Below are positions 1 through 64,000 of a DNA stretch of 64,000 bases, piece by piece. Both the position numbers and the translations under genes were made by a program. The DNA lies in assembly GCF_044324785.1 (NCBI RefSeq), contig NZ_CP172127.1. One strand, written 5' to 3'. A model generated the notes under the pieces. It saw only the letters and a program-made list of their open reading frames with translations. It made no database searches and was not told the origin of the DNA. Numbering within the stretch: position 1 is the first letter of the stretch; each line of letters begins with the position of its first letter. This DNA comes from Escherichia coli. Its GTDB lineage: Bacteria; Pseudomonadota; Gammaproteobacteria; Enterobacterales; Enterobacteriaceae.

Positions 1-177
1 TGCCGCCCTGTATTGCAGCAGATGCTGGCAGTTTATCCGCGCCTGGAAAACTACGTCGACGAGCGAAACCATGTTGCCAAAGCATGGCTGCACTGGCTTG
101 GATTCAGGCTTGAAGAAGCCGCGCCTTATGGTGCTCTTGGTCTTAATTTCCACAGATTTCACATGGAGAGAAAATAA
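1..177 (+). CDS. C-terminal fragment of a phage virion protein (5' end outside window)
   Basis: Open frame from base 1 to TAA at 175-177; stop overlaps next start as TAATG. Confidence 0.4.
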   Translation, partial: CRPVLQQMLAVYPRLENYVDERNHVAKAWLHWLGFRLEEAAPYGALGLNFHRFHMERK

Positions 178-722
178 TGTGCGATCCGGTTATTGCTGGT
201 GGCGCAATGCTCGCCATGAGTGGCATTCAGGCATACACCCAGTACCAACAGGGAAAGTATGCCTCGAAGGTTGCAGAAGCGAACGCAGATATAGCCACAG
301 CTCAGGCAAATGATGCAATAAACAGAGGTAACGCTGAAGCTGAGCAACGACGCAGAGAGACCCGACAGCGGCTTGGTACACAGGCGGCGACAATGGGGGC
401 TACCGGCGCTGATTTATCTACAGGTAACGCGCTGGATATATTTGGCGACACTGCCCAGTTTGGCGCTCTTGATTCGCTGACGACGGTGAATAACGCGCAA
501 CGCGAGGCTTACGGTTATCAGGTTCAGGCTGCCAACTATAAAGCAGAAGCCAGTTCAGCCCGTAAACAGGGGAATGTGGGAGCAGCAACAACATTGCTCA
601 CTGCGCCTCTGAAGGCATACGGTGCGTACCAGATGTTTGGTGGGACGTGGAGTCCGTTTACTCAAAGCACTCCTGCGCCAATCGGGGCAGCAGCAGGAAC
701 CAGATTACCAGGAGGATTATAA
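177..722 (+). CDS. Phage virion/internal protein, Ala/Gln/Gly-rich, 181 aa
   Basis: ORF track; translationally coupled (TAATG) to neighbours on both sides. Confidence 0.5.
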   Translation: MCDPVIAGGAMLAMSGIQAYTQYQQGKYASKVAEANADIATAQANDAINRGNAEAEQRRRETRQRLGTQAATMGATGADLSTGNALDIFGDTAQFGALDSLTTVNNAQREAYGYQVQAANYKAEASSARKQGNVGAATTLLTAPLKAYGAYQMFGGTWSPFTQSTPAPIGAAAGTRLPGGL

Positions 723-3235
723 TGCCAGTCGTACCAACAGTATCCGGACGTCAGGTTGAGAGTCGTGGAGTTCAGTCAGCAGGCTTGCAGACGTTTTCTC
801 AGCAAGGTATTGGTGATGCTTTTGTTCGGGCAGGGACAGAGGCAATTGATGTTTTGGGGCAGGCAAAACAGCGTGCCAATATCGCTCTGGCTCAGGAGGC
901 ATCTCTTAACCTCAGTCAGATAAGCAGCGATCTGCTGAATAATCCTGAAACAGGATTGCTTAACCTGAAAGGGAAAAATGCTATTGGAAAAGGCCATGAG
1001 TATACGCAGCAGTTTGATGCTCAGGTCGAACAACTGGCTATGTCGCTGCCGGATGAACAGGCTCGTAATGCTTTCATGCAGCAGGCGCAGCAGCAGCGCA
1101 TTCAGTTCACTACGCAGGCCGGGCGACACGAGATAGGGCAAATTAATGCCTACGAAGAAGGCCAGTTTCAGGCGACACTGCTGAACAATGGTAAAAATGC
1201 CGCAGCATTGTATGGCGACAACGCCGCATACGTATTGGCTAACAAACAAACTTTCCAGCAAATTGAGGAGTACGGTGTTGCACATGGCTGGAGCAACGAG
1301 CAAATCCAGGCCAAGAAAATCGAGTTTAAAGAGAAGGTTGCTGATGCTGCATTGTCCCAGTGGTCGGCAAACAATGCGACCGCATTCATCCAAAGTAATG
1401 GCGAGTTAAGTGATACTGCTGCTGGAGCTCGCCGTGCTGTAGCAGATAGTGACTCTTCCGAGCGTGCCCGTGGCATACGCAACAATAACCCAGGAAATCT
1501 CGAATACAGCAAAACTAATCCGTGGGTAGGCCAGACCGGTGATGATGGTCGATTTGCTAAATTCGAAACACCTGAACACGGGATTCGTGCATTAGGGCGG
1601 AACCTGATGTCGTATCAGAGGCAGGGTATTGATACCGTCAGCGAGATAATTAATCGCTGGGCACCGCCTGCTGATAAAAATGACACTATGTCGTATATCA
1701 AAGCAGTGTGCGAACAACTTGGCGTTTCTGCTGATGAGCCTCTCGATGCATCTAATCCTGATACCCTGAAGGCGCTTTGTGCAGCCATTATCCATCATGA
1801 GAACGGTAGCCAGCCATACAGTGATCAGCAGTTAACTGCTGGTGTCAGTGCAGCACTTGGTTTATCAACAATTCCAACCAACACCAAACGCTATACCGGT
1901 AATGCAGCATTCGATGCGGCATCTCCTGAGGCGCAGGCAAGTTTTATGCGACAGGCGGATCAACTGCGTCGGCAGCAGCAGGCTGAATATAAAACGATGA
2001 TTGACAGCCAGGTTCGCGATGCGACAGCTGCGTATATGCGTGGCGTTGAATTTCCTAACCCACCTGGTGAGGCTGATTTTATTGCAGCTTATGGAGTAAG
2101 AGAAGGAAACCTGCGATATACCGAGTTCAGAAATACGCAAATCGCCGGACAGTATATAGGCTCTTTCCGCAACATGCCGACAAGCAGCATTACAGCATAT
2201 GTTGAGCAATTACGCCCGGATACTGGTGAGACAGGGGAGGGTTATGCGGCACGAGCCGCTCTTTATGACAACGTTGTGTCGGCTGCAAGTCAGGTGATAA
2301 AGCAGCGACAGGCTGATCCTGTACAGTTCTCTCTTGCCGCCGGACAGACAAAGCCTATCGACATGAGCAATAAGGATAACTTTGGACAGAGCGTTGCCTT
2401 GCGTGCTGCTCAGGTCAGTGACCTTGCTAAGTCATATGGCACTCCACTGACGTTCTTTTCCAAAGACGAGGCCAATCAGATCGGTGTTTTCTTTCGTGAT
2501 GCGCCCGTTTCCCAACAGGCAGCATATCTCGATACCATCAGGCAGAGCACTGGTGGTGGGCAGGTGTATATGTCAGCACTACAGCAGATCAGTGCCAACG
2601 CTCCATCTGCTGCCGTTGCCGGGATACTGATGGATAAGCCAGGTGGTATTTTGGCAGAAAAAAACTGGTTTAATCCGGATGTTTCCGTGTCTCCTGAAAC
2701 CGCTGCGCAGACAATTCTTGCTGGCGCGGCGGCTCGTAAAGGTACTGATGATGCGAAAGGTATTCCGATGCCTAAAGATGCTGATCTTCGCCTTGAGTTT
2801 TCTGACATGGTGAAGGATGCATTTGCTGGTGACGCTCAGGGGGCATCAATGGCATACGAGATCGCAAAGGATTATTACGCTGGTGTGATGGCGAAAAAAG
2901 GCGTGGTATCAGGCGAAATTGACAATGATGTCTGGAAACAGGCTGTTAACGTAGCTACAGGTGGCGTGCATGACTATAACGGAATGGGGAATGTCCTTTT
3001 GCCGTGGGGAATGTCTGCAGAGCAATTCGATAAGCAGGTTAATCAGGCTTGGAATGAACAAGTTGTCGGCTCTGGGATAAAAACACCGCCTGGTCAGTAT
3101 GGTTTGCAAAGTTACGGCGATAGTCAGTACCTGGTGAAACTTGGTACTGGTTATCTGCTGAAAGATGATGGTTCTCCCGTTGTTCTTAATCTGACACAGA
3201 AGCGTCAGAGATTCTCCGGAGATATTCCGCAATGA
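722..3235 (+). CDS. Large phage virion/ejection (core or tail-hub type) protein, about 837 aa
   Basis: ORF 647..3235 with likely start at ATG 722 overlapping upstream stop; coiled-coil-like Gln/Ala-rich stretches; conserved-looking NNNPGNLEY segment. Confidence 0.5.
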   Translation: MPVVPTVSGRQVESRGVQSAGLQTFSQQGIGDAFVRAGTEAIDVLGQAKQRANIALAQEASLNLSQISSDLLNNPETGLLNLKGKNAIGKGHEYTQQFDAQVEQLAMSLPDEQARNAFMQQAQQQRIQFTTQAGRHEIGQINAYEEGQFQATLLNNGKNAAALYGDNAAYVLANKQTFQQIEEYGVAHGWSNEQIQAKKIEFKEKVADAALSQWSANNATAFIQSNGELSDTAAGARRAVADSDSSERARGIRNNNPGNLEYSKTNPWVGQTGDDGRFAKFETPEHGIRALGRNLMSYQRQGIDTVSEIINRWAPPADKNDTMSYIKAVCEQLGVSADEPLDASNPDTLKALCAAIIHHENGSQPYSDQQLTAGVSAALGLSTIPTNTKRYTGNAAFDAASPEAQASFMRQADQLRRQQQAEYKTMIDSQVRDATAAYMRGVEFPNPPGEADFIAAYGVREGNLRYTEFRNTQIAGQYIGSFRNMPTSSITAYVEQLRPDTGETGEGYAARAALYDNVVSAASQVIKQRQADPVQFSLAAGQTKPIDMSNKDNFGQSVALRAAQVSDLAKSYGTPLTFFSKDEANQIGVFFRDAPVSQQAAYLDTIRQSTGGGQVYMSALQQISANAPSAAVAGILMDKPGGILAEKNWFNPDVSVSPETAAQTILAGAAARKGTDDAKGIPMPKDADLRLEFSDMVKDAFAGDAQGASMAYEIAKDYYAGVMAKKGVVSGEIDNDVWKQAVNVATGGVHDYNGMGNVLLPWGMSAEQFDKQVNQAWNEQVVGSGIKTPPGQYGLQSYGDSQYLVKLGTGYLLKDDGSPVVLNLTQKRQRFSGDIPQ

Positions 3236-5034
3236 GTTACTTTGGCCTTAATCCAGTAAACCAGAATCAGCAGCTTGACGAAGCAGCATCAAATCCAGCT
3301 GGCTTTAACAGCGATGTTGGTTTTTTCGACAATGCTGTAGGAGCGGCATTGTCTGGTTTGTACTCCGGGCTGGTGGCAAAGCCAGATCAGTTGCTATGGG
3401 CAGGGATGGATAAAATCGTATCCCCGATTGCTCAGTTTATTAACGAAAACACCTCGCTCAATGATACTTCAGTTTCATACATTGCCGAGCAGAGAAAACT
3501 AGCAGAGCAGCAGGTTAAGCGGCTGACGCCTGATGCCGCGACAACCGGAACCGCCGGGCAGGTTCTTTATGGGTTGTTCGATATGGGCGGGCAGGCTGTT
3601 GTCGGTACAACGCTCGGTGGTCCTGTCGGAGGTGCAGCGGCGGTAACTTCGCTACAGGGTTTTTCTGAGTTTGAACGGCTGACAGCACAGGGTGTTGATT
3701 TCAGGACGGCGCAGGAAGCGGGATTAGTGCAGGGCATTACTGCTGGTGCCGGAACACTGATCCCTATGAGCCTCGGGTTACGTGCTGGTGGTGCGCTGGC
3801 GGAAGGTGTGGCGGCTCAGCTTGCGCGGGCGGGTGAGAGTTCAGTGCGACGCGCCGCAGCAACAGCAGTACGTGCAACGCCAGATATTGCCTATGCCGCA
3901 GGTACAAATATTGCGTTCGGTATGGCACAGCGTGGGCTTACTGCAAAAACACTTCGTGATGGTGGCTATAGCGAAATGGCTAACCAGTATGATGTGTTGG
4001 ATCGACAGGCAATTGCTATTGATGCTGTTCTTGGGGTGGCGTTTGGTGGTGTCGGCAGATTTATTAACTCTCGCGGCGAGTCTACAAGCGCACCAAATTT
4101 TTCACCAGTTGATGTTGATGCTGCACTGGCGGCGAATGCCGCTCATCATGCTGAAATTGATATTGCGCCCGGCGTGCCGATCAACGTGCTTTCGCGCAAT
4201 TCTCACATTCAGGCTCTGCGAAAAGCTATGTCTGATGTTAGCCAGGGGAGACCTGTAGACGTTGCCAGCATTGTTGAGTCTGCATCTTTCAGTGAAATTC
4301 CTGGGCGCAAGAGTCTGCTGTCTCAGGCAGTTAATGAGGCTCTGTCATCTGTAGATGATGGAGTAACGGCGCGCGCTATAGAAAATCGGTTGCTTGAAGA
4401 ACAGGCCGCGCAGCTTTTGCCGCGTGGCGATAGACAGGTTTACCAGTCTGAAATAGCTAATAGCCAACGAATTATTGAAAATCTCACTGAACAGCGCGCA
4501 CAAATTCTTGCAGAAGAGCCAACCGGTAGCGGTAAATCTTTGTCTCGTGCTCGATCAGATAAACAGGTCAGACTTCGCGATATTGACCAACGAATCCGGC
4601 AGGCACAAGAACGCCTGGAATTTTCCCGTAACGCGTTGGCACCGCATGAGCCTGGCGGTCAGTTTTTTGAAGCTCGAGCAGAACTGGCACGGAGACAGCA
4701 GGCTGAAAGTGAACTTAATGCTCAGGCTGTTTCATTCTATAAAACAGCAGAGGTCAGGACGCCAGACGAAGTAGCTCCTTTTGAGCCTGATAAAATATTG
4801 CAACAGGCAGAACAAAAAATGATGGCGGATCAGGCAGGAGATATTGATCTGCGCATAGCTGAAGACTCGCTGCTTGAATCACCTGACATGATAATCACCG
4901 TGCTGGATGATGATGGTAATCCACAATCGCGCAGCGCGCGTGAAGTACTGGATGAAGCGAACAGGGAAAGTGAGCAGGCAATACAGGATTCCAGCCTGTT
5001 TGATGTCGCTGTGGCGTGTTTCTTGAGAGGTTAA
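3232..5034 (+). CDS. Phage virion/ejection protein, 600 aa, Gly/Ala-rich N-terminal half and charged coiled-coil C-terminal half
   Basis: ORF track; ATGA overlap with upstream stop. Confidence 0.5.
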   Translation: MSYFGLNPVNQNQQLDEAASNPAGFNSDVGFFDNAVGAALSGLYSGLVAKPDQLLWAGMDKIVSPIAQFINENTSLNDTSVSYIAEQRKLAEQQVKRLTPDAATTGTAGQVLYGLFDMGGQAVVGTTLGGPVGGAAAVTSLQGFSEFERLTAQGVDFRTAQEAGLVQGITAGAGTLIPMSLGLRAGGALAEGVAAQLARAGESSVRRAAATAVRATPDIAYAAGTNIAFGMAQRGLTAKTLRDGGYSEMANQYDVLDRQAIAIDAVLGVAFGGVGRFINSRGESTSAPNFSPVDVDAALAANAAHHAEIDIAPGVPINVLSRNSHIQALRKAMSDVSQGRPVDVASIVESASFSEIPGRKSLLSQAVNEALSSVDDGVTARAIENRLLEEQAAQLLPRGDRQVYQSEIANSQRIIENLTEQRAQILAEEPTGSGKSLSRARSDKQVRLRDIDQRIRQAQERLEFSRNALAPHEPGGQFFEARAELARRQQAESELNAQAVSFYKTAEVRTPDEVAPFEPDKILQQAEQKMMADQAGDIDLRIAEDSLLESPDMIITVLDDDGNPQSRSAREVLDEANRESEQAIQDSSLFDVAVACFLRG

Positions 5035-5039
5035 ATTAA

Positions 5040-7514
5040 ATGAGACAGGAATGTATACAAGCGGTCCAGCAGGCGGCGCAGCGCACGTTAACGGCGCGAG
5101 AAATACAGAACATTGAAGACCGCATTTATCGAAATATGCGCTCCATTGCTCGTGATGACCCGATGTCGTGGAGACAACTTTCCGAATCAGAGCGGCTATA
5201 TCGTGCAGCACAATTGGCATCTGAAGAATTACAGCGAGAAGCGGCATTAAAGAAACGTCGTGTGGCCCTCACTATAGCCGCACGTCAGAGATTGGATAAA
5301 TTTATCAATAGCTATCAAGGGGCTGATGGGAAACTTGGCGCTCTTAACCGTACTATTGCTTTTAATGCAGACGGTAAATCGAATTTCCTCTCTGTTGAAT
5401 CCAGAACAAAAGCCACTCGTGATTATGCATTGAGTCAATTGCAGGAGGCATTTGAAGCAGTTGATCCTCGCTTTTTTGGCCTGTTTGAAGATGAAGCTGG
5501 CGTGCGTGACCTGGTATATGAAATGCGAGGGCAAAATACTGGCAATGCTAAAGCAAGAAAAGGTGCTAAGGCGTGGAGAGAAGTGACAGAGCTACTGCGC
5601 CGCCGGTTTAATGATGCTGGTGGGGACATTGGCTATCTCGAAAACTGGGGGCTCCCTCAACATCATTCTATGGAAAAGGTTGGGGCGGTATCAAAGGATA
5701 AGTGGGTTAGCGATGTTATAGGTAAGCTGGATCGCAAATATTATACCCGAGTCGATGGACAACTGATGAACGATGCCGAGTTGTCTGCATTTCTTGGAGA
5801 GGCTTATAACACGATCGCTACTGGTGGGCTGAATAAGCTTACTGATACCGGAATGCGAATTTCCGGCGCACGTGCTAACCGGGGTAATGCATCACGACAG
5901 ATACATTTCAAAGATGCAGATTCCTATCTGCAATATCAGCAACTTTATGGCGATCGCTCTCTATGGGAAATCATGGTCGGTCACCTGGAAGGTATCAGTA
6001 AAGATATTGCACTGGTGGAAACATATGGCCCAAACCCCGATCATGTTTTCCGCTCTCTTCTTGATCAGGTGAAGGCAGAAACGGCAACAGCTAACCCGAG
6101 TAAAACCGGTAAAGTCGAGCGGCTGGCGAACAACACAGAGAATCTGTACAACTTTATTTCCGGAAAGACACAGCCTGTAGCGAATCCGCACATCGCGCGA
6201 TGGTCTGACAATATCCGCAACTGGCTGGTTGCCAGCAGACTCGGATCCGCGTTGCTGTCATCGTTCTCTGATCTTGGAACCATGTATCTGTCTGCGAAGG
6301 TTACCAACCTTCCAATGAACCAGTTATTCCGCAACCAGCTTGAAGCTATGGACCCAACGAACCGTACAGAACTTGCGCGGGCGCGCCGCGCTGGTCTGGC
6401 GATGGAATCTCTACTTGGCAGCGTTAACCGCTGGGCGATGGATAATATGGGGCCGTCTGTGTCTCGTTGGGCTGCAACGGCGGTAATGCGTGCCAGTGGG
6501 CTTACAGCATGGTCAGATGCGCACAAGCGCGCCTATGGCGTAACCATGATGGGAAGCCTGGGAGAAGTAGTGTCACGGACACCAGACCTTCGTAGCCTCG
6601 ATGATTCTGATTTTCGTATCCTGAAAAGCAAAGGGATTACTGACACAGACTGGAGCGTATGGAAGCTGGCGCAACAGGAGGACTGGGGGAACGGTAATAA
6701 TACGATGCTGACACCGGAAAGCATTATGCGTATCCCTGATTCAGCAGTTAAACATCTTGGTGAGCCTGAACGCGTGAAATTTGAGGCAATGCGTAAACTG
6801 CTCGGTGCCGTAACTGAAGAAGTTGATATGGCTGTTATTACACCGGGTGCACGTGAGCAACTGATAACCGGTTCTGGTATTCAGCGTGGAACATGGAAAG
6901 GTGAATTAACGAGAAGTGTTTTCCTGTTTAAATCGTTCCCTATCTCGGTGGTTATGCGTCACTGGTCACGCGCTATGGGTATGCCGTCGGCTGGTGGGCG
7001 TGCGGCATATATTGCGACGTTTATTGCCAGTACGACCATTCTTGGCGCTTTGTCGCAGCAACTTAACGACCTTGCGTCTGGTCGTAATCCTCGCGAGATG
7101 ACAGGAGAAGATGCTGCTAAATTTTGGCTTGGTGCTCTACTGAAAGGTGGTGGTCTTGGCCTTTACGGTGACTTTTTATTGTCAGATCACACTAGGTACG
7201 GAAGCGGCGCGCTGGCGTCGATGCTTGGCCCGGTAGCTGGTCTGGTTGATGACGTAGTGAAGATTGCTCAGGGCATACCGTTAAATGCTGTGGAAGGGAA
7301 GAATGAGCAGACTGGTGGTGATCTGGTTAAGCTGGGGAAAGGTCTGATGCCAGGTGCGAATCTCTGGTACTTAAAGGCGGCTCTCGATCACATGATCTTT
7401 AACCAGATGCAGGAGTATTTTTCACCAGGTTATTTGCGTAAAATGGAGCAACGTTCGAAGAAAGAGTTTAACCAGACATACTGGTGGCGACCACAGGATG
7501 TCACTCCGCAATAA
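5040..7514 (+). CDS. Large phage virion/ejection protein, 824 aa
   Basis: ORF track; RBS gagagg upstream; last gene of coupled block. Confidence 0.5.
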   Translation: MRQECIQAVQQAAQRTLTAREIQNIEDRIYRNMRSIARDDPMSWRQLSESERLYRAAQLASEELQREAALKKRRVALTIAARQRLDKFINSYQGADGKLGALNRTIAFNADGKSNFLSVESRTKATRDYALSQLQEAFEAVDPRFFGLFEDEAGVRDLVYEMRGQNTGNAKARKGAKAWREVTELLRRRFNDAGGDIGYLENWGLPQHHSMEKVGAVSKDKWVSDVIGKLDRKYYTRVDGQLMNDAELSAFLGEAYNTIATGGLNKLTDTGMRISGARANRGNASRQIHFKDADSYLQYQQLYGDRSLWEIMVGHLEGISKDIALVETYGPNPDHVFRSLLDQVKAETATANPSKTGKVERLANNTENLYNFISGKTQPVANPHIARWSDNIRNWLVASRLGSALLSSFSDLGTMYLSAKVTNLPMNQLFRNQLEAMDPTNRTELARARRAGLAMESLLGSVNRWAMDNMGPSVSRWAATAVMRASGLTAWSDAHKRAYGVTMMGSLGEVVSRTPDLRSLDDSDFRILKSKGITDTDWSVWKLAQQEDWGNGNNTMLTPESIMRIPDSAVKHLGEPERVKFEAMRKLLGAVTEEVDMAVITPGAREQLITGSGIQRGTWKGELTRSVFLFKSFPISVVMRHWSRAMGMPSAGGRAAYIATFIASTTILGALSQQLNDLASGRNPREMTGEDAAKFWLGALLKGGGLGLYGDFLLSDHTRYGSGALASMLGPVAGLVDDVVKIAQGIPLNAVEGKNEQTGGDLVKLGKGLMPGANLWYLKAALDHMIFNQMQEYFSPGYLRKMEQRSKKEFNQTYWWRPQDVTPQ

Positions 7515-7523
7515 GGAAGTGTT

Positions 7524-7697
7524 GTGTTTTTAATTATTTTGAGTGTGATAATTTCTGGTGGATTGTTATTTATTGACCGCTACAAATATTTTCTTAACCC
7601 TCAGACTCAAGCTATTTGCTGGTTCATCTTTGTTGTGCAGGGAGTAGTTCTTGTTGCAAGCCTTATTGAGGGGAGGCCTCTTATTTTTACTGGGTAA
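7524..7697 (+). CDS. Small hydrophobic protein, 57 aa, GTG start
   Basis: AAGGAAG 4 nt before GTG 7524; translation is almost entirely hydrophobic; not in ORF track (<60 aa). Confidence 0.3.
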   Translation: MFLIILSVIISGGLLFIDRYKYFLNPQTQAICWFIFVVQGVVLVASLIEGRPLIFTG

Positions 7698-7710
7698 ATT
7701 AGGTGACTAC

Positions 7711-8007
7711 ATGCAAGCTATAGGATTCATTGTTTATATCGTCGTTGGTCTTTTTCAGTTGGCAGCAATTATGGCTGGGCTTGAATCATGGTGGGGATTG
7801 CACTGGATAATTGCAGCCCCCATTGCTTTCATCGTGAGCTATATTCCATTTGTTGGAGCGATTGTTGGTATGGTTGGCGCTGTGGATGTATGGCGGTGGG
7901 AGTGGTGGCAGGCTGGCCTTCTCTTCTTTGGTGGGATCATCTTTGCTATTGTCTGCGGTGGAATGTCATCATTTTTCGAATGGCTATCATTCAGAAAAGG
8001 GACGTGA
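7711..8007 (+). CDS. Small integral membrane protein, about 99 aa (candidate superinfection-exclusion type)
   Basis: ORF 7651..8007; likely start ATG 7711 after AGGTGA; several hydrophobic segments. Confidence 0.45.
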   Translation: MQAIGFIVYIVVGLFQLAAIMAGLESWWGLHWIIAAPIAFIVSYIPFVGAIVGMVGAVDVWRWEWWQAGLLFFGGIIFAIVCGGMSSFFEWLSFRKGT

Positions 8008-8015
8008 CATGTCAC

Positions 8016-8040
8016 AGGCCGCTTTCGCGGCCTTGTTTTT
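8016..8040. terminator. Hairpin plus T-tract terminator, likely bidirectional
   Basis: aggccgc-tttc-gcggcct followed by tgttttt directly after stop at 8007. Confidence 0.55.
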
Positions 8041-8200
8041 AACGAATGCCACCGCCGCCTGGGCGGGAATCCGCAGAACGCCCACCGCAGCGTGAGCCGT
8101 CAGCAGCAGTGTCGCTGTCGTGCTGACAACGACCGGCAAAGGCCTGAGTTGAAGCTACCAGAGACAACAAAACGAACAGTGCAGCAAATGCTTTTTTCAT
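8039..8200 (-). CDS. Small exported peptide, 53 aa, signal peptide with AFA cleavage motif and two-Cys Gly-rich mature part
   Basis: Internal ATG 8200 of ORF 8039..8272; N-terminus MKKAFAALFVLLSLVASTQAFA; own promoter. Confidence 0.3.
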   Translation of the reverse strand: MKKAFAALFVLLSLVASTQAFAGRCQHDSDTAADGSRCGGRSADSRPGGGGIR

Positions 8201-8212
8201 TGTGACATTTCC

Positions 8213-8241
8213 ATCTATAAGCCACCTCAATGTGGCGTCAA
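8213..8241 (-). promoter_or_regulatory. Sigma70-like promoter for small exported peptide gene (TTGACG, 16 bp, TATAGA)
   Basis: Read on minus strand between terminator of upstream cassette and ATG 8200. Confidence 0.4.
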
Positions 8242-8267
8242 TGAGTGTAGCACTGACTTTTGTTTCG

Positions 8268-8293
8268 TCCACAAAAAAGCCCGCAGCGCGGGC
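8268..8293 (-). terminator. Rho-independent terminator of the two-gene cassette
   Basis: Minus strand GCCCGCGCUGCGGGC hairpin followed by UUUUUUG, overlapping stop codon at 8293-8295. Confidence 0.6.
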
Positions 8294-8733
8294 TATTCTT
8301 CTTCATCATTAAAAAGCGGATTGTTGTTTCCATCTGATGAAAGGAAAGGTATGTGTTCTCTTGAAAATCCAACAATGACAATTTCATTATCATTTTTTGC
8401 ATAATGAATGCATTCATTAGAATGCCTTCCGCCAGGGTTGAAATTTAAGTTAATGGTATAATTCTTAAATGTGTTTGGATACCATGTTGGCCCACAATGA
8501 TAATGCCAATAATTCTCTTGCTCATAATTGTCTGAGCCGGGAATTTTATCATGGTTATCATCAACCCACGAGGGCTTGTTTTTTCCAACAAGCGCCCTTC
8601 CATTGGCAACATCCTCTAAAAAACTTTGTATGATTTTTATTTCATCATCAGTAAGGAAAGGTCCGTCTACAGCGAAAGGGGTGTTGCTTTCCCCATGTAG
8701 AAAACTATTAGATATTCTAATGTTAAACTTCAA
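8293..8733 (-). CDS. Unknown 146-aa protein, no internal Met, proposed TTG start, acidic C-terminus (AT-rich cargo gene)
   Basis: Frame of ORF 8293..8874; AGGAG 6 nt before TTG 8733; upstream part of the 193-aa ORF overlaps a better-supported small gene in another frame. Confidence 0.45.
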   Translation of the reverse strand: MKFNIRISNSFLHGESNTPFAVDGPFLTDDEIKIIQSFLEDVANGRALVGKNKPSWVDDNHDKIPGSDNYEQENYWHYHCGPTWYPNTFKNYTINLNFNPGGRHSNECIHYAKNDNEIVIVGFSREHIPFLSSDGNNNPLFNDEEE

Positions 8734-8753
8734 GGAAAACTCCTGATGTGCTT

Positions 8754-8921
8754 CTATTTGGAGCGAAATGCCGCCTTGAAGTCGCTGAAAGATGTTCCTG
8801 TCTGGTAAACCATATCCTTGTCGCGCTCTTTGCTTGCGCGGCCAAGCATAACTTTTCCAATGACATCCCAGCATTGCTTGGCTTGTTCATTGTGCTGAGT
8901 ACGATTTTTCAACGCTGTCAT
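8754..8921 (-). CDS. Unknown small basic protein, 55 aa (MTALKNRTQHNEQAKQCWDVIGKVMLGRASKERDKDMVYQTGTSFSDFKAAFRSK)
   Basis: ATG 8921 preceded by AAAGGAGG at 7-nt spacing; hand-translated; below ORF-track length cutoff. Confidence 0.45.
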   Translation of the reverse strand: MTALKNRTQHNEQAKQCWDVIGKVMLGRASKERDKDMVYQTGTSFSDFKAAFRSK

Positions 8922-8947
8922 ATCGCGCCTCCTTTACCTTTAAGGTA

Positions 8948-8976
8948 ATAGTACGCTATTCACCCACAGTCTGCAA
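8948..8976 (-). promoter_or_regulatory. Sigma70-like promoter of the two-gene cassette (TTGCAG, 17 bp, TACTAT)
   Basis: Minus-strand reading about 27 nt upstream of ATG 8921. Confidence 0.4.
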
Positions 8977-9020
8977 TCTGTACAGAATTATTTAAAGGCA
9001 CATCCCTGTGCCACCGCCCG

Positions 9021-9713
9021 TCAGAAGAACCCTGCTTTGTCGTTGATGTACTCCGCGTGCGTCTGGATATCACGCAGGCATTTGCTCACACCGACGATGT
9101 AGCAGAACATGGTGGTCAGCTCCGCCGCCGCGCCCGATACGTCGTGCCCGTCTTCCTGTAACTGGTTCAGCAGATTCATCAGCAGTGAGTTCTCCGTCAG
9201 GCCGAGAACACCAGACGGCGAATGAATCAGGCTGCGGTAGCCGGGCTTCAGCGGGGCGCTGTAGGTTTTGTTCTCTATCTTCATCGCCTGCATTACTGCT
9301 GACGCCGTGGCGTTGGCTACCTGGTCGGCAACCATCTTTATGCGTTCTTCCTGCGGGAGCGAGTTTTTAATGTAACTTCCGGTGCGACGGATCTGAGGAA
9401 GAACCTCACCTGTAACCCATTCAAGAAATCTGAATGCTCTCGTTCCCTCTGTCATTGCCTCTTTGCAACGCAGAATAAGGATGTAGAGACCTGATTCTGA
9501 AACGATGGATAGTTCTTGTATTCCACCAGGGGTCTGTATTGAATACAGCCCCTTTTTGTTCCAGCCTTTTTTATCAAGTTTTCTCGCTTGTGTAACATCA
9601 ATATTCAAAGCATTGCACACATCTTTGGTGACAAACCAAGGTTCTCCGTCAATCATGAACATACGGATCTGGCAGGATGACTCAAAGGAAAAGATGGAAG
9701 GTTTGGTATTCAT
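9021..9713 (-). CDS. Bro-N domain antirepressor-like protein, about 230 aa
   Basis: N-terminal FSF...IR..MIDGEPWFVTKDVCNALNI matches Bro-N/phage antirepressor signature; start ATG 9713 after AAGGTGA. Confidence 0.7.
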   Translation of the reverse strand: MNTKPSIFSFESSCQIRMFMIDGEPWFVTKDVCNALNIDVTQARKLDKKGWNKKGLYSIQTPGGIQELSIVSESGLYILILRCKEAMTEGTRAFRFLEWVTGEVLPQIRRTGSYIKNSLPQEERIKMVADQVANATASAVMQAMKIENKTYSAPLKPGYRSLIHSPSGVLGLTENSLLMNLLNQLQEDGHDVSGAAAELTTMFCYIVGVSKCLRDIQTHAEYINDKAGFF

Positions 9714-9857
9714 GGCGATCACCTTTGTAGTTAGGTTAATCACCACCGCTGAGACCAATCAGATGGTGGTGAACTGTGCAGAGTTGGTCTTACCGGCTAC
9801 AAAGGAACCCGGCGCACCTTTCGGTGCCCCCACACAGCCCACCATAGAATAGGTGCG

Positions 9858-9876
9858 CTTTACACATAAAAAAACC
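9858..9876 (-). terminator. Weak candidate terminator (4-bp GC stem plus U7) ending the LexA-controlled transcript
   Basis: Minus strand GCGG-auaa-CCGC then UUUUUUU. Confidence 0.3.
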
Positions 9877-9890
9877 GCTTATGCGGCATA

Positions 9891-9944
9891 TGTGCCTCTG
9901 TAGTAATCCGGGAGACCAATCCCGGCACTGGATTTTGCCAGTGC
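9891..9944. other. Three-way-junction forming element: 7-bp outer stem enclosing two 6-bp hairpins
   Basis: tagtaat / ccggga-gaccaa-tcccgg / cactgg-attttg-ccagtg / attacta, all perfect complements. Confidence 0.4.
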
Positions 9945-9960
9945 CTGATTACTATGGCAC

Positions 9961-9989
9961 AAGAGGAGTGCTTATATTTACCGCAAAGG
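9961..9989. other. Perfect 12-bp stem hairpin with 5-nt loop
   Basis: cttatatttacc gcaaa ggtaaatataag. Confidence 0.45.
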
Positions 9990-10023
9990 TAAATATAAGC
10001 ACTCCAGTTGGTAATTACAAACC

Positions 10024-10281
10024 TTATCTGGTTTGTTTTCGTAATTGTTCGGCACAATAGTCTAGATGTGTTTGCAGATCCTGCATAGACATCTGTGAGC
10101 TGGTGACGTAGTTAATCAGTGCAGTCAGTTCGGCAAGTGGGCCATCGACATTAAATCCATCCTTATCGAGATCCCGGAGTAATTTCATCAAGTGCGATCC
10201 CTCCACCAGTGACCTGACGCCTCCCGGCGTGTGAATCCTTTCGGTAAATCCGTCTTCCAGTGGATAGTGATACTGCTGCAT
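10024..10281 (-). CDS. 85-aa protein, stand-alone paralogue of the C-terminal domain of the Bro-N protein; candidate SOS-induced antirepressor
   Basis: ATG 10281 after GGAGAAG; alignable to residues about 170-230 of the 9021..9713 product; LexA box 22 bp upstream. Confidence 0.55.
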   Translation of the reverse strand: MQQYHYPLEDGFTERIHTPGGVRSLVEGSHLMKLLRDLDKDGFNVDGPLAELTALINYVTSSQMSMQDLQTHLDYCAEQLRKQTR

Positions 10282-10302
10282 CTTATCTTCTCCATGCAAT
10301 AA

Positions 10303-10318
10303 CTGTATAAATATACAG
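10303..10318. promoter_or_regulatory. LexA (SOS) box CTGTATAAATATACAG
   Basis: CTGT-N8-ACAG with AT-rich spacer, 18/20 match to TACTGTATATATATACAGTA including flanks. Confidence 0.65.
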
Positions 10319-10476
10319 TATCAAATAATTTGTTTGCTATCCAGCACGTTTTGCAAATCACCTGAAAGGTAATATCTTTTCGTATTTATGGATTATCTAT
10401 CCATATGTGGTTTTTCAGGTAATAGAATAACCAGATATGCGGCGCAACGGGTGCTGCGACTATCTGGAGATTTAAC

Positions 10477-13233
10477 ATGACGGTCTCAACCGAAGTTGAC
10501 CACAACGAATACACCGGTAACGGCGCTACGACATCATTTCCGTATACCTTCCGTATTTTCAAAAAATCCGACCTGGTTGTTCAGGTGTCTGACCTGAACG
10601 GGAACGTAACAGAATTGGTTCTGGATACCGGTTATACGGTAACTGGGGCGGGCACTTATAGTGGCGGTTCTGTTGTTCTTCCGTCGCCGCTTGCTGCTGG
10701 ATGGCGAATTACGATAGATCGTGTGCTTGATGTAGTGCAGGAGACAGACCTTCGCAATCAGGGAAAATTTTTCCCCGAAGTGCATGAAGATGCTTTTGAC
10801 TACCTGACGATGCTGATCCAGCAATGTTTTGGGTGGTTCAGACGTGCATTGATGAAACCATCTTTGCTTGCAAAATATTACGATGCAAAGCAAAACAGAA
10901 TTTCTAACCTTGCAGATCCATCACTTGAGCAGGATGCTGTAAATAATCGCTCAATGCGTAATTATGTTGATGCTGCAATCGCCGGAGTTGTTGGTGGTTT
11001 TGGTTGGTTTATTCAGTATGGTTCTGGAGCAGTATACCGAACGTTCCAGGATAAGATGCGGGATAACGTTAACGCTCTTGATTTTGTTCCGTTTGAGCAA
11101 AGATATGCTGCATTAAATTTTGAAGTTGATGCGTCTGAATGGTTAATTAATGCGATAAATTCTGGTGCAAGTGTCGTTAGAATACCTGCAGGTAAATGGA
11201 TGATTTCTAAGAACATAGATGTGCCTCCTGGAGTGTCATTAATTGGTGATGGCATTGATTATTGGGATACATATAGACCAGCGCCTGAAAGATTATTAAA
11301 AAGTTGGAGTAAAGGAACCCATCTTGTATTTACTGGTGATGGAGAAAAAAACAAATATTTTTTTAACATCTCTAATGAAAGACCAGTTAAAATTGTTGAA
11401 GGGATATCTTGTAAGTTCACTGAGTTTACAAATGAAGATTCTGTAGGTGTTACTCCTGCTACACCAAAAGCCATGAGCGTAGCTGTTAGTATCAACAGGG
11501 CATCACAGTTACGCAACCTGAGAATAATGGTAAGTAAAAATGGTATTGAAGGATACAATAACCCTGATTCTTATTCATTGGGTGATGACTGGGATATAGG
11601 GTTGCATGTATACGATAGCTGTGATTCAGTTATTGATAACGTACAGATTGTCGGCTATTGGAGGGTAAAAGGACTACTACTGACAGAAAATGACGGGAGC
11701 CTTTCAATGAAGGGAAATCCTGAAAAAACGCACTTTAATAACGTTTATGTCCAGTCAGGGATCGCGATAAGGAATAGCCCTCAGATTGATCTTGTAAGTA
11801 ATACTGAAAGCTCAGTGACATTTAAACATAAAAAGTCGATGAGAATAACTTCAGTTAAACAGTTTAAAATTGCTGGCAGTGAATTAGTATATACGTATTC
11901 AGATGCATCATTTGATGGAACTAACATCACACTATCTGGTATTTCTCCTGAAATACAAGGTACAATAAGTGTAATCAGGTTTCCGTCAATTGGTAATAAT
12001 TTTAGCGGGACTGTTTTTGAGAATACAGTAGCCACTACTCTTGATCATACATCAGGTAAGCCATCAGAATACTTTGGCCTTCCTGCATCCTTTGCATTAG
12101 AGGTTGATGGTTTCCCTGTTCGTAATTTAAGGTTTGATAAATTCAAAGCTCAAACAACATTTGATAAAGGAAATTGCATTTTTGGTGATTGCCGTGATGT
12201 TAAAATAACATCATCTGAGTTTGAAAATGGAATTATGATTGCGTATAACCTGACCGAGACTCAGGGTTATACAGGAAATCTTAGATTTTTTGCTTCTGAT
12301 CTTCAGAGCAGCGTTAACACAAGTGAGTTTAAACCAAGAGACGCATTTGTAGACAATAGACAAATAAAAACGGAGTTTACTGATGGTTCGTTCATTATAA
12401 AGAACTGGAGGCCTACAGATACAAAAATACAATGGTCGTCTGGAGCAGATGCTATTGTTCTTAGAGAGTCACCTGACGAACAATCAAACGGAAATATTTA
12501 CGGGCATCACATTGATGGTAAAAGATGGATTAATGTTAGTGGATATAACAAAGATATAAATATTTCATCAAGAAACTTAAGCGTAAAAAACCATGGTGAT
12601 GACTCTGCAGTTATTAATATATTCGGCGACTCTGGAAATATTGCCATTAAAGGTAATTTTTCACCAATTATTGATAACAGCAAATCTCTTGGTGCACCAT
12701 CATTTAGATGGGCACAGGTTTATTCTGCGAACGGTTCGATAAACACATCAGATGGTAGAGAAAAAAGTGAACCGATTAGTACAAGTGAGCTCAGCTTGTA
12801 TATGTCTCGTGGTTATGAAGGTGATGCAATTCTGGATGCATGGGGAGATATCAGGATTGTAGCTTTTCGCTGGCTTGATGCCGTCAGGGAAAAGGGAGAT
12901 GGTGCCCGCTGGCATTTTGGTGTTATAGCACAACAAGTGAGAGACGCTTTCCTCGCGCATGGGATTGATGGAACCAGATTTGGCCTTCTCTGTTACGATG
13001 AATGGGATGATAAATACGCGCCAGTGATGGCGGTAAGGATGATCACTAAAGTTGTGGATGGCGTCGAAATTGAGATGGAAGAAGAATACGAAACAGAAGA
13101 GCGAACTCTGGTTTGCAAGGCTGGAAATAGGTGGGGTATCCGTACTGACCAGTGTTTATGGCTTGAGTCAGCTTATTTGCGTAGAAGAATCGAAAAAATA
13201 GAATCACGTCTTGCAATGCTTGAAAGTAGCTAA
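10477..13233 (+). CDS. Tailspike/tail fibre, 918 aa: T7 gp17-like N-terminal anchor, AT-rich central receptor-binding part, C-terminal intramolecular chaperone (peptidase S74-like) domain
   Basis: ORF track; GGAG RBS; N-terminal pattern resembling podovirus fibre anchors; C-terminal SDGREK motif region; GC drop in the middle. Confidence 0.8.
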   Translation: MTVSTEVDHNEYTGNGATTSFPYTFRIFKKSDLVVQVSDLNGNVTELVLDTGYTVTGAGTYSGGSVVLPSPLAAGWRITIDRVLDVVQETDLRNQGKFFPEVHEDAFDYLTMLIQQCFGWFRRALMKPSLLAKYYDAKQNRISNLADPSLEQDAVNNRSMRNYVDAAIAGVVGGFGWFIQYGSGAVYRTFQDKMRDNVNALDFVPFEQRYAALNFEVDASEWLINAINSGASVVRIPAGKWMISKNIDVPPGVSLIGDGIDYWDTYRPAPERLLKSWSKGTHLVFTGDGEKNKYFFNISNERPVKIVEGISCKFTEFTNEDSVGVTPATPKAMSVAVSINRASQLRNLRIMVSKNGIEGYNNPDSYSLGDDWDIGLHVYDSCDSVIDNVQIVGYWRVKGLLLTENDGSLSMKGNPEKTHFNNVYVQSGIAIRNSPQIDLVSNTESSVTFKHKKSMRITSVKQFKIAGSELVYTYSDASFDGTNITLSGISPEIQGTISVIRFPSIGNNFSGTVFENTVATTLDHTSGKPSEYFGLPASFALEVDGFPVRNLRFDKFKAQTTFDKGNCIFGDCRDVKITSSEFENGIMIAYNLTETQGYTGNLRFFASDLQSSVNTSEFKPRDAFVDNRQIKTEFTDGSFIIKNWRPTDTKIQWSSGADAIVLRESPDEQSNGNIYGHHIDGKRWINVSGYNKDINISSRNLSVKNHGDDSAVINIFGDSGNIAIKGNFSPIIDNSKSLGAPSFRWAQVYSANGSINTSDGREKSEPISTSELSLYMSRGYEGDAILDAWGDIRIVAFRWLDAVREKGDGARWHFGVIAQQVRDAFLAHGIDGTRFGLLCYDEWDDKYAPVMAVRMITKVVDGVEIEMEEEYETEERTLVCKAGNRWGIRTDQCLWLESAYLRRRIEKIESRLAMLESS

Positions 13234-13247
13234 ATATTGAGGATTAA

Positions 13248-13300
13248 TCTTAGTAGCCGACTTGCTTATTACGAAGTAAGTTCGGCTTCTTTCTTCTTTA
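13248..13300 (+). terminator. Candidate terminator after tailspike (imperfect hairpin plus T-rich tract)
   Basis: agccgacttgctt...aagttcggct followed by tctttcttcttt. Confidence 0.35.
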
Positions 13301-13462
13301 ATTGTGACTGAGAGGTACACTAGACCATTTTCTGAACGAAATTTTCATTGCCGTAGAAGGTAGAAATACAGCGTTTTGAGGTAACTATTATCCTTAAATG
13401 GTTTATTATGTGTGAATCTTCAATAGTAAGGAGATTGTTATGCGTAATAAACGGTGTTCATT

Positions 13463-13867
13463 ATGTCAGCCCATCTAACTACTGATTCTTTAAATCAATG
13501 GCTTAGTGTGAGCTCTCTTGCTGCAGTTATCGTAGGCGTTCCGCCAGAGGTGGCGCTCGGTGCTCTTGCTGGTGCGGTAATTTTTGTTACCTCTGCGGTA
13601 GAGTACCCAATTCATCGTCGCGTACTCTTATCGATGCTTAGCTTTCTCTGTGGACTTCTTTTCTACAAACCAGCAGCATCAATTCTTATCGGCATAGCCA
13701 GCCTGATCCCTACCATCACGCAGGACTCTTTTGAAAAAGGGATTGTTTTCTCTGCTGGCGCATTCGTGTCAGCAATTGTCGCTGTGCGTATTGGTATATG
13801 GCTCTACCACCGTTCAGACAATCCACGCGATTTAATTCCGGGGAGAAAAGACGATGGTAACGCATGA
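13463..13867 (+). CDS. Membrane protein with multiple TM segments (holin partner or second holin type)
   Basis: ORF 13454..13867; hydrophobic stretches; start GTG 13454 or ATG 13463. Confidence 0.45.
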   Translation: MSAHLTTDSLNQWLSVSSLAAVIVGVPPEVALGALAGAVIFVTSAVEYPIHRRVLLSMLSFLCGLLFYKPAASILIGIASLIPTITQDSFEKGIVFSAGAFVSAIVAVRIGIWLYHRSDNPRDLIPGRKDDGNA

Positions 13868-14162
13868 GTTTTTTTTGCTTATCACCAATGCAGTTATTTG
13901 TACTGGCATAGCAATTCGCGTTGTCACATTCCGGCGTAACGGCTCTCAACATCGAAGATGGGGAGGGTGGCTTGCTTATTTCCTTATTGTTGCTGCGGCC
14001 AGTATTCCTGTTCGTGTCGTCTATGCAATCTGGTTACGCACGCCAATGGCTGTGGATTTATCTGAGGTCATTATCAACGCTGTCATGCTTGCCGCGGTTA
14101 TTAAAACACGCGGTAACGTTGTTCAGATTTTCAAAATATCGAGGTCTAAACATGGAGATTAA
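13854..14162 (+). CDS. Holin, 102 aa, three predicted TM segments, basic C-terminus
   Basis: ORF track; position immediately upstream of and overlapping endolysin. Confidence 0.55.
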
Positions 14163-14781
14163 ACAATTCCAGCGAGCTGCTGGTATTAGCGAGGCGCTGG
14201 CCGCACGCTGGTTCTCGCATATAACTTCTGCGATGAAAGAGTTTGGTATCAGCAAAGCAGAAGATCAGGCAATGTTTATTGCTCAAGTCGGGCATGAGTC
14301 TGGGGGCTTCACCAGGTTGCAGGAGAATTTCAACTACAGTGTCAGCGGACTGGCTAACTTCGTTCGGGCTGGGCGTCTCACTCAGGGGCAGGCTAATGCA
14401 CTGGGTCGCCATGCTGGTGAACCACCATTGCCACTCGAGCGCCAGCGAGCGATTGCCAATCTGGTGTACAGCAAACGCATGGGGAACAATGCCCCCGGCG
14501 ATGGCTGGAATTACCGTGGCCGCGGACTTATCCAGATTACCGGTTTGAATAACTATCGTGATTGCGGAAACGGCCTGAAAGTGGACCTGCTGGAGAATCC
14601 TGAACTGTTGGCGCAGGACGAATACGCGGCTCGTAGCGCGGCGTGGTTCTTCTCCAGCAAAGGTTGCATGAAGTATACCGGCGATATTGCACGTGTAACT
14701 CTGATTATCAATGGTGGCAGGAATGGCATCGACGACCGGCGCGCGCGGTACGTCACTGCCAGTAAGGTGCTGGCGGTATGA
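14152..14781 (+). CDS. Endolysin, glycoside hydrolase family 19 type, about 209 aa
   Basis: Internal start ATG 14152 (GAGG 7 nt upstream) of ORF 13921..14781; [11 protein letters not shown] motif typical of GH19-type endolysins. Confidence 0.8.
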
Positions 14782-15260
14782 TCTGGGCATTCGTAAAAGC
14801 ATACTGGAAACAGTTGATTATCGTGGCAGTGCTTGCTGTTCTGGTCATATCAGGAGTTGTTGCCTGGAATGTACACGGTATCCGTCAGTACGACGCCGGG
14901 TATGCGCAGGCGAAAGAAGACTGCAAAGCCGAAGAAGAAAAAGTTCGTCAGTACTACGAACAGGAGAAAGTGACCAATGAACGTGAAGCTCAGCAGAGGA
15001 TCGACCAGGCGCGCAATGATGCTCTTGATGCTGCCGCTAGCGCTGGCCGGTTGCAGCAACAACTCTTTGCCATCCGTGAGCAGCTCAGGCAGTATAACGC
15101 CATTGTCGGCGCTGGGTCGTCAGCCGCAGACACCGGAGTTTTGCTTGCCGACGTGCTCAGCAAATCTCTCGAGAGAAACAGACAACTGGCAGAGTATGCT
15201 GACCGGGCAGCCGAAGCCGGAAGAGTCTGCGAAAAACAGTACGACACTTTGACCAGATAG
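14778..15260 (+). CDS. Rz-like i-spanin, 160 aa, N-terminal TM then coiled-coil
   Basis: ATGA overlap with endolysin stop; TM helix then charged helical region. Confidence 0.7.
15016..15252 (+). CDS. Rz1-like o-spanin lipoprotein embedded in the Rz gene in another frame
   Basis: ORF 14977..15252; lipobox LALAGC; Ser/Pro-rich mature region; ends 8 nt before Rz stop. Confidence 0.65.
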   Translation: MMLLMLPLALAGCSNNSLPSVSSSGSITPLSALGRQPQTPEFCLPTCSANLSRETDNWQSMLTGQPKPEESAKNSTTL

Positions 15261-15364
15261 CATGGCATTTTTCATGGTACTGATTTCCGGTGACGGTATA
15301 TAAAACGGTACGGGAAAAATTGAGATTTGGAAAAATGTTATCACTCAATTGGTTATGGTTATCG

Positions 15365-15385
15365 TAAATAATTGAGTGGGAATGA
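15365..15385 (+). other. guaA: attR core region with remnant of guaA 3' end (reads ...IIEWE stop)
   Basis: att gag tgg gaa tga at 15371-15385 matches the GuaA C-terminus as I recall it, preceded by an in-frame stop where phage sequence begins. Confidence 0.45.
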
Positions 15386-15410
15386 TTTGACCCTGCACTA
15401 TGAATGAACA

Positions 15411-15440
15411 AAACCCTCTGTTACTACAGAGGGTTTTTTA
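15411..15440. terminator. Rho-independent terminator (native guaA terminator, possibly bidirectional)
   Basis: ccctctg-ttacta-cagaggg followed by ttttttat. Confidence 0.6.
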
Positions 15441-15477
15441 TCTTCAAGAATTATAGGCTTGAAGTTACTTACATCGA

Positions 15478-16017
15478 TTAATTAAACCAGCTGTCCGATT
15501 TGTTCTCTTCTGCTTTGCCCACGCTTTTCATCAGATCGCGACCGCCCTCAGTCATATTCCTGTTTGCGTCAGCTTCAGATTGCACCACATCGGTTTGCGC
15601 AGCTTTGTGCTTCAGTTCCTGATCGATAAATTCGTTTTCGCGCTTAACGCGGGCTTCTTCTTTCGCCAGCGCCAGTTTTTGTTTCTGAATCTCTAAGCTG
15701 CGTAGCTCATCTTCATAACTTTGATCGCGTTTTTTGTCCGCAGTGGCTTCGGCGTCCAGTTTATCCTGACGAGCTTTCTTATTTGCCGCTGCCGTTGCCG
15801 CTCTTTTATTAGCGGCGGCCTGGGCATTTGCGCGACGTTGCTTCTCTTGCTGGATTTCCCTGTTGCGCTCCGCGACCCATTCGTCATGCTGCCTTTGCTC
15901 TTCATTTTTACCTTGCTGTTCCGCTTCTGCGACAGCAGAGAGTTGATCCTGCAATGATGAGGCGATAGCCGGATAGCTTAAGGAGGCTAAGATGGCGCAA
16001 AGAAAAACTTTCTTCAT
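15478..16017 (-). CDS. yfgI: YfgI, 179 aa, signal peptide, charged repetitive protein
   Basis: ORF track; length and synteny with K-12. Confidence 0.8.
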   Translation of the reverse strand: MKKVFLCAILASLSYPAIASSLQDQLSAVAEAEQQGKNEEQRQHDEWVAERNREIQQEKQRRANAQAAANKRAATAAANKKARQDKLDAEATADKKRDQSYEDELRSLEIQKQKLALAKEEARVKRENEFIDQELKHKAAQTDVVQSEADANRNMTEGGRDLMKSVGKAEENKSDSWFN

Positions 16018-16032
16018 GACTCCTCCTGATTA

Positions 16033-16551
16033 TTAGCTCTTTTCAGGACATTTGGTATTTGGCTGAATACGCGTTTCGTTATACGTCGTGGTAATAACAA
16101 CGGCTAAACCTGTCGTAAACTGGCACTCTTTACCCACCTGGGTGGAGGTATACACTTTGGTGCCTTCCTTATACGTTAGAGAAACACCTTCCACTAAGGT
16201 TTTATCATTCACCATAGAACCTGCTGCCGCGCCTACAGCTCCGCCGCCAACTGCACCTGCCGTCGTTCCGGAATTGCTGCCAGACCCGACGTTGTGGCCA
16301 ATAACACCGCCAGCGACTGCACCAATAAGCGCGCCGAAGGCTTGTGCGTTTCGTTTATTTTGGGAGTTGTCTACGGCAACTTTTGCGGGAAGAATGGAAA
16401 TAATATTAACGGTTTTAGTTTCTTGTTTGGTATTCAGTTGATCGGTTTGATAAACATCGGCGGCATGATCATCAGCATTTGACTGGCATCCTGCCAGAGT
16501 GAATGACGCTAACATTGCCACAGGCAGAAGACATTTTTTAAATTTCATCAC
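16033..16551 (-). CDS. yfgH: YfgH outer-membrane lipoprotein, 172 aa, Gly-zipper region
   Basis: Lipobox LAGC; synteny. Confidence 0.8.
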   Translation of the reverse strand: MMKFKKCLLPVAMLASFTLAGCQSNADDHAADVYQTDQLNTKQETKTVNIISILPAKVAVDNSQNKRNAQAFGALIGAVAGGVIGHNVGSGSNSGTTAGAVGGGAVGAAAGSMVNDKTLVEGVSLTYKEGTKVYTSTQVGKECQFTTGLAVVITTTYNETRIQPNTKCPEKS

Positions 16552-16861
16552 TATTCCTTGTTATACACATTACGAAAAATAAGACATTTAAGATCATCAA
16601 AAGAGGAAAGTAAATGTATTGCGTATAAAGGAATAGATTAAATTTATTAAAATTCATGTGGAAAATAATTTATAAAAATACATCATTAAAACATATGTAT
16701 TAATTTTATATTTATTTCGCAGCCAAACAGGATAAACATCAGTCAGGACAAAGACGTAAAATTTAAGATGAAAGAATATCTGCCGCTTTGATAATCCCAA
16801 AGAGCAAAAGCATCCGACAGCGAGGTGCCGTTATGTTCTGTGAAAGTGGAGAAGGTAACCG

Positions 16862-17053
16862 CTAACGTTGTACCGGTGATTCGACGGAGAGTGTGGATTG
16901 CTGAGCTTCTTTTTTGCTCTGATGGTGCTGCCATGCACCGACGGACGAGTAGATAAAACGGCCAAAGAAGAAGATAAAGCTGATGAGCAGTACGATACGG
17001 GTCATGCGACTGTTAAATCGGTGTCGTTTTCGCATACTGGTTGCCTGACTCAC
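16862..17053 (-). CDS. yfgG: YfgG small membrane protein, 63 aa
   Basis: ORF track; synteny. Confidence 0.7.
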   Translation of the reverse strand: MSQATSMRKRHRFNSRMTRIVLLISFIFFFGRFIYSSVGAWQHHQSKKEAQQSTLSVESPVQR

Positions 17054-17301
17054 AAAAGGTTCCTTGAAGTATGTCCCACGCTGTGGACGGTACTTACATT
17101 AAGGCACAACAGGACAAAATGGTCAATTCTTCGTTATGTAAAAAAGCGTCAGTGGATACATATTTTAATGTTATGGAAGTTAATTTAATTATTTACAATG
17201 ATGATGTAATAATGATGAATTAACATGATAAACGTAATAATTCATTAATCAGGGTTATTTTGTTTGATATATATCAATTGGAACTTTCATATGACACTTA
17301 G

Positions 17302-18496
<1,195 letters not shown>

Positions 18497-18603
18497 TTAG
18501 AATCAATGCTCTCTATAGTGATGAATAATCATCATTCGAAGTCAGGTGGGATGCCTGTCTGAATACACCTCCTTCAGGATGTGGGGGATTCTGCTGAGCA
18601 TCT

Positions 18604-20847
18604 ATGAAACTGAATGCAACCTATATAAAAATACGTGATAAATGGTGGGGGCTTCCGCTGTTCCTGCCTTCTTTAATCTTGCCCATTTTCGCCCACATTA
18701 ATACTTTCGCGCATATTTCTTCCGGTGGGGTTTTTCTCTTTTATCTGCCTCTGGCACTGATGATCAGCATGATGATGTTTTTCAGCTGGGCGGCATTGCC
18801 AGGGATCGCCTTAGGGATTTTTGTCCGCAAATATGCAGAGCTGGGTTTTTACGAAACGCTCTCATTAACGGCTAATTTTATTATCATTATCATTCTCTGT
18901 TGGGGCGGTTACAGGGTCTTTACTCCCCGGCGTAACAACGTTTCACATGGTGATACCCGTTTAATTTCCCAGCGTATATTCTGGCAGATTGTGTTTCCTG
19001 CAACGCTGTTTCTGATACTTTTCCAGTTTGCCGCATTTGTAGGATTACTGGCGAGTAGAGAAAATCTGGTCGGCGTCATGCCTTTTAACCTCGGGACATT
19101 AATCAATTATCAGGCCTTACTGGTGGGTAATCTGATCGGTGTCCCGCTGTGCTACTTCATCATTCGAGTGGTGCGAAATCCGTTTTATTTACGTAGCTAT
19201 TATTCGCAATTAAAACAGCAGGTTGATGTCAAAGTCACCAAAAAAGAGTTCGCGCTCTGGCTACTGGCATTAGGTGCGTTGTTGTTGCTGTTATGCATGC
19301 CGTTAAATGAAAAAAGCACAATTTTTAGCACCAATTATACCCTGTCATTATTGCTGCCCCTGATGATGTGGGGAGCCATGCGCTATGGTTATAAGTTGAT
19401 TTCGCTGCTCTGGGCGGTCGTGCTGATGATCAGCATCCACAGCTATCAAAATTACATTCCCATTTATCCTGGATATACCACGCAACTGACCATAACCTCC
19501 TCCAGTTATCTGGTATTTTCTTTTATTGTTAATTATATGGCTGTACTGGCAACCCGTCAGCGAGCGGTAGTCAGACGCATTCAGCGGCTTGCGTATGTGG
19601 ACCCGGTGGTTCATCTGCCAAATGTTCGCGCCCTGAATCGCGCGTTGCGTGATGCCCCCTGGTCTGCGCTTTGTTATTTACGCATCCCTGGCATGGAAAT
19701 GCTGGTTAAAAACTATGGCATCATGCTACGGATTCAGTACAAGCAAAAACTTTCTCACTGGCTGTCACCCTTGCTGGAACCGGGTGAAGATGTTTATCAG
19801 CTTTCGGGTAACGATCTCGCGCTGCGACTGAATACAGAATCGCACCAGGAGCGCATTACCGCACTGGATAGCCATCTCAAGCAATTTCGTTTCTTTTGGG
19901 ATGGCATGCCGATGCAACCGCAGATTGGCGTCAGTTACTGCTATGTGCGCTCGCCAGTGAATCATATCTACCTGCTGCTGGGAGAGCTAAATACGGTCGC
20001 CGAACTTTCCATCGTGACCAACGCCCCGGAAAATATGCAGCGTCGCGGGGCAATGTATTTGCAACGCGAATTGAAAGATAAAGTCGCGATGATGAATCGA
20101 CTACAGCAGGCGCTGGAACACAACCATTTTTTCCTGATGGCCCAGCCGATTACCGGTATGCGTGGTGATGTTTACCATGAAATTCTTCTGCGCATGAAAG
20201 GTGAGAATGATGAATTGATCAGCCCCGATAGCTTCTTGCCGGTCGCGCACGAATTTGGTTTATCGTCGAGTATCGACATGTGGGTCATTGAGCATACGCT
20301 GCAATTTATGGCTGAAAACAGAGCGAAGATGCCCGCTCACCGTTTTGCTATTAATCTGTCTCCAACCTCGGTATGTCAGGCTCGTTTTCCTGTTGAAGTC
20401 AGTCAGTTGCTGGCTAAATATCAGATTGAAGCGTGGCAACTTATTTTTGAAGTCACCGAAAGTAATGCTCTGACCAATGTTAAGCAGGCGCAAATCACCT
20501 TGCAGCATCTTCAGGAATTAGGCTGCCAGATTGCGATTGATGATTTCGGCACCGGCTACGCCAGCTATGCGCGGCTTAAAAATGTGAATGCCGATCTGCT
20601 TAAAATTGACGGCAGTTTTATCCGCAATATTGTGTCAAATAGTCTGGATTATCAGATAGTGGCATCGATTTGCCACCTGGCGCGAATGAAGAAAATGCTG
20701 GTAGTGGCAGAGTACGTTGAAAACGAAGAGATCCGCGAGGCGGTGCTCTCTTTGGGGATCGATTATATGCAGGGTTATCTTATTGGTAAGCCGCAGCCGT
20801 TAATTGATACGTTGAATGAAATCGAACCCATTCGCGAAAGTGCCTGA
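18604..20847 (+). CDS. pdeF: Cyclic-di-GMP phosphodiesterase PdeF (YfgF), 747 aa, N-terminal membrane domain and C-terminal EAL domain
   Basis: ORF track; length; synteny next to ppx. Confidence 0.85.
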   Translation: MKLNATYIKIRDKWWGLPLFLPSLILPIFAHINTFAHISSGGVFLFYLPLALMISMMMFFSWAALPGIALGIFVRKYAELGFYETLSLTANFIIIIILCWGGYRVFTPRRNNVSHGDTRLISQRIFWQIVFPATLFLILFQFAAFVGLLASRENLVGVMPFNLGTLINYQALLVGNLIGVPLCYFIIRVVRNPFYLRSYYSQLKQQVDVKVTKKEFALWLLALGALLLLLCMPLNEKSTIFSTNYTLSLLLPLMMWGAMRYGYKLISLLWAVVLMISIHSYQNYIPIYPGYTTQLTITSSSYLVFSFIVNYMAVLATRQRAVVRRIQRLAYVDPVVHLPNVRALNRALRDAPWSALCYLRIPGMEMLVKNYGIMLRIQYKQKLSHWLSPLLEPGEDVYQLSGNDLALRLNTESHQERITALDSHLKQFRFFWDGMPMQPQIGVSYCYVRSPVNHIYLLLGELNTVAELSIVTNAPENMQRRGAMYLQRELKDKVAMMNRLQQALEHNHFFLMAQPITGMRGDVYHEILLRMKGENDELISPDSFLPVAHEFGLSSSIDMWVIEHTLQFMAENRAKMPAHRFAINLSPTSVCQARFPVEVSQLLAKYQIEAWQLIFEVTESNALTNVKQAQITLQHLQELGCQIAIDDFGTGYASYARLKNVNADLLKIDGSFIRNIVSNSLDYQIVASICHLARMKKMLVVAEYVENEEIREAVLSLGIDYMQGYLIGKPQPLIDTLNEIEPIRESA

Positions 20848-20885
20848 ATAATGCGGGCCGACATTTCTCGTCGGCCCGCAAAGTA

Positions 20886-24498
<3,613 letters not shown>

Positions 24499-24668
24499 TA
24501 CCACTTTTACTCCGTTTTATTCACGGGACACTGCCTGGATATTATGGCGAGCAATATTGGCAGATGTCCAACTATGCCAGAAAAGGGGGAAAAAAACTGC
24601 TGGAGCTTGCGATTTACAGGTGAATTGAAAAACGCCAGCGGCAGAGCTGGCGTTTTAACTACGGGGCA

Positions 24669-25306
24669 TTACTCGTCGGCAGCGTAGCCCTGCTGCGGCA
24701 GACGTTGACCATCCAGCCACGCGGCGTTTTCGTGCATTTTCAGACGACCATCGGCAAACCAGCTAATCACCAGTGGATAAATAGCGTGTTCCTGGGTTTG
24801 CACGCGGGCGGTGATGTCATCTTCCGTATCACCAGCAAATACCGGGACTTTCGCCTGTAAAATAACCGGGCCACCGTCCAGTTCATCGGTGACGAAATGC
24901 ACTGATGTACCGTGCTCTTCATCGCCATTTTCCAGGGCCTGACGATGGGTGTGTAATCCGGGATATTTCGGCAGCAGAGAAGGGTGAATGTTCAGCAAAC
25001 GCCCGGCATAGTGGGAGACAAACGCCGGGCTGAGAATGCGCATAAAACCAGCCAGCACGACCACATCGGGTGCGTACATGTCGATTTCATGAATCAACTC
25101 CCGGTCATAGGCTTCACGACTGTCAAACGCGCTGGCGATGAGCGTATGCGTTGCAATACCCGCCTGGCGGGCGCGTTCAAGGCCGAACGCGTCGGCCTTA
25201 TTGCTGAAAACTGCCCGTACGGTGCCTTTAATTTTGTTGGTTTTGCAGGCGTCAATAATTGCCTGCAAATTACTTCCGTTGCCGGAAATAAGCACCACAA
25301 TATTCA

Positions 25307-25307
<1 letters not shown>
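24669..25307 (-). CDS. purN: Phosphoribosylglycinamide formyltransferase, 212 aa
   Basis: MNIVVLISGNGSNLQAI N-terminus; overlaps purM stop. Confidence 0.9.
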
Positions 25308-26362
<1,055 letters not shown>

Positions 26363-26407
26363 TTACTTGCGGTAGAAAAATAAAATTCGGCGCAATTCTA
26401 ACAGGGA

Positions 26408-26423
26408 AAGCAAACGTTTGCGA
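26408..26423. promoter_or_regulatory. PurR operator upstream of purMN
   Basis: aagCAAACGTTTGCga palindrome matching PurR box consensus. Confidence 0.6.
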
Positions 26424-26668
26424 GACTGCTTTACACAACCTTTTTGCACGTCTTTTCCCCAGGCGCGCGGCAAAACAATACTTGTACCAGGGCAAAGGAT
26501 CGTTTTCGGATGGAATAATCTTCTTCCATAACCATTTGAATACAAAATAACTTTATCTCAAACCGTTATCATTTTGACTAAAGTCAACGAAAATAATATT
26601 GCCGCCTTGAAGAAAGGAGGTATAATCCGTCGATTTTTTTTGTGGCTGCCCCTCAAAGGAGAAAGAGT

Positions 26669-27295
26669 ATGAAGATCGTGGAAGTCAAACACCCACTCGT
26701 CAAACACAAGCTGGGACTGATGCGTGAGCAAGATATCAGCACCAAGCGCTTTCGCGAACTCGCTTCCGAAGTGGGTAGCCTGCTGACTTACGAAGCGACC
26801 GCCGACCTCGAAACGGAAAAAGTAACTATCGAAGGCTGGAACGGCCCGGTAGAAATCGACCAGATCAAAGGTAAGAAAATTACCGTTGTGCCAATTCTGC
26901 GTGCGGGTCTTGGTATGATGGACGGTGTGCTGGAAAACGTTCCGAGCGCGCGCATCAGCGTTGTCGGTATGTACCGTAATGAAGAAACGCTGGAGCCGGT
27001 ACCGTACTTCCAGAAACTGGTTTCTAACATCGATGAGCGTATGGCGCTGATCGTTGACCCAATGCTGGCAACCGGTGGTTCCGTTATCGCGACCATCGAC
27101 CTGCTGAAAAAAGCGGGCTGCAGCAGCATCAAAGTTCTGGTGCTGGTCGCTGCGCCAGAAGGTATCGCTGCGCTGGAAAAAGCGCACCCGGACGTCGAAC
27201 TGTATACCGCATCGATTGACCAGGGACTGAACGAGCACGGATACATTATTCCGGGCCTCGGCGATGCCGGTGACAAAATCTTTGGTACGAAATAA
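26669..27295 (+). CDS. upp: Uracil phosphoribosyltransferase, 208 aa
   Basis: Internal ATG with AGGAGA RBS; N-terminus [16 protein letters not shown]. Confidence 0.9.
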
Positions 27296-27310
27296 AGAAT
27301 AAAAATAATT

Positions 27311-27345
27311 AAAGCCGACTTTAAGAGTCGGCTTTTTTTTGAGTA
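27311..27345 (+). terminator. Hairpin plus T8 between upp and uraA (attenuator/terminator)
   Basis: aaagccgac-tttaaga-gtcggcttttttttg. Confidence 0.6.
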
Positions 27346-27380
27346 AAGCGCCTATAACACATAATACAGAGGATAATACT

Positions 27381-28670
27381 ATGACGCGCCGTGCTATCGG
27401 GGTGAGTGAAAGACCGCCACTTTTACAGACAATCCCGCTTAGTTTGCAACATTTGTTCGCCATGTTTGGTGCAACCGTCCTGGTGCCCGTCTTATTTCAT
27501 ATTAACCCGGCGACTGTACTGTTATTTAACGGTATAGGAACGCTGCTATATCTCTTCATCTGTAAAGGGAAAATTCCGGCTTATCTTGGTTCCAGCTTTG
27601 CCTTTATTTCACCGGTATTGTTACTGTTGCCGTTGGGGTATGAAGTCGCGCTGGGCGGCTTTATTATGTGCGGCGTGCTGTTCTGCCTGGTTTCTTTTAT
27701 CGTGAAGAAAGCGGGGACCGGCTGGCTGGACGTGCTGTTTCCACCTGCGGCAATGGGCGCAATCGTTGCCGTCATCGGTCTGGAGCTGGCGGGCGTAGCT
27801 GCCGGTATGGCAGGTTTACTCCCGGCTGAAGGGCAAACTCCAGACTCCAAAACCATCATCATCTCCATTACCACCCTGGCAGTCACGGTTTTAGGTTCCG
27901 TGCTGTTTCGTGGTTTCCTGGCAATTATCCCGATTTTAATTGGCGTGCTGGTGGGCTACGCGCTCTCTTTCGCAATGGGAATTGTCGATACCACGCCGAT
28001 TATTAATGCTCACTGGTTTGCGCTGCCAACCCTCTATACGCCGCGCTTCGAGTGGTTTGCCATTCTGACTATTCTGCCAGCGGCGTTAGTGGTTATTGCC
28101 GAACACGTAGGGCACCTGGTGGTAACGGCTAATATCGTCAAAAAAGATCTGCTGCGCGATCCAGGTCTGCACCGTTCGATGTTTGCTAACGGCTTGTCGA
28201 CCGTGATCTCCGGCTTCTTTGGCTCCACGCCAAATACCACCTACGGGGAAAACATTGGCGTGATGGCGATCACCCGTGTTTACAGTACCTGGGTTATCGG
28301 CGGGGCAGCGATTTTCGCTATCCTGCTTTCCTGCGTCGGTAAACTGGCTGCTGCTATCCAGATGATCCCATTGCCGGTGATGGGCGGCGTTTCGCTGCTG
28401 CTTTATGGTGTCATCGGTGCTTCCGGTATTCGTGTTTTGATCGAATCGAAAGTGGATTACAACAAAGCACAGAACCTGATCCTGACTTCCGTGATTTTGA
28501 TCATCGGTGTCAGTGGCGCGAAGGTAAACATCGGCGCGGCGGAGCTGAAAGGTATGGCGCTGGCGACCATCGTCGGTATCGGCTTAAGTTTGATCTTCAA
28601 ACTGATTAGTGTGCTGCGCCCTGAAGAAGTGGTGCTGGACGCAGAAGACGCGGATATAACAGACAAATAA
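27381..28670 (+). CDS. uraA: Uracil permease, 429 aa
   Basis: ORF 27339..28670 with recalled start [15 protein letters not shown]. Confidence 0.9.
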
Positions 28671-28764
28671 TGTACCGACCGGGCAGTGTTGCTGCCCGGT
28701 TCAAACATCATGGGATTCTGTGGTAAACTTCTCGCGATTTTGTGAAATCCTGGTTGAGGTATCT

Positions 28765-29466
28765 CTGAACACACCGGCACAGCTCTCTTTGCCACTTTAT
28801 CTTCCTGACGACGAAACCTTTGCAAGTTTCTGGCCGGGGGATAACTCCTCTTTACTGGCCGCGCTGCAAAACGTGCTGCGTCAGGAACATAGCGGTTACA
28901 TCTATCTCTGGGCACGCGAAGGCGCGGGGCGCAGCCATCTGCTGCACGCGGCTTGCGCGGAATTGTCGCAGCGTGGCGATGCGGTGGGCTATGTCCCGCT
29001 GGATAAACGCACCTGGTTTGTTCCGGAAGTGCTCGACGGTATGGAGCATTTGTCGCTGGTCTGTATCGACAACATTGAGTGTATTGCAGGCGATGAGTTG
29101 TGGGAGATGGCGATTTTCGATCTCTACAATCGAATTCTGGAATCGGGCAAAACACGATTGTTGATCACTGGCGATCGTCCACCGCGGCAGTTGAATCTGG
29201 GATTACCGGATCTCGCGTCGCGACTCGACTGGGGGCAGATCTACAAATTGCAGCCACTTTCTGATGAAGATAAGTTGCAGGCGCTACAGTTACGCGCGCG
29301 TTTGCGTGGTTTTGAACTGCCGGAAGATGTGGGGCGTTTCTTGCTGAAGCGGCTCGACAGAGAAATGCGCACGTTATTTATGACGTTGGATCAGTTGGAT
29401 CGTGCGTCGATTACCGCGCAACGTAAGCTGACCATTCCGTTTGTGAAAGAAATTCTGAAACTGTAG
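28765..29466 (+). CDS. hda: DnaA-inactivating protein Hda, 233 aa with CTG start
   Basis: ORF 28720..29466; Hda is known to initiate at CUG; CTG at 28765 gives [12 protein letters not shown]. Confidence 0.75.
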
Positions 29467-29505
29467 ACAAGACGTTTATTGTCGGAAATGCACCCATAGT
29501 ATTCG

Positions 29506-29550
29506 TCGGCCGGATAAGACGCGGCAAGCGTCGCATCCGGCAATGTGCTT
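29506..29550. repeat. REP-like palindromic element
   Basis: gtcggccggataagacgcggcaagcgtcgcatccggca resembles REP consensus. Confidence 0.5.
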
Positions 29551-29571
29551 CAACTAGCGATGGAGCACTTC

Positions 29572-29931
29572 TTAACCCACGATTTCCAGCACCTGCTCCG
29601 GTGGACGACCAATTCGCGCTTTGCCATTCGCGACCACAATCGGGCGCTCCATTAGCTTCGGATTATCCACCATTGCCTGAATCAGCGCCTCTTCGCTAAG
29701 CGAACTGTCAGCCAGGTTCAGTTCTTTATAAAGATCCTCTTTCTGGCGCATCAATTCACGAGCGCTATTCATCCCCAGCATTTTCAGCAAATCACGCAGC
29801 GTTGCCGCATCGGCGGGTGTCTCAAGGTAGAGCACCACTTCTGGCTCCACGCCGTTTTCTTTCAGCAGGTTCAGCGTTTCCCGGCTCTTTGAACAGCGTG
29901 GGTTATGGTAGATTTTTACCTGTTTGGTCAT
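29572..29931 (-). CDS. arsC: ArsC-family oxidoreductase (YfgD), 119 aa
   Basis: ORF track; CxxS/R motif near N-terminus; synteny. Confidence 0.8.
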   Translation of the reverse strand: MTKQVKIYHNPRCSKSRETLNLLKENGVEPEVVLYLETPADAATLRDLLKMLGMNSARELMRQKEDLYKELNLADSSLSEEALIQAMVDNPKLMERPIVVANGKARIGRPPEQVLEIVG

Positions 29932-29951
29932 TGTTCTTCCTTTAATGCGAA

Positions 29952-31415
29952 TTACATCTTGGTATAAGGCTTAAAGCGTTCTTGCAGCTGGCGCAACTGG
30001 TCGATGCGCGCATCGTAACGCGCTTGTTGCAGGCTGCCTAATTTCACCTGCGAACTGGCGCTACTCAACAAGGAAATGGCCTGATCGAGTCGCCCGGCGA
30101 GCGCATAACCTTCTGCTCGCGCAGCCAGTTCCTGATCGCGGTTATTTAGCGCGGCCTCCGCCTGTGCCAGTAAATCCCAGCCATTGCTGTCATCTTTATT
30201 ATTAAATGTGTAGCGATTCAGAATATTGGCCGCTTCTTGTGGTTGACCGCCTTGCAGATAAGCGTTCGCCAGGTTGAGCTGCAACACTGGATTGGTGCGC
30301 AAATCACGGGCATTTTTCAGGCGATTGATCGCTTCATTGGCTTTGTTTTGCCCAAGATCGATATCGGTAGCCAGATCGAGATACCATGCGTTGCCAGGTT
30401 CTGCCGCCAGTAACGGTTGCAGCGTTTTACGCGCTTCGTCGTATTTATTGGCTTCCATCGCCTGTAAAGCACGACCATATTGCGCCGCTCGTTGCTGACG
30501 AACGTTTCCTTTCGCCCATTCATCCAGCAAATCACTGGTGAGCTGATTACGTCCGGAATTATACATCCCCAGTGTGCGCGCTTTCGCCAGATAGAAATCT
30601 TCCGACGACTGCACCACCATCGGGCGCATCTGATTAGCACGGTTGCGGGCATCTGCCAGACGACTTTCCGGCAATGGGTGAGTCAATAAAATTTCTGGCG
30701 GACGCGAGGAGTAACGCGCCTGATCGAGCAATTTTTCGAGGAAGGTCGGCATCGCCTGCGGATCGAATCCTGAGCGTTGCAGCACCTGAATACCAATGCG
30801 ATCCGCTTCCTGTTCATTTTGCTGGGTGAAGCTGATCATCCCCTGGCGCGTTCCCGCCAGTGTACCGGTCAGCGCTGCCATCCCCGCCTGCGGACTGGCC
30901 ATCGCCAGTAAAATAGAACCTAACGCGCCGACCCAGGTCAGCGGCGCGCTGCGCTGTTGATCTTCCATCGCTCGCGCCAGGTGACGTTGGGTGACGTGGG
31001 AGATTTCGTGCGCCATAACTGAAGCCAGTTGGCTTTCGTTATCGGAATAACGGAACAGGGCAGAGTGCAGTACCACGTTGCCGCCAAAGAAAGCAAAGGC
31101 GTTAATTTCGTCGTTGTTGATCAGAAAAAAATGAAACGGTGTCTTAACCGAATTGGCATGCGAAACCAGACGCATTCCTAGTGAATTAATGTACTGCGTT
31201 AATAGTGGATCATTAATTAACGGCGCGCTGCCGCGTAGCTGGCGGACATAATAGTCGCCCATCTGCATTTCCTGACCAATGGAAAGCGTGCTTCCTGCGG
31301 AGGTTCCCATATCCGGCAAGGTGTCTGCGCTGTCGGCAAACGCCGGGGCTACCTGACCAATGGTCATAGCAGCAATGAGGGTTGCAACCAGGTTTTTTTT
31401 CAACTGCCTGAACAT
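29952..31415 (-). CDS. bepA: Periplasmic beta-barrel assembly-enhancing protease BepA (YfgC), 487 aa
   Basis: Signal peptide, HEISH zinc motif, TPR-like C-terminus. Confidence 0.9.
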
Positions 31416-31627
31416 AACCTCTATCCTGTATTTCTGAAGATAGTCATTTGACCGATACTGTGAAATATCGTTCCCACCGCGCCGCCTTTGAGTGTAACGG
31501 CGAAGATTAGCCCACTCAAATGACTTTTCAGTTTCCTGAATCCGTCATAAAAAGCGAAGTCTTTTTTGTGACATTTCGATACAATTGCGGATCGCAATCC
31601 CGCTCTTGAGGTTCAGGGAAGGTCTTT

Positions 31628-32689
31628 ATGCTCGAAATGTTGATGCAATGGTATCGCCGCCGTTTTAGCGACCCGGAAGCGATTGCCTTGCTGGTTATTT
31701 TAGTTGCCGGATTTGGCATTATCTTTTTCTTTAGTGGCCTGCTTGCTCCGTTGCTGGTGGCTATTGTGCTGGCCTATTTGCTGGAATGGCCAACCGTGCG
31801 CCTGCAATCTATTGGCTGCTCCCGCCGCTGGGCGACGTCGATTGTATTGGTGGTTTTCGTCGGTATATTGCTACTGATGGCGTTTGTGGTACTGCCTATC
31901 GCCTGGCAACAGGGCATCTACTTAATCCGCGATATGCCGGGGATGCTCAATAAGCTTTCTGACTTTGCCGCCACGTTGCCGCGCCGCTATCCGGCGTTAA
32001 TGGACGCGGGCATTATTGATGCAATGGCCGAAAATATGCGCAGTCGGATGCTTACCATGGGCGATTCGGTGGTGAAAATTTCCCTCGCCTCGCTGGTCGG
32101 TTTGCTGACCATAGCCGTCTATCTGGTGCTGGTGCCATTGATGGTCTTCTTCCTGCTGAAAGACAAAGAGCAGATGCTGAACGCCGTTCGTCGGGTGCTA
32201 CCGCGTAACCGCGGACTGGCAGGACAGGTGTGGAAGGAGATGAATCAACAAATCACCAACTATATCCGCGGCAAAGTGCTGGAGATGATCGTGGTGGGGA
32301 TCGCCACCTGGCTGGGATTCTTACTCTTCGGGCTGAACTATTCGCTGCTGCTGGCGGTGCTGGTCGGCTTCTCGGTACTTATTCCGTACATTGGTGCATT
32401 TGTGGTGACCATTCCGGTGGTTGGCGTGGCGCTATTCCAGTTTGGTGCTGGCACGGAATTCTGGAGCTGCTTCGCGGTGTATCTGATCATTCAGGCGCTG
32501 GACGGCAACCTGTTAGTACCTGTGTTGTTCTCCGAAGCGGTTAACCTGCATCCGCTGGTCATTATTTTATCAGTAGTGATCTTCGGTGGTTTGTGGGGAT
32601 TCTGGGGCGTATTCTTCGCCATTCCATTGGCGACGCTGATCAAAGCCGTGATTCACGCCTGGCCCGATGGGCAAATCGCGCAAGAATAA
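31628..32689 (+). CDS. perM: AI-2E family transporter PerM (YfgO), 353 aa
   Basis: Polytopic membrane protein; synteny. Confidence 0.85.
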   Translation: MLEMLMQWYRRRFSDPEAIALLVILVAGFGIIFFFSGLLAPLLVAIVLAYLLEWPTVRLQSIGCSRRWATSIVLVVFVGILLLMAFVVLPIAWQQGIYLIRDMPGMLNKLSDFAATLPRRYPALMDAGIIDAMAENMRSRMLTMGDSVVKISLASLVGLLTIAVYLVLVPLMVFFLLKDKEQMLNAVRRVLPRNRGLAGQVWKEMNQQITNYIRGKVLEMIVVGIATWLGFLLFGLNYSLLLAVLVGFSVLIPYIGAFVVTIPVVGVALFQFGAGTEFWSCFAVYLIIQALDGNLLVPVLFSEAVNLHPLVIILSVVIFGGLWGFWGVFFAIPLATLIKAVIHAWPDGQIAQE

Positions 32690-32725
32690 TCTTCAGCCCG
32701 ACGAACTGTTTCGCCGGGCTGATTT

Positions 32726-33574
32726 TTAGGGTTCCTGACGTAAATAAATAGCCCGATAACAAATACTCACCAGCACTGCACCGCCGATAATATTACCCAG
32801 CATCACCGGGAGCAGATTGGCAGTAATAAAATGGCTGACCGTCAGTGCCGGAAAATGGTCTGCGCTACTGTGCGCCAGTTGCCAGAAGGTGGTAGGGGCG
32901 AAATGGCGAATGGCAATGGCGAACGGAATCACAAACAAATTGGCGATACAGTGCTCAAAACCACTGGCGACAAACAGGGTGATGGGCAAAATCATGGCGA
33001 CGATTTTGTCGCATAACGAACGTCCGCAATAACTCATCCACAGCGCCAGGCAAACCATCACATTGCACATAATGCCGAGGCTGACTGATTCAGTAAATGT
33101 ATGATGCATTTTGCCCTCGGCGCAGTGTAAAACCGCGACTCCCCACATCGCGTTTTCACTCATCACCAGCCCGGAAAACCAGATTAACAAACTGAAACAG
33201 GCAATACCTGCCAGATTACCGCAGGCCACCAGAAGTGCATTAATCAGCCATGTTCGCCAGCTAATAACGCCCCGACTTTTTGCCATCACCGTCATTACCG
33301 ACGAGGTGAACAGGCTGGTGCCGCAAACCGCCAGCAAAATAAAGCCGAGTGTAAAGCAAAGGCCTCCCACCAGATGGGTTAATGCCTGTGAAGACGGGGC
33401 ATCGGCGATAACGGTAAGGTAAAAAGTAAATCCGATCGCCATAAACACGCCTGCGGACACCGCCATTAAAAAGACCGACACTTTGCTGCGGGCAATTTTA
33501 TGGGCGGCAATCCGTTCAGCGATTGCCGCTTTTCTGGCGCTCAACTGCAAGTCGAAAGAGAGTTTGTTTCTCAT
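32726..33574 (-). CDS. focB: Formate channel FocB, 282 aa
   Basis: FNT-family membrane protein at end of hyf operon. Confidence 0.85.
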   Translation of the reverse strand: MRNKLSFDLQLSARKAAIAERIAAHKIARSKVSVFLMAVSAGVFMAIGFTFYLTVIADAPSSQALTHLVGGLCFTLGFILLAVCGTSLFTSSVMTVMAKSRGVISWRTWLINALLVACGNLAGIACFSLLIWFSGLVMSENAMWGVAVLHCAEGKMHHTFTESVSLGIMCNVMVCLALWMSYCGRSLCDKIVAMILPITLFVASGFEHCIANLFVIPFAIAIRHFAPTTFWQLAHSSADHFPALTVSHFITANLLPVMLGNIIGGAVLVSICYRAIYLRQEP

Positions 33575-33595
33575 GCATACTCCTGCAAAAGCAGA

Positions 33596-35611
33596 TTACA
33601 ACACCTCGCGAACCGAGATCCCCAGACGCTGCATTCGTGACAGCAGCGTGGTGCGCTTCATCCCTAATCGTGTCGCCGCGCCACGGGGCCCGGCAACAAT
33701 GCCATTGGTTTCTCGCAATACCTGAACAATGCGCTGACGTTCTTCTTCGTCATTCTCTGGCGTCGTCGGGTGCAGCAACTGCGCCATTGAACTGCGAAGC
33801 GCTGAATCTTCATTTAGCGTCGGCAGTAAACGGCTTTGTCGGACATTAAGATGTAAATTCAGACTGTTACCGCGAGTCAGTAGTACCGCTCGCTCAATCA
33901 CGTTTTCCAGCTCGCGCACGTTGCCCGGCCAGTCCCACGACATCAACTGGCGTAGCGCCTCGGTCGGGATGGCGTCAATTGCGCGATTCATATGGCGCGC
34001 CATTTTTTGCGTGAAATGCTTTGCTAAAAGAGGGATATCTTCCGGACGGTCGCGTAGCGGGGGCAATTCCAGTGGGAAGACATTCAGGCGATAAAAGAGA
34101 TCGCTGCGAAACTGGCGATCTTCAACCATTTGCCACAAATCACGGTTGGTGGCGGCAATGACTCTGACATTCACCGGGATCGTTCTACTCCCGCCGAGAC
34201 GCTCAATCTCCCGCTCCTGCAATACGCGCAGCAGTTTAGGCTGAAGTTCTAACGGCAGATCGCCAATTTCATCGAGAAACAACGTGCCGCCATCGGCAAT
34301 TTCAAAACGACCACGATGGGTATTAATCGCACCAGTAAACGCCCCTTTGTCATGACCGAATAACTCACTTTCCAGAAGACTGGCGGGGATGGCAGCGCAG
34401 TTGATTTTGACCAGTGGCTTGTCGCGTCGTGGGCTAAGTTGATGGATCGCTCTGGCGATCACCTCTTTGCCGGTTCCGGTTTCACCACAAATCAACACCG
34501 TACTGTCGCTCTTCGCCACAATATCTACCTGCTGGAGTAGGTCTTCCATTGCCTGGCTTTGATAGATAATGTCACCGACGCCCAGATTCGAAAGGAGCTG
34601 CTCGCTAAGCTGGTGGTTTTCTTGCTGCAAACTTTCCTGCAAATCGGTCATGCTGCGCCAGGCATCGGCATTGCCAACGGCAATAGCGATGCGATCGGCA
34701 ATATGTTGTAGTAGCTGGCAGTTTTCCTCACTAAAGAGAGTGGAAGAGGTATGCGCCAGCAACAATGCACCCGGTGTATGGTTGCCAAAGGTGAGCGGTA
34801 TCAGGAGCGCAGATTCGCAGCCGTTAGATGCAAGTAAGTGTAATAACGGGTCGCGTTGCCAGAGAAACAGATCGTCTGCACGGTGCGTCAAGGTCGGTTG
34901 TCGGGTTTGTAGCGTTTGTGTCAGCAATACACTTTCGCCAGGCATACTGCGTGGCAGACATGCACAATCTGAGGCGGAAAAAACGCTGCACCACAGGCTG
35001 AACTTCTCGTTCTTTCGATGATCGCCCAGTACCATACTGACTGAAGCCAGACCGAAAAAATGATGGATCTCACGAGCGACGTCAGCGATCAGATCGTCGA
35101 GATCAAGATGTGACAATACTGCATTAGTGATATCCACCAGTACCCGATGATGATCGCGATCTTTCTCCAGCAAACGCAGCGCCACCTGCTGTTCTTCATC
35201 ATTGAGCCATGATTGCAGAACCGGGGTGATTATCCGCGCCAGCCAGTTAAACAGTGTGCAATCCTGGGGAGTAAAACGGCTGCCGTGAGTGCGAATAAAG
35301 CGTAGCTCCGCCATTCCACTACTGCCGAGAAGGACGGCGTGGCGCGAATAATCGACCATCTCGCCCTGATACTCTGTTGTTGCCGTCACATCGCTGCCAT
35401 CATCATGGTAGCGGTAATAGAAGTTGCTTTTGAGAACATGCAGTTCAATAAGTTGTACCGGGCTGAACGGCGGCGGCAGCGGGATGAAGGCGCGTAATAA
35501 AGACGCCTTGCCGTGTTTCTGCGCTAACCGCTCCGCGAGCATTCCGTTTACCGCTTCAATTGTTATTCCTTGCGGCGGGGCAAACATCGCCTCGTCTGAC
35601 ATAGCCATCAA
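33596..35611 (-). CDS. hyfR: Sigma54-dependent formate-responsive activator HyfR, 671 aa
   Basis: GAFTGA-type AAA+ sigma54 activator motifs ([16 protein letters not shown]); C-terminal HTH. Confidence 0.9.
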
Positions 35612-35637
35612 CAGTCCTTATTAATGAGAAATCCTTC

Positions 35638-36051
35638 TCACGCAATTTTTCTGGCCATCAGATAGATGGCCGGTTCCTGCACAATTTCATCCAACAGATG
35701 AATGAATTGAATGCTACGCGCCTGCCACACAGACGTCGCGTCATCTGCCAGTGGCGCGAATGCCCGGGTCAACAGGGCGGTGTGGCTGGCGTCAATAACA
35801 ATCTCACCAAAGGTCATCACCCCCAGCATCTTACGTCGGGCTTGCTCCTCTTCGACCTGTGCAAGCCAATCATCGTATTCCGTCTGTGGGCAGCGGAAGG
35901 CGACATTCAAACAATCAATCACGCCAACGTGATGACCGATAGCCAACGAGTAATACATTACCTGGGAGCTGTGTTCCGGCATCTCGTCGCTACTGGCGAC
36001 AAACTTTTTTCGCAGCGTCCAGAAAACAATTTCCCCGCACGCCTCAGCCAT
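35638..36051 (-). CDS. hyfJ: Hydrogenase-4 component J, 137 aa
   Basis: Length and operon position. Confidence 0.85.
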
Positions 36052-36802
36052 GTAACCCCCGGAGAACGCGAAAGAGTTGCTGAACGATACTATTGAGACG
36101 TGGATCGTCGGCTTCGCGCAACCAGGTGTTAACCCGATTTCCTGTAGGATCGTCGCTTAAATGGCGCAGGAGCCGATCGCAAATTTCTCGCCCCTGACGA
36201 TAGCCCGCCAGCCGCCTCGCTTCTCGCTCAATGGCGATACGCTGTGATGGCGGGATCTGCGGCCATAGCGGTTGCATGGTCACCCCGGTGGGATCGCGAT
36301 AATCCACAGCGTGAATCTTCTGTTGCAGCAAACCGAGCGCCACGGCGAAACCGTGAATGGTGGCGGCCGGTGTTGGCGGGCAGCCGGGGATCCAAACATC
36401 AATGGGGACAATGGTGTCGCTGCCGCCCCAGACGCTGTAAAGATCGTGGAAAATACCGCCGCCGACACCGCACGCGCCGTAGGAAATACAGATTTTATGA
36501 TCGGGGGCAGACTCATATGCCCGAAGTGCAGGCATACGCATCGCCCGGGTGACTGCGCCAGTAAATAACAAAATATCGGCGTGACGCGGTGATGAAACAA
36601 CCTTAATGCCAAAACGTTCTGCGTCGAATACGGGTGTGATGGCGGCAAAAATTTCGATTTCGCAGGCGTTGCAGCCGCCGCAATCGACGCGATAAACGTA
36701 GGCCGAGCGACGGATATCCTGTAACAAATGCTGCTTCATCTTTTGCGTTTGCTCGTCCAGCGTGATGGGCTGGCTGACATATTGCGTAAGCACTGGACTC
36801 AT
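36044..36802 (-). CDS. hyfI: Hydrogenase-4 small subunit HyfI, 252 aa
   Basis: Fe-S small-subunit Cys pattern; operon position. Confidence 0.85.
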
Positions 36803-37344
36803 AGCTGCTCCTTAGCCACCAGCGGTACATCTGTATCGTCGTTGATCAGCGTCGCGCGTTGTTTGCACTCCGGGCAGACGCTCGCTTGCGCCCATAACAT
36901 TTCGCGGTTTTGTGGCGCATTTTGTTGCTGTGCCAACAATTCAGCAGCCAGTGCGACGGTTTTTTGCGGGGCAAACGGGCGTTCGCAACGGCTGCAACGT
37001 TGTAGATGAAACGTCGCGCGGGTATAGAGATCGGCTTTATTGGTGACGGTCAGTTCAAAGTTATTGGTAAGCTGAATGGCTCTGGTCGGGCACACTTCTT
37101 CACAACGTCCGCAGTAAATACAACGCCCCAGATAGAGCTGCCAGGTGCGCGTATTTTGCTGGTCGTCGGTCTGGATAGTCAGCGCGTTTGCCGGACAAGC
37201 ACAGGCGCAGGCACCGCAGGCAATACATTGGCTGGGCATCAGGTCCGGTTTCCCGCGAAAGCCTGGGCTGACCTCCAGTGGCGCGAAGGGATATTTCACC
37301 GTCGCGGTTCCGGCGCGCATAATAGTTTTCAGTAACTTCAGCAT
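36799..37344 (-). CDS. hyfH: Hydrogenase-4 ferredoxin-type subunit HyfH, 181 aa
   Basis: Two 4Fe-4S Cys clusters. Confidence 0.85.
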
Positions 37345-37353
37345 CTTCTGTCC

Positions 37354-39069
37354 TTACTTCAGCGGCGAACGGTTACGATCAATGCCGTAGCGTTCGATCT
37401 CTTTATACGGCACGGTTTTTGACTGGCGCTTGCGCACATCAACCAGCGTCACACGGTCGGTACAGGAGTAGCAGGGATCAAGGCTACCGATAATTAGCGG
37501 TGCGTCAGAAACGGTATTGCCGCGCAGCATGTAACGCAGCACTGGCCAGTTGGCGTAGGTGGCGGCACGACAGCGCCAGCGGAACAATTTTTGGTTATCA
37601 CCGAGCATGCTCCAGTGCACGTCTTCACCACGTGGCGCTTCAACAAAGCCCAGCGCGAATGCGTGAGGTTTATAGCTAAAGCCTTCGGTCAGCAGTGGGG
37701 TATCTGGCATGTTGTCGAGGGCAAATTCCAGCATTGCCAGCGAATCAAACGTCTCTTTGACACGGACCATCACGCGGGAGAAGACATCGCCGCCGGTAAA
37801 GGTAAACAGCGTTTTTGGAATATTGCCGTAGTCGGCGTAGGGGTGAGCAAAGCGCAAATCACGGGCAAAACCACTGCCGCGGATCAGCGGCCCTACGGGG
37901 CTATAATCACGGGCGATTTGTCGGTCGAGAATGCCAATGCCCTGAGTGCGTTGTTCCATATTCGGCGTGGCAAGCAGCATCTCTACCAGCTCCGACACGT
38001 CGGCGCGCATCTCGCGCACTAGTTTCAGCGTTTGCAGACGTTGCTCTTTGAGAATATCGCGGCGAACACCACCAATCAGATTCAGACCGTAGGTTTTACG
38101 CGACCCGGTCAGCAATTCCGCCATCGTCATCGACTTTTCCCGCACGCGGAAAAATTGCATAAAGCCGGTATCAAAACCAACAAAATGGCAGGAGAGGCCA
38201 AGGTTGAGCAAATGACTATGCAGCCGTTCGACTTCCAGCAGAATCGAGCGAATAGTATGCGCTCGTTGCGGCACTTCAATCCCCAGTGCATTTTCAACCG
38301 AGTTGGTATAGGCCACACTGTGGGCAAAACCGCAAATCCCACACACGCGGTCGGATAAGAAGGTCACTTCGTTGTAGCCCATCCGCGTTTCTGCCAGTTT
38401 CTCCATGCCGCGATGGACATAAAACAGGCGGTAATCAGCATCGACAATTTGCTCGCCATCCACAAACAAGCGGAAGTGACCTGGTTCATCGGAGGTGATA
38501 TGCAGCGGGCCGACAGGGATCACCCGCGCATCGCTGTTGCCCTCGTTGATAAACGGATACGTTTCGGTATCAGTCGTCGGTTCTGGGCGCAGTCGATAAT
38601 CCATCGCGTCTTTGCGCAGCGGATGCATATCTTCCGGCCAGTCATCGGGCAACACCAGCCGACGCTGATCCGGCAGGCCAACCGGAATCAGCCCGTACAT
38701 ATCGCGAATTTCTCGCTCGCCCCAGACCGCGGCAGGGACGCGCGGTGTGACTGACGGAAACTCCCGACTGTCGGCATCGACCAGTGCCTTCACCACGATC
38801 CAGCATTTTTCGGCCCCTTCCATAGAAAGGGCATAATAAACCGCGTAATGACCGTTAAGTGTCCGCTCGTCGTTGCCAAACAGGACTGGAAGCCAGCCAT
38901 CATGTTGATAATAAAGATAATGCACAACGTCAGGCAGCAGATTGATTTTCACCGTAATGGTGACCTGTTCAGGCGTTTGTCGCTCTTCATCCAGCACCGC
39001 GCCGGGGAACTGCGTTTTCAGGGCGGCGAGAATCGCTTCGCCACGATTTGACGATGAATTAACGTTCAC
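37354..39069 (-). CDS. hyfG: Hydrogenase-4 large NiFe subunit HyfG, start probably GTG at 39069
   Basis: ORF 37354..39114; GGAGA RBS before GTG; C-terminal DPCYSCTDR Ni-binding motif. Confidence 0.8.
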
Positions 39070-40639
39070 TGTGTTTCTCCGAAACAGATGCGGTGCCTGA
39101 AGGCAAAAAATCATGCCAGGTGCTACGTTGTGCAGGCAGGTCGTGCGTCCCTGAGAGGACTATAGTGGAAGCGCTTGCCAGGATCCTGATGACAGGTTGT
39201 GGAATATGCGTTCCCATCGCCAGCATCATGACCAGCAGAATCACCATTGGCGAGGTGGTCAACCAGCCAAGTTCACCCCGGTTAACGGCCTGCGGCGGTT
39301 TCGCCATTAACACCCGCGCAGCCATCCGTACCAGGCCCGCCAGCACCAGCGTTAACAGCAATAACAGCAGGACGATAAGCAGCAGATGATTACGCGCCAG
39401 TCCGGCGGTAACGGTCATAAATTCGCTAAGAAAAATGTTGAAGGGCGGCATCCCGGCCAGCGCCAGCGCACCGCCGCCAAACAACACGGCGGTAAATGGC
39501 ATGATTTTGAGCATCCCACAGACGACGTTGAGATCGCGCGTGCCGTACTTGAGCAGTACATTGCCGGAACCGCAGAACAACAGCGTTTTTGCCAGACTGT
39601 GGTTTAAGGTGTGCAGCAGCGCGGCAAAAATTCCCAGCGGCCCGCCAATGCCTAACGCCACCGCGACCAGTCCCATGTTCTCCACGCTGGAGTACGCCAG
39701 CAGACGCTTAATGTCCCGCTGTACCAGAATGAAAAATGCCGCCACGGCAACCGACAACATGCCGAAGATGAGCAACAACCGGTTGGGGAAATCGCTGCCG
39801 ATGGCCTGGCAAATAATGATGTAATAGCGAATAAGCACCAACAGCGCGCAGTTCAGCAATACGGCGGAGAGCAGGGCGCTGACCGGACTCGGCGCTTCAC
39901 TGTGAGCATCTGGCAGCCAGGCATGCATGGGGAATAGCCCGGTTTTAGTGCCAAAGCCAATTAGCACAAACACAAAGGCCAACAGCATTAATGTTGGGTC
40001 AAGCAAGGACGATTGCTTAAGAACCTCGCTCCAGAATATCGCCATTTCTGCCTGCGGCATAACGCTGGCGGCGTTGGCGTATACCAGCACGGTACCGAAC
40101 AGACCAAAAGCGACACCAACAGTACAAATAATGATGTACTTCCATGCAGCTTCCAGCGATGAACGCTGACCGTAAATGCCTACCAGAAACGCCGAGCTTA
40201 AGGTGGTGGCTTCGATTGCCGCCCACATCACAATCAGGTTATTGCTGGTAACAACCAGCAGCATGGTGAACAAAAACAGATGGAAGAAACCGTAGTAATC
40301 GCACAGCGTAACGGGTGAAAGCTCGCCGTGTGCCACTTCATGACGCATGTAGCCAATCGAGTAAACACCGGTGAGAAAGCCAATCACACCAAGAATGGCG
40401 AGGAACAAACCGCCCAGACCATCAATGTGAAGCCACAGTCCCGCAGCGAATATTTCTCCCGCATCAGCGGCAGTTTGGACCACCCACAGTGCCAGAATCA
40501 GCAGCAGTGTGATCCCTAAGCCATGTAGTACTGTCACCGTACGAGTCGCAGAGTGTCCCCGTTTCCGGCAGGCAAAACAGAGCAGCGAAAAAAGCAGCGG
40601 CGTGAGCAGGAGTAAAGCGAACATCACAAAATAACTCAT
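39059..40639 (-). CDS. hyfF: Hydrogenase-4 membrane subunit HyfF, 526 aa
   Basis: NuoN/L-like antiporter-type membrane protein. Confidence 0.85.
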
Positions 40640-40643
40640 CTCA

Positions 40644-41294
40644 TTATCCCTTCAGCGCGGTCAAGTTGTTCACGTCCAGCGTGCCGTGGGTACGCCATAT
40701 TTTTCTTGCCAGTAACACCATCACAATGACGGCGAAGATGGCGTCGGTAGCGATACCAATTTCCACCAGTTCCGGTGCACGCCAGGCTAGAAGCGCCAGC
40801 ACCAGATGGGAGCCGTTTTCCATCAGGCAGTAACCAAAGATTTGCCGCAGGATATTGCGCTGGCTGACAATGCACAGCAGGCCAAGCAGAAAATGACCTA
40901 ACGCCACCGCCAGCGCCGGTTTCAGCCCGGTAGCCATCGGTAGCTTCACGGGCTGAACGACAAATGTGCAAAGCAGGACAATTAACGCCGCGAGCAGTGT
41001 CATCATTGCCGGACCGAATAACGCTTTTTCCGGGATGTTCTGGGGAATATTTCGTGCAGCGTAAGTCATGATTAACGGTACCAGCAGCACTTTGGTGATA
41101 AAGGCGCTGGCGGACCAGATCAGCAGTTGCTCTGCGGCGAATAGGCACGAGAGGGTGGCGAAAATAGACACCAGCACCAGTGACTGGCAGGCGTAAAATC
41201 CGCATGACAGGCGATAGCTTTTGACGCTAATCACAAACAGCGATGTCAGCATCATCAGTCCCGCCAGATTATTTACGATCGTAGAACCGGTCAT
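40644..41294 (-). CDS. hyfE: Hydrogenase-4 membrane subunit HyfE, 216 aa
   Basis: Operon position, hydrophobic. Confidence 0.85.
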
Positions 41295-41305
41295 TCATCA
41301 TCTCC

Positions 41306-42745
41306 TTACTGCAACCAGGTCGCGGCGATTACGCTGGAAATCAGCGACATCACAATCAGTACAATCAACACCAGGCGCATTGATCCTGGCAGCGGTGCGG
41401 CATCGGCGACGGCCTCGCTCGGTTTGCCAGGCACGACGCGACCAAACCAGCGAATAAACCAGGCGAAACTGGCGACCGATTCAATCATCAGCAGAATCAT
41501 GGCGGGCAGCAGGATCCAGTACTCCACTGACAACGCAAAACCGGCAGCAAACAGCGGGAATTTACTGAAGAAGCCGTTGAACGGCGGCACGCCGGTAATT
41601 GCCAGCGCTGCCACGCAGAAACCCACGCCAGGCAACGGCAGGGTGTGCAATACGCCACGCAGACGCGGCAACAAGCGCGTGCCGCAGCTGTAACTCAGCG
41701 CACCTGCTACAAGGAAAAACAGGCTTTTAGCGAACGCGTGGTTGACGATGTAGGCGATGCTACCCTCCAGCGCCAGCCGCGAGCCGAAGATGGAGAGCGA
41801 CAAGCCGAAAAACATCCAGCCAAGTTGAGTGATGGTCGACCAGGCCAGCAACCGCTTCATATCCTGCTGTGGCAAATACATCAGGAAGCCATAAAGAATG
41901 GTGACCAGTGCCATAACCATGCCAACGCCGCCAATCACATGCGGGATATTGCCGCCGTCGATAATGGCACGGGCAAAAATGTAAACGCCCACTTTCACCA
42001 TCGATGCGGCGTGGAGATAGGCGCTGATCGGTGTTGGCGCTTCCATTGCATCCGGTAGCCACGCTTGCATCGGTAGCTGGGCCGATTTCCCCCACGCGGC
42101 AAACAGGATGCCACCATAAACCAGATAGCGTGCGTCGCCGTGTAACTCGCTCATCGCGCTGAGCGCAAACGTTCCGGTCTGCAAAAACAGCGTGGCGGCG
42201 GCAAGATACAACCCCAACGAACCGATATGAGTGATAAGCAACGCTTTTAGTGCTGAACGCTGCGCTTTATCGCTCTGGTAATAACTGATCAACGCCCAGG
42301 AGCAGCCGCCCGTAATTTCAAAAAACAACAACTGACCGAGCAGCGTCGAGGAGAGTACCAGTCCCGCCATCGCGCCGATAAAAACCAGCAAAAATGCGTA
42401 ATAACGATTCGTGCCGTTATGCGGGTGTTCGCGATTTTTATCCGTCAGATAACCCGTGGAGTAGATCGTGACCAGCAAACCGAGGAACACCACCACAAAC
42501 AGAATCAGCGTACTCACGCGATCAATGACCAGGCCAAACAACGCCACATCCCCCACGTTGACCAACGTCAACGTGACGGCAACTTTATCGGCCTGATAAA
42601 ACGCGGAGATCAGCGACAACATGCACAGCGTGGTCAGCGCGGCGAACAAAATCCCCCATTCGGCGGCCCGACGTTGTGGCGAAAACGAAACGACCAGTGC
42701 GCCGATAAAAGGCAGCAATAACGTCGTCAGAGCAAGATTTTCCAT
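41306..42745 (-). CDS. hyfD: Hydrogenase-4 membrane subunit HyfD, 479 aa
   Basis: Antiporter-like membrane subunit. Confidence 0.85.
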   Translation of the reverse strand: MENLALTTLLLPFIGALVVSFSPQRRAAEWGILFAALTTLCMLSLISAFYQADKVAVTLTLVNVGDVALFGLVIDRVSTLILFVVVFLGLLVTIYSTGYLTDKNREHPHNGTNRYYAFLLVFIGAMAGLVLSSTLLGQLLFFEITGGCSWALISYYQSDKAQRSALKALLITHIGSLGLYLAAATLFLQTGTFALSAMSELHGDARYLVYGGILFAAWGKSAQLPMQAWLPDAMEAPTPISAYLHAASMVKVGVYIFARAIIDGGNIPHVIGGVGMVMALVTILYGFLMYLPQQDMKRLLAWSTITQLGWMFFGLSLSIFGSRLALEGSIAYIVNHAFAKSLFFLVAGALSYSCGTRLLPRLRGVLHTLPLPGVGFCVAALAITGVPPFNGFFSKFPLFAAGFALSVEYWILLPAMILLMIESVASFAWFIRWFGRVVPGKPSEAVADAAPLPGSMRLVLIVLIVMSLISSVIAATWLQ

Positions 42746-42761
42746 ATTCCGTCAGTGCTCC

Positions 42762-43709
42762 TTACAGACCGGTTAACCAGAAGACCCAGGCAAGCGCAGC
42801 AAGGCTGAAGCCAAGCCAGGTCACATGGTGAATGAGTAAAAAACGCCCGCGTGCCAGCGTGTTTTCTGCGATTGAGGCCAGAACAAAAATCAGCAAAACC
42901 TTGAGCAGCGTAACGATAAGTGAAGTCAGCAGGCAGGTGAGAGAAAGCTCTTGCGCGCGCCCAAAGGGCAAAAACAGGGCCACAAACAGTGATGCCATCA
43001 CGACCTGTTTCAGCCCCAGCCCCAACTTCGCCAGCGCCAGCCCGGCACCGGAATATTCGGTCAGCGGGCCTTCCTGTAATTCCTGTTCTGCTTCAGCAAC
43101 ATCAAAGGGAATTTTTCCCATCTCAATGAAGCAGGCAAAACCACAGGCCAGTAACGCCAGTACGGTGGTTAGCGGCGAGTTCCAGCCCGTCGCCAGCGTC
43201 TTGCTGATCATCTCGATATGCGTGGAATCCGCTATCAGCGCCAATACCAGCAGTGAGAGAAGGAGCATTGGTTCGACCAGAATGCCGAGCGTCAACTCGC
43301 GACTGGCACCGACTCCCGCAAACGGGCTTCCGGTATCCAGCCCGGAAAGAGCAAAGAAAAAACGAAACAGGGCAAGAAGATAGATAAGGGTGATCAGATC
43401 GCCGCCGCCCGCAAAAGGGGAAACAGTAATAAATAGTGGTAGGGCCATCGCCAGCACCAGCATGCTGCTGATTAATACCCACGGCATCAGGCGGAACATC
43501 AGACCTGAAGATGTCGGCGCAACTTCCTGGCGTTTAAACAGTTTGTGGATATCGCGATAATCCTGCCAGATCCCCGGTCCGCGACGGGAGTGCATACGCG
43601 CGCGTATCTGCCGGGAAATCCCCGTAAAAAGCGGGGTTAGCACCAGCAGAATCACGGCCTGTGCTAACGCAAAAATGATCAGATATCCGTCGCAAAGAGT
43701 TTGTCTCAT
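42762..43709 (-). CDS. hyfC: Hydrogenase-4 membrane subunit HyfC, 315 aa
   Basis: ORF 42762..43730 with start at second ATG (MRQTLCDGYL). Confidence 0.85.
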   Translation of the reverse strand: MRQTLCDGYLIIFALAQAVILLVLTPLFTGISRQIRARMHSRRGPGIWQDYRDIHKLFKRQEVAPTSSGLMFRLMPWVLISSMLVLAMALPLFITVSPFAGGGDLITLIYLLALFRFFFALSGLDTGSPFAGVGASRELTLGILVEPMLLLSLLVLALIADSTHIEMISKTLATGWNSPLTTVLALLACGFACFIEMGKIPFDVAEAEQELQEGPLTEYSGAGLALAKLGLGLKQVVMASLFVALFLPFGRAQELSLTCLLTSLIVTLLKVLLIFVLASIAENTLARGRFLLIHHVTWLGFSLAALAWVFWLTGL

Positions 43710-43719
43710 GGTGATTTCC

Positions 43720-45738
43720 TTAGACGGCAATAGCGATTAGCAGCACAACCAGTGCGGCGATCACATACAGGCAATAGAGACGAAAGTCGCCGCTTTGCAG
43801 ATGCTGTATTTCTTTGGCCAGCCGTTGGGTGGCGCTCACGATGGGGCGGATCACCCGCTCATCCCAGAAGGGTTCTGTGCTCTGAGCCCTGGCGGTGATG
43901 TGCGCAAGACCTTTATTTAGCTTCAGCGTAGGGTCGAGCTGTTGTCGTAGACGAAATAGCGCAGAAAAGACCACACGCAGCGGCTGCATCACGCCATTGC
44001 CTGACGGGGCCATCGCATTATCCCAGCCGTAGCCGCATGCCCAGGCATCTCCTGTGCGACGAAACGCTGCGCGGCGCGAACGACGCCACAGCCAGTAAAG
44101 GCCAGGCAGCAAAGGCATCGCCAGTAGTAACAGCAACAGTAATGAGGGAGTGACCCGTGTATGAAACGTGCCGGGTACAAGTGCTATTCCGCTGGCGACA
44201 GTGACGGGAGGGGTATTGGTAAACGCATGGGCAATGTGCATTATCTTCGGTGCCAGCCAACTGGCACTAAGCGCAATGAATACGCAGAGTGCCGCGAGCA
44301 GTAGCATGGCGACGATCATCGTATTTGGCACTTCCTGTGCCTCTTCAGCGTGTGTACTGCGCGGCGCTCCACAGAAAGTAATACCGTACATTTTGGCGAA
44401 GCACATTACTGCCAGCCCACCAGTGACTGCCAGCATCACCATAGCAATAGGACCCGCAAGTTGTAGCGCTACGGCTTCCACACGACTTAGTGAGAACAGC
44501 GACTGCCAGGTGTACCATTCGCTGATAAAACCATTCAGCGGAGGAATGGCTGATATCGCGAGGCAACCAATCAGGCATGCTGCGGCTGTCCACGGCATCC
44601 GTTTTGCCAGTGCCCCCATTTTTTCCATGTCGTGGGTATGCAAACGCGAAATAATCGCACCCGCGCCGAGAAACAGCAGCCCTTTGAACAGTGCATGGTT
44701 GAGCAAATGAAACAGCGCGCCGAGCAGTCCAACCACGGTGAGCAGCGGGTCGTGCAGTGACAGACCGACCATCGCCACACCGACCGCCAGCAAAATAATG
44801 CCGACGTTTTCGACGGTACTCCAGGCCAGCAGCCGTTTGATATCCTGTTCCGCCAGCGCATACAGCACTCCCAGGAGCGCGGAGATTGCGCCGATCGCCA
44901 TCACCAGAATGCCCCACCACAGCGGCAAACCCGTTTGCGCCAGCAGGTCCATCGCTACTTTCAGGATGCCGAAAATACCGATTTTGACCATTACGCCAGA
45001 CATCAACGCCGAAGCGTGCGATGGTGCGGCAGGGTGAGCGCGTGGCAACCAGCTGTGCAACGGCATCATCCCGGCTTTCGCGCCAAAACCGAAGAAGGCC
45101 AGCAGGAACACCGCCGACGCCAGCCCCGGAGAAAGTGAAAGCGTGCGGAAACTGGCAAAATCGAGGCTGCCGCTTTCGCGCCACATCAGCAAGAAGGCGA
45201 TCATAATCAGCACCGATCCGGCGTGGGCGATAAAAAAGTAGAGCATGCCAGCGTTGATTGACGTTTTATCCTGCCTGGCAATGACCAGAAACCAGGAAGA
45301 CAGCGACATCATTTCAAACAGCACGATGAACCAAAAAGCGTTATCCATCACCAGCAGGGCAACCATCGATGCGATGAAAAGATTCATAAAGAAGCCCATT
45401 GCCGCCGCGCCTTTGCCCTCGTATTCGCGCATATAAGTCAATGAATAGAGCGAACAAACCCCCACCAGCAAGGAGATAACCAACACCATAAATGCCGAGA
45501 GGCTATCCATTCGCAGGGTTAAATCGGCAAAATCAAAAGGCGTGGCAAAACGGGCGACTAAAGTTACGCCTGCATGTAATTGCGTAATTCCGCTGATGAT
45601 GCCAATCACGCCGCCCACCAGCGATGTGATGCCGGAAAGCTTAATAGTCAGTCTGTCCAGACCGAGTAAAAACAGCGAAGCCAGACTGGCAAACAGATAG
45701 AGGATCAGCGACCAGGTTAATAATTGCAGGGCATCCAT
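43720..45738 (-). CDS. hyfB: Hydrogenase-4 membrane subunit HyfB, 672 aa
   Basis: Antiporter-like membrane subunit. Confidence 0.85.
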   Translation of the reverse strand: MDALQLLTWSLILYLFASLASLFLLGLDRLTIKLSGITSLVGGVIGIISGITQLHAGVTLVARFATPFDFADLTLRMDSLSAFMVLVISLLVGVCSLYSLTYMREYEGKGAAAMGFFMNLFIASMVALLVMDNAFWFIVLFEMMSLSSWFLVIARQDKTSINAGMLYFFIAHAGSVLIMIAFLLMWRESGSLDFASFRTLSLSPGLASAVFLLAFFGFGAKAGMMPLHSWLPRAHPAAPSHASALMSGVMVKIGIFGILKVAMDLLAQTGLPLWWGILVMAIGAISALLGVLYALAEQDIKRLLAWSTVENVGIILLAVGVAMVGLSLHDPLLTVVGLLGALFHLLNHALFKGLLFLGAGAIISRLHTHDMEKMGALAKRMPWTAAACLIGCLAISAIPPLNGFISEWYTWQSLFSLSRVEAVALQLAGPIAMVMLAVTGGLAVMCFAKMYGITFCGAPRSTHAEEAQEVPNTMIVAMLLLAALCVFIALSASWLAPKIMHIAHAFTNTPPVTVASGIALVPGTFHTRVTPSLLLLLLLAMPLLPGLYWLWRRSRRAAFRRTGDAWACGYGWDNAMAPSGNGVMQPLRVVFSALFRLRQQLDPTLKLNKGLAHITARAQSTEPFWDERVIRPIVSATQRLAKEIQHLQSGDFRLYCLYVIAALVVLLIAIAV

Positions 45739-46355
45739 TAGCGTTGCTCCTGAGTGAGGGAAAGGGGATCCTCCCCGCCATTGGCAAACCAGCTTGCGGC
45801 AAGGCGCTGTTTTTCTTTCATCTGGCGTTGCAGGCTATCGTCGGTGATCAGCCGTAACGCCTTATTCGGGCAAGCGCGAACGCATGCCGGACCTTCTGGC
45901 AAGAAATCACACAGGTCGCATTTCACCGCGACGGTCTGGACACCCGGTTCCCAGCGCAGCAACGCATGTTGGGTCGACACGTTTACTTCTCCGTCTTTGA
46001 GTGAGCCCTCAGCCTGAAAAACATATTGCGCAGGGGCATTCACCGGACGGCTTCCTGAAGCGCTGATTGCGCCAAATGGGCAGACCACGGCACAAAGCTT
46101 GCAGCCAATACAGAGGCTTTCGTTGAGTTGGATCGCATCATCCCTCTGGGAGATGGCATTGACCGGGCAGACCTGCAGGCAAGGGGCTTCCTCACAGTGA
46201 TGACACACGACAGGGGCAGTGAGTGTTGACGTCTTCGCCAGGGCCAGGCGCGGGTGTTGCTGTAAACCTTGCGTTTTATGCACGTCCGAACAGGCAGCGA
46301 GACAGGTATTACATCCTGTACACCACAGTGGTTCGGCCACCACAAAGCGGTTCAT
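45738..46355 (-). CDS. hyfA: Hydrogenase-4 Fe-S subunit HyfA, 205 aa
   Basis: ORF 45738..46394 with start MNRFVVAEPLWCTGC; four Cys clusters. Confidence 0.85.
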   Translation of the reverse strand: MNRFVVAEPLWCTGCNTCLAACSDVHKTQGLQQHPRLALAKTSTLTAPVVCHHCEEAPCLQVCPVNAISQRDDAIQLNESLCIGCKLCAVVCPFGAISASGSRPVNAPAQYVFQAEGSLKDGEVNVSTQHALLRWEPGVQTVAVKCDLCDFLPEGPACVRACPNKALRLITDDSLQRQMKEKQRLAASWFANGGEDPLSLTQEQR

Positions 46356-46395
46356 GTCGGCTCCTTGAAAATGATATGAAACATTGCATTTCATA

Positions 46396-46414
46396 TTGCA
46401 TAAAGGATGCCAGT
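46396..46414 (-). promoter_or_regulatory. Candidate sigma54 promoter of the hyf operon (minus strand TGGCAT-N-TATGCA with GG and GC 10 nt apart)
   Basis: ctGGcatcctttatGCaat about 40 bp upstream of hyfA start. Confidence 0.5.
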
Positions 46415-46607
46415 CTGATTAATTTAATATATTCAATAAGTTATGAATTAACTGTATTCTGAACGGTACAAAAATGATGGTCATTAACGTTCAGCAAAAA
46501 ATGAATTCGACACCCGTGTCGCAGGGGAAAGCGAGAATGTGATCTTGATCACGAGAAGTGAGGTGTGCTGACCGCAAGCGCAGCCAGCACGGAATGGAGC
46601 AAAGTAA

Positions 46608-47078
46608 TCAGGCGTGTTCTTTCAGCCAGTTCAGCACAACGTCGTGGTGATTGCTGGTTTTGAAATCGTCAAAGACATGTTCGATTTTGCCATCAGCGTC
46701 AATCAGGAAGCTGATGCGATGAATACCATCGTAGGTTTTGCCCATGAAGGACTTTTCACCCCAGACGCCGAATTGTTCGCACACCTGGTGGTCCTCATCA
46801 GACAGGAGCGTAAAGTTAAGCAGCTCTTTTTCCGCAAAACGGGAGAGTTTTTCGGGTTTATCGGTGCTGATACCCAGCACATCAACGCCCGCTTTTTTCA
46901 ACTCATCCATGTTATCGCGTAAGCCGCAGGCTTGTACGGTACAGCCGGGGGTCATGGCTTTCGGGTAGAAATAAACCAGAACACGCTGTCCCTGGAAGTC
47001 GGTCAAATTAACTTGTTCTCCGTCTTGATCCGGCAAGCTAAATTTCGGTGCGATATCACCGGCTTTCAGTGGATTCAT
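46608..47078 (-). CDS. bcp: Thiol peroxidase Bcp (peroxiredoxin), 156 aa
   Basis: PGCT active-site motif; synteny. Confidence 0.9.
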   Translation of the reverse strand: MNPLKAGDIAPKFSLPDQDGEQVNLTDFQGQRVLVYFYPKAMTPGCTVQACGLRDNMDELKKAGVDVLGISTDKPEKLSRFAEKELLNFTLLSDEDHQVCEQFGVWGEKSFMGKTYDGIHRISFLIDADGKIEHVFDDFKTSNHHDVVLNWLKEHA

Positions 47079-47650
47079 TACTTAACTCCATCCTGTTCAT
47101 CATGTTGGGAATAATTGACGACGTTAATACTGCCTTGTGCATTGAGTTCTGTACATAGGGCTTTGAACGCTTGCTCAATATTTGCTGCGTCCGCAGATGC
47201 GGGGCTGTGGGCGGTTATCTGAATATGCAACTGCGCAGCCCGTTCATTTTCAGCAGGTTGCGTGCGCGACACCAGCTCCGCAATGTTCATATGATGCGCG
47301 TCGAAAAGTGCTGTGAAGCGTTCAATTAAATGCGGGGAGTCTGCCACATCGACCTGAACCCAGACAGATGCTGGCATTGGCGGACGCGGACGCGCCGTCG
47401 TGCGCTTCATCACGATTAAAAGATCCAGCTCGGCACCTTTCAACGGTAACGTTGATTCAATCAGAGTAATGGCATTCCATGAACCGGAAAGCAGCATGAT
47501 AAACGTGAACTCTTCTCCCAGCATCGCCAGGCGACTGTCTTCAATATTACAGCCGCAACTACTGACATGACGGGTGATGGTGTTCACAATTCCAGGGCGA
47601 TCGGCACCCAACGCAGTGATCACCAGATAATGTTGCGATGACAGTGTCAA
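47078..47650 (-). CDS. gcvR: Glycine cleavage system regulator GcvR, 190 aa, TTG start
   Basis: ORF 47078..47716; recalled N-terminus MTLSSQHYLVITALGADRPGIV begins at in-frame TTG. Confidence 0.8.
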   Translation of the reverse strand: MTLSSQHYLVITALGADRPGIVNTITRHVSSCGCNIEDSRLAMLGEEFTFIMLLSGSWNAITLIESTLPLKGAELDLLIVMKRTTARPRPPMPASVWVQVDVADSPHLIERFTALFDAHHMNIAELVSRTQPAENERAAQLHIQITAHSPASADAANIEQAFKALCTELNAQGSINVVNYSQHDEQDGVK

Positions 47651-47795
47651 ACTGGTTATTCCTTTAAGGGGTGAGTTGTTCTTAAGGAAAGCATAAAAAA
47701 AACATGCATACAACAATCAGAACGGTTCTGTCTGCTTGCTTTTAATGCCATACCAAACGTACCATTGAGACACTTGTTTGCACAGAGGATGGCCC

Positions 47796-48674
47796 ATGTT
47801 CACGGGAAGTATTGTCGCGATTGTTACTCCGATGGATGAAAAAGGTAATGTCTGTCGGGCTAGCTTGAAAAAACTGATTGATTATCATGTCGCCAGCGGT
47901 ACTTCGGCGATCGTTTCTGTTGGCACCACTGGCGAGTCCGCTACCTTAAATCATGACGAACATGCTGATGTGGTGATGATGACGCTGGAGCTGGCTGACG
48001 GGCGCATTCCGGTGATTGCCGGGACCGGCGCTAACGCTACTGCGGAAGCCATTAGCCTGACGCAGCGCTTCAATGACAGTGGTATCGTCGGCTGCCTGAC
48101 GGTAACCCCTTACTACAATCGTCCGTCGCAAGAAGGTTTGTATCAGCATTTCAAAGCCATCGCTGAGCATACTGACCTGCCGCAAATTCTGTATAATGTG
48201 CCGTCCCGTACTGGCTGCGATCTGCTCCCGGAAACGGTGGGCCGTCTGGCGAAAGTAAAAAATATTATCGGAATCAAAGAGGCAACAGGGAACTTAACGC
48301 GTGTAAACCAGATCAAAGAGCTGGTTTCAGATGATTTTGTTCTGCTGAGCGGCGATGATGCGAGCGCGCTGGACTTCATGCAATTAGGCGGTCATGGGGT
48401 TATTTCCGTTACGGCTAACGTCGCAGCGCGTGATATGGCCCAGATGTGCAAACTGGCAGCAGAAGGGCATTTTGCCGAGGCACGCGTTATTAATCAGCGT
48501 CTGATGCCATTACACAACAAACTATTTGTCGAACCCAATCCAATCCCGGTGAAATGGGCATGTAAGGAACTGGGTCTTGTGGCGACCGATACGCTGCGCC
48601 TGCCAATGACACCAATCACCGACAGTGGTCGTGAGACGGTCAGAGCGGCGCTTAAGCATGCCGGTTTGCTGTAA
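47796..48674 (+). CDS. dapA: 4-hydroxy-tetrahydrodipicolinate synthase, 292 aa
   Basis: Start [17 protein letters not shown]. Confidence 0.9.
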
Positions 48675-48690
48675 AGTTTAGGGAGATTTG

Positions 48691-49725
48691 ATGGCTTACT
48701 CTGTTCAAAAGTCGCGCCTGGCAAAGGTTGCGGGTGTTTCGCTTGTTTTATTACTCGCTGCCTGTAGTTCTGACTCACGCTATAAGCGTCAGGTCAGTGG
48801 TGATGAAGCCTACCTGGAAGCGGCACCGCTTGCGGAGCTTCATGCCCCGGCTGGAATGATTTTGCCGGTGACCTCCGGTGATTATGCAATCCCGGTGACC
48901 AACGGTAGTGGTGCTGTCGGTAAGGCGCTGGACATTCGTCCACCAGCCCAGCCGCTGGCACTGGTTTCTGGCGCGCGTACCCAGTTCACGGGCGATACCG
49001 CTTCATTGCTGGTGGAAAATGGTCGTGGCAATACTCTGTGGCCGCAGGTGGTTAGCGTGCTGCAGGCGAAAAACTACACCATCACCCAACGTGATGATGC
49101 TGGTCAGACACTGACCACCGATTGGGTACAATGGAACCGTCTGGACGAAGACGAGCAGTATCGTGGTCGTTATCAAATCTCTGTTAAGCCGCAGGGTTAT
49201 CAGCAGGCGGTTACGGTTAAACTGCTGAACCTGGAACAGGCGGGCAAACCGGTTGCAGACGCGGCTTCCATGCAGCGTTATAGCACGGAGATGATGAACG
49301 TTATTTCCGCCGGTCTGGATAAATCTGCCACTGACGCCGCGAACGCTGCGCAAAATCGTGCCTCCACCACTATGGACGTACAAAGTGCAGCTGATGACAC
49401 CGGTTTACCGATGCTGGTCGTACGCGGGCCGTTCAATGTGGTTTGGCAACGTCTGCCAGCGGCGCTGGAAAAAGTGGGCATGAAAGTGACCGACAGCACC
49501 CGTTCGCAGGGCAACATGGCCGTAACTTATAAGCCGCTGTCTGACAGCGACTGGCAGGAACTGGGCGCGAGCGATCCAGGCCTGGCATCCGGTGACTATA
49601 AACTGCAGGTTGGCGATTTAGATAACCGCAGCAGCCTACAGTTCATCGATCCGAAAGGTCATACTCTGACTCAGAGTCAGAACGACGCGCTGGTATCTGT
49701 CTTCCAGGCAGCGTTTAGCAAGTAA
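48691..49725 (+). CDS. bamC: Outer membrane protein assembly lipoprotein BamC (NlpB), 344 aa
   Basis: Lipobox LLAAC; synteny after dapA. Confidence 0.9.
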
Positions 49726-49768
49726 AAATACAGGGCTGGAGTCATCCGGCCCTTTTTTCTGATATGAT

Positions 49769-49784
49769 ACGCAAACGTGTGCGT
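49769..49784. promoter_or_regulatory. PurR box-like operator upstream of purC
   Basis: ACGCAAACGTGTGCGT. Confidence 0.5.
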
Positions 49785-49840
49785 CGGCAGAAAAATGCGA
49801 TTTTAGCGGTAATTCGCACGAAATTTGTTTGTCGGACGTA

Positions 49841-49885
49841 GGTCGGATAAGGCGTTCTTGCCGCATCCGACAAAACATCCGGCAC
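49841..49885. repeat. REP-like palindromic element
   Basis: taggtcggataaggcgttcttgccgcatccgacaaaacatccggca. Confidence 0.5.
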
Positions 49886-49936
49886 ACCAGACAGCAAAGA
49901 TTTTAAAACGTTAATTCACACCCAGGAGTGATAAAG

Positions 49937-50650
49937 ATGCAAAAGCAAGCTGAGTTGTATCGTGGTAAAGCGAAAACCGTATACAGCACGGAAAACCCGG
50001 ACCTGTTGGTGCTCGAATTCCGCAATGATACGTCAGCAGGGGATGGCGCGCGCATTGAGCAGTTTGATCGCAAAGGTATGGTGAACAACAAGTTCAACTA
50101 CTTCATTATGAGCAAACTGGCTGAAGCGGGTATCCCGACTCAAATGGAGCGTCTGCTCTCCGATACCGAATGTCTGGTGAAAAAGCTGGATATGGTGCCG
50201 GTTGAGTGTGTCGTGCGTAACCGTGCTGCTGGCTCTCTGGTGAAACGTCTTGGAATCGAAGAAGGTATTGAGCTGAACCCGCCGCTGTTCGATCTGTTCC
50301 TGAAAAACGACGCCATGCACGATCCGATGGTCAACGAATCTTACTGCGAAACCTTTGGCTGGGTGAGCAAAGAGAACCTGGCGCGTATGAAAGAGCTGAC
50401 CTACAAAGCGAACGACGTGCTGAAAAAACTGTTCGATGATGCTGGTCTGATTCTGGTCGACTTCAAGCTGGAATTTGGTCTGTACAAAGGCGAAGTGGTA
50501 CTGGGTGATGAGTTCTCCCCGGACGGTAGCCGCCTGTGGGACAAAGAAACGCTGGAGAAAATGGACAAAGACCGTTTCCGCCAGAGCCTCGGTGGCCTGA
50601 TCGAAGCCTATGAAGCCGTCGCCCGCCGCCTGGGTGTACAGCTGGACTGA
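49937..50650 (+). CDS. purC: SAICAR synthetase, 237 aa
   Basis: Start [22 protein letters not shown]. Confidence 0.9.
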
Positions 50651-50817
50651 TTTTTCTGTTCATCATCTTGCCGTGCAGCTGGCACGGCAAGACAACCGCT
50701 CTCGGAAGATGTGCATTGAACGCTCATTCCTCCGCCATTTCATCCCGCTTTCCTGTGGTAATCTTCCTCTGAACCACCTACGATCATTTCTATAATGAAT
50801 ATATTGTTGAGGTATCT

Positions 50818-51681
50818 ATGCGTTGGCAAGGGCGACGTGAAAGTGACAATGTTGAAGACAGGCGCAACAGCTCTGGTGGTCCGTCAATGGGCGGTCCAGG
50901 TTTTCGCCTGCCAAGCGGTAAAGGCGGGCTGATTTTACTGATAGTCGTGCTGGTTGCAGGCTATTATGGCGTTGATTTAACCGGGTTGATGACCGGACAG
51001 CCGGTTTCCCAACAGCAATCAACGCGGTCAATTAGCCCAAATGAAGACGAAGCCGCAAAATTCACTTCGGTGATTCTGGCAACCACGGAAGACACCTGGG
51101 GACAGCAATTCGAGAAGATGGGTAAAACCTATCAGCAACCGAAGCTGGTCATGTACCGTGGAATGACGCGCACCGGATGCGGGGCGGGCCAGTCCATAAT
51201 GGGGCCGTTCTATTGCCCGGCGGATGGCACGGTTTATATCGATCTCTCCTTCTATGATGACATGAAAGACAAACTTGGCGCGGATGGCGATTTTGCCCAG
51301 GGGTACGTTATCGCCCATGAAGTCGGTCATCATGTGCAGAAACTGTTAGGCATCGAGCCGAAAGTTCGTCAACTGCAACAAAACGCGACGCAGGCGGAAG
51401 TGAACCGCTTATCTGTGCGTATGGAACTCCAGGCCGACTGTTTTGCTGGTGTCTGGGGGCATAGTATGCAGCAGCAAGGCGTTCTGGAAACCGGCGATCT
51501 GGAAGAGGCGCTGAACGCGGCGCAGGCCATCGGCGATGATCGTTTACAACAGCAAAGTCAGGGGCGAGTAGTACCAGACAGTTTCACTCATGGCACTTCT
51601 CAGCAACGCTACAGCTGGTTTAAACGTGGTTTCGACAGCGGCGATCCGGCACAATGCAATACTTTTGGTAAAAGCATTTAA
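50818..51681 (+). CDS. ypfJ: YpfJ, predicted zinc metalloprotease-like protein, 287 aa
   Basis: HEVGHH motif; synteny. Confidence 0.8.
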
Positions 51682-51695
51682 CTTCCGGGGCAGGG

Positions 51696-53699
51696 ATGGC
51701 TGAACTAACTGCGCTTCACACATTAACAGCGCAAATGAAACGTGAAGGGATCCGCCGCTTGCTGGTGTTGAGCGGGGAAGAGGGTTGGTGTTTTGATCAT
51801 GCGCTTAAGTTGCGTGATGCCTTACCTGGCGACTGGCTGTGGATTTCGCCGCAGCCAGTCGCTGAAAACCACTGTTTTCCCTCGGCGCTACAAACTTTAC
51901 TTGGGCGCGAATTCCGGCATGCGGTATTCGACGCCCGCCACGGCTTTGATGCCGCTGCCTTTGCAGCACTTAGCGGAACGTTGAAAGCGGGAAGCTGGCT
52001 GGTTTTGTTACTCCCTGTATGGGAAGAGTGGGAAAACCAACCTGATGCCGACTCGCTGCGCTGGAGTGATTGCCCTGACCCTATTGCGACGCCGCATTTT
52101 GTCCAGCATCTCAAACGTGTACTTACGGCGAATAACGACGCCATCCTCTGGCGGCAAAACCAGCCGTTCACGTTGGTGCATTTTGCTCCCCGTACTGACT
52201 GGCACCCCGCGACCGGCGCACCACAACCAGAACAACAGCAACTCTTACAGCAGCTACTGACCATGCCATTGGGCGTGGCGGTGGTAACGGCTGCGCGTGG
52301 GCGCGGTAAATCGGCGCTGGCAGGGCAACTCATTTCTCGTATTGCGGGTAGTGCGATTGTCACCGCGCCCGCAAAAGCGGCAACGGATGTACTGGCACAA
52401 TTTGCGGGCGAGAAGTTTCGCTTTATTGCGCCGGATGCCTTGTTAGCCAGCGATGAGCAAGCCGACTGGCTGGTGGTCGATGAAGCCGCAGCCATACCTG
52501 CGCCGTTGTTGCATCAACTGGTATCGCGTTTTCCTCGAACGTTGTTAACCACTACGGTGCAGGGCTACGAAGGTACCGGACGTGGTTTTTTGCTGAAATT
52601 TTGCGCTCGCTTTCCGCATTTACACCGTTTTGAATTGCAACAGCCGATCCGCTGGGCGCAGGGATGCCCGCTGGAAAAAATGGTCAGCGAGGCACTGGTT
52701 TTTGACGATGAAAACTTCACCCATACACCACAAGGCAATATCGTCATTGCCGCATTTGAACAGACGTTATGGCGAAGCGAGCCAGAAACGCCGTTAAAGG
52801 TTTATCAGCTATTGTCTGGTGCGCACTACCGGACCTCGCCGCTGGATTTACGCCGGATGATGGATGCACCAGGGCAACATTTTTTACAGGCGGCTGGCGA
52901 AAATGCCATTGCCGGGGCGCTGTGGCTGGTGGATGAGGGCGGATTATCTCAAGAACTCAGTCAGGCGGTATGGGCAGGTTTTCGTCGCCCGCGGGGTAAT
53001 CTGGTGGCCCAGTCGCTGGCGGCGCACGGCAGCAATCCACTGGCGGCGACATTGCGCGGAAGGCGGGTCAGCCGAATAGCAGTTCATCCGGCTCGTCAGC
53101 GGGAAGGCACAGGTCAGCAACTGATTGCTGGTGCTTTGCAATATACGCAAGGCCTCGACTATCTTTCGGTGAGTTTTGGTTACACCGAGGAGTTATGGCG
53201 TTTCTGGCAACGCTGCGGTTTTGTGCTGGTGCGAATGGGTAATCATCGTGAAGCCAGCAGCGGTTGCTATACGGCGATGGCGCTGTTACCGATGAGTGAT
53301 GCGGGTAAACAGCTGGCTGAACGTGAGCATTACCGTTTACGTCGCGATGCGCAGGCTCTCGCGCAGTGGAATGGCGAAATGCTTCCTGTTGATCCACTAA
53401 ACGATGCCGTCCTTTCTGACGACGACTGGCTTGAACTGGCCGGTTTTGCTTTCGCTCATCGTCCGCTATTAACGTCGTTAGGTTGCTTAATGCGTCTGTT
53501 ACAAACCAGCGAACTGGCATTACCGGCGCTGCGTGGACGTTTACAGAAAAACGCCAGTGACGCGCAGTTATGTACCACACTTAAACTTTCAGGCCGTAAG
53601 CTGTTACTGGTCCGTCAACGCGAAGAAGCCGCGCAGGCGCTATACGCACTTGATGATGTTCGCACTGAGCGTTTGCGCGATCGCATAACGCAATGGTAA
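51696..53699 (+). CDS. tmcA: tRNA(Met) cytidine acetyltransferase TmcA (YpfI)
   Basis: Length about 667 aa; Walker A GRGKS; C-terminal acetyltransferase region; synteny. Confidence 0.85.
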   Translation: MAELTALHTLTAQMKREGIRRLLVLSGEEGWCFDHALKLRDALPGDWLWISPQPVAENHCFPSALQTLLGREFRHAVFDARHGFDAAAFAALSGTLKAGSWLVLLLPVWEEWENQPDADSLRWSDCPDPIATPHFVQHLKRVLTANNDAILWRQNQPFTLVHFAPRTDWHPATGAPQPEQQQLLQQLLTMPLGVAVVTAARGRGKSALAGQLISRIAGSAIVTAPAKAATDVLAQFAGEKFRFIAPDALLASDEQADWLVVDEAAAIPAPLLHQLVSRFPRTLLTTTVQGYEGTGRGFLLKFCARFPHLHRFELQQPIRWAQGCPLEKMVSEALVFDDENFTHTPQGNIVIAAFEQTLWRSEPETPLKVYQLLSGAHYRTSPLDLRRMMDAPGQHFLQAAGENAIAGALWLVDEGGLSQELSQAVWAGFRRPRGNLVAQSLAAHGSNPLAATLRGRRVSRIAVHPARQREGTGQQLIAGALQYTQGLDYLSVSFGYTEELWRFWQRCGFVLVRMGNHREASSGCYTAMALLPMSDAGKQLAEREHYRLRRDAQALAQWNGEMLPVDPLNDAVLSDDDWLELAGFAFAHRPLLTSLGCLMRLLQTSELALPALRGRLQKNASDAQLCTTLKLSGRKLLLVRQREEAAQALYALDDVRTERLRDRITQW

Positions 53700-53784
53700 T
53701 TTTTTCACTGACTCCTTCAATTTTCTCCCATGGTCATTGTGAGTCAGCGGCGTAAAATTAATGACATCAGTTAAGGAGTTCGCC

Positions 53785-54483
53785 ATGAAACATGACCATT
53801 TTGTTGTTCAAAGCCCGGATAAACCTGCGCAACAGTTGTTACTGCTTTTCCACGGTGTCGGGGATAACCCGGTGGCAATGGGGGAAATAGGCAGCTGGTT
53901 TGCGCCGCTATTTCCTGATGCGCTGGTGGTGAGTGTCGGTGGCGCGGAGCCGAGCGGTAATCCGGCGGGGCGTCAGTGGTTTTCGGTGCAGGGTATTACG
54001 GAAGATAATCGCCAGGAGCGTGTGGATGCCATCATGCCGACGTTTATTGAAACGGTACGCTACTGGCAGAAACAGAGCGGAGTAGGGGCTAACGCCACGG
54101 CGCTAATCGGTTTCTCACAAGGCGCGATTATGGCGCTGGAGAGCATTAAAGCCGAACCGGGCCTTGCTTCGCGCGTCATTGCCTTCAACGGACGCTACGC
54201 GAGCCTGCCGGAAACCGCGTCTACAGCCACGACAATTCACTTGATTCATGGCGGTGAAGATCCGGTTATCGATCTGGCGCATGCGGTTGCGGCGCAGGAA
54301 GCGTTAATCAGTGCCGGTGGTGACGTGACGCTGGATATCGTGGAGGATTTAGGCCATGCGATCGACAATCGCAGTATGCAATTTGCCCTGGATCACTTGC
54401 GTTATACCATTCCGAAACATTATTTCGACGAAGCGCTAAGTGGCGGTAAGCCTGGCGATGATGATGTGATTGAAATGATGTAA
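53785..54483 (+). CDS. ypfH: Esterase YpfH, 232 aa
   Basis: GFSQG serine-hydrolase motif; start MKHDHFVVQ. Confidence 0.85.
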   Translation: MKHDHFVVQSPDKPAQQLLLLFHGVGDNPVAMGEIGSWFAPLFPDALVVSVGGAEPSGNPAGRQWFSVQGITEDNRQERVDAIMPTFIETVRYWQKQSGVGANATALIGFSQGAIMALESIKAEPGLASRVIAFNGRYASLPETASTATTIHLIHGGEDPVIDLAHAVAAQEALISAGGDVTLDIVEDLGHAIDNRSMQFALDHLRYTIPKHYFDEALSGGKPGDDDVIEMM

Positions 54484-54489
54484 TAATAG

Positions 54490-54560
54490 CCGGGTAGGCC
54501 TGATAAGACCGTATCAGGCATCATGGCCGGATGCGGCGTTAACGCCTTATCCGGCCACTC
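54490..54560. repeat. REP elements (two copies)
   Basis: gccgggtaggcctgataagacc... and gccggatgcggcgttaacgccttatccggcc. Confidence 0.6.
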
Positions 54561-54563
54561 AGC

Positions 54564-54764
54564 TTACTTCTTCGGTTGATCCTTTTTCGGCCAGTCGTCG
54601 TCATCGTCCCACTTATCGTTGAAATCACGATGCGGGGGAAGCTCCGGCTTGTTGGCGAGAAATTTCTTATGGTCGACGCGCTTGAGATCTTTAATCACGT
54701 TCAGCAGGACGCCTACCAAAAAGACAATCACCAGAATCCACCAATATTTAGCCAGCCAGTCCAT
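54564..54764 (-). CDS. ypfN: Small membrane protein YpfN, 66 aa
   Basis: Internal ATG of ORF 54564..54788 giving [18 protein letters not shown]... Confidence 0.7.
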
Positions 54765-54791
54765 GCTTATTTCCTCTTGCAGAACCACTCA

Positions 54792-55919
54792 TCAGGCGAC
54801 GAGCTGTTCCATGATACGTTGATACATACGGGCAAGTAGCTGCAGGTCGGCAGCGTTCACACATTCATTAATTTTATGAATAGTGGCATTGACCGGCCCG
54901 AGTTCCACCACCTGCGCCCCCATGCGGGCAATAAAGCGCCCGTCGGACGTTCCGCCTGTGGTCAGTAGCTGCGGTTTAATTTCATTATAGTGCTCAACCG
55001 CGTTAACGACCGCATCCACCAGTTTACCGCGCGCGGTCAAAAATGGCTGCCCGGAAAGCCACCAATCCACCGTATAGCGCAGTTGATGTTTTTCAAGCAG
55101 GGCAAGTACCTGCGCTTTGATCATCTCATCAGTTAGTTCGGTGCTGAAGCGGAAGTTAAACTGCACAAACAGTTCACCCGGAATAACGTTGTTACTGCCC
55201 GTTCCCGCCTGAATATTGGCAATCTGCATACTGGTCGCCGGGAAGAATTCATTGCCCTGATCCCACTCAATAGCCACTAATTCATTAAGGAAAGGTGCTG
55301 CGCGATGTACCGGATTGTCAGCCAGATGTGGGTAGGCAACATGCCCCTGCACGCCATGAATGGTAAGGTTGCATGTTAACGATCCGCGACGACCATTTTT
55401 CACCACGTCACCTACCACTTCGATACTCGACGGTTCGCCGACCAGGCAGTAATCGAGACGCTCATTACGCGCCATTAACGCTTCGACGACTTTTACCGTA
55501 CCGTTGTGGGCACTGGCTTCTTCATCAGAGGTGATCAGAAATGCCAGTCGTCCCGTATGGTTGGGATGTTGTGCGACAAAGCGTTCTGCCGCTACCACCA
55601 TCGCTGCCAGCGAGCCTTTCATATCTGCCGCACCGCGCCCGAATAACATACCGTCACGAATGGTCGGTTCAAACGGCGGATTGATCCAACGATCTGCGTC
55701 GCCAGGCGGCACCACGTCGGTATGCCCGGCAAAGGCCAACGTTTCACCCTGCCCACGCCATGCCCAAAAATTCTGCGTATCGGCAAAATCCATGCGTTCA
55801 ACGGTAAAACCGATCGCCTGCAAACGTTCAATCAACAAAGCCTGGCATCCTGCGTCATCAGGACTCAGGGAAGGGCGGCGAATAAGCTGTTGTGTCAGCT
55901 CAATAACCGGGCACGACAT
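54792..55919 (-). CDS. dapE: Succinyl-diaminopimelate desuccinylase, 375 aa
   Basis: M20 peptidase motifs; start [20 protein letters not shown]. Confidence 0.9.
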
Positions 55920-55922
55920 AGA

Positions 55923-56297
<375 letters not shown>

Positions 56298-56659
56298 TTA
56301 TGAGAATAAATACTCATTTAAGGGTGAAAACATTTTGCCTGCAAATGATTATCAGGAAATATAACATTATCGAAGTATTCAAATTAACAACTATTAAATA
56401 ATATTAAACATTTTTAACGTAAACATTAAGAATATTCATCTTGTTATCTGTCTGTATTTTAACCAGAATTAAATCAGTATTAGATACCGTATGAATATCT
56501 CGAAATGGTGCTGTGTATCACATACAAATCATCACCGCAGGACCATAGTATTTACATAAGGTTTGTCCCCCGGAGGTAGTCATCGCAGCAATCGAGTAAA
56601 TTAGCTTCACCACGGTATATTGTTTCCGTAGAATACCCATAATTATAAGAGAGGTTGTT

Positions 56660-56719
56660 ATGATTGAACGTGAACTGGGGAACTGGAAAGACTTTATCGA
56701 AGTTATGCTTCGTAAGTAA
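56660..56719 (+). CDS. ypfM: Small protein YpfM, 19 aa (MIERELGNWKDFIEVMLRK)
   Basis: AGAGAGG RBS then ATG; hand-translated. Confidence 0.6.
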   Translation: MIERELGNWKDFIEVMLRK

Positions 56720-56774
56720 TTCCTGAGACAAAGTACAAACAGCAAGAACCTGCTGAGCAGGTTCTTAATCGGAA

Positions 56775-56812
56775 AGTTGAAAAGGGCGACACATTGGCAT
56801 GTCGCCTTTTTT
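56775..56812. terminator. Bidirectional hairpin terminator between ypfM and acrD
   Basis: aaagggcgacacattggcatgtcgccttttttatt. Confidence 0.6.
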
Positions 56813-56817
56813 ATTGC

Positions 56818-59800
56818 TTATTCCGGGCGCGGCTTCAGCGGGAAGCGGCGGCGCACCAGCACAAAGAACAGCGGCACGAAGTAAATAGCCAGAATAGTGG
56901 CCGAAATCATCCCGCCCATTACGCCAGTACCCACCGCATGCTGACCACCGGAACCGGCACCCGTGCTGGTTGCCATTGGCAATACGCCGAAGATAAATGC
57001 CAGCGAGGTCATCAGAATCGGGCGTAAACGCTGACGGCAGGCGTGGAGCGTCGCTTCAAACAGGTCGTGGCCTTTTTGGTTCATCTCGTTAGCAAACTCG
57101 ACGATCAGGATGGCGTTTTTCGCCGATAAACCAATGACCGTTAACAGGCCCACCTGGAAGTAAACGTCGTTTTCCAGCCCGCGCATCCAGGTTGCCAGCA
57201 GCGCGCCGATAACCCCCAGCGGCACGACCAGCATTACCGAGAACGGCACCGACCAGCTTTCATACAGCGCCGCCAGACACAGGAATACCACCAGCAAGGA
57301 AATGGCGTACAGCGCCGGAGCCTGCGCGCCGGAAAGCCGCTCCTGATACGACATCGCCGTCCACTCCAGACCAAAGCCGTTTGGCAGCTGCTTCACTAAC
57401 GATTCCATAATATCCATCGCCGTACCGGTACTGACCCCCGGTGCGGCTTCCCCTACAATCTCTACCGCAGAATAACCGTTATAGCGTTCCAGACGCGGCG
57501 AGCCTGTCTCCCAGCGTGAGGTCGCGAAAGCAGAGAAGGGCACCATGCCGCCATCTTTATTTCGGACATACCAGAGATTGATGTCATCTGGCAGCATGCG
57601 ATATGGCGCAGCTGCCTGCACATAGACTTTCTTCACGCGACCGCGATCCATAAAGTCATTCACATAGCTCGAACCCCAGGCGGTTTGCAGTGTGTCGTTA
57701 ATATCGTCGATAGCAACGCCCAGCGCCTGAGCTTTACGCTGGTCGATATCAATCTGCAACTGCGGACTGTCGTCGAGGCCGTTATGGCGCACACGGGTTA
57801 GCTCCGGGTTTTCCGCCGCCAGCGCCAGCAACTGGTTACGTGCTGCCATCAGCGCATCGTGACCTGCCCCGGCGTGGTCCTGCAACTCCATATCAAAACC
57901 CGCAGAACTGCCAAGACCGCTAATTGCTGGCGGGCTGCTGGCGATAACGCGAGCTTCTTTAATCTTGTTAAACGCCTTCGTTGCACGCTCGATAATGGCA
58001 AACGAGGTGCCGGTCTTACTGTCGCGTTCGCTCCAGTCTTTCAGGCGGATAAACATTCGCGCCACGTTTTGCCCGTTACCCCCAGGGCCAGAACCAACAG
58101 TGGCAAACACCGACATGATGTTGTCTTTTTCATGGGTGAAGTAGTATTTCTCGATTTGCTCAACGACTTTCAGGGTCTGTTGTTGGGTTGAACCGCTGGG
58201 CAACTGTACCGAGGTAGTAAACATGCCCCGGTCTTCCAGTGGCAAGAACGACGTCGGCAAACGCAGGAACAGGAACACCATGCCGCCAAGCAGCAGGACA
58301 TAAATCACAATCCAGCGCAGGCTACGGTGGAGAATTTTCGCCACCCCTTTTTCGTAGCGTTCGGCGTTGCGGTTAAACATCTGGTTAAACCAGGCAAAAA
58401 AGCCTTTTTGCCCGTGATGCTCACCTTTTTTCAGTGGCTTAAGTAGCGTGGCACACAGAGCCGGAGTGAGGATCATCGCTACCAGTACTGACAGCACCAT
58501 CGCCGCAACAATGGTAATAGAGAACTGGCGATAGATGGCACCGGTGGTGCCGCCGAAGAAGGCCATTGGCACAAATACCGCCGAAAGCACCATCGCAATC
58601 CCGACCAGTGCCCCCTGGATCTGCCCCATCGATTTACGTGTGGCTTCGCGAGGAGTGAGTCCTTCCTCACTCATAATACGTTCGACGTTTTCCACCACCA
58701 CGATGGCGTCATCCACCAGCAGACCGATCGCCAGCACCATCGCGAACATGGTTAAGGTGTTGACGCTGTAACCGAAGGCATAAAGTACGGAGAAGGTTCC
58801 CATCAACACCACCGGCACGGCGATAGTGGGTATCAGCGTGGCGCGGAAGTTTTGCAGGAACAGATACATAACGAGGAAAACCAGAGCGATAGCTTCCAGC
58901 AGCGTTTTCACCACGTCTTCAATGGAGGCTTTAACAAACGAGGTGGTTTCATACGCCACCTTGTATTCCAGTCCATGCGGGAAATACTGCGCCAGCTCGT
59001 CAAGACGATTGAGCACCAGCTCCGCTGTCGCCATTTCGTTCGCGCCGGAGGCCAGTTTTACCCCCAACCCGGAGGCTGGCTTACCATTGAAGCGGCTAAG
59101 ATAATCGTATTTCTCCGCCCCCATTTCGACGGTGGCGACATCGCCCAGCCTTACCTCTGAGCCGTCCTGATTCACCCGCAAGGTGATATCGCGGAACTGT
59201 TCTGGTGTTTGCAGCAGTGACTGGGCGTTAATGGTGGCGTTGAGCGCCTGCTTATCGACGGAAGGCGTACCACCAAGTTGCCCAACCGCAATCTGCGCGT
59301 TCTGTGACTCAATGGCATCAGTGACATCTTTAGCCGTCATCTGGAAACTGTTGAGTTTCGCCGGGTCCAGCCAGATACGCATGGAATATTGCGAACCATA
59401 GGCATCGATATCCCCAACGCCATTCACGCGGCTTAACGGATCCTGAATATTACTGGCAACGTAATCGGCAATATCCTGTTTATCCATCGAACCATCGGTA
59501 GAGACGAAGGCAATGGTCAGAATGTTGGTATCGCCGGTTTTACGCACCGTCACGCCCTGATTTTGCACTGCCTGCGGTAACTTTCGCATGGCAGATTGCA
59601 GCTGGTTTTGTACTTGCTGCACGGCTTCGTCCGGATCGGTGCCTGCTTTAAAACTTAAAGTGACAGATGCCTGACCGGTGCCGCTGCTCTGAGATGACAT
59701 ATACATCAGATTATCGAGACCGGTCATATTTTGCTCGATAACCTGGGTCACGGTGTTTTCCAGCGTCTGGGCCGATGCGCCGGGATAGTTAGCGGTCACT

Positions 59801-59931
59801 CGCACATTCGGTGGCGCGAGATCGGGGTATTGTTCAACGGGCAATGAGAAAATCGCCAGGGTCCCTGTCAGACACAACAGGATTGCCAGCACCCAGGCAA
59901 AAATGGGGCGATCAATAAAGAAATTCGCCAT
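56818..59931 (-). CDS. acrD: RND multidrug efflux pump AcrD, 1037 aa
   Basis: [20 protein letters not shown]-terminus; RND length. Confidence 0.9.
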
Positions 59932-60094
59932 TAAAAGAGGACCTCGTGTTTCTGCGTATCGTTGTAGGCTTGACTTGCTTCACTGTAGCGGCAAGGTACG
60001 AGCCAATCGTGGAGAAAAAAAGGAGTTAATGTAAATTATCATGCCCTTTTATACTGAACTTTAAGGGCCAGTATTCTTTGGTCAGTCGGAGGCA

Positions 60095-61795
60095 TTACAT
60101 CAGCTGGCTTTCCTCACCCTCCGCGGAGCGAAAGCTAATACTCACTAACGTGCCGCCGCCGGAAGGTTGTGAAAAAGTCAGCGTCCCACCCAGCCGTTCC
60201 GCGCGCTCGCGCATGATATTCAGACCATAATGACCTTCGGGTTCTTTCGGTTCACCGATGCCAATCCCGTTGTCTCGAATATAGACTGTGTGATTGCCGT
60301 CCGGCGCGGTGACGCAACTGACGGCGATTTCGCTGGCGTTGGCGTGCTTCATCGCATTCAGCACCGCTTCGCGAATAATTTGCAACAAATGCACCTGCAT
60401 TTGCGCATCCAGCGCCAGGGTTGGCAGGCGGCAGTCGAGGGTCAGTTTAGCGCTGGTTTGATTTTGTAACGTATCCAGCATTTCCCTCAACGCGGAGGGG
60501 AGATCTGCCTGCTGCAGCGTCAGGCGGAAAGTAGTCAACAGCTCGCGTAACTGCCGATAAGCATCATTCAACGCCTGGGAAAAATCGGCCATGATACTTT
60601 GTGCGGTGGTGTTATCTTCCGGTATCGAACGCTTAAGTAACGTCAACTGGATACGTAAGTAAGAAAGTACCTGAGCCAGCGAGTCGTGCAATTCGCGGGC
60701 GATGGTCGCACGTTCTTCCATCAACAGTAACTGCTGAAAATGCTTCTGCGCCTGATTAAAGTACAAACCGCGTCCCAGCATCGACGAAACGCTGTTAAGC
60801 AGCGGTTCTGATGATGAAACGTGACTATTTTGCCAGTGCAGTTCGCCGTAAACCGTCTCTTGCATTGTCACTGGTAAAATCTGCATCGGCAATTCCGGGT
60901 TTGGTTGCCCTTCGCTAATCCGCCAGTTTTCACCGACATTTAACTCCAGATATTCAGCCGCTTCATTGTCGCGCACAATCTGCAAAATATGGCGGAAACA
61001 ATGCACATCAATCTGGCTGGTGTTCAGCGCCTGCGAACACTGATACAACACCTCCAGGCGACGCTTGGCCTCGTGGAGGTCGCGGGTCTTTTCTTCTACT
61101 GACGCTTCCAGCGAACGGTACAATTTATGCAGCTCGCTCGACATCTGGTTAAAGGTTTTGGCAAGCAGGCCAAGCTCATTCGGCAGGCTGGTATCCAGCG
61201 GCGGCGAGTCGAACTGCCCGTGTTCAATACGCTGACTGGCGGTAACCAGCTGATTCAGCGGGGCAACCACCTGATGGCGTATGCGGCGCAAAGTAAAAAA
61301 GACCAGCGTGAAAATACCGATACCGCCAGCCAGGGAAATCGCCACTACCAGCAGCATTTTGCGTTCAGCGTAGTGCTGTAAAGCCAGCACGAACAGGTCT
61401 ATCTGATTAACATAATTATTAATATTGGCCTGATACCACGGCAAATCGCCTTTGCTGAGCCGATTATTCATCTCCAGCCAGTTGGCATTCAGATGCGCAT
61501 AGCGAGTTTTTACTGCTTCTGGCACATACCAGACGTTGAGGTTGGTTAATACCGGTGAATGCAGTGCCTGATGAAATAACTGGCGATGTGCATTGAGTTG
61601 CGGACTGCCACTTTGCAAGTCGTAGCCCAGGCGGTAACTCTGCATACGCAGCGATCCGGCAATATTGATAGCCTCAGCATCGCGCAAACTGCTCGCCAGA
61701 GTTAGCAGAGCGATACCCGTGGAAAGAATCGACAGCAGCACAATGTAAAAAAAGGCCCGGGCCAGACTGGCCGAGACGGGTCGTTTAACAATCAC
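60095..61795 (-). CDS. narQ: Nitrate/nitrite sensor histidine kinase NarQ, 566 aa, GTG start
   Basis: ORF 60095..61810; recalled start MIVKRPVSASLARAFF at in-frame GTG; HAMP and HisKA_3 regions. Confidence 0.85.
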   Translation of the reverse strand: MIVKRPVSASLARAFFYIVLLSILSTGIALLTLASSLRDAEAINIAGSLRMQSYRLGYDLQSGSPQLNAHRQLFHQALHSPVLTNLNVWYVPEAVKTRYAHLNANWLEMNNRLSKGDLPWYQANINNYVNQIDLFVLALQHYAERKMLLVVAISLAGGIGIFTLVFFTLRRIRHQVVAPLNQLVTASQRIEHGQFDSPPLDTSLPNELGLLAKTFNQMSSELHKLYRSLEASVEEKTRDLHEAKRRLEVLYQCSQALNTSQIDVHCFRHILQIVRDNEAAEYLELNVGENWRISEGQPNPELPMQILPVTMQETVYGELHWQNSHVSSSEPLLNSVSSMLGRGLYFNQAQKHFQQLLLMEERATIARELHDSLAQVLSYLRIQLTLLKRSIPEDNTTAQSIMADFSQALNDAYRQLRELLTTFRLTLQQADLPSALREMLDTLQNQTSAKLTLDCRLPTLALDAQMQVHLLQIIREAVLNAMKHANASEIAVSCVTAPDGNHTVYIRDNGIGIGEPKEPEGHYGLNIMRERAERLGGTLTFSQPSGGGTLVSISFRSAEGEESQLM

Positions 61796-62000
61796 ACGCG
61801 TCTTCTCCACAAAAAATCATTAATGTTCCAGCTCGCTGAAACGCAATTTAGTCAGTGATGGGATTATTTGATCTGCCACAGTTTATAGCGAAATAGTTAC
61901 TTATTCTGGGCACATGAACATTGCCGATTCCCCTGTAAGTCGGGTAATAACAACACTCATATAAAGAATAAGGTTTTTACAACCAAAAAAGAAGGTCGTT

Positions 62001-63980
62001 ATGAATCGTTTTATTATGGCCAACAGTCAGCAATGTCTGGGTTGTCATGCTTGTGAAATCGCCTGTGTCATGGCTCACAATGATGAGCAACATGTCCTGA
62101 GCCAACACCATTTTCATCCCCGAATTACGGTTATCAAACATCAGCAGCAACGTAGTGCAGTGACCTGTCACCATTGTGAAGATGCGCCCTGCGCCCGTAG
62201 CTGCCCTAATGGCGCAATCAGCCACGTTGATGACAGCATTCAGGTCAATCAGCAAAAGTGTATTGGCTGTAAATCCTGCGTGGTGGCCTGTCCATTTGGT
62301 ACGATGCAAATCGTCCTGACACCCGTCGCGGCGGGCAAAGTAAAAGCCACGGCGCATAAATGCGACCTTTGTGCAGGGCGCGAAAACGGTCCTGCCTGTG
62401 TCGAGAATTGCCCGGCGGACGCGCTGCAACTGGTCACTGACGCCGCACTCTCTGGCATGGCGAAATCCCGCCGCTTGCGTACCGCACGTCAGGAACATCA
62501 ACCGTGGCATGCCAGTACCGCGGCGCAAGAAATGCCGGTAATGAGTAAAGTCGAGCAAATGCAGGCAACGCCCGCGCGTGGCGAGCCGGACAAACTGGCG
62601 ATTGAAGCGCGCAAAACCGGTTTTGATGAAATTTATCTGCCATTCCGTGCCGATCAGGCACAACGGGAAGCCTCGCGCTGCCTTAAGTGCGGCGAGCACA
62701 GCGTTTGTGAATGGACCTGCCCGCTGCATAACCATATTCCACAGTGGATTGAACTGGTGAAAGCCGGAAACATCGACGCCGCCGTCGAGCTTTCTCACCA
62801 GACCAACACCCTGCCGGAAATTACCGGACGCGTTTGTCCGCAAGACCGTTTGTGTGAAGGTGCCTGTACTATTCGCGATGAGCACGGTGCGGTAACTATC
62901 GGCAACATTGAACGCTACATTTCAGATCAGGCGTTGGCGAAAGGTTGGCGTCCTGACTTAAGCCATGTCACCAAAGTGGACAAGCGGGTGGCGATTATCG
63001 GTGCGGGTCCGGCAGGGCTGGCCTGTGCGGATGTTCTGACCCGCAATGGCGTGGCGGTGACGGTGTACGATCGCCATCCAGAAATCGGTGGCTTGCTCAC
63101 TTTCGGCATTCCTTCTTTCAAACTGGATAAATCCCTGCTGGCACGCCGTCGGGAAATCTTCAGCGCGATGGGGATTCACTTCGAACTCAATTGTGAAGTG
63201 GGTAAAGATGTCTCTTTGGATTCGCTTTTGGAACAATACGACGCGGTCTTCGTTGGCGTAGGCACTTACCGTTCCATGAAAGCGGGTTTACCCAATGAAG
63301 ATGCGCCAGGCGTTTATGACGCGCTGCCGTTCCTCATCGCCAACACTAAACAGGTGATGGGACTCGAAGAGCTACCGGAAGAGCCGTTTATCAATACCGC
63401 CGGACTCAACGTCGTGGTACTGGGCGGCGGCGACACCGCGATGGACTGTGTGCGTACCGCGCTGCGCCACGGCGCGAGTAACGTCACCTGCGCTTATCGT
63501 CGTGATGAAGCTAACATGCCAGGCTCGAAGAAAGAGGTGAAGAACGCCCGCGAAGAGGGGGCCAACTTCGAATTTAACGTCCAGCCGGTGGCGCTTGAGC
63601 TGAATGAGCAAGGTCACGTTTGCGGGATTCGTTTCCTGCGTACGCGTCTTGGCGAGCCGGATGCCCAGGGGCGTCGGCGTCCAGTACCGGTGGAAGGCAG
63701 TGAATTTGTCATGCCAGCCGACGCGGTGATTATGGCGTTTGGCTTCAATCCACACGGGATGCCGTGGCTGGAGTCGCACGGTGTAACGGTAGACAAATGG
63801 GGCCGCATCATCGCGGATGTGGAAAGCCAGTACCGTTACCAGACCACGAATCCGAAAATCTTCGCCGGTGGTGACGCCGTGCGTGGTGCGGATCTGGTGG
63901 TTACCGCAATGGCAGAAGGACGTCATGCGGCACAGGGGATTATTGACTGGCTGGGGGTAAAATCAGTCAAATCTCACTGA
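62001..63980 (+). CDS. aegA: Fe-S/FAD oxidoreductase AegA, 659 aa
   Basis: N-terminal 4Fe-4S ferredoxin repeats then GltD-like NAD(P)-binding domain. Confidence 0.85.
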   Translation: MNRFIMANSQQCLGCHACEIACVMAHNDEQHVLSQHHFHPRITVIKHQQQRSAVTCHHCEDAPCARSCPNGAISHVDDSIQVNQQKCIGCKSCVVACPFGTMQIVLTPVAAGKVKATAHKCDLCAGRENGPACVENCPADALQLVTDAALSGMAKSRRLRTARQEHQPWHASTAAQEMPVMSKVEQMQATPARGEPDKLAIEARKTGFDEIYLPFRADQAQREASRCLKCGEHSVCEWTCPLHNHIPQWIELVKAGNIDAAVELSHQTNTLPEITGRVCPQDRLCEGACTIRDEHGAVTIGNIERYISDQALAKGWRPDLSHVTKVDKRVAIIGAGPAGLACADVLTRNGVAVTVYDRHPEIGGLLTFGIPSFKLDKSLLARRREIFSAMGIHFELNCEVGKDVSLDSLLEQYDAVFVGVGTYRSMKAGLPNEDAPGVYDALPFLIANTKQVMGLEELPEEPFINTAGLNVVVLGGGDTAMDCVRTALRHGASNVTCAYRRDEANMPGSKKEVKNAREEGANFEFNVQPVALELNEQGHVCGIRFLRTRLGEPDAQGRRRPVPVEGSEFVMPADAVIMAFGFNPHGMPWLESHGVTVDKWGRIIADVESQYRYQTTNPKIFAGGDAVRGADLVVTAMAEGRHAAQGIIDWLGVKSVKSH

Positions 63981-64000
63981 TAGCCTGCGCAGACAAACCC

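Follow-up and report, generated by a model that had tools for sequence, protein, structure and literature searches.

Does the 19-codon open reading frame between yffB and acrD of Escherichia coli encode a protein that the cell makes and keeps, or is it an incidental string of codons in a small RNA, the reverse image of a gene on the other strand, or a leader peptide or toxin? The question is raised by a short segment (positions 56,660 to 56,812) of a 64,000-nt stretch of contig NZ_CP172127.1 (assembly GCF_044324785.1), referred to below as the window. The initial annotation, made from the letters alone, had placed here the gene ypfM with a strong ribosome-binding site and its own terminator. 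The gene, its SD sequence and its two neighbours are located as follows.

55923..56279, minus strand: yffB, encoding an ArsC-family reductase, the divergent neighbour (ORF listing and RefSeq annotation).
56648..56654, plus strand: SD sequence AGAGAGG, 5 nt 5′ of the ATG.
56660..56719, plus strand: ypfM CDS, 19 codons plus TAA, product MIERELGNWKDFIEVMLRK (annotation, identity with b4606, NF033843, conservation and published MS).
56818..59931, minus strand: acrD, encoding an RND efflux permease, the convergent neighbour (ORF listing and RefSeq annotation).

Direct reading of the sequence agrees with the original claim that an ATG at 56660, placed after AGAGAGG, opens a 19-codon ORF. It translates as MIERELGNWKDFIEVMLRK and ends with TAA at 56717-19; the GAGGT core of the SD sequence occupies 56651-55 and is separated from the start codon by the 5-nt spacer TTGTT. 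The proposed gene name is likewise the right one. In E. coli 042, the RefSeq annotation has a CDS, 'ypfM: protein YpfM', at precisely the same position, and the equivalent in K-12 MG1655 is b4606 (YP_001165325.1), located between acrD (b2470) and yffB (b2471) in the same orientation and identical in translation to the window peptide. Over the ypfM region the window and MG1655 agree at 268 of 271 nt and differ at 3, and the locus DNA (541 bases) is present at ≥95% identity in 5425 of 5426 complete E. coli genomes. The NCBIfam equivalog model NF033843 (small_YpfM), with a curated cut-off of 33 bits, matches the window peptide, scored with one X appended, at 59.2 bits (E = 2.4e−16, all 19 profile positions aligned); the natural homologues of 20 aa in Pantoea and Yersinia score 49.0 and 32.1 bits, respectively. 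Membership of YpfM in this family is thus supported by the HMM score, by product identity with b4606 and by conserved position, while no Pfam family was found for the peptide. The ORF was reportedly predicted by Wassarman et al. in 2001, and Hemm et al. are said to have confirmed it in 2008 by chromosomal SPA tagging. Considering both identity and gene architecture, we regard it as highly probable that this is the known gene ypfM, transcribed as a free-standing, monocistronic small mRNA for a 19-residue microprotein. In other words, ypfM is a real, ordinary and already known gene, not a new one.

An ORF preceded by an SD sequence is not significant on its own, because, by a simple count, the 64-kb window contains 21 ORFs of 10-30 codons that start with ATG and have an SD core 5-10 nt before it. 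ypfM is judged real because of its conservation, its annotation and the published detection of its product. It is also absent from an ORF listing with a floor of 20 aa, which illustrates the earlier remark that length filters easily miss this gene. The abundance of such mini-ORFs lends some credit to a different view of the locus, in which the transcript is a purely non-coding Hfq-binding sRNA and the 19 codons are incidental; indeed, the locus entered the catalogues as an sRNA candidate and still constitutes an Rfam sRNA family. The evidence that bears on this view comes from comparison among genera and from mass spectrometry.

Conservation was assessed in 80 enterobacterial yffB loci taken from species-representative genomes with the YffB protein as bait. 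Since the loci were fetched by the neighbouring YffB, the sample does not presuppose ypfM, and the range and context of ypfM described here are those of these 80 yffB-anchored loci only. In 67 of them an ORF of 19 (rarely 20) codons, divergent from yffB, begins with ATG behind an SD sequence of the AAGAGAGG type. Its carriers include Escherichia, Salmonella, Citrobacter, Klebsiella, Enterobacter, Raoultella, Kosakonia, Cedecea and Buttiauxella and, at greater distance, Yersinia, Dickeya, Pantoea, Serratia and one species labelled as Erwinia. In the other 13 loci, mainly from Erwinia, with some from Pantoea, Serratia, Yersinia and truncated contigs, the ORF was not found within the 2.5-kb flank of yffB. 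The SD sequence, too, is retained in 67 of 80 loci: AAGAGAGG or a near variant precedes the ATG in nearly all of the 67, the element is contained in a nearly invariant A-rich leader, ATAAT(A/T)ATAAGAGAGG, and alignment columns A162-G175 of this leader do not vary at all. Besides the leader, which is conserved from the −10 hexamer to the ATG, the conserved parts of the locus are the −35 and −10 hexamers themselves, the ORF and the terminator stem.

The pattern of change within the ORF is that of a protein-coding sequence. The 54 distinct ypfM DNA sequences encode only 25 protein variants, with the consensus M-[IV]-[ED]-x-E-[LMV]-[GNK]-x-W-K-[DES]-F-I-[ED]-x-M-L-R-K. Summed variability is 3.44 at third codon positions, compared with 0.88 at first and 1.50 at second positions; synonymous sites vary freely (pS 0.50), and the dN/dS of the ypfM frame, calculated by the Nei-Gojobori method, is 0.10. 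Judged from these substitution patterns, purifying selection acts on the protein encoded by the ORF across Enterobacterales. A low dN/dS in the presence of saturated synonymous change is at odds with an incidental ORF in a non-coding sRNA, and so is the preservation of start, stop, length and SD sequence from Escherichia to Dickeya, Yersinia, Pantoea and Serratia.

The same comparison bears on two ORFs that overlap ypfM on the opposite strand, at 56518-56745 (minus strand, 75 codons, TTG start) and 56552-56731 (minus strand, 59 codons), either of which might be taken for the real gene. In 66 of 68 sequences, the wobble-mirrored antisense frame has no stop codon along the length of ypfM, and its dN/dS is a lowish 0.26, with values of 1.7-2.0 in the remaining four frames. 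However, 0.26 is what is expected when selection on the sense frame, where the ratio is lower, is mirrored onto the complementary strand. Moreover, the antisense frame has neither a conserved start nor a conserved end, its open length varying between 30 and 99 codons, and its conservation is confined to the stretch that mirrors ypfM and its leader. The promoter, the SD sequence and the polarity of the terminator all belong to the plus strand, as do the Salmonella cDNAs (PMC2515195) and the peptide seen by MS (PMC12529367). We consider an antisense gene here scarcely credible and dismissed both ORFs as a mirror effect, an artefact that serves as a useful warning for gene calls based on periodicity.

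The protein product itself has been observed. Top-down MS of E. coli YpfM achieved 100% sequence coverage and revealed a formylated initiator Met; the peptide was seen by DIA and PRM as well and, as cited in the same study, had also been detected by Schmidt et al. (PMC12529367). In one PRM series, YpfM was present in all replicates only in low-Mn minimal medium (PMC12529367). Absence of translation had been named in the initial annotation as the observation that would speak against the gene, and the published detection of the full fMet peptide counters it. Detection of the whole peptide also refutes the purely non-coding sRNA, which we hold to be very improbable. The locus is thus best read as the small protein-coding gene ypfM, and the signals that govern its transcription are to be sought on both sides of the ORF.

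Upstream of ypfM, two sets of conserved signals were recognized.

56503..56550, plus strand: conserved upstream DNA blocks, kept in 15 enterobacterial genera.
56606..56634, plus strand: proximal sigma-70-like promoter TTCACC-17-TAGAAT (promoter scan, RpoD SELEX table and cross-genus conservation).

The proximal promoter is the sole promoter-like site that the scan found in 56200-56900, its start is predicted near 56641, giving a 19-nt leader, and the RpoD genomic SELEX table gives the identical hexamers for ypfM (PMC3946193). The blocks further upstream comprise AAATnTTGC (56503-11), an invariant TCACA (56518-22) and CATAGTA (56544-50); a further block, ATCnCAGCAAT, conserved in 15 genera, lies at 56582-56593. 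A search for RNA structure in the upstream blocks and 5′ leader gave a consensus fold of 0 pairs and a single-sequence z-score of +0.23, upon which a structured 5′ leader was dropped. Because no conserved RNA structure accompanies them, the blocks are probably DNA signals and could represent a distal promoter or a regulator-binding site. Comparison by eye with consensus sequences yielded no sufficiently good fit for CRP, FNR, sigma-54 or sigma-28 sites at these blocks.

The length of the Salmonella transcript provides a further clue to the start. A start ~7 nt after CATAGT predicts a Salmonella transcript of ~227 nt, and the proximal promoter one of ~146 nt, while the Northern band of the Salmonella orthologue, STnc250, is ~220 nt (PMC2515195). 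The start behind CATAGT would fit this band better than the proximal promoter does. Transcription would begin at TTCACC-17-TAGAAT with its 19-nt leader, at the conserved block ~85 nt further upstream, or at both.

These signals lie in, or at the edge of, the AT-rich yffB-ypfM spacer of 380 nt, the GC content of which drops to 19-30% over 56250-56500, as expected from the long AT-rich region noted at the outset. H-NS is marked in this spacer in a genomic-SELEX table (PMC3946193), and a MarA peak designated 'ypfM<>yffB' was reported in a ChIP study of Salmonella (PMC10268841). The same AT-rich spacer, at 56280-56500, also houses the divergent yffB-dapE-ypfN promoter. In this divergent direction a mere 3 nt separate the yffB stop from the dapE start (55923 and 55919; minus strand, 54792-56279), and just beyond dapE RefSeq annotates ypfN, a gene for a 66-aa small protein; since ypfN is annotated there, ypfM neighbours an operon that ends in a second small-protein gene. 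In E. albertii, positions 4266-4346 of the corresponding locus match the Rfam family naRNA4 (RF02564, nucleoid-associated non-coding RNA) at 82.1 bits, ~1.4 kb downstream of the yffB end; this RNA is unrelated to ypfM.

Downstream of the stop codon, the sequence holds the two hairpins that the initial annotation had described, the second of them with a T-tract.

56744..56766, plus strand: 3′-UTR hairpin 1, 10-bp stem with a TGA loop (folding).
56779..56812, stem folds on both strands: intrinsic terminator, hairpin 2, stem GGCGACA/TGTCGCC with an 8-nt loop, flanked by an A-run and T6.

Hairpin 1, AAGAACCTGC-TGA-GCAGGTTCTT, has a perfect 10-bp stem in the window and a C-A mismatch in K-12. It goes beyond the earlier description in being specific to Escherichia in sequence, and it scores as terminator-like on the minus strand too. 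A repeated element as its origin was dropped, given that hairpin 1 occurs only once in the window. Loci from Enterobacter, Leclercia and Citrobacter R56 have an unrelated hairpin, GTGTGA...TCACAC, at the same position, so that across genera a hairpin is kept here and its sequence is not.

The core arms of hairpin 2 lie at 56785-91 and 56800-06, A-T pairs lengthen the stem, and T6 comes after it at 56807-12; the stem amounts to 14 pairs including the A-U extensions, 5 of them GC, and the terminator scan called the hairpin on the plus strand. The scan returned 3 terminator-like sites in 700 nt, compared with 0.4 expected from shuffles, and none of 200 shuffles of the putative transcript 56641-56818 folds as well as the transcript itself (z = −3.6). 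The terminator has also been maintained in evolution: a hairpin with a T-run follows the ypfM ATG by 110-175 nt in 65 of 68 sequences, an A-run of 4-7 precedes the stem in nearly all loci, and 5 of 7 stem pairs display compensatory changes (GGCGAC/GTCGCC, GGCGGC/GCCGCC, AGCGCC/GGCGCT, GCAGCAA/TTGCTGC and others). That ypfM has a terminator of its own is therefore upheld.

Its suggested use in both directions also appears plausible, because the reverse strand folds the same stem, with the tail CUUUUCAACUUUCC, and the flanking A-run and T-run are conserved. The stop codon of acrD (56818-20) is separated by 5 nt from the T-run of the ypfM terminator, and a convergent acrD-like ORF was found within 900 nt in 62 of the 64 sequences examined, the two without it being Dickeya loci. 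Sharing of the terminator with acrD is thus the rule in Enterobacteriaceae, although it is not required for ypfM. The arrangement in the window is that of known bidirectional terminators between convergent genes, in which a GC-rich stem, bordered by an A-run at one end and by a T-run at the opposite end, lies between the two stops; it differs in the short U-tract on the acrD side (4 U, then CAACUUU) and in being recognized here from sequence alone. This tract has 5 U in K-12, where the A-run before the terminator reads AAAAA instead of the AAAAG of the window, and the scan made no minus-strand call for hairpin 2. Hairpin 2 would terminate both the ypfM and the acrD transcripts.

The 3′ part of the transcript leads to its best-studied relative. 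The Rfam model RF01409, 'STnc250 Hfq binding RNA', which runs from within the last six ypfM codons across the 3′ UTR to the terminator, aligns to 56699-56818 of the window, from GAAGTTATGCTTCGTAAGTAA through the terminator, at 34.9 bits. This is below its gathering score of 42 bits because 13 nt of the model correspond in E. coli to a stretch of 37 nt, hairpin 1. Scores at the orthologous position are 112.9 bits in Salmonella, 81.5 bits in Citrobacter and 43.1 bits in E. albertii; the Klebsiella and Enterobacter loci gave no match. The window transcript, which shares its position and terminator with STnc250, is the orthologue of this Salmonella Hfq-bound RNA, a relationship absent from the initial annotation, and the Rfam family models part of an mRNA rather than a separate sRNA gene.

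In Salmonella, STnc250 is a stable, growth-phase-dependent transcript that was enriched 4-fold by Hfq coIP (6 vs 24 cDNAs), the recovered cDNAs being confined to a 94-nt 3′ portion that begins in the final codons and ends with the terminator (PMC2515195). It is this portion that the Rfam family represents. In RNA-seq of S. Typhi, it was the most abundant among the mapped Hfq-associated RNAs (PMC2704369). These observations raise the possibility that, besides encoding YpfM, the Hfq-bound transcript or its 3′ fragment base-pairs with targets or sponges sRNAs, in the manner of SgrS/SgrT or of sRNAs derived from 3′ UTRs. The 3′ UTR layout of hairpin, linker and U-tailed terminator and the A-rich, nearly invariant leader would suit such a dual role. 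However, conservation between the ypfM stop and the terminator is only 0-50% across 68 sequences, with no conserved single-stranded stretch. Hairpin 1 differs among genera, RF01409 gives no match at all in Klebsiella and Enterobacter, and the freely varying synonymous sites give no sign of an extra constraint at the RNA level. Sittka et al., who described the RNA, themselves reclassified STnc250, which contains the ypfM ORF, as 'a small mRNA gene', and Hfq binding is common among ordinary mRNAs, 727 of which bound Hfq in their study (PMC2515195). A riboregulatory role of the ypfM RNA is disfavoured because the conserved seed it would be expected to have is absent, and a dual-function RNA of this kind seems to us unlikely. 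Hfq association is most simply understood as regulation of the ypfM mRNA, not as a regulatory function of the RNA itself. The A-rich leader around the SD sequence resembles A-R-N repeats, and Hfq binding would reflect post-transcriptional control of the ypfM mRNA through this leader and the U-tailed terminator.

In its history ypfM resembles yneM/mgtS (STnc570), azuC/IsrB and sgrT in SgrS, microprotein genes that were likewise first found as 'sRNA candidates'. With this class ypfM shares a short transcript that has a promoter and an intrinsic terminator to itself, an origin in sRNA screens or Hfq coIP, a product of <50 aa and detection of that product by MS. MgtS and AzuC are membrane-associated proteins whose partners are known, and SgrS is an established base-pairing RNA. 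In contrast, YpfM lacks a hydrophobic segment and is not known to have a partner, nor is its mRNA known to act as a riboregulator.

What might the peptide do? Of its 19 residues 8 are charged, the net charge is 0 and the mean hydrophobicity is −0.12, so YpfM is no membrane segment. Modelled as a helix, it has a hydrophobic moment of 0.546, which 3% of shuffles attain. On a helical wheel, the near-invariant residues I2, L6, W9, F12, I13, M16 and L17 fall on one face, within 0-160 degrees. This arc holds every hydrophobic residue apart from positions 4 and 15, which vary freely and lie outside it, at 300 and 320 degrees. According to this model, a calculation on 19 residues, we infer that YpfM is a neutral amphipathic helix and soluble. 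The peptide would fold as one amphipathic helix, the invariant hydrophobic face of which would, as the mode of action that fits best, dock onto a larger partner protein, as in other bacterial microproteins, with the variable positions 4 and 15 facing the solvent. Whether YpfM indeed acts by binding a partner through its hydrophobic face is, on the strength of this model, an evenly balanced proposition. The literature searched reports no function or partner for YpfM, K-12 RefSeq names the product 'uncharacterized protein YpfM', and a 2025 review describes it as 'of unknown function'.

The small size of ypfM, typical of leader peptides and small toxins, invites two further readings, namely, a regulatory leader peptide or upstream ORF that controls a downstream gene, and a type I toxin. 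A leader peptide would be expected to precede a gene on the same strand, yet downstream of ypfM there is none, only the terminator and then the 3′ end of the convergent acrD; nor does ypfM contain a run of regulatory codons. A toxin is contradicted by the hydrophilic, amphipathic nature of the peptide, with its charged residues and without a membrane-spanning stretch, and no conserved antisense promoter or RNA was found at the locus. Both possibilities are, in our view, highly improbable. A broader alternative is that the ypfM transcript is a dual-function RNA, or that YpfM is a regulatory helix acting on the AcrD pump or on the divergent YffB/DapE operon. It is motivated by the Hfq binding, the invariant leader, the two conserved upstream blocks, the terminator shared with acrD and the AT-rich, H-NS-bound spacer, and we regard it as unlikely. 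The reading we prefer remains that of a monocistronic small mRNA for a microprotein.

Thus, a b-number, a curated HMM and proof by mass spectrometry already exist for ypfM, and its value here is that of a useful positive control, a 19-codon gene recognized from raw sequence below the 20-aa floor of an ORF listing. The comparative test, with 67 of 80 loci, a dN/dS of 0.10 and the mirror-frame control, cleanly separates it from the ~20 chance mini-ORFs with SD and ATG. For the biology of the family, ypfM is of note as encoding a strictly conserved 19-residue peptide of Enterobacterales, predicted to form an amphipathic helix and translated from an Hfq-bound mRNA.
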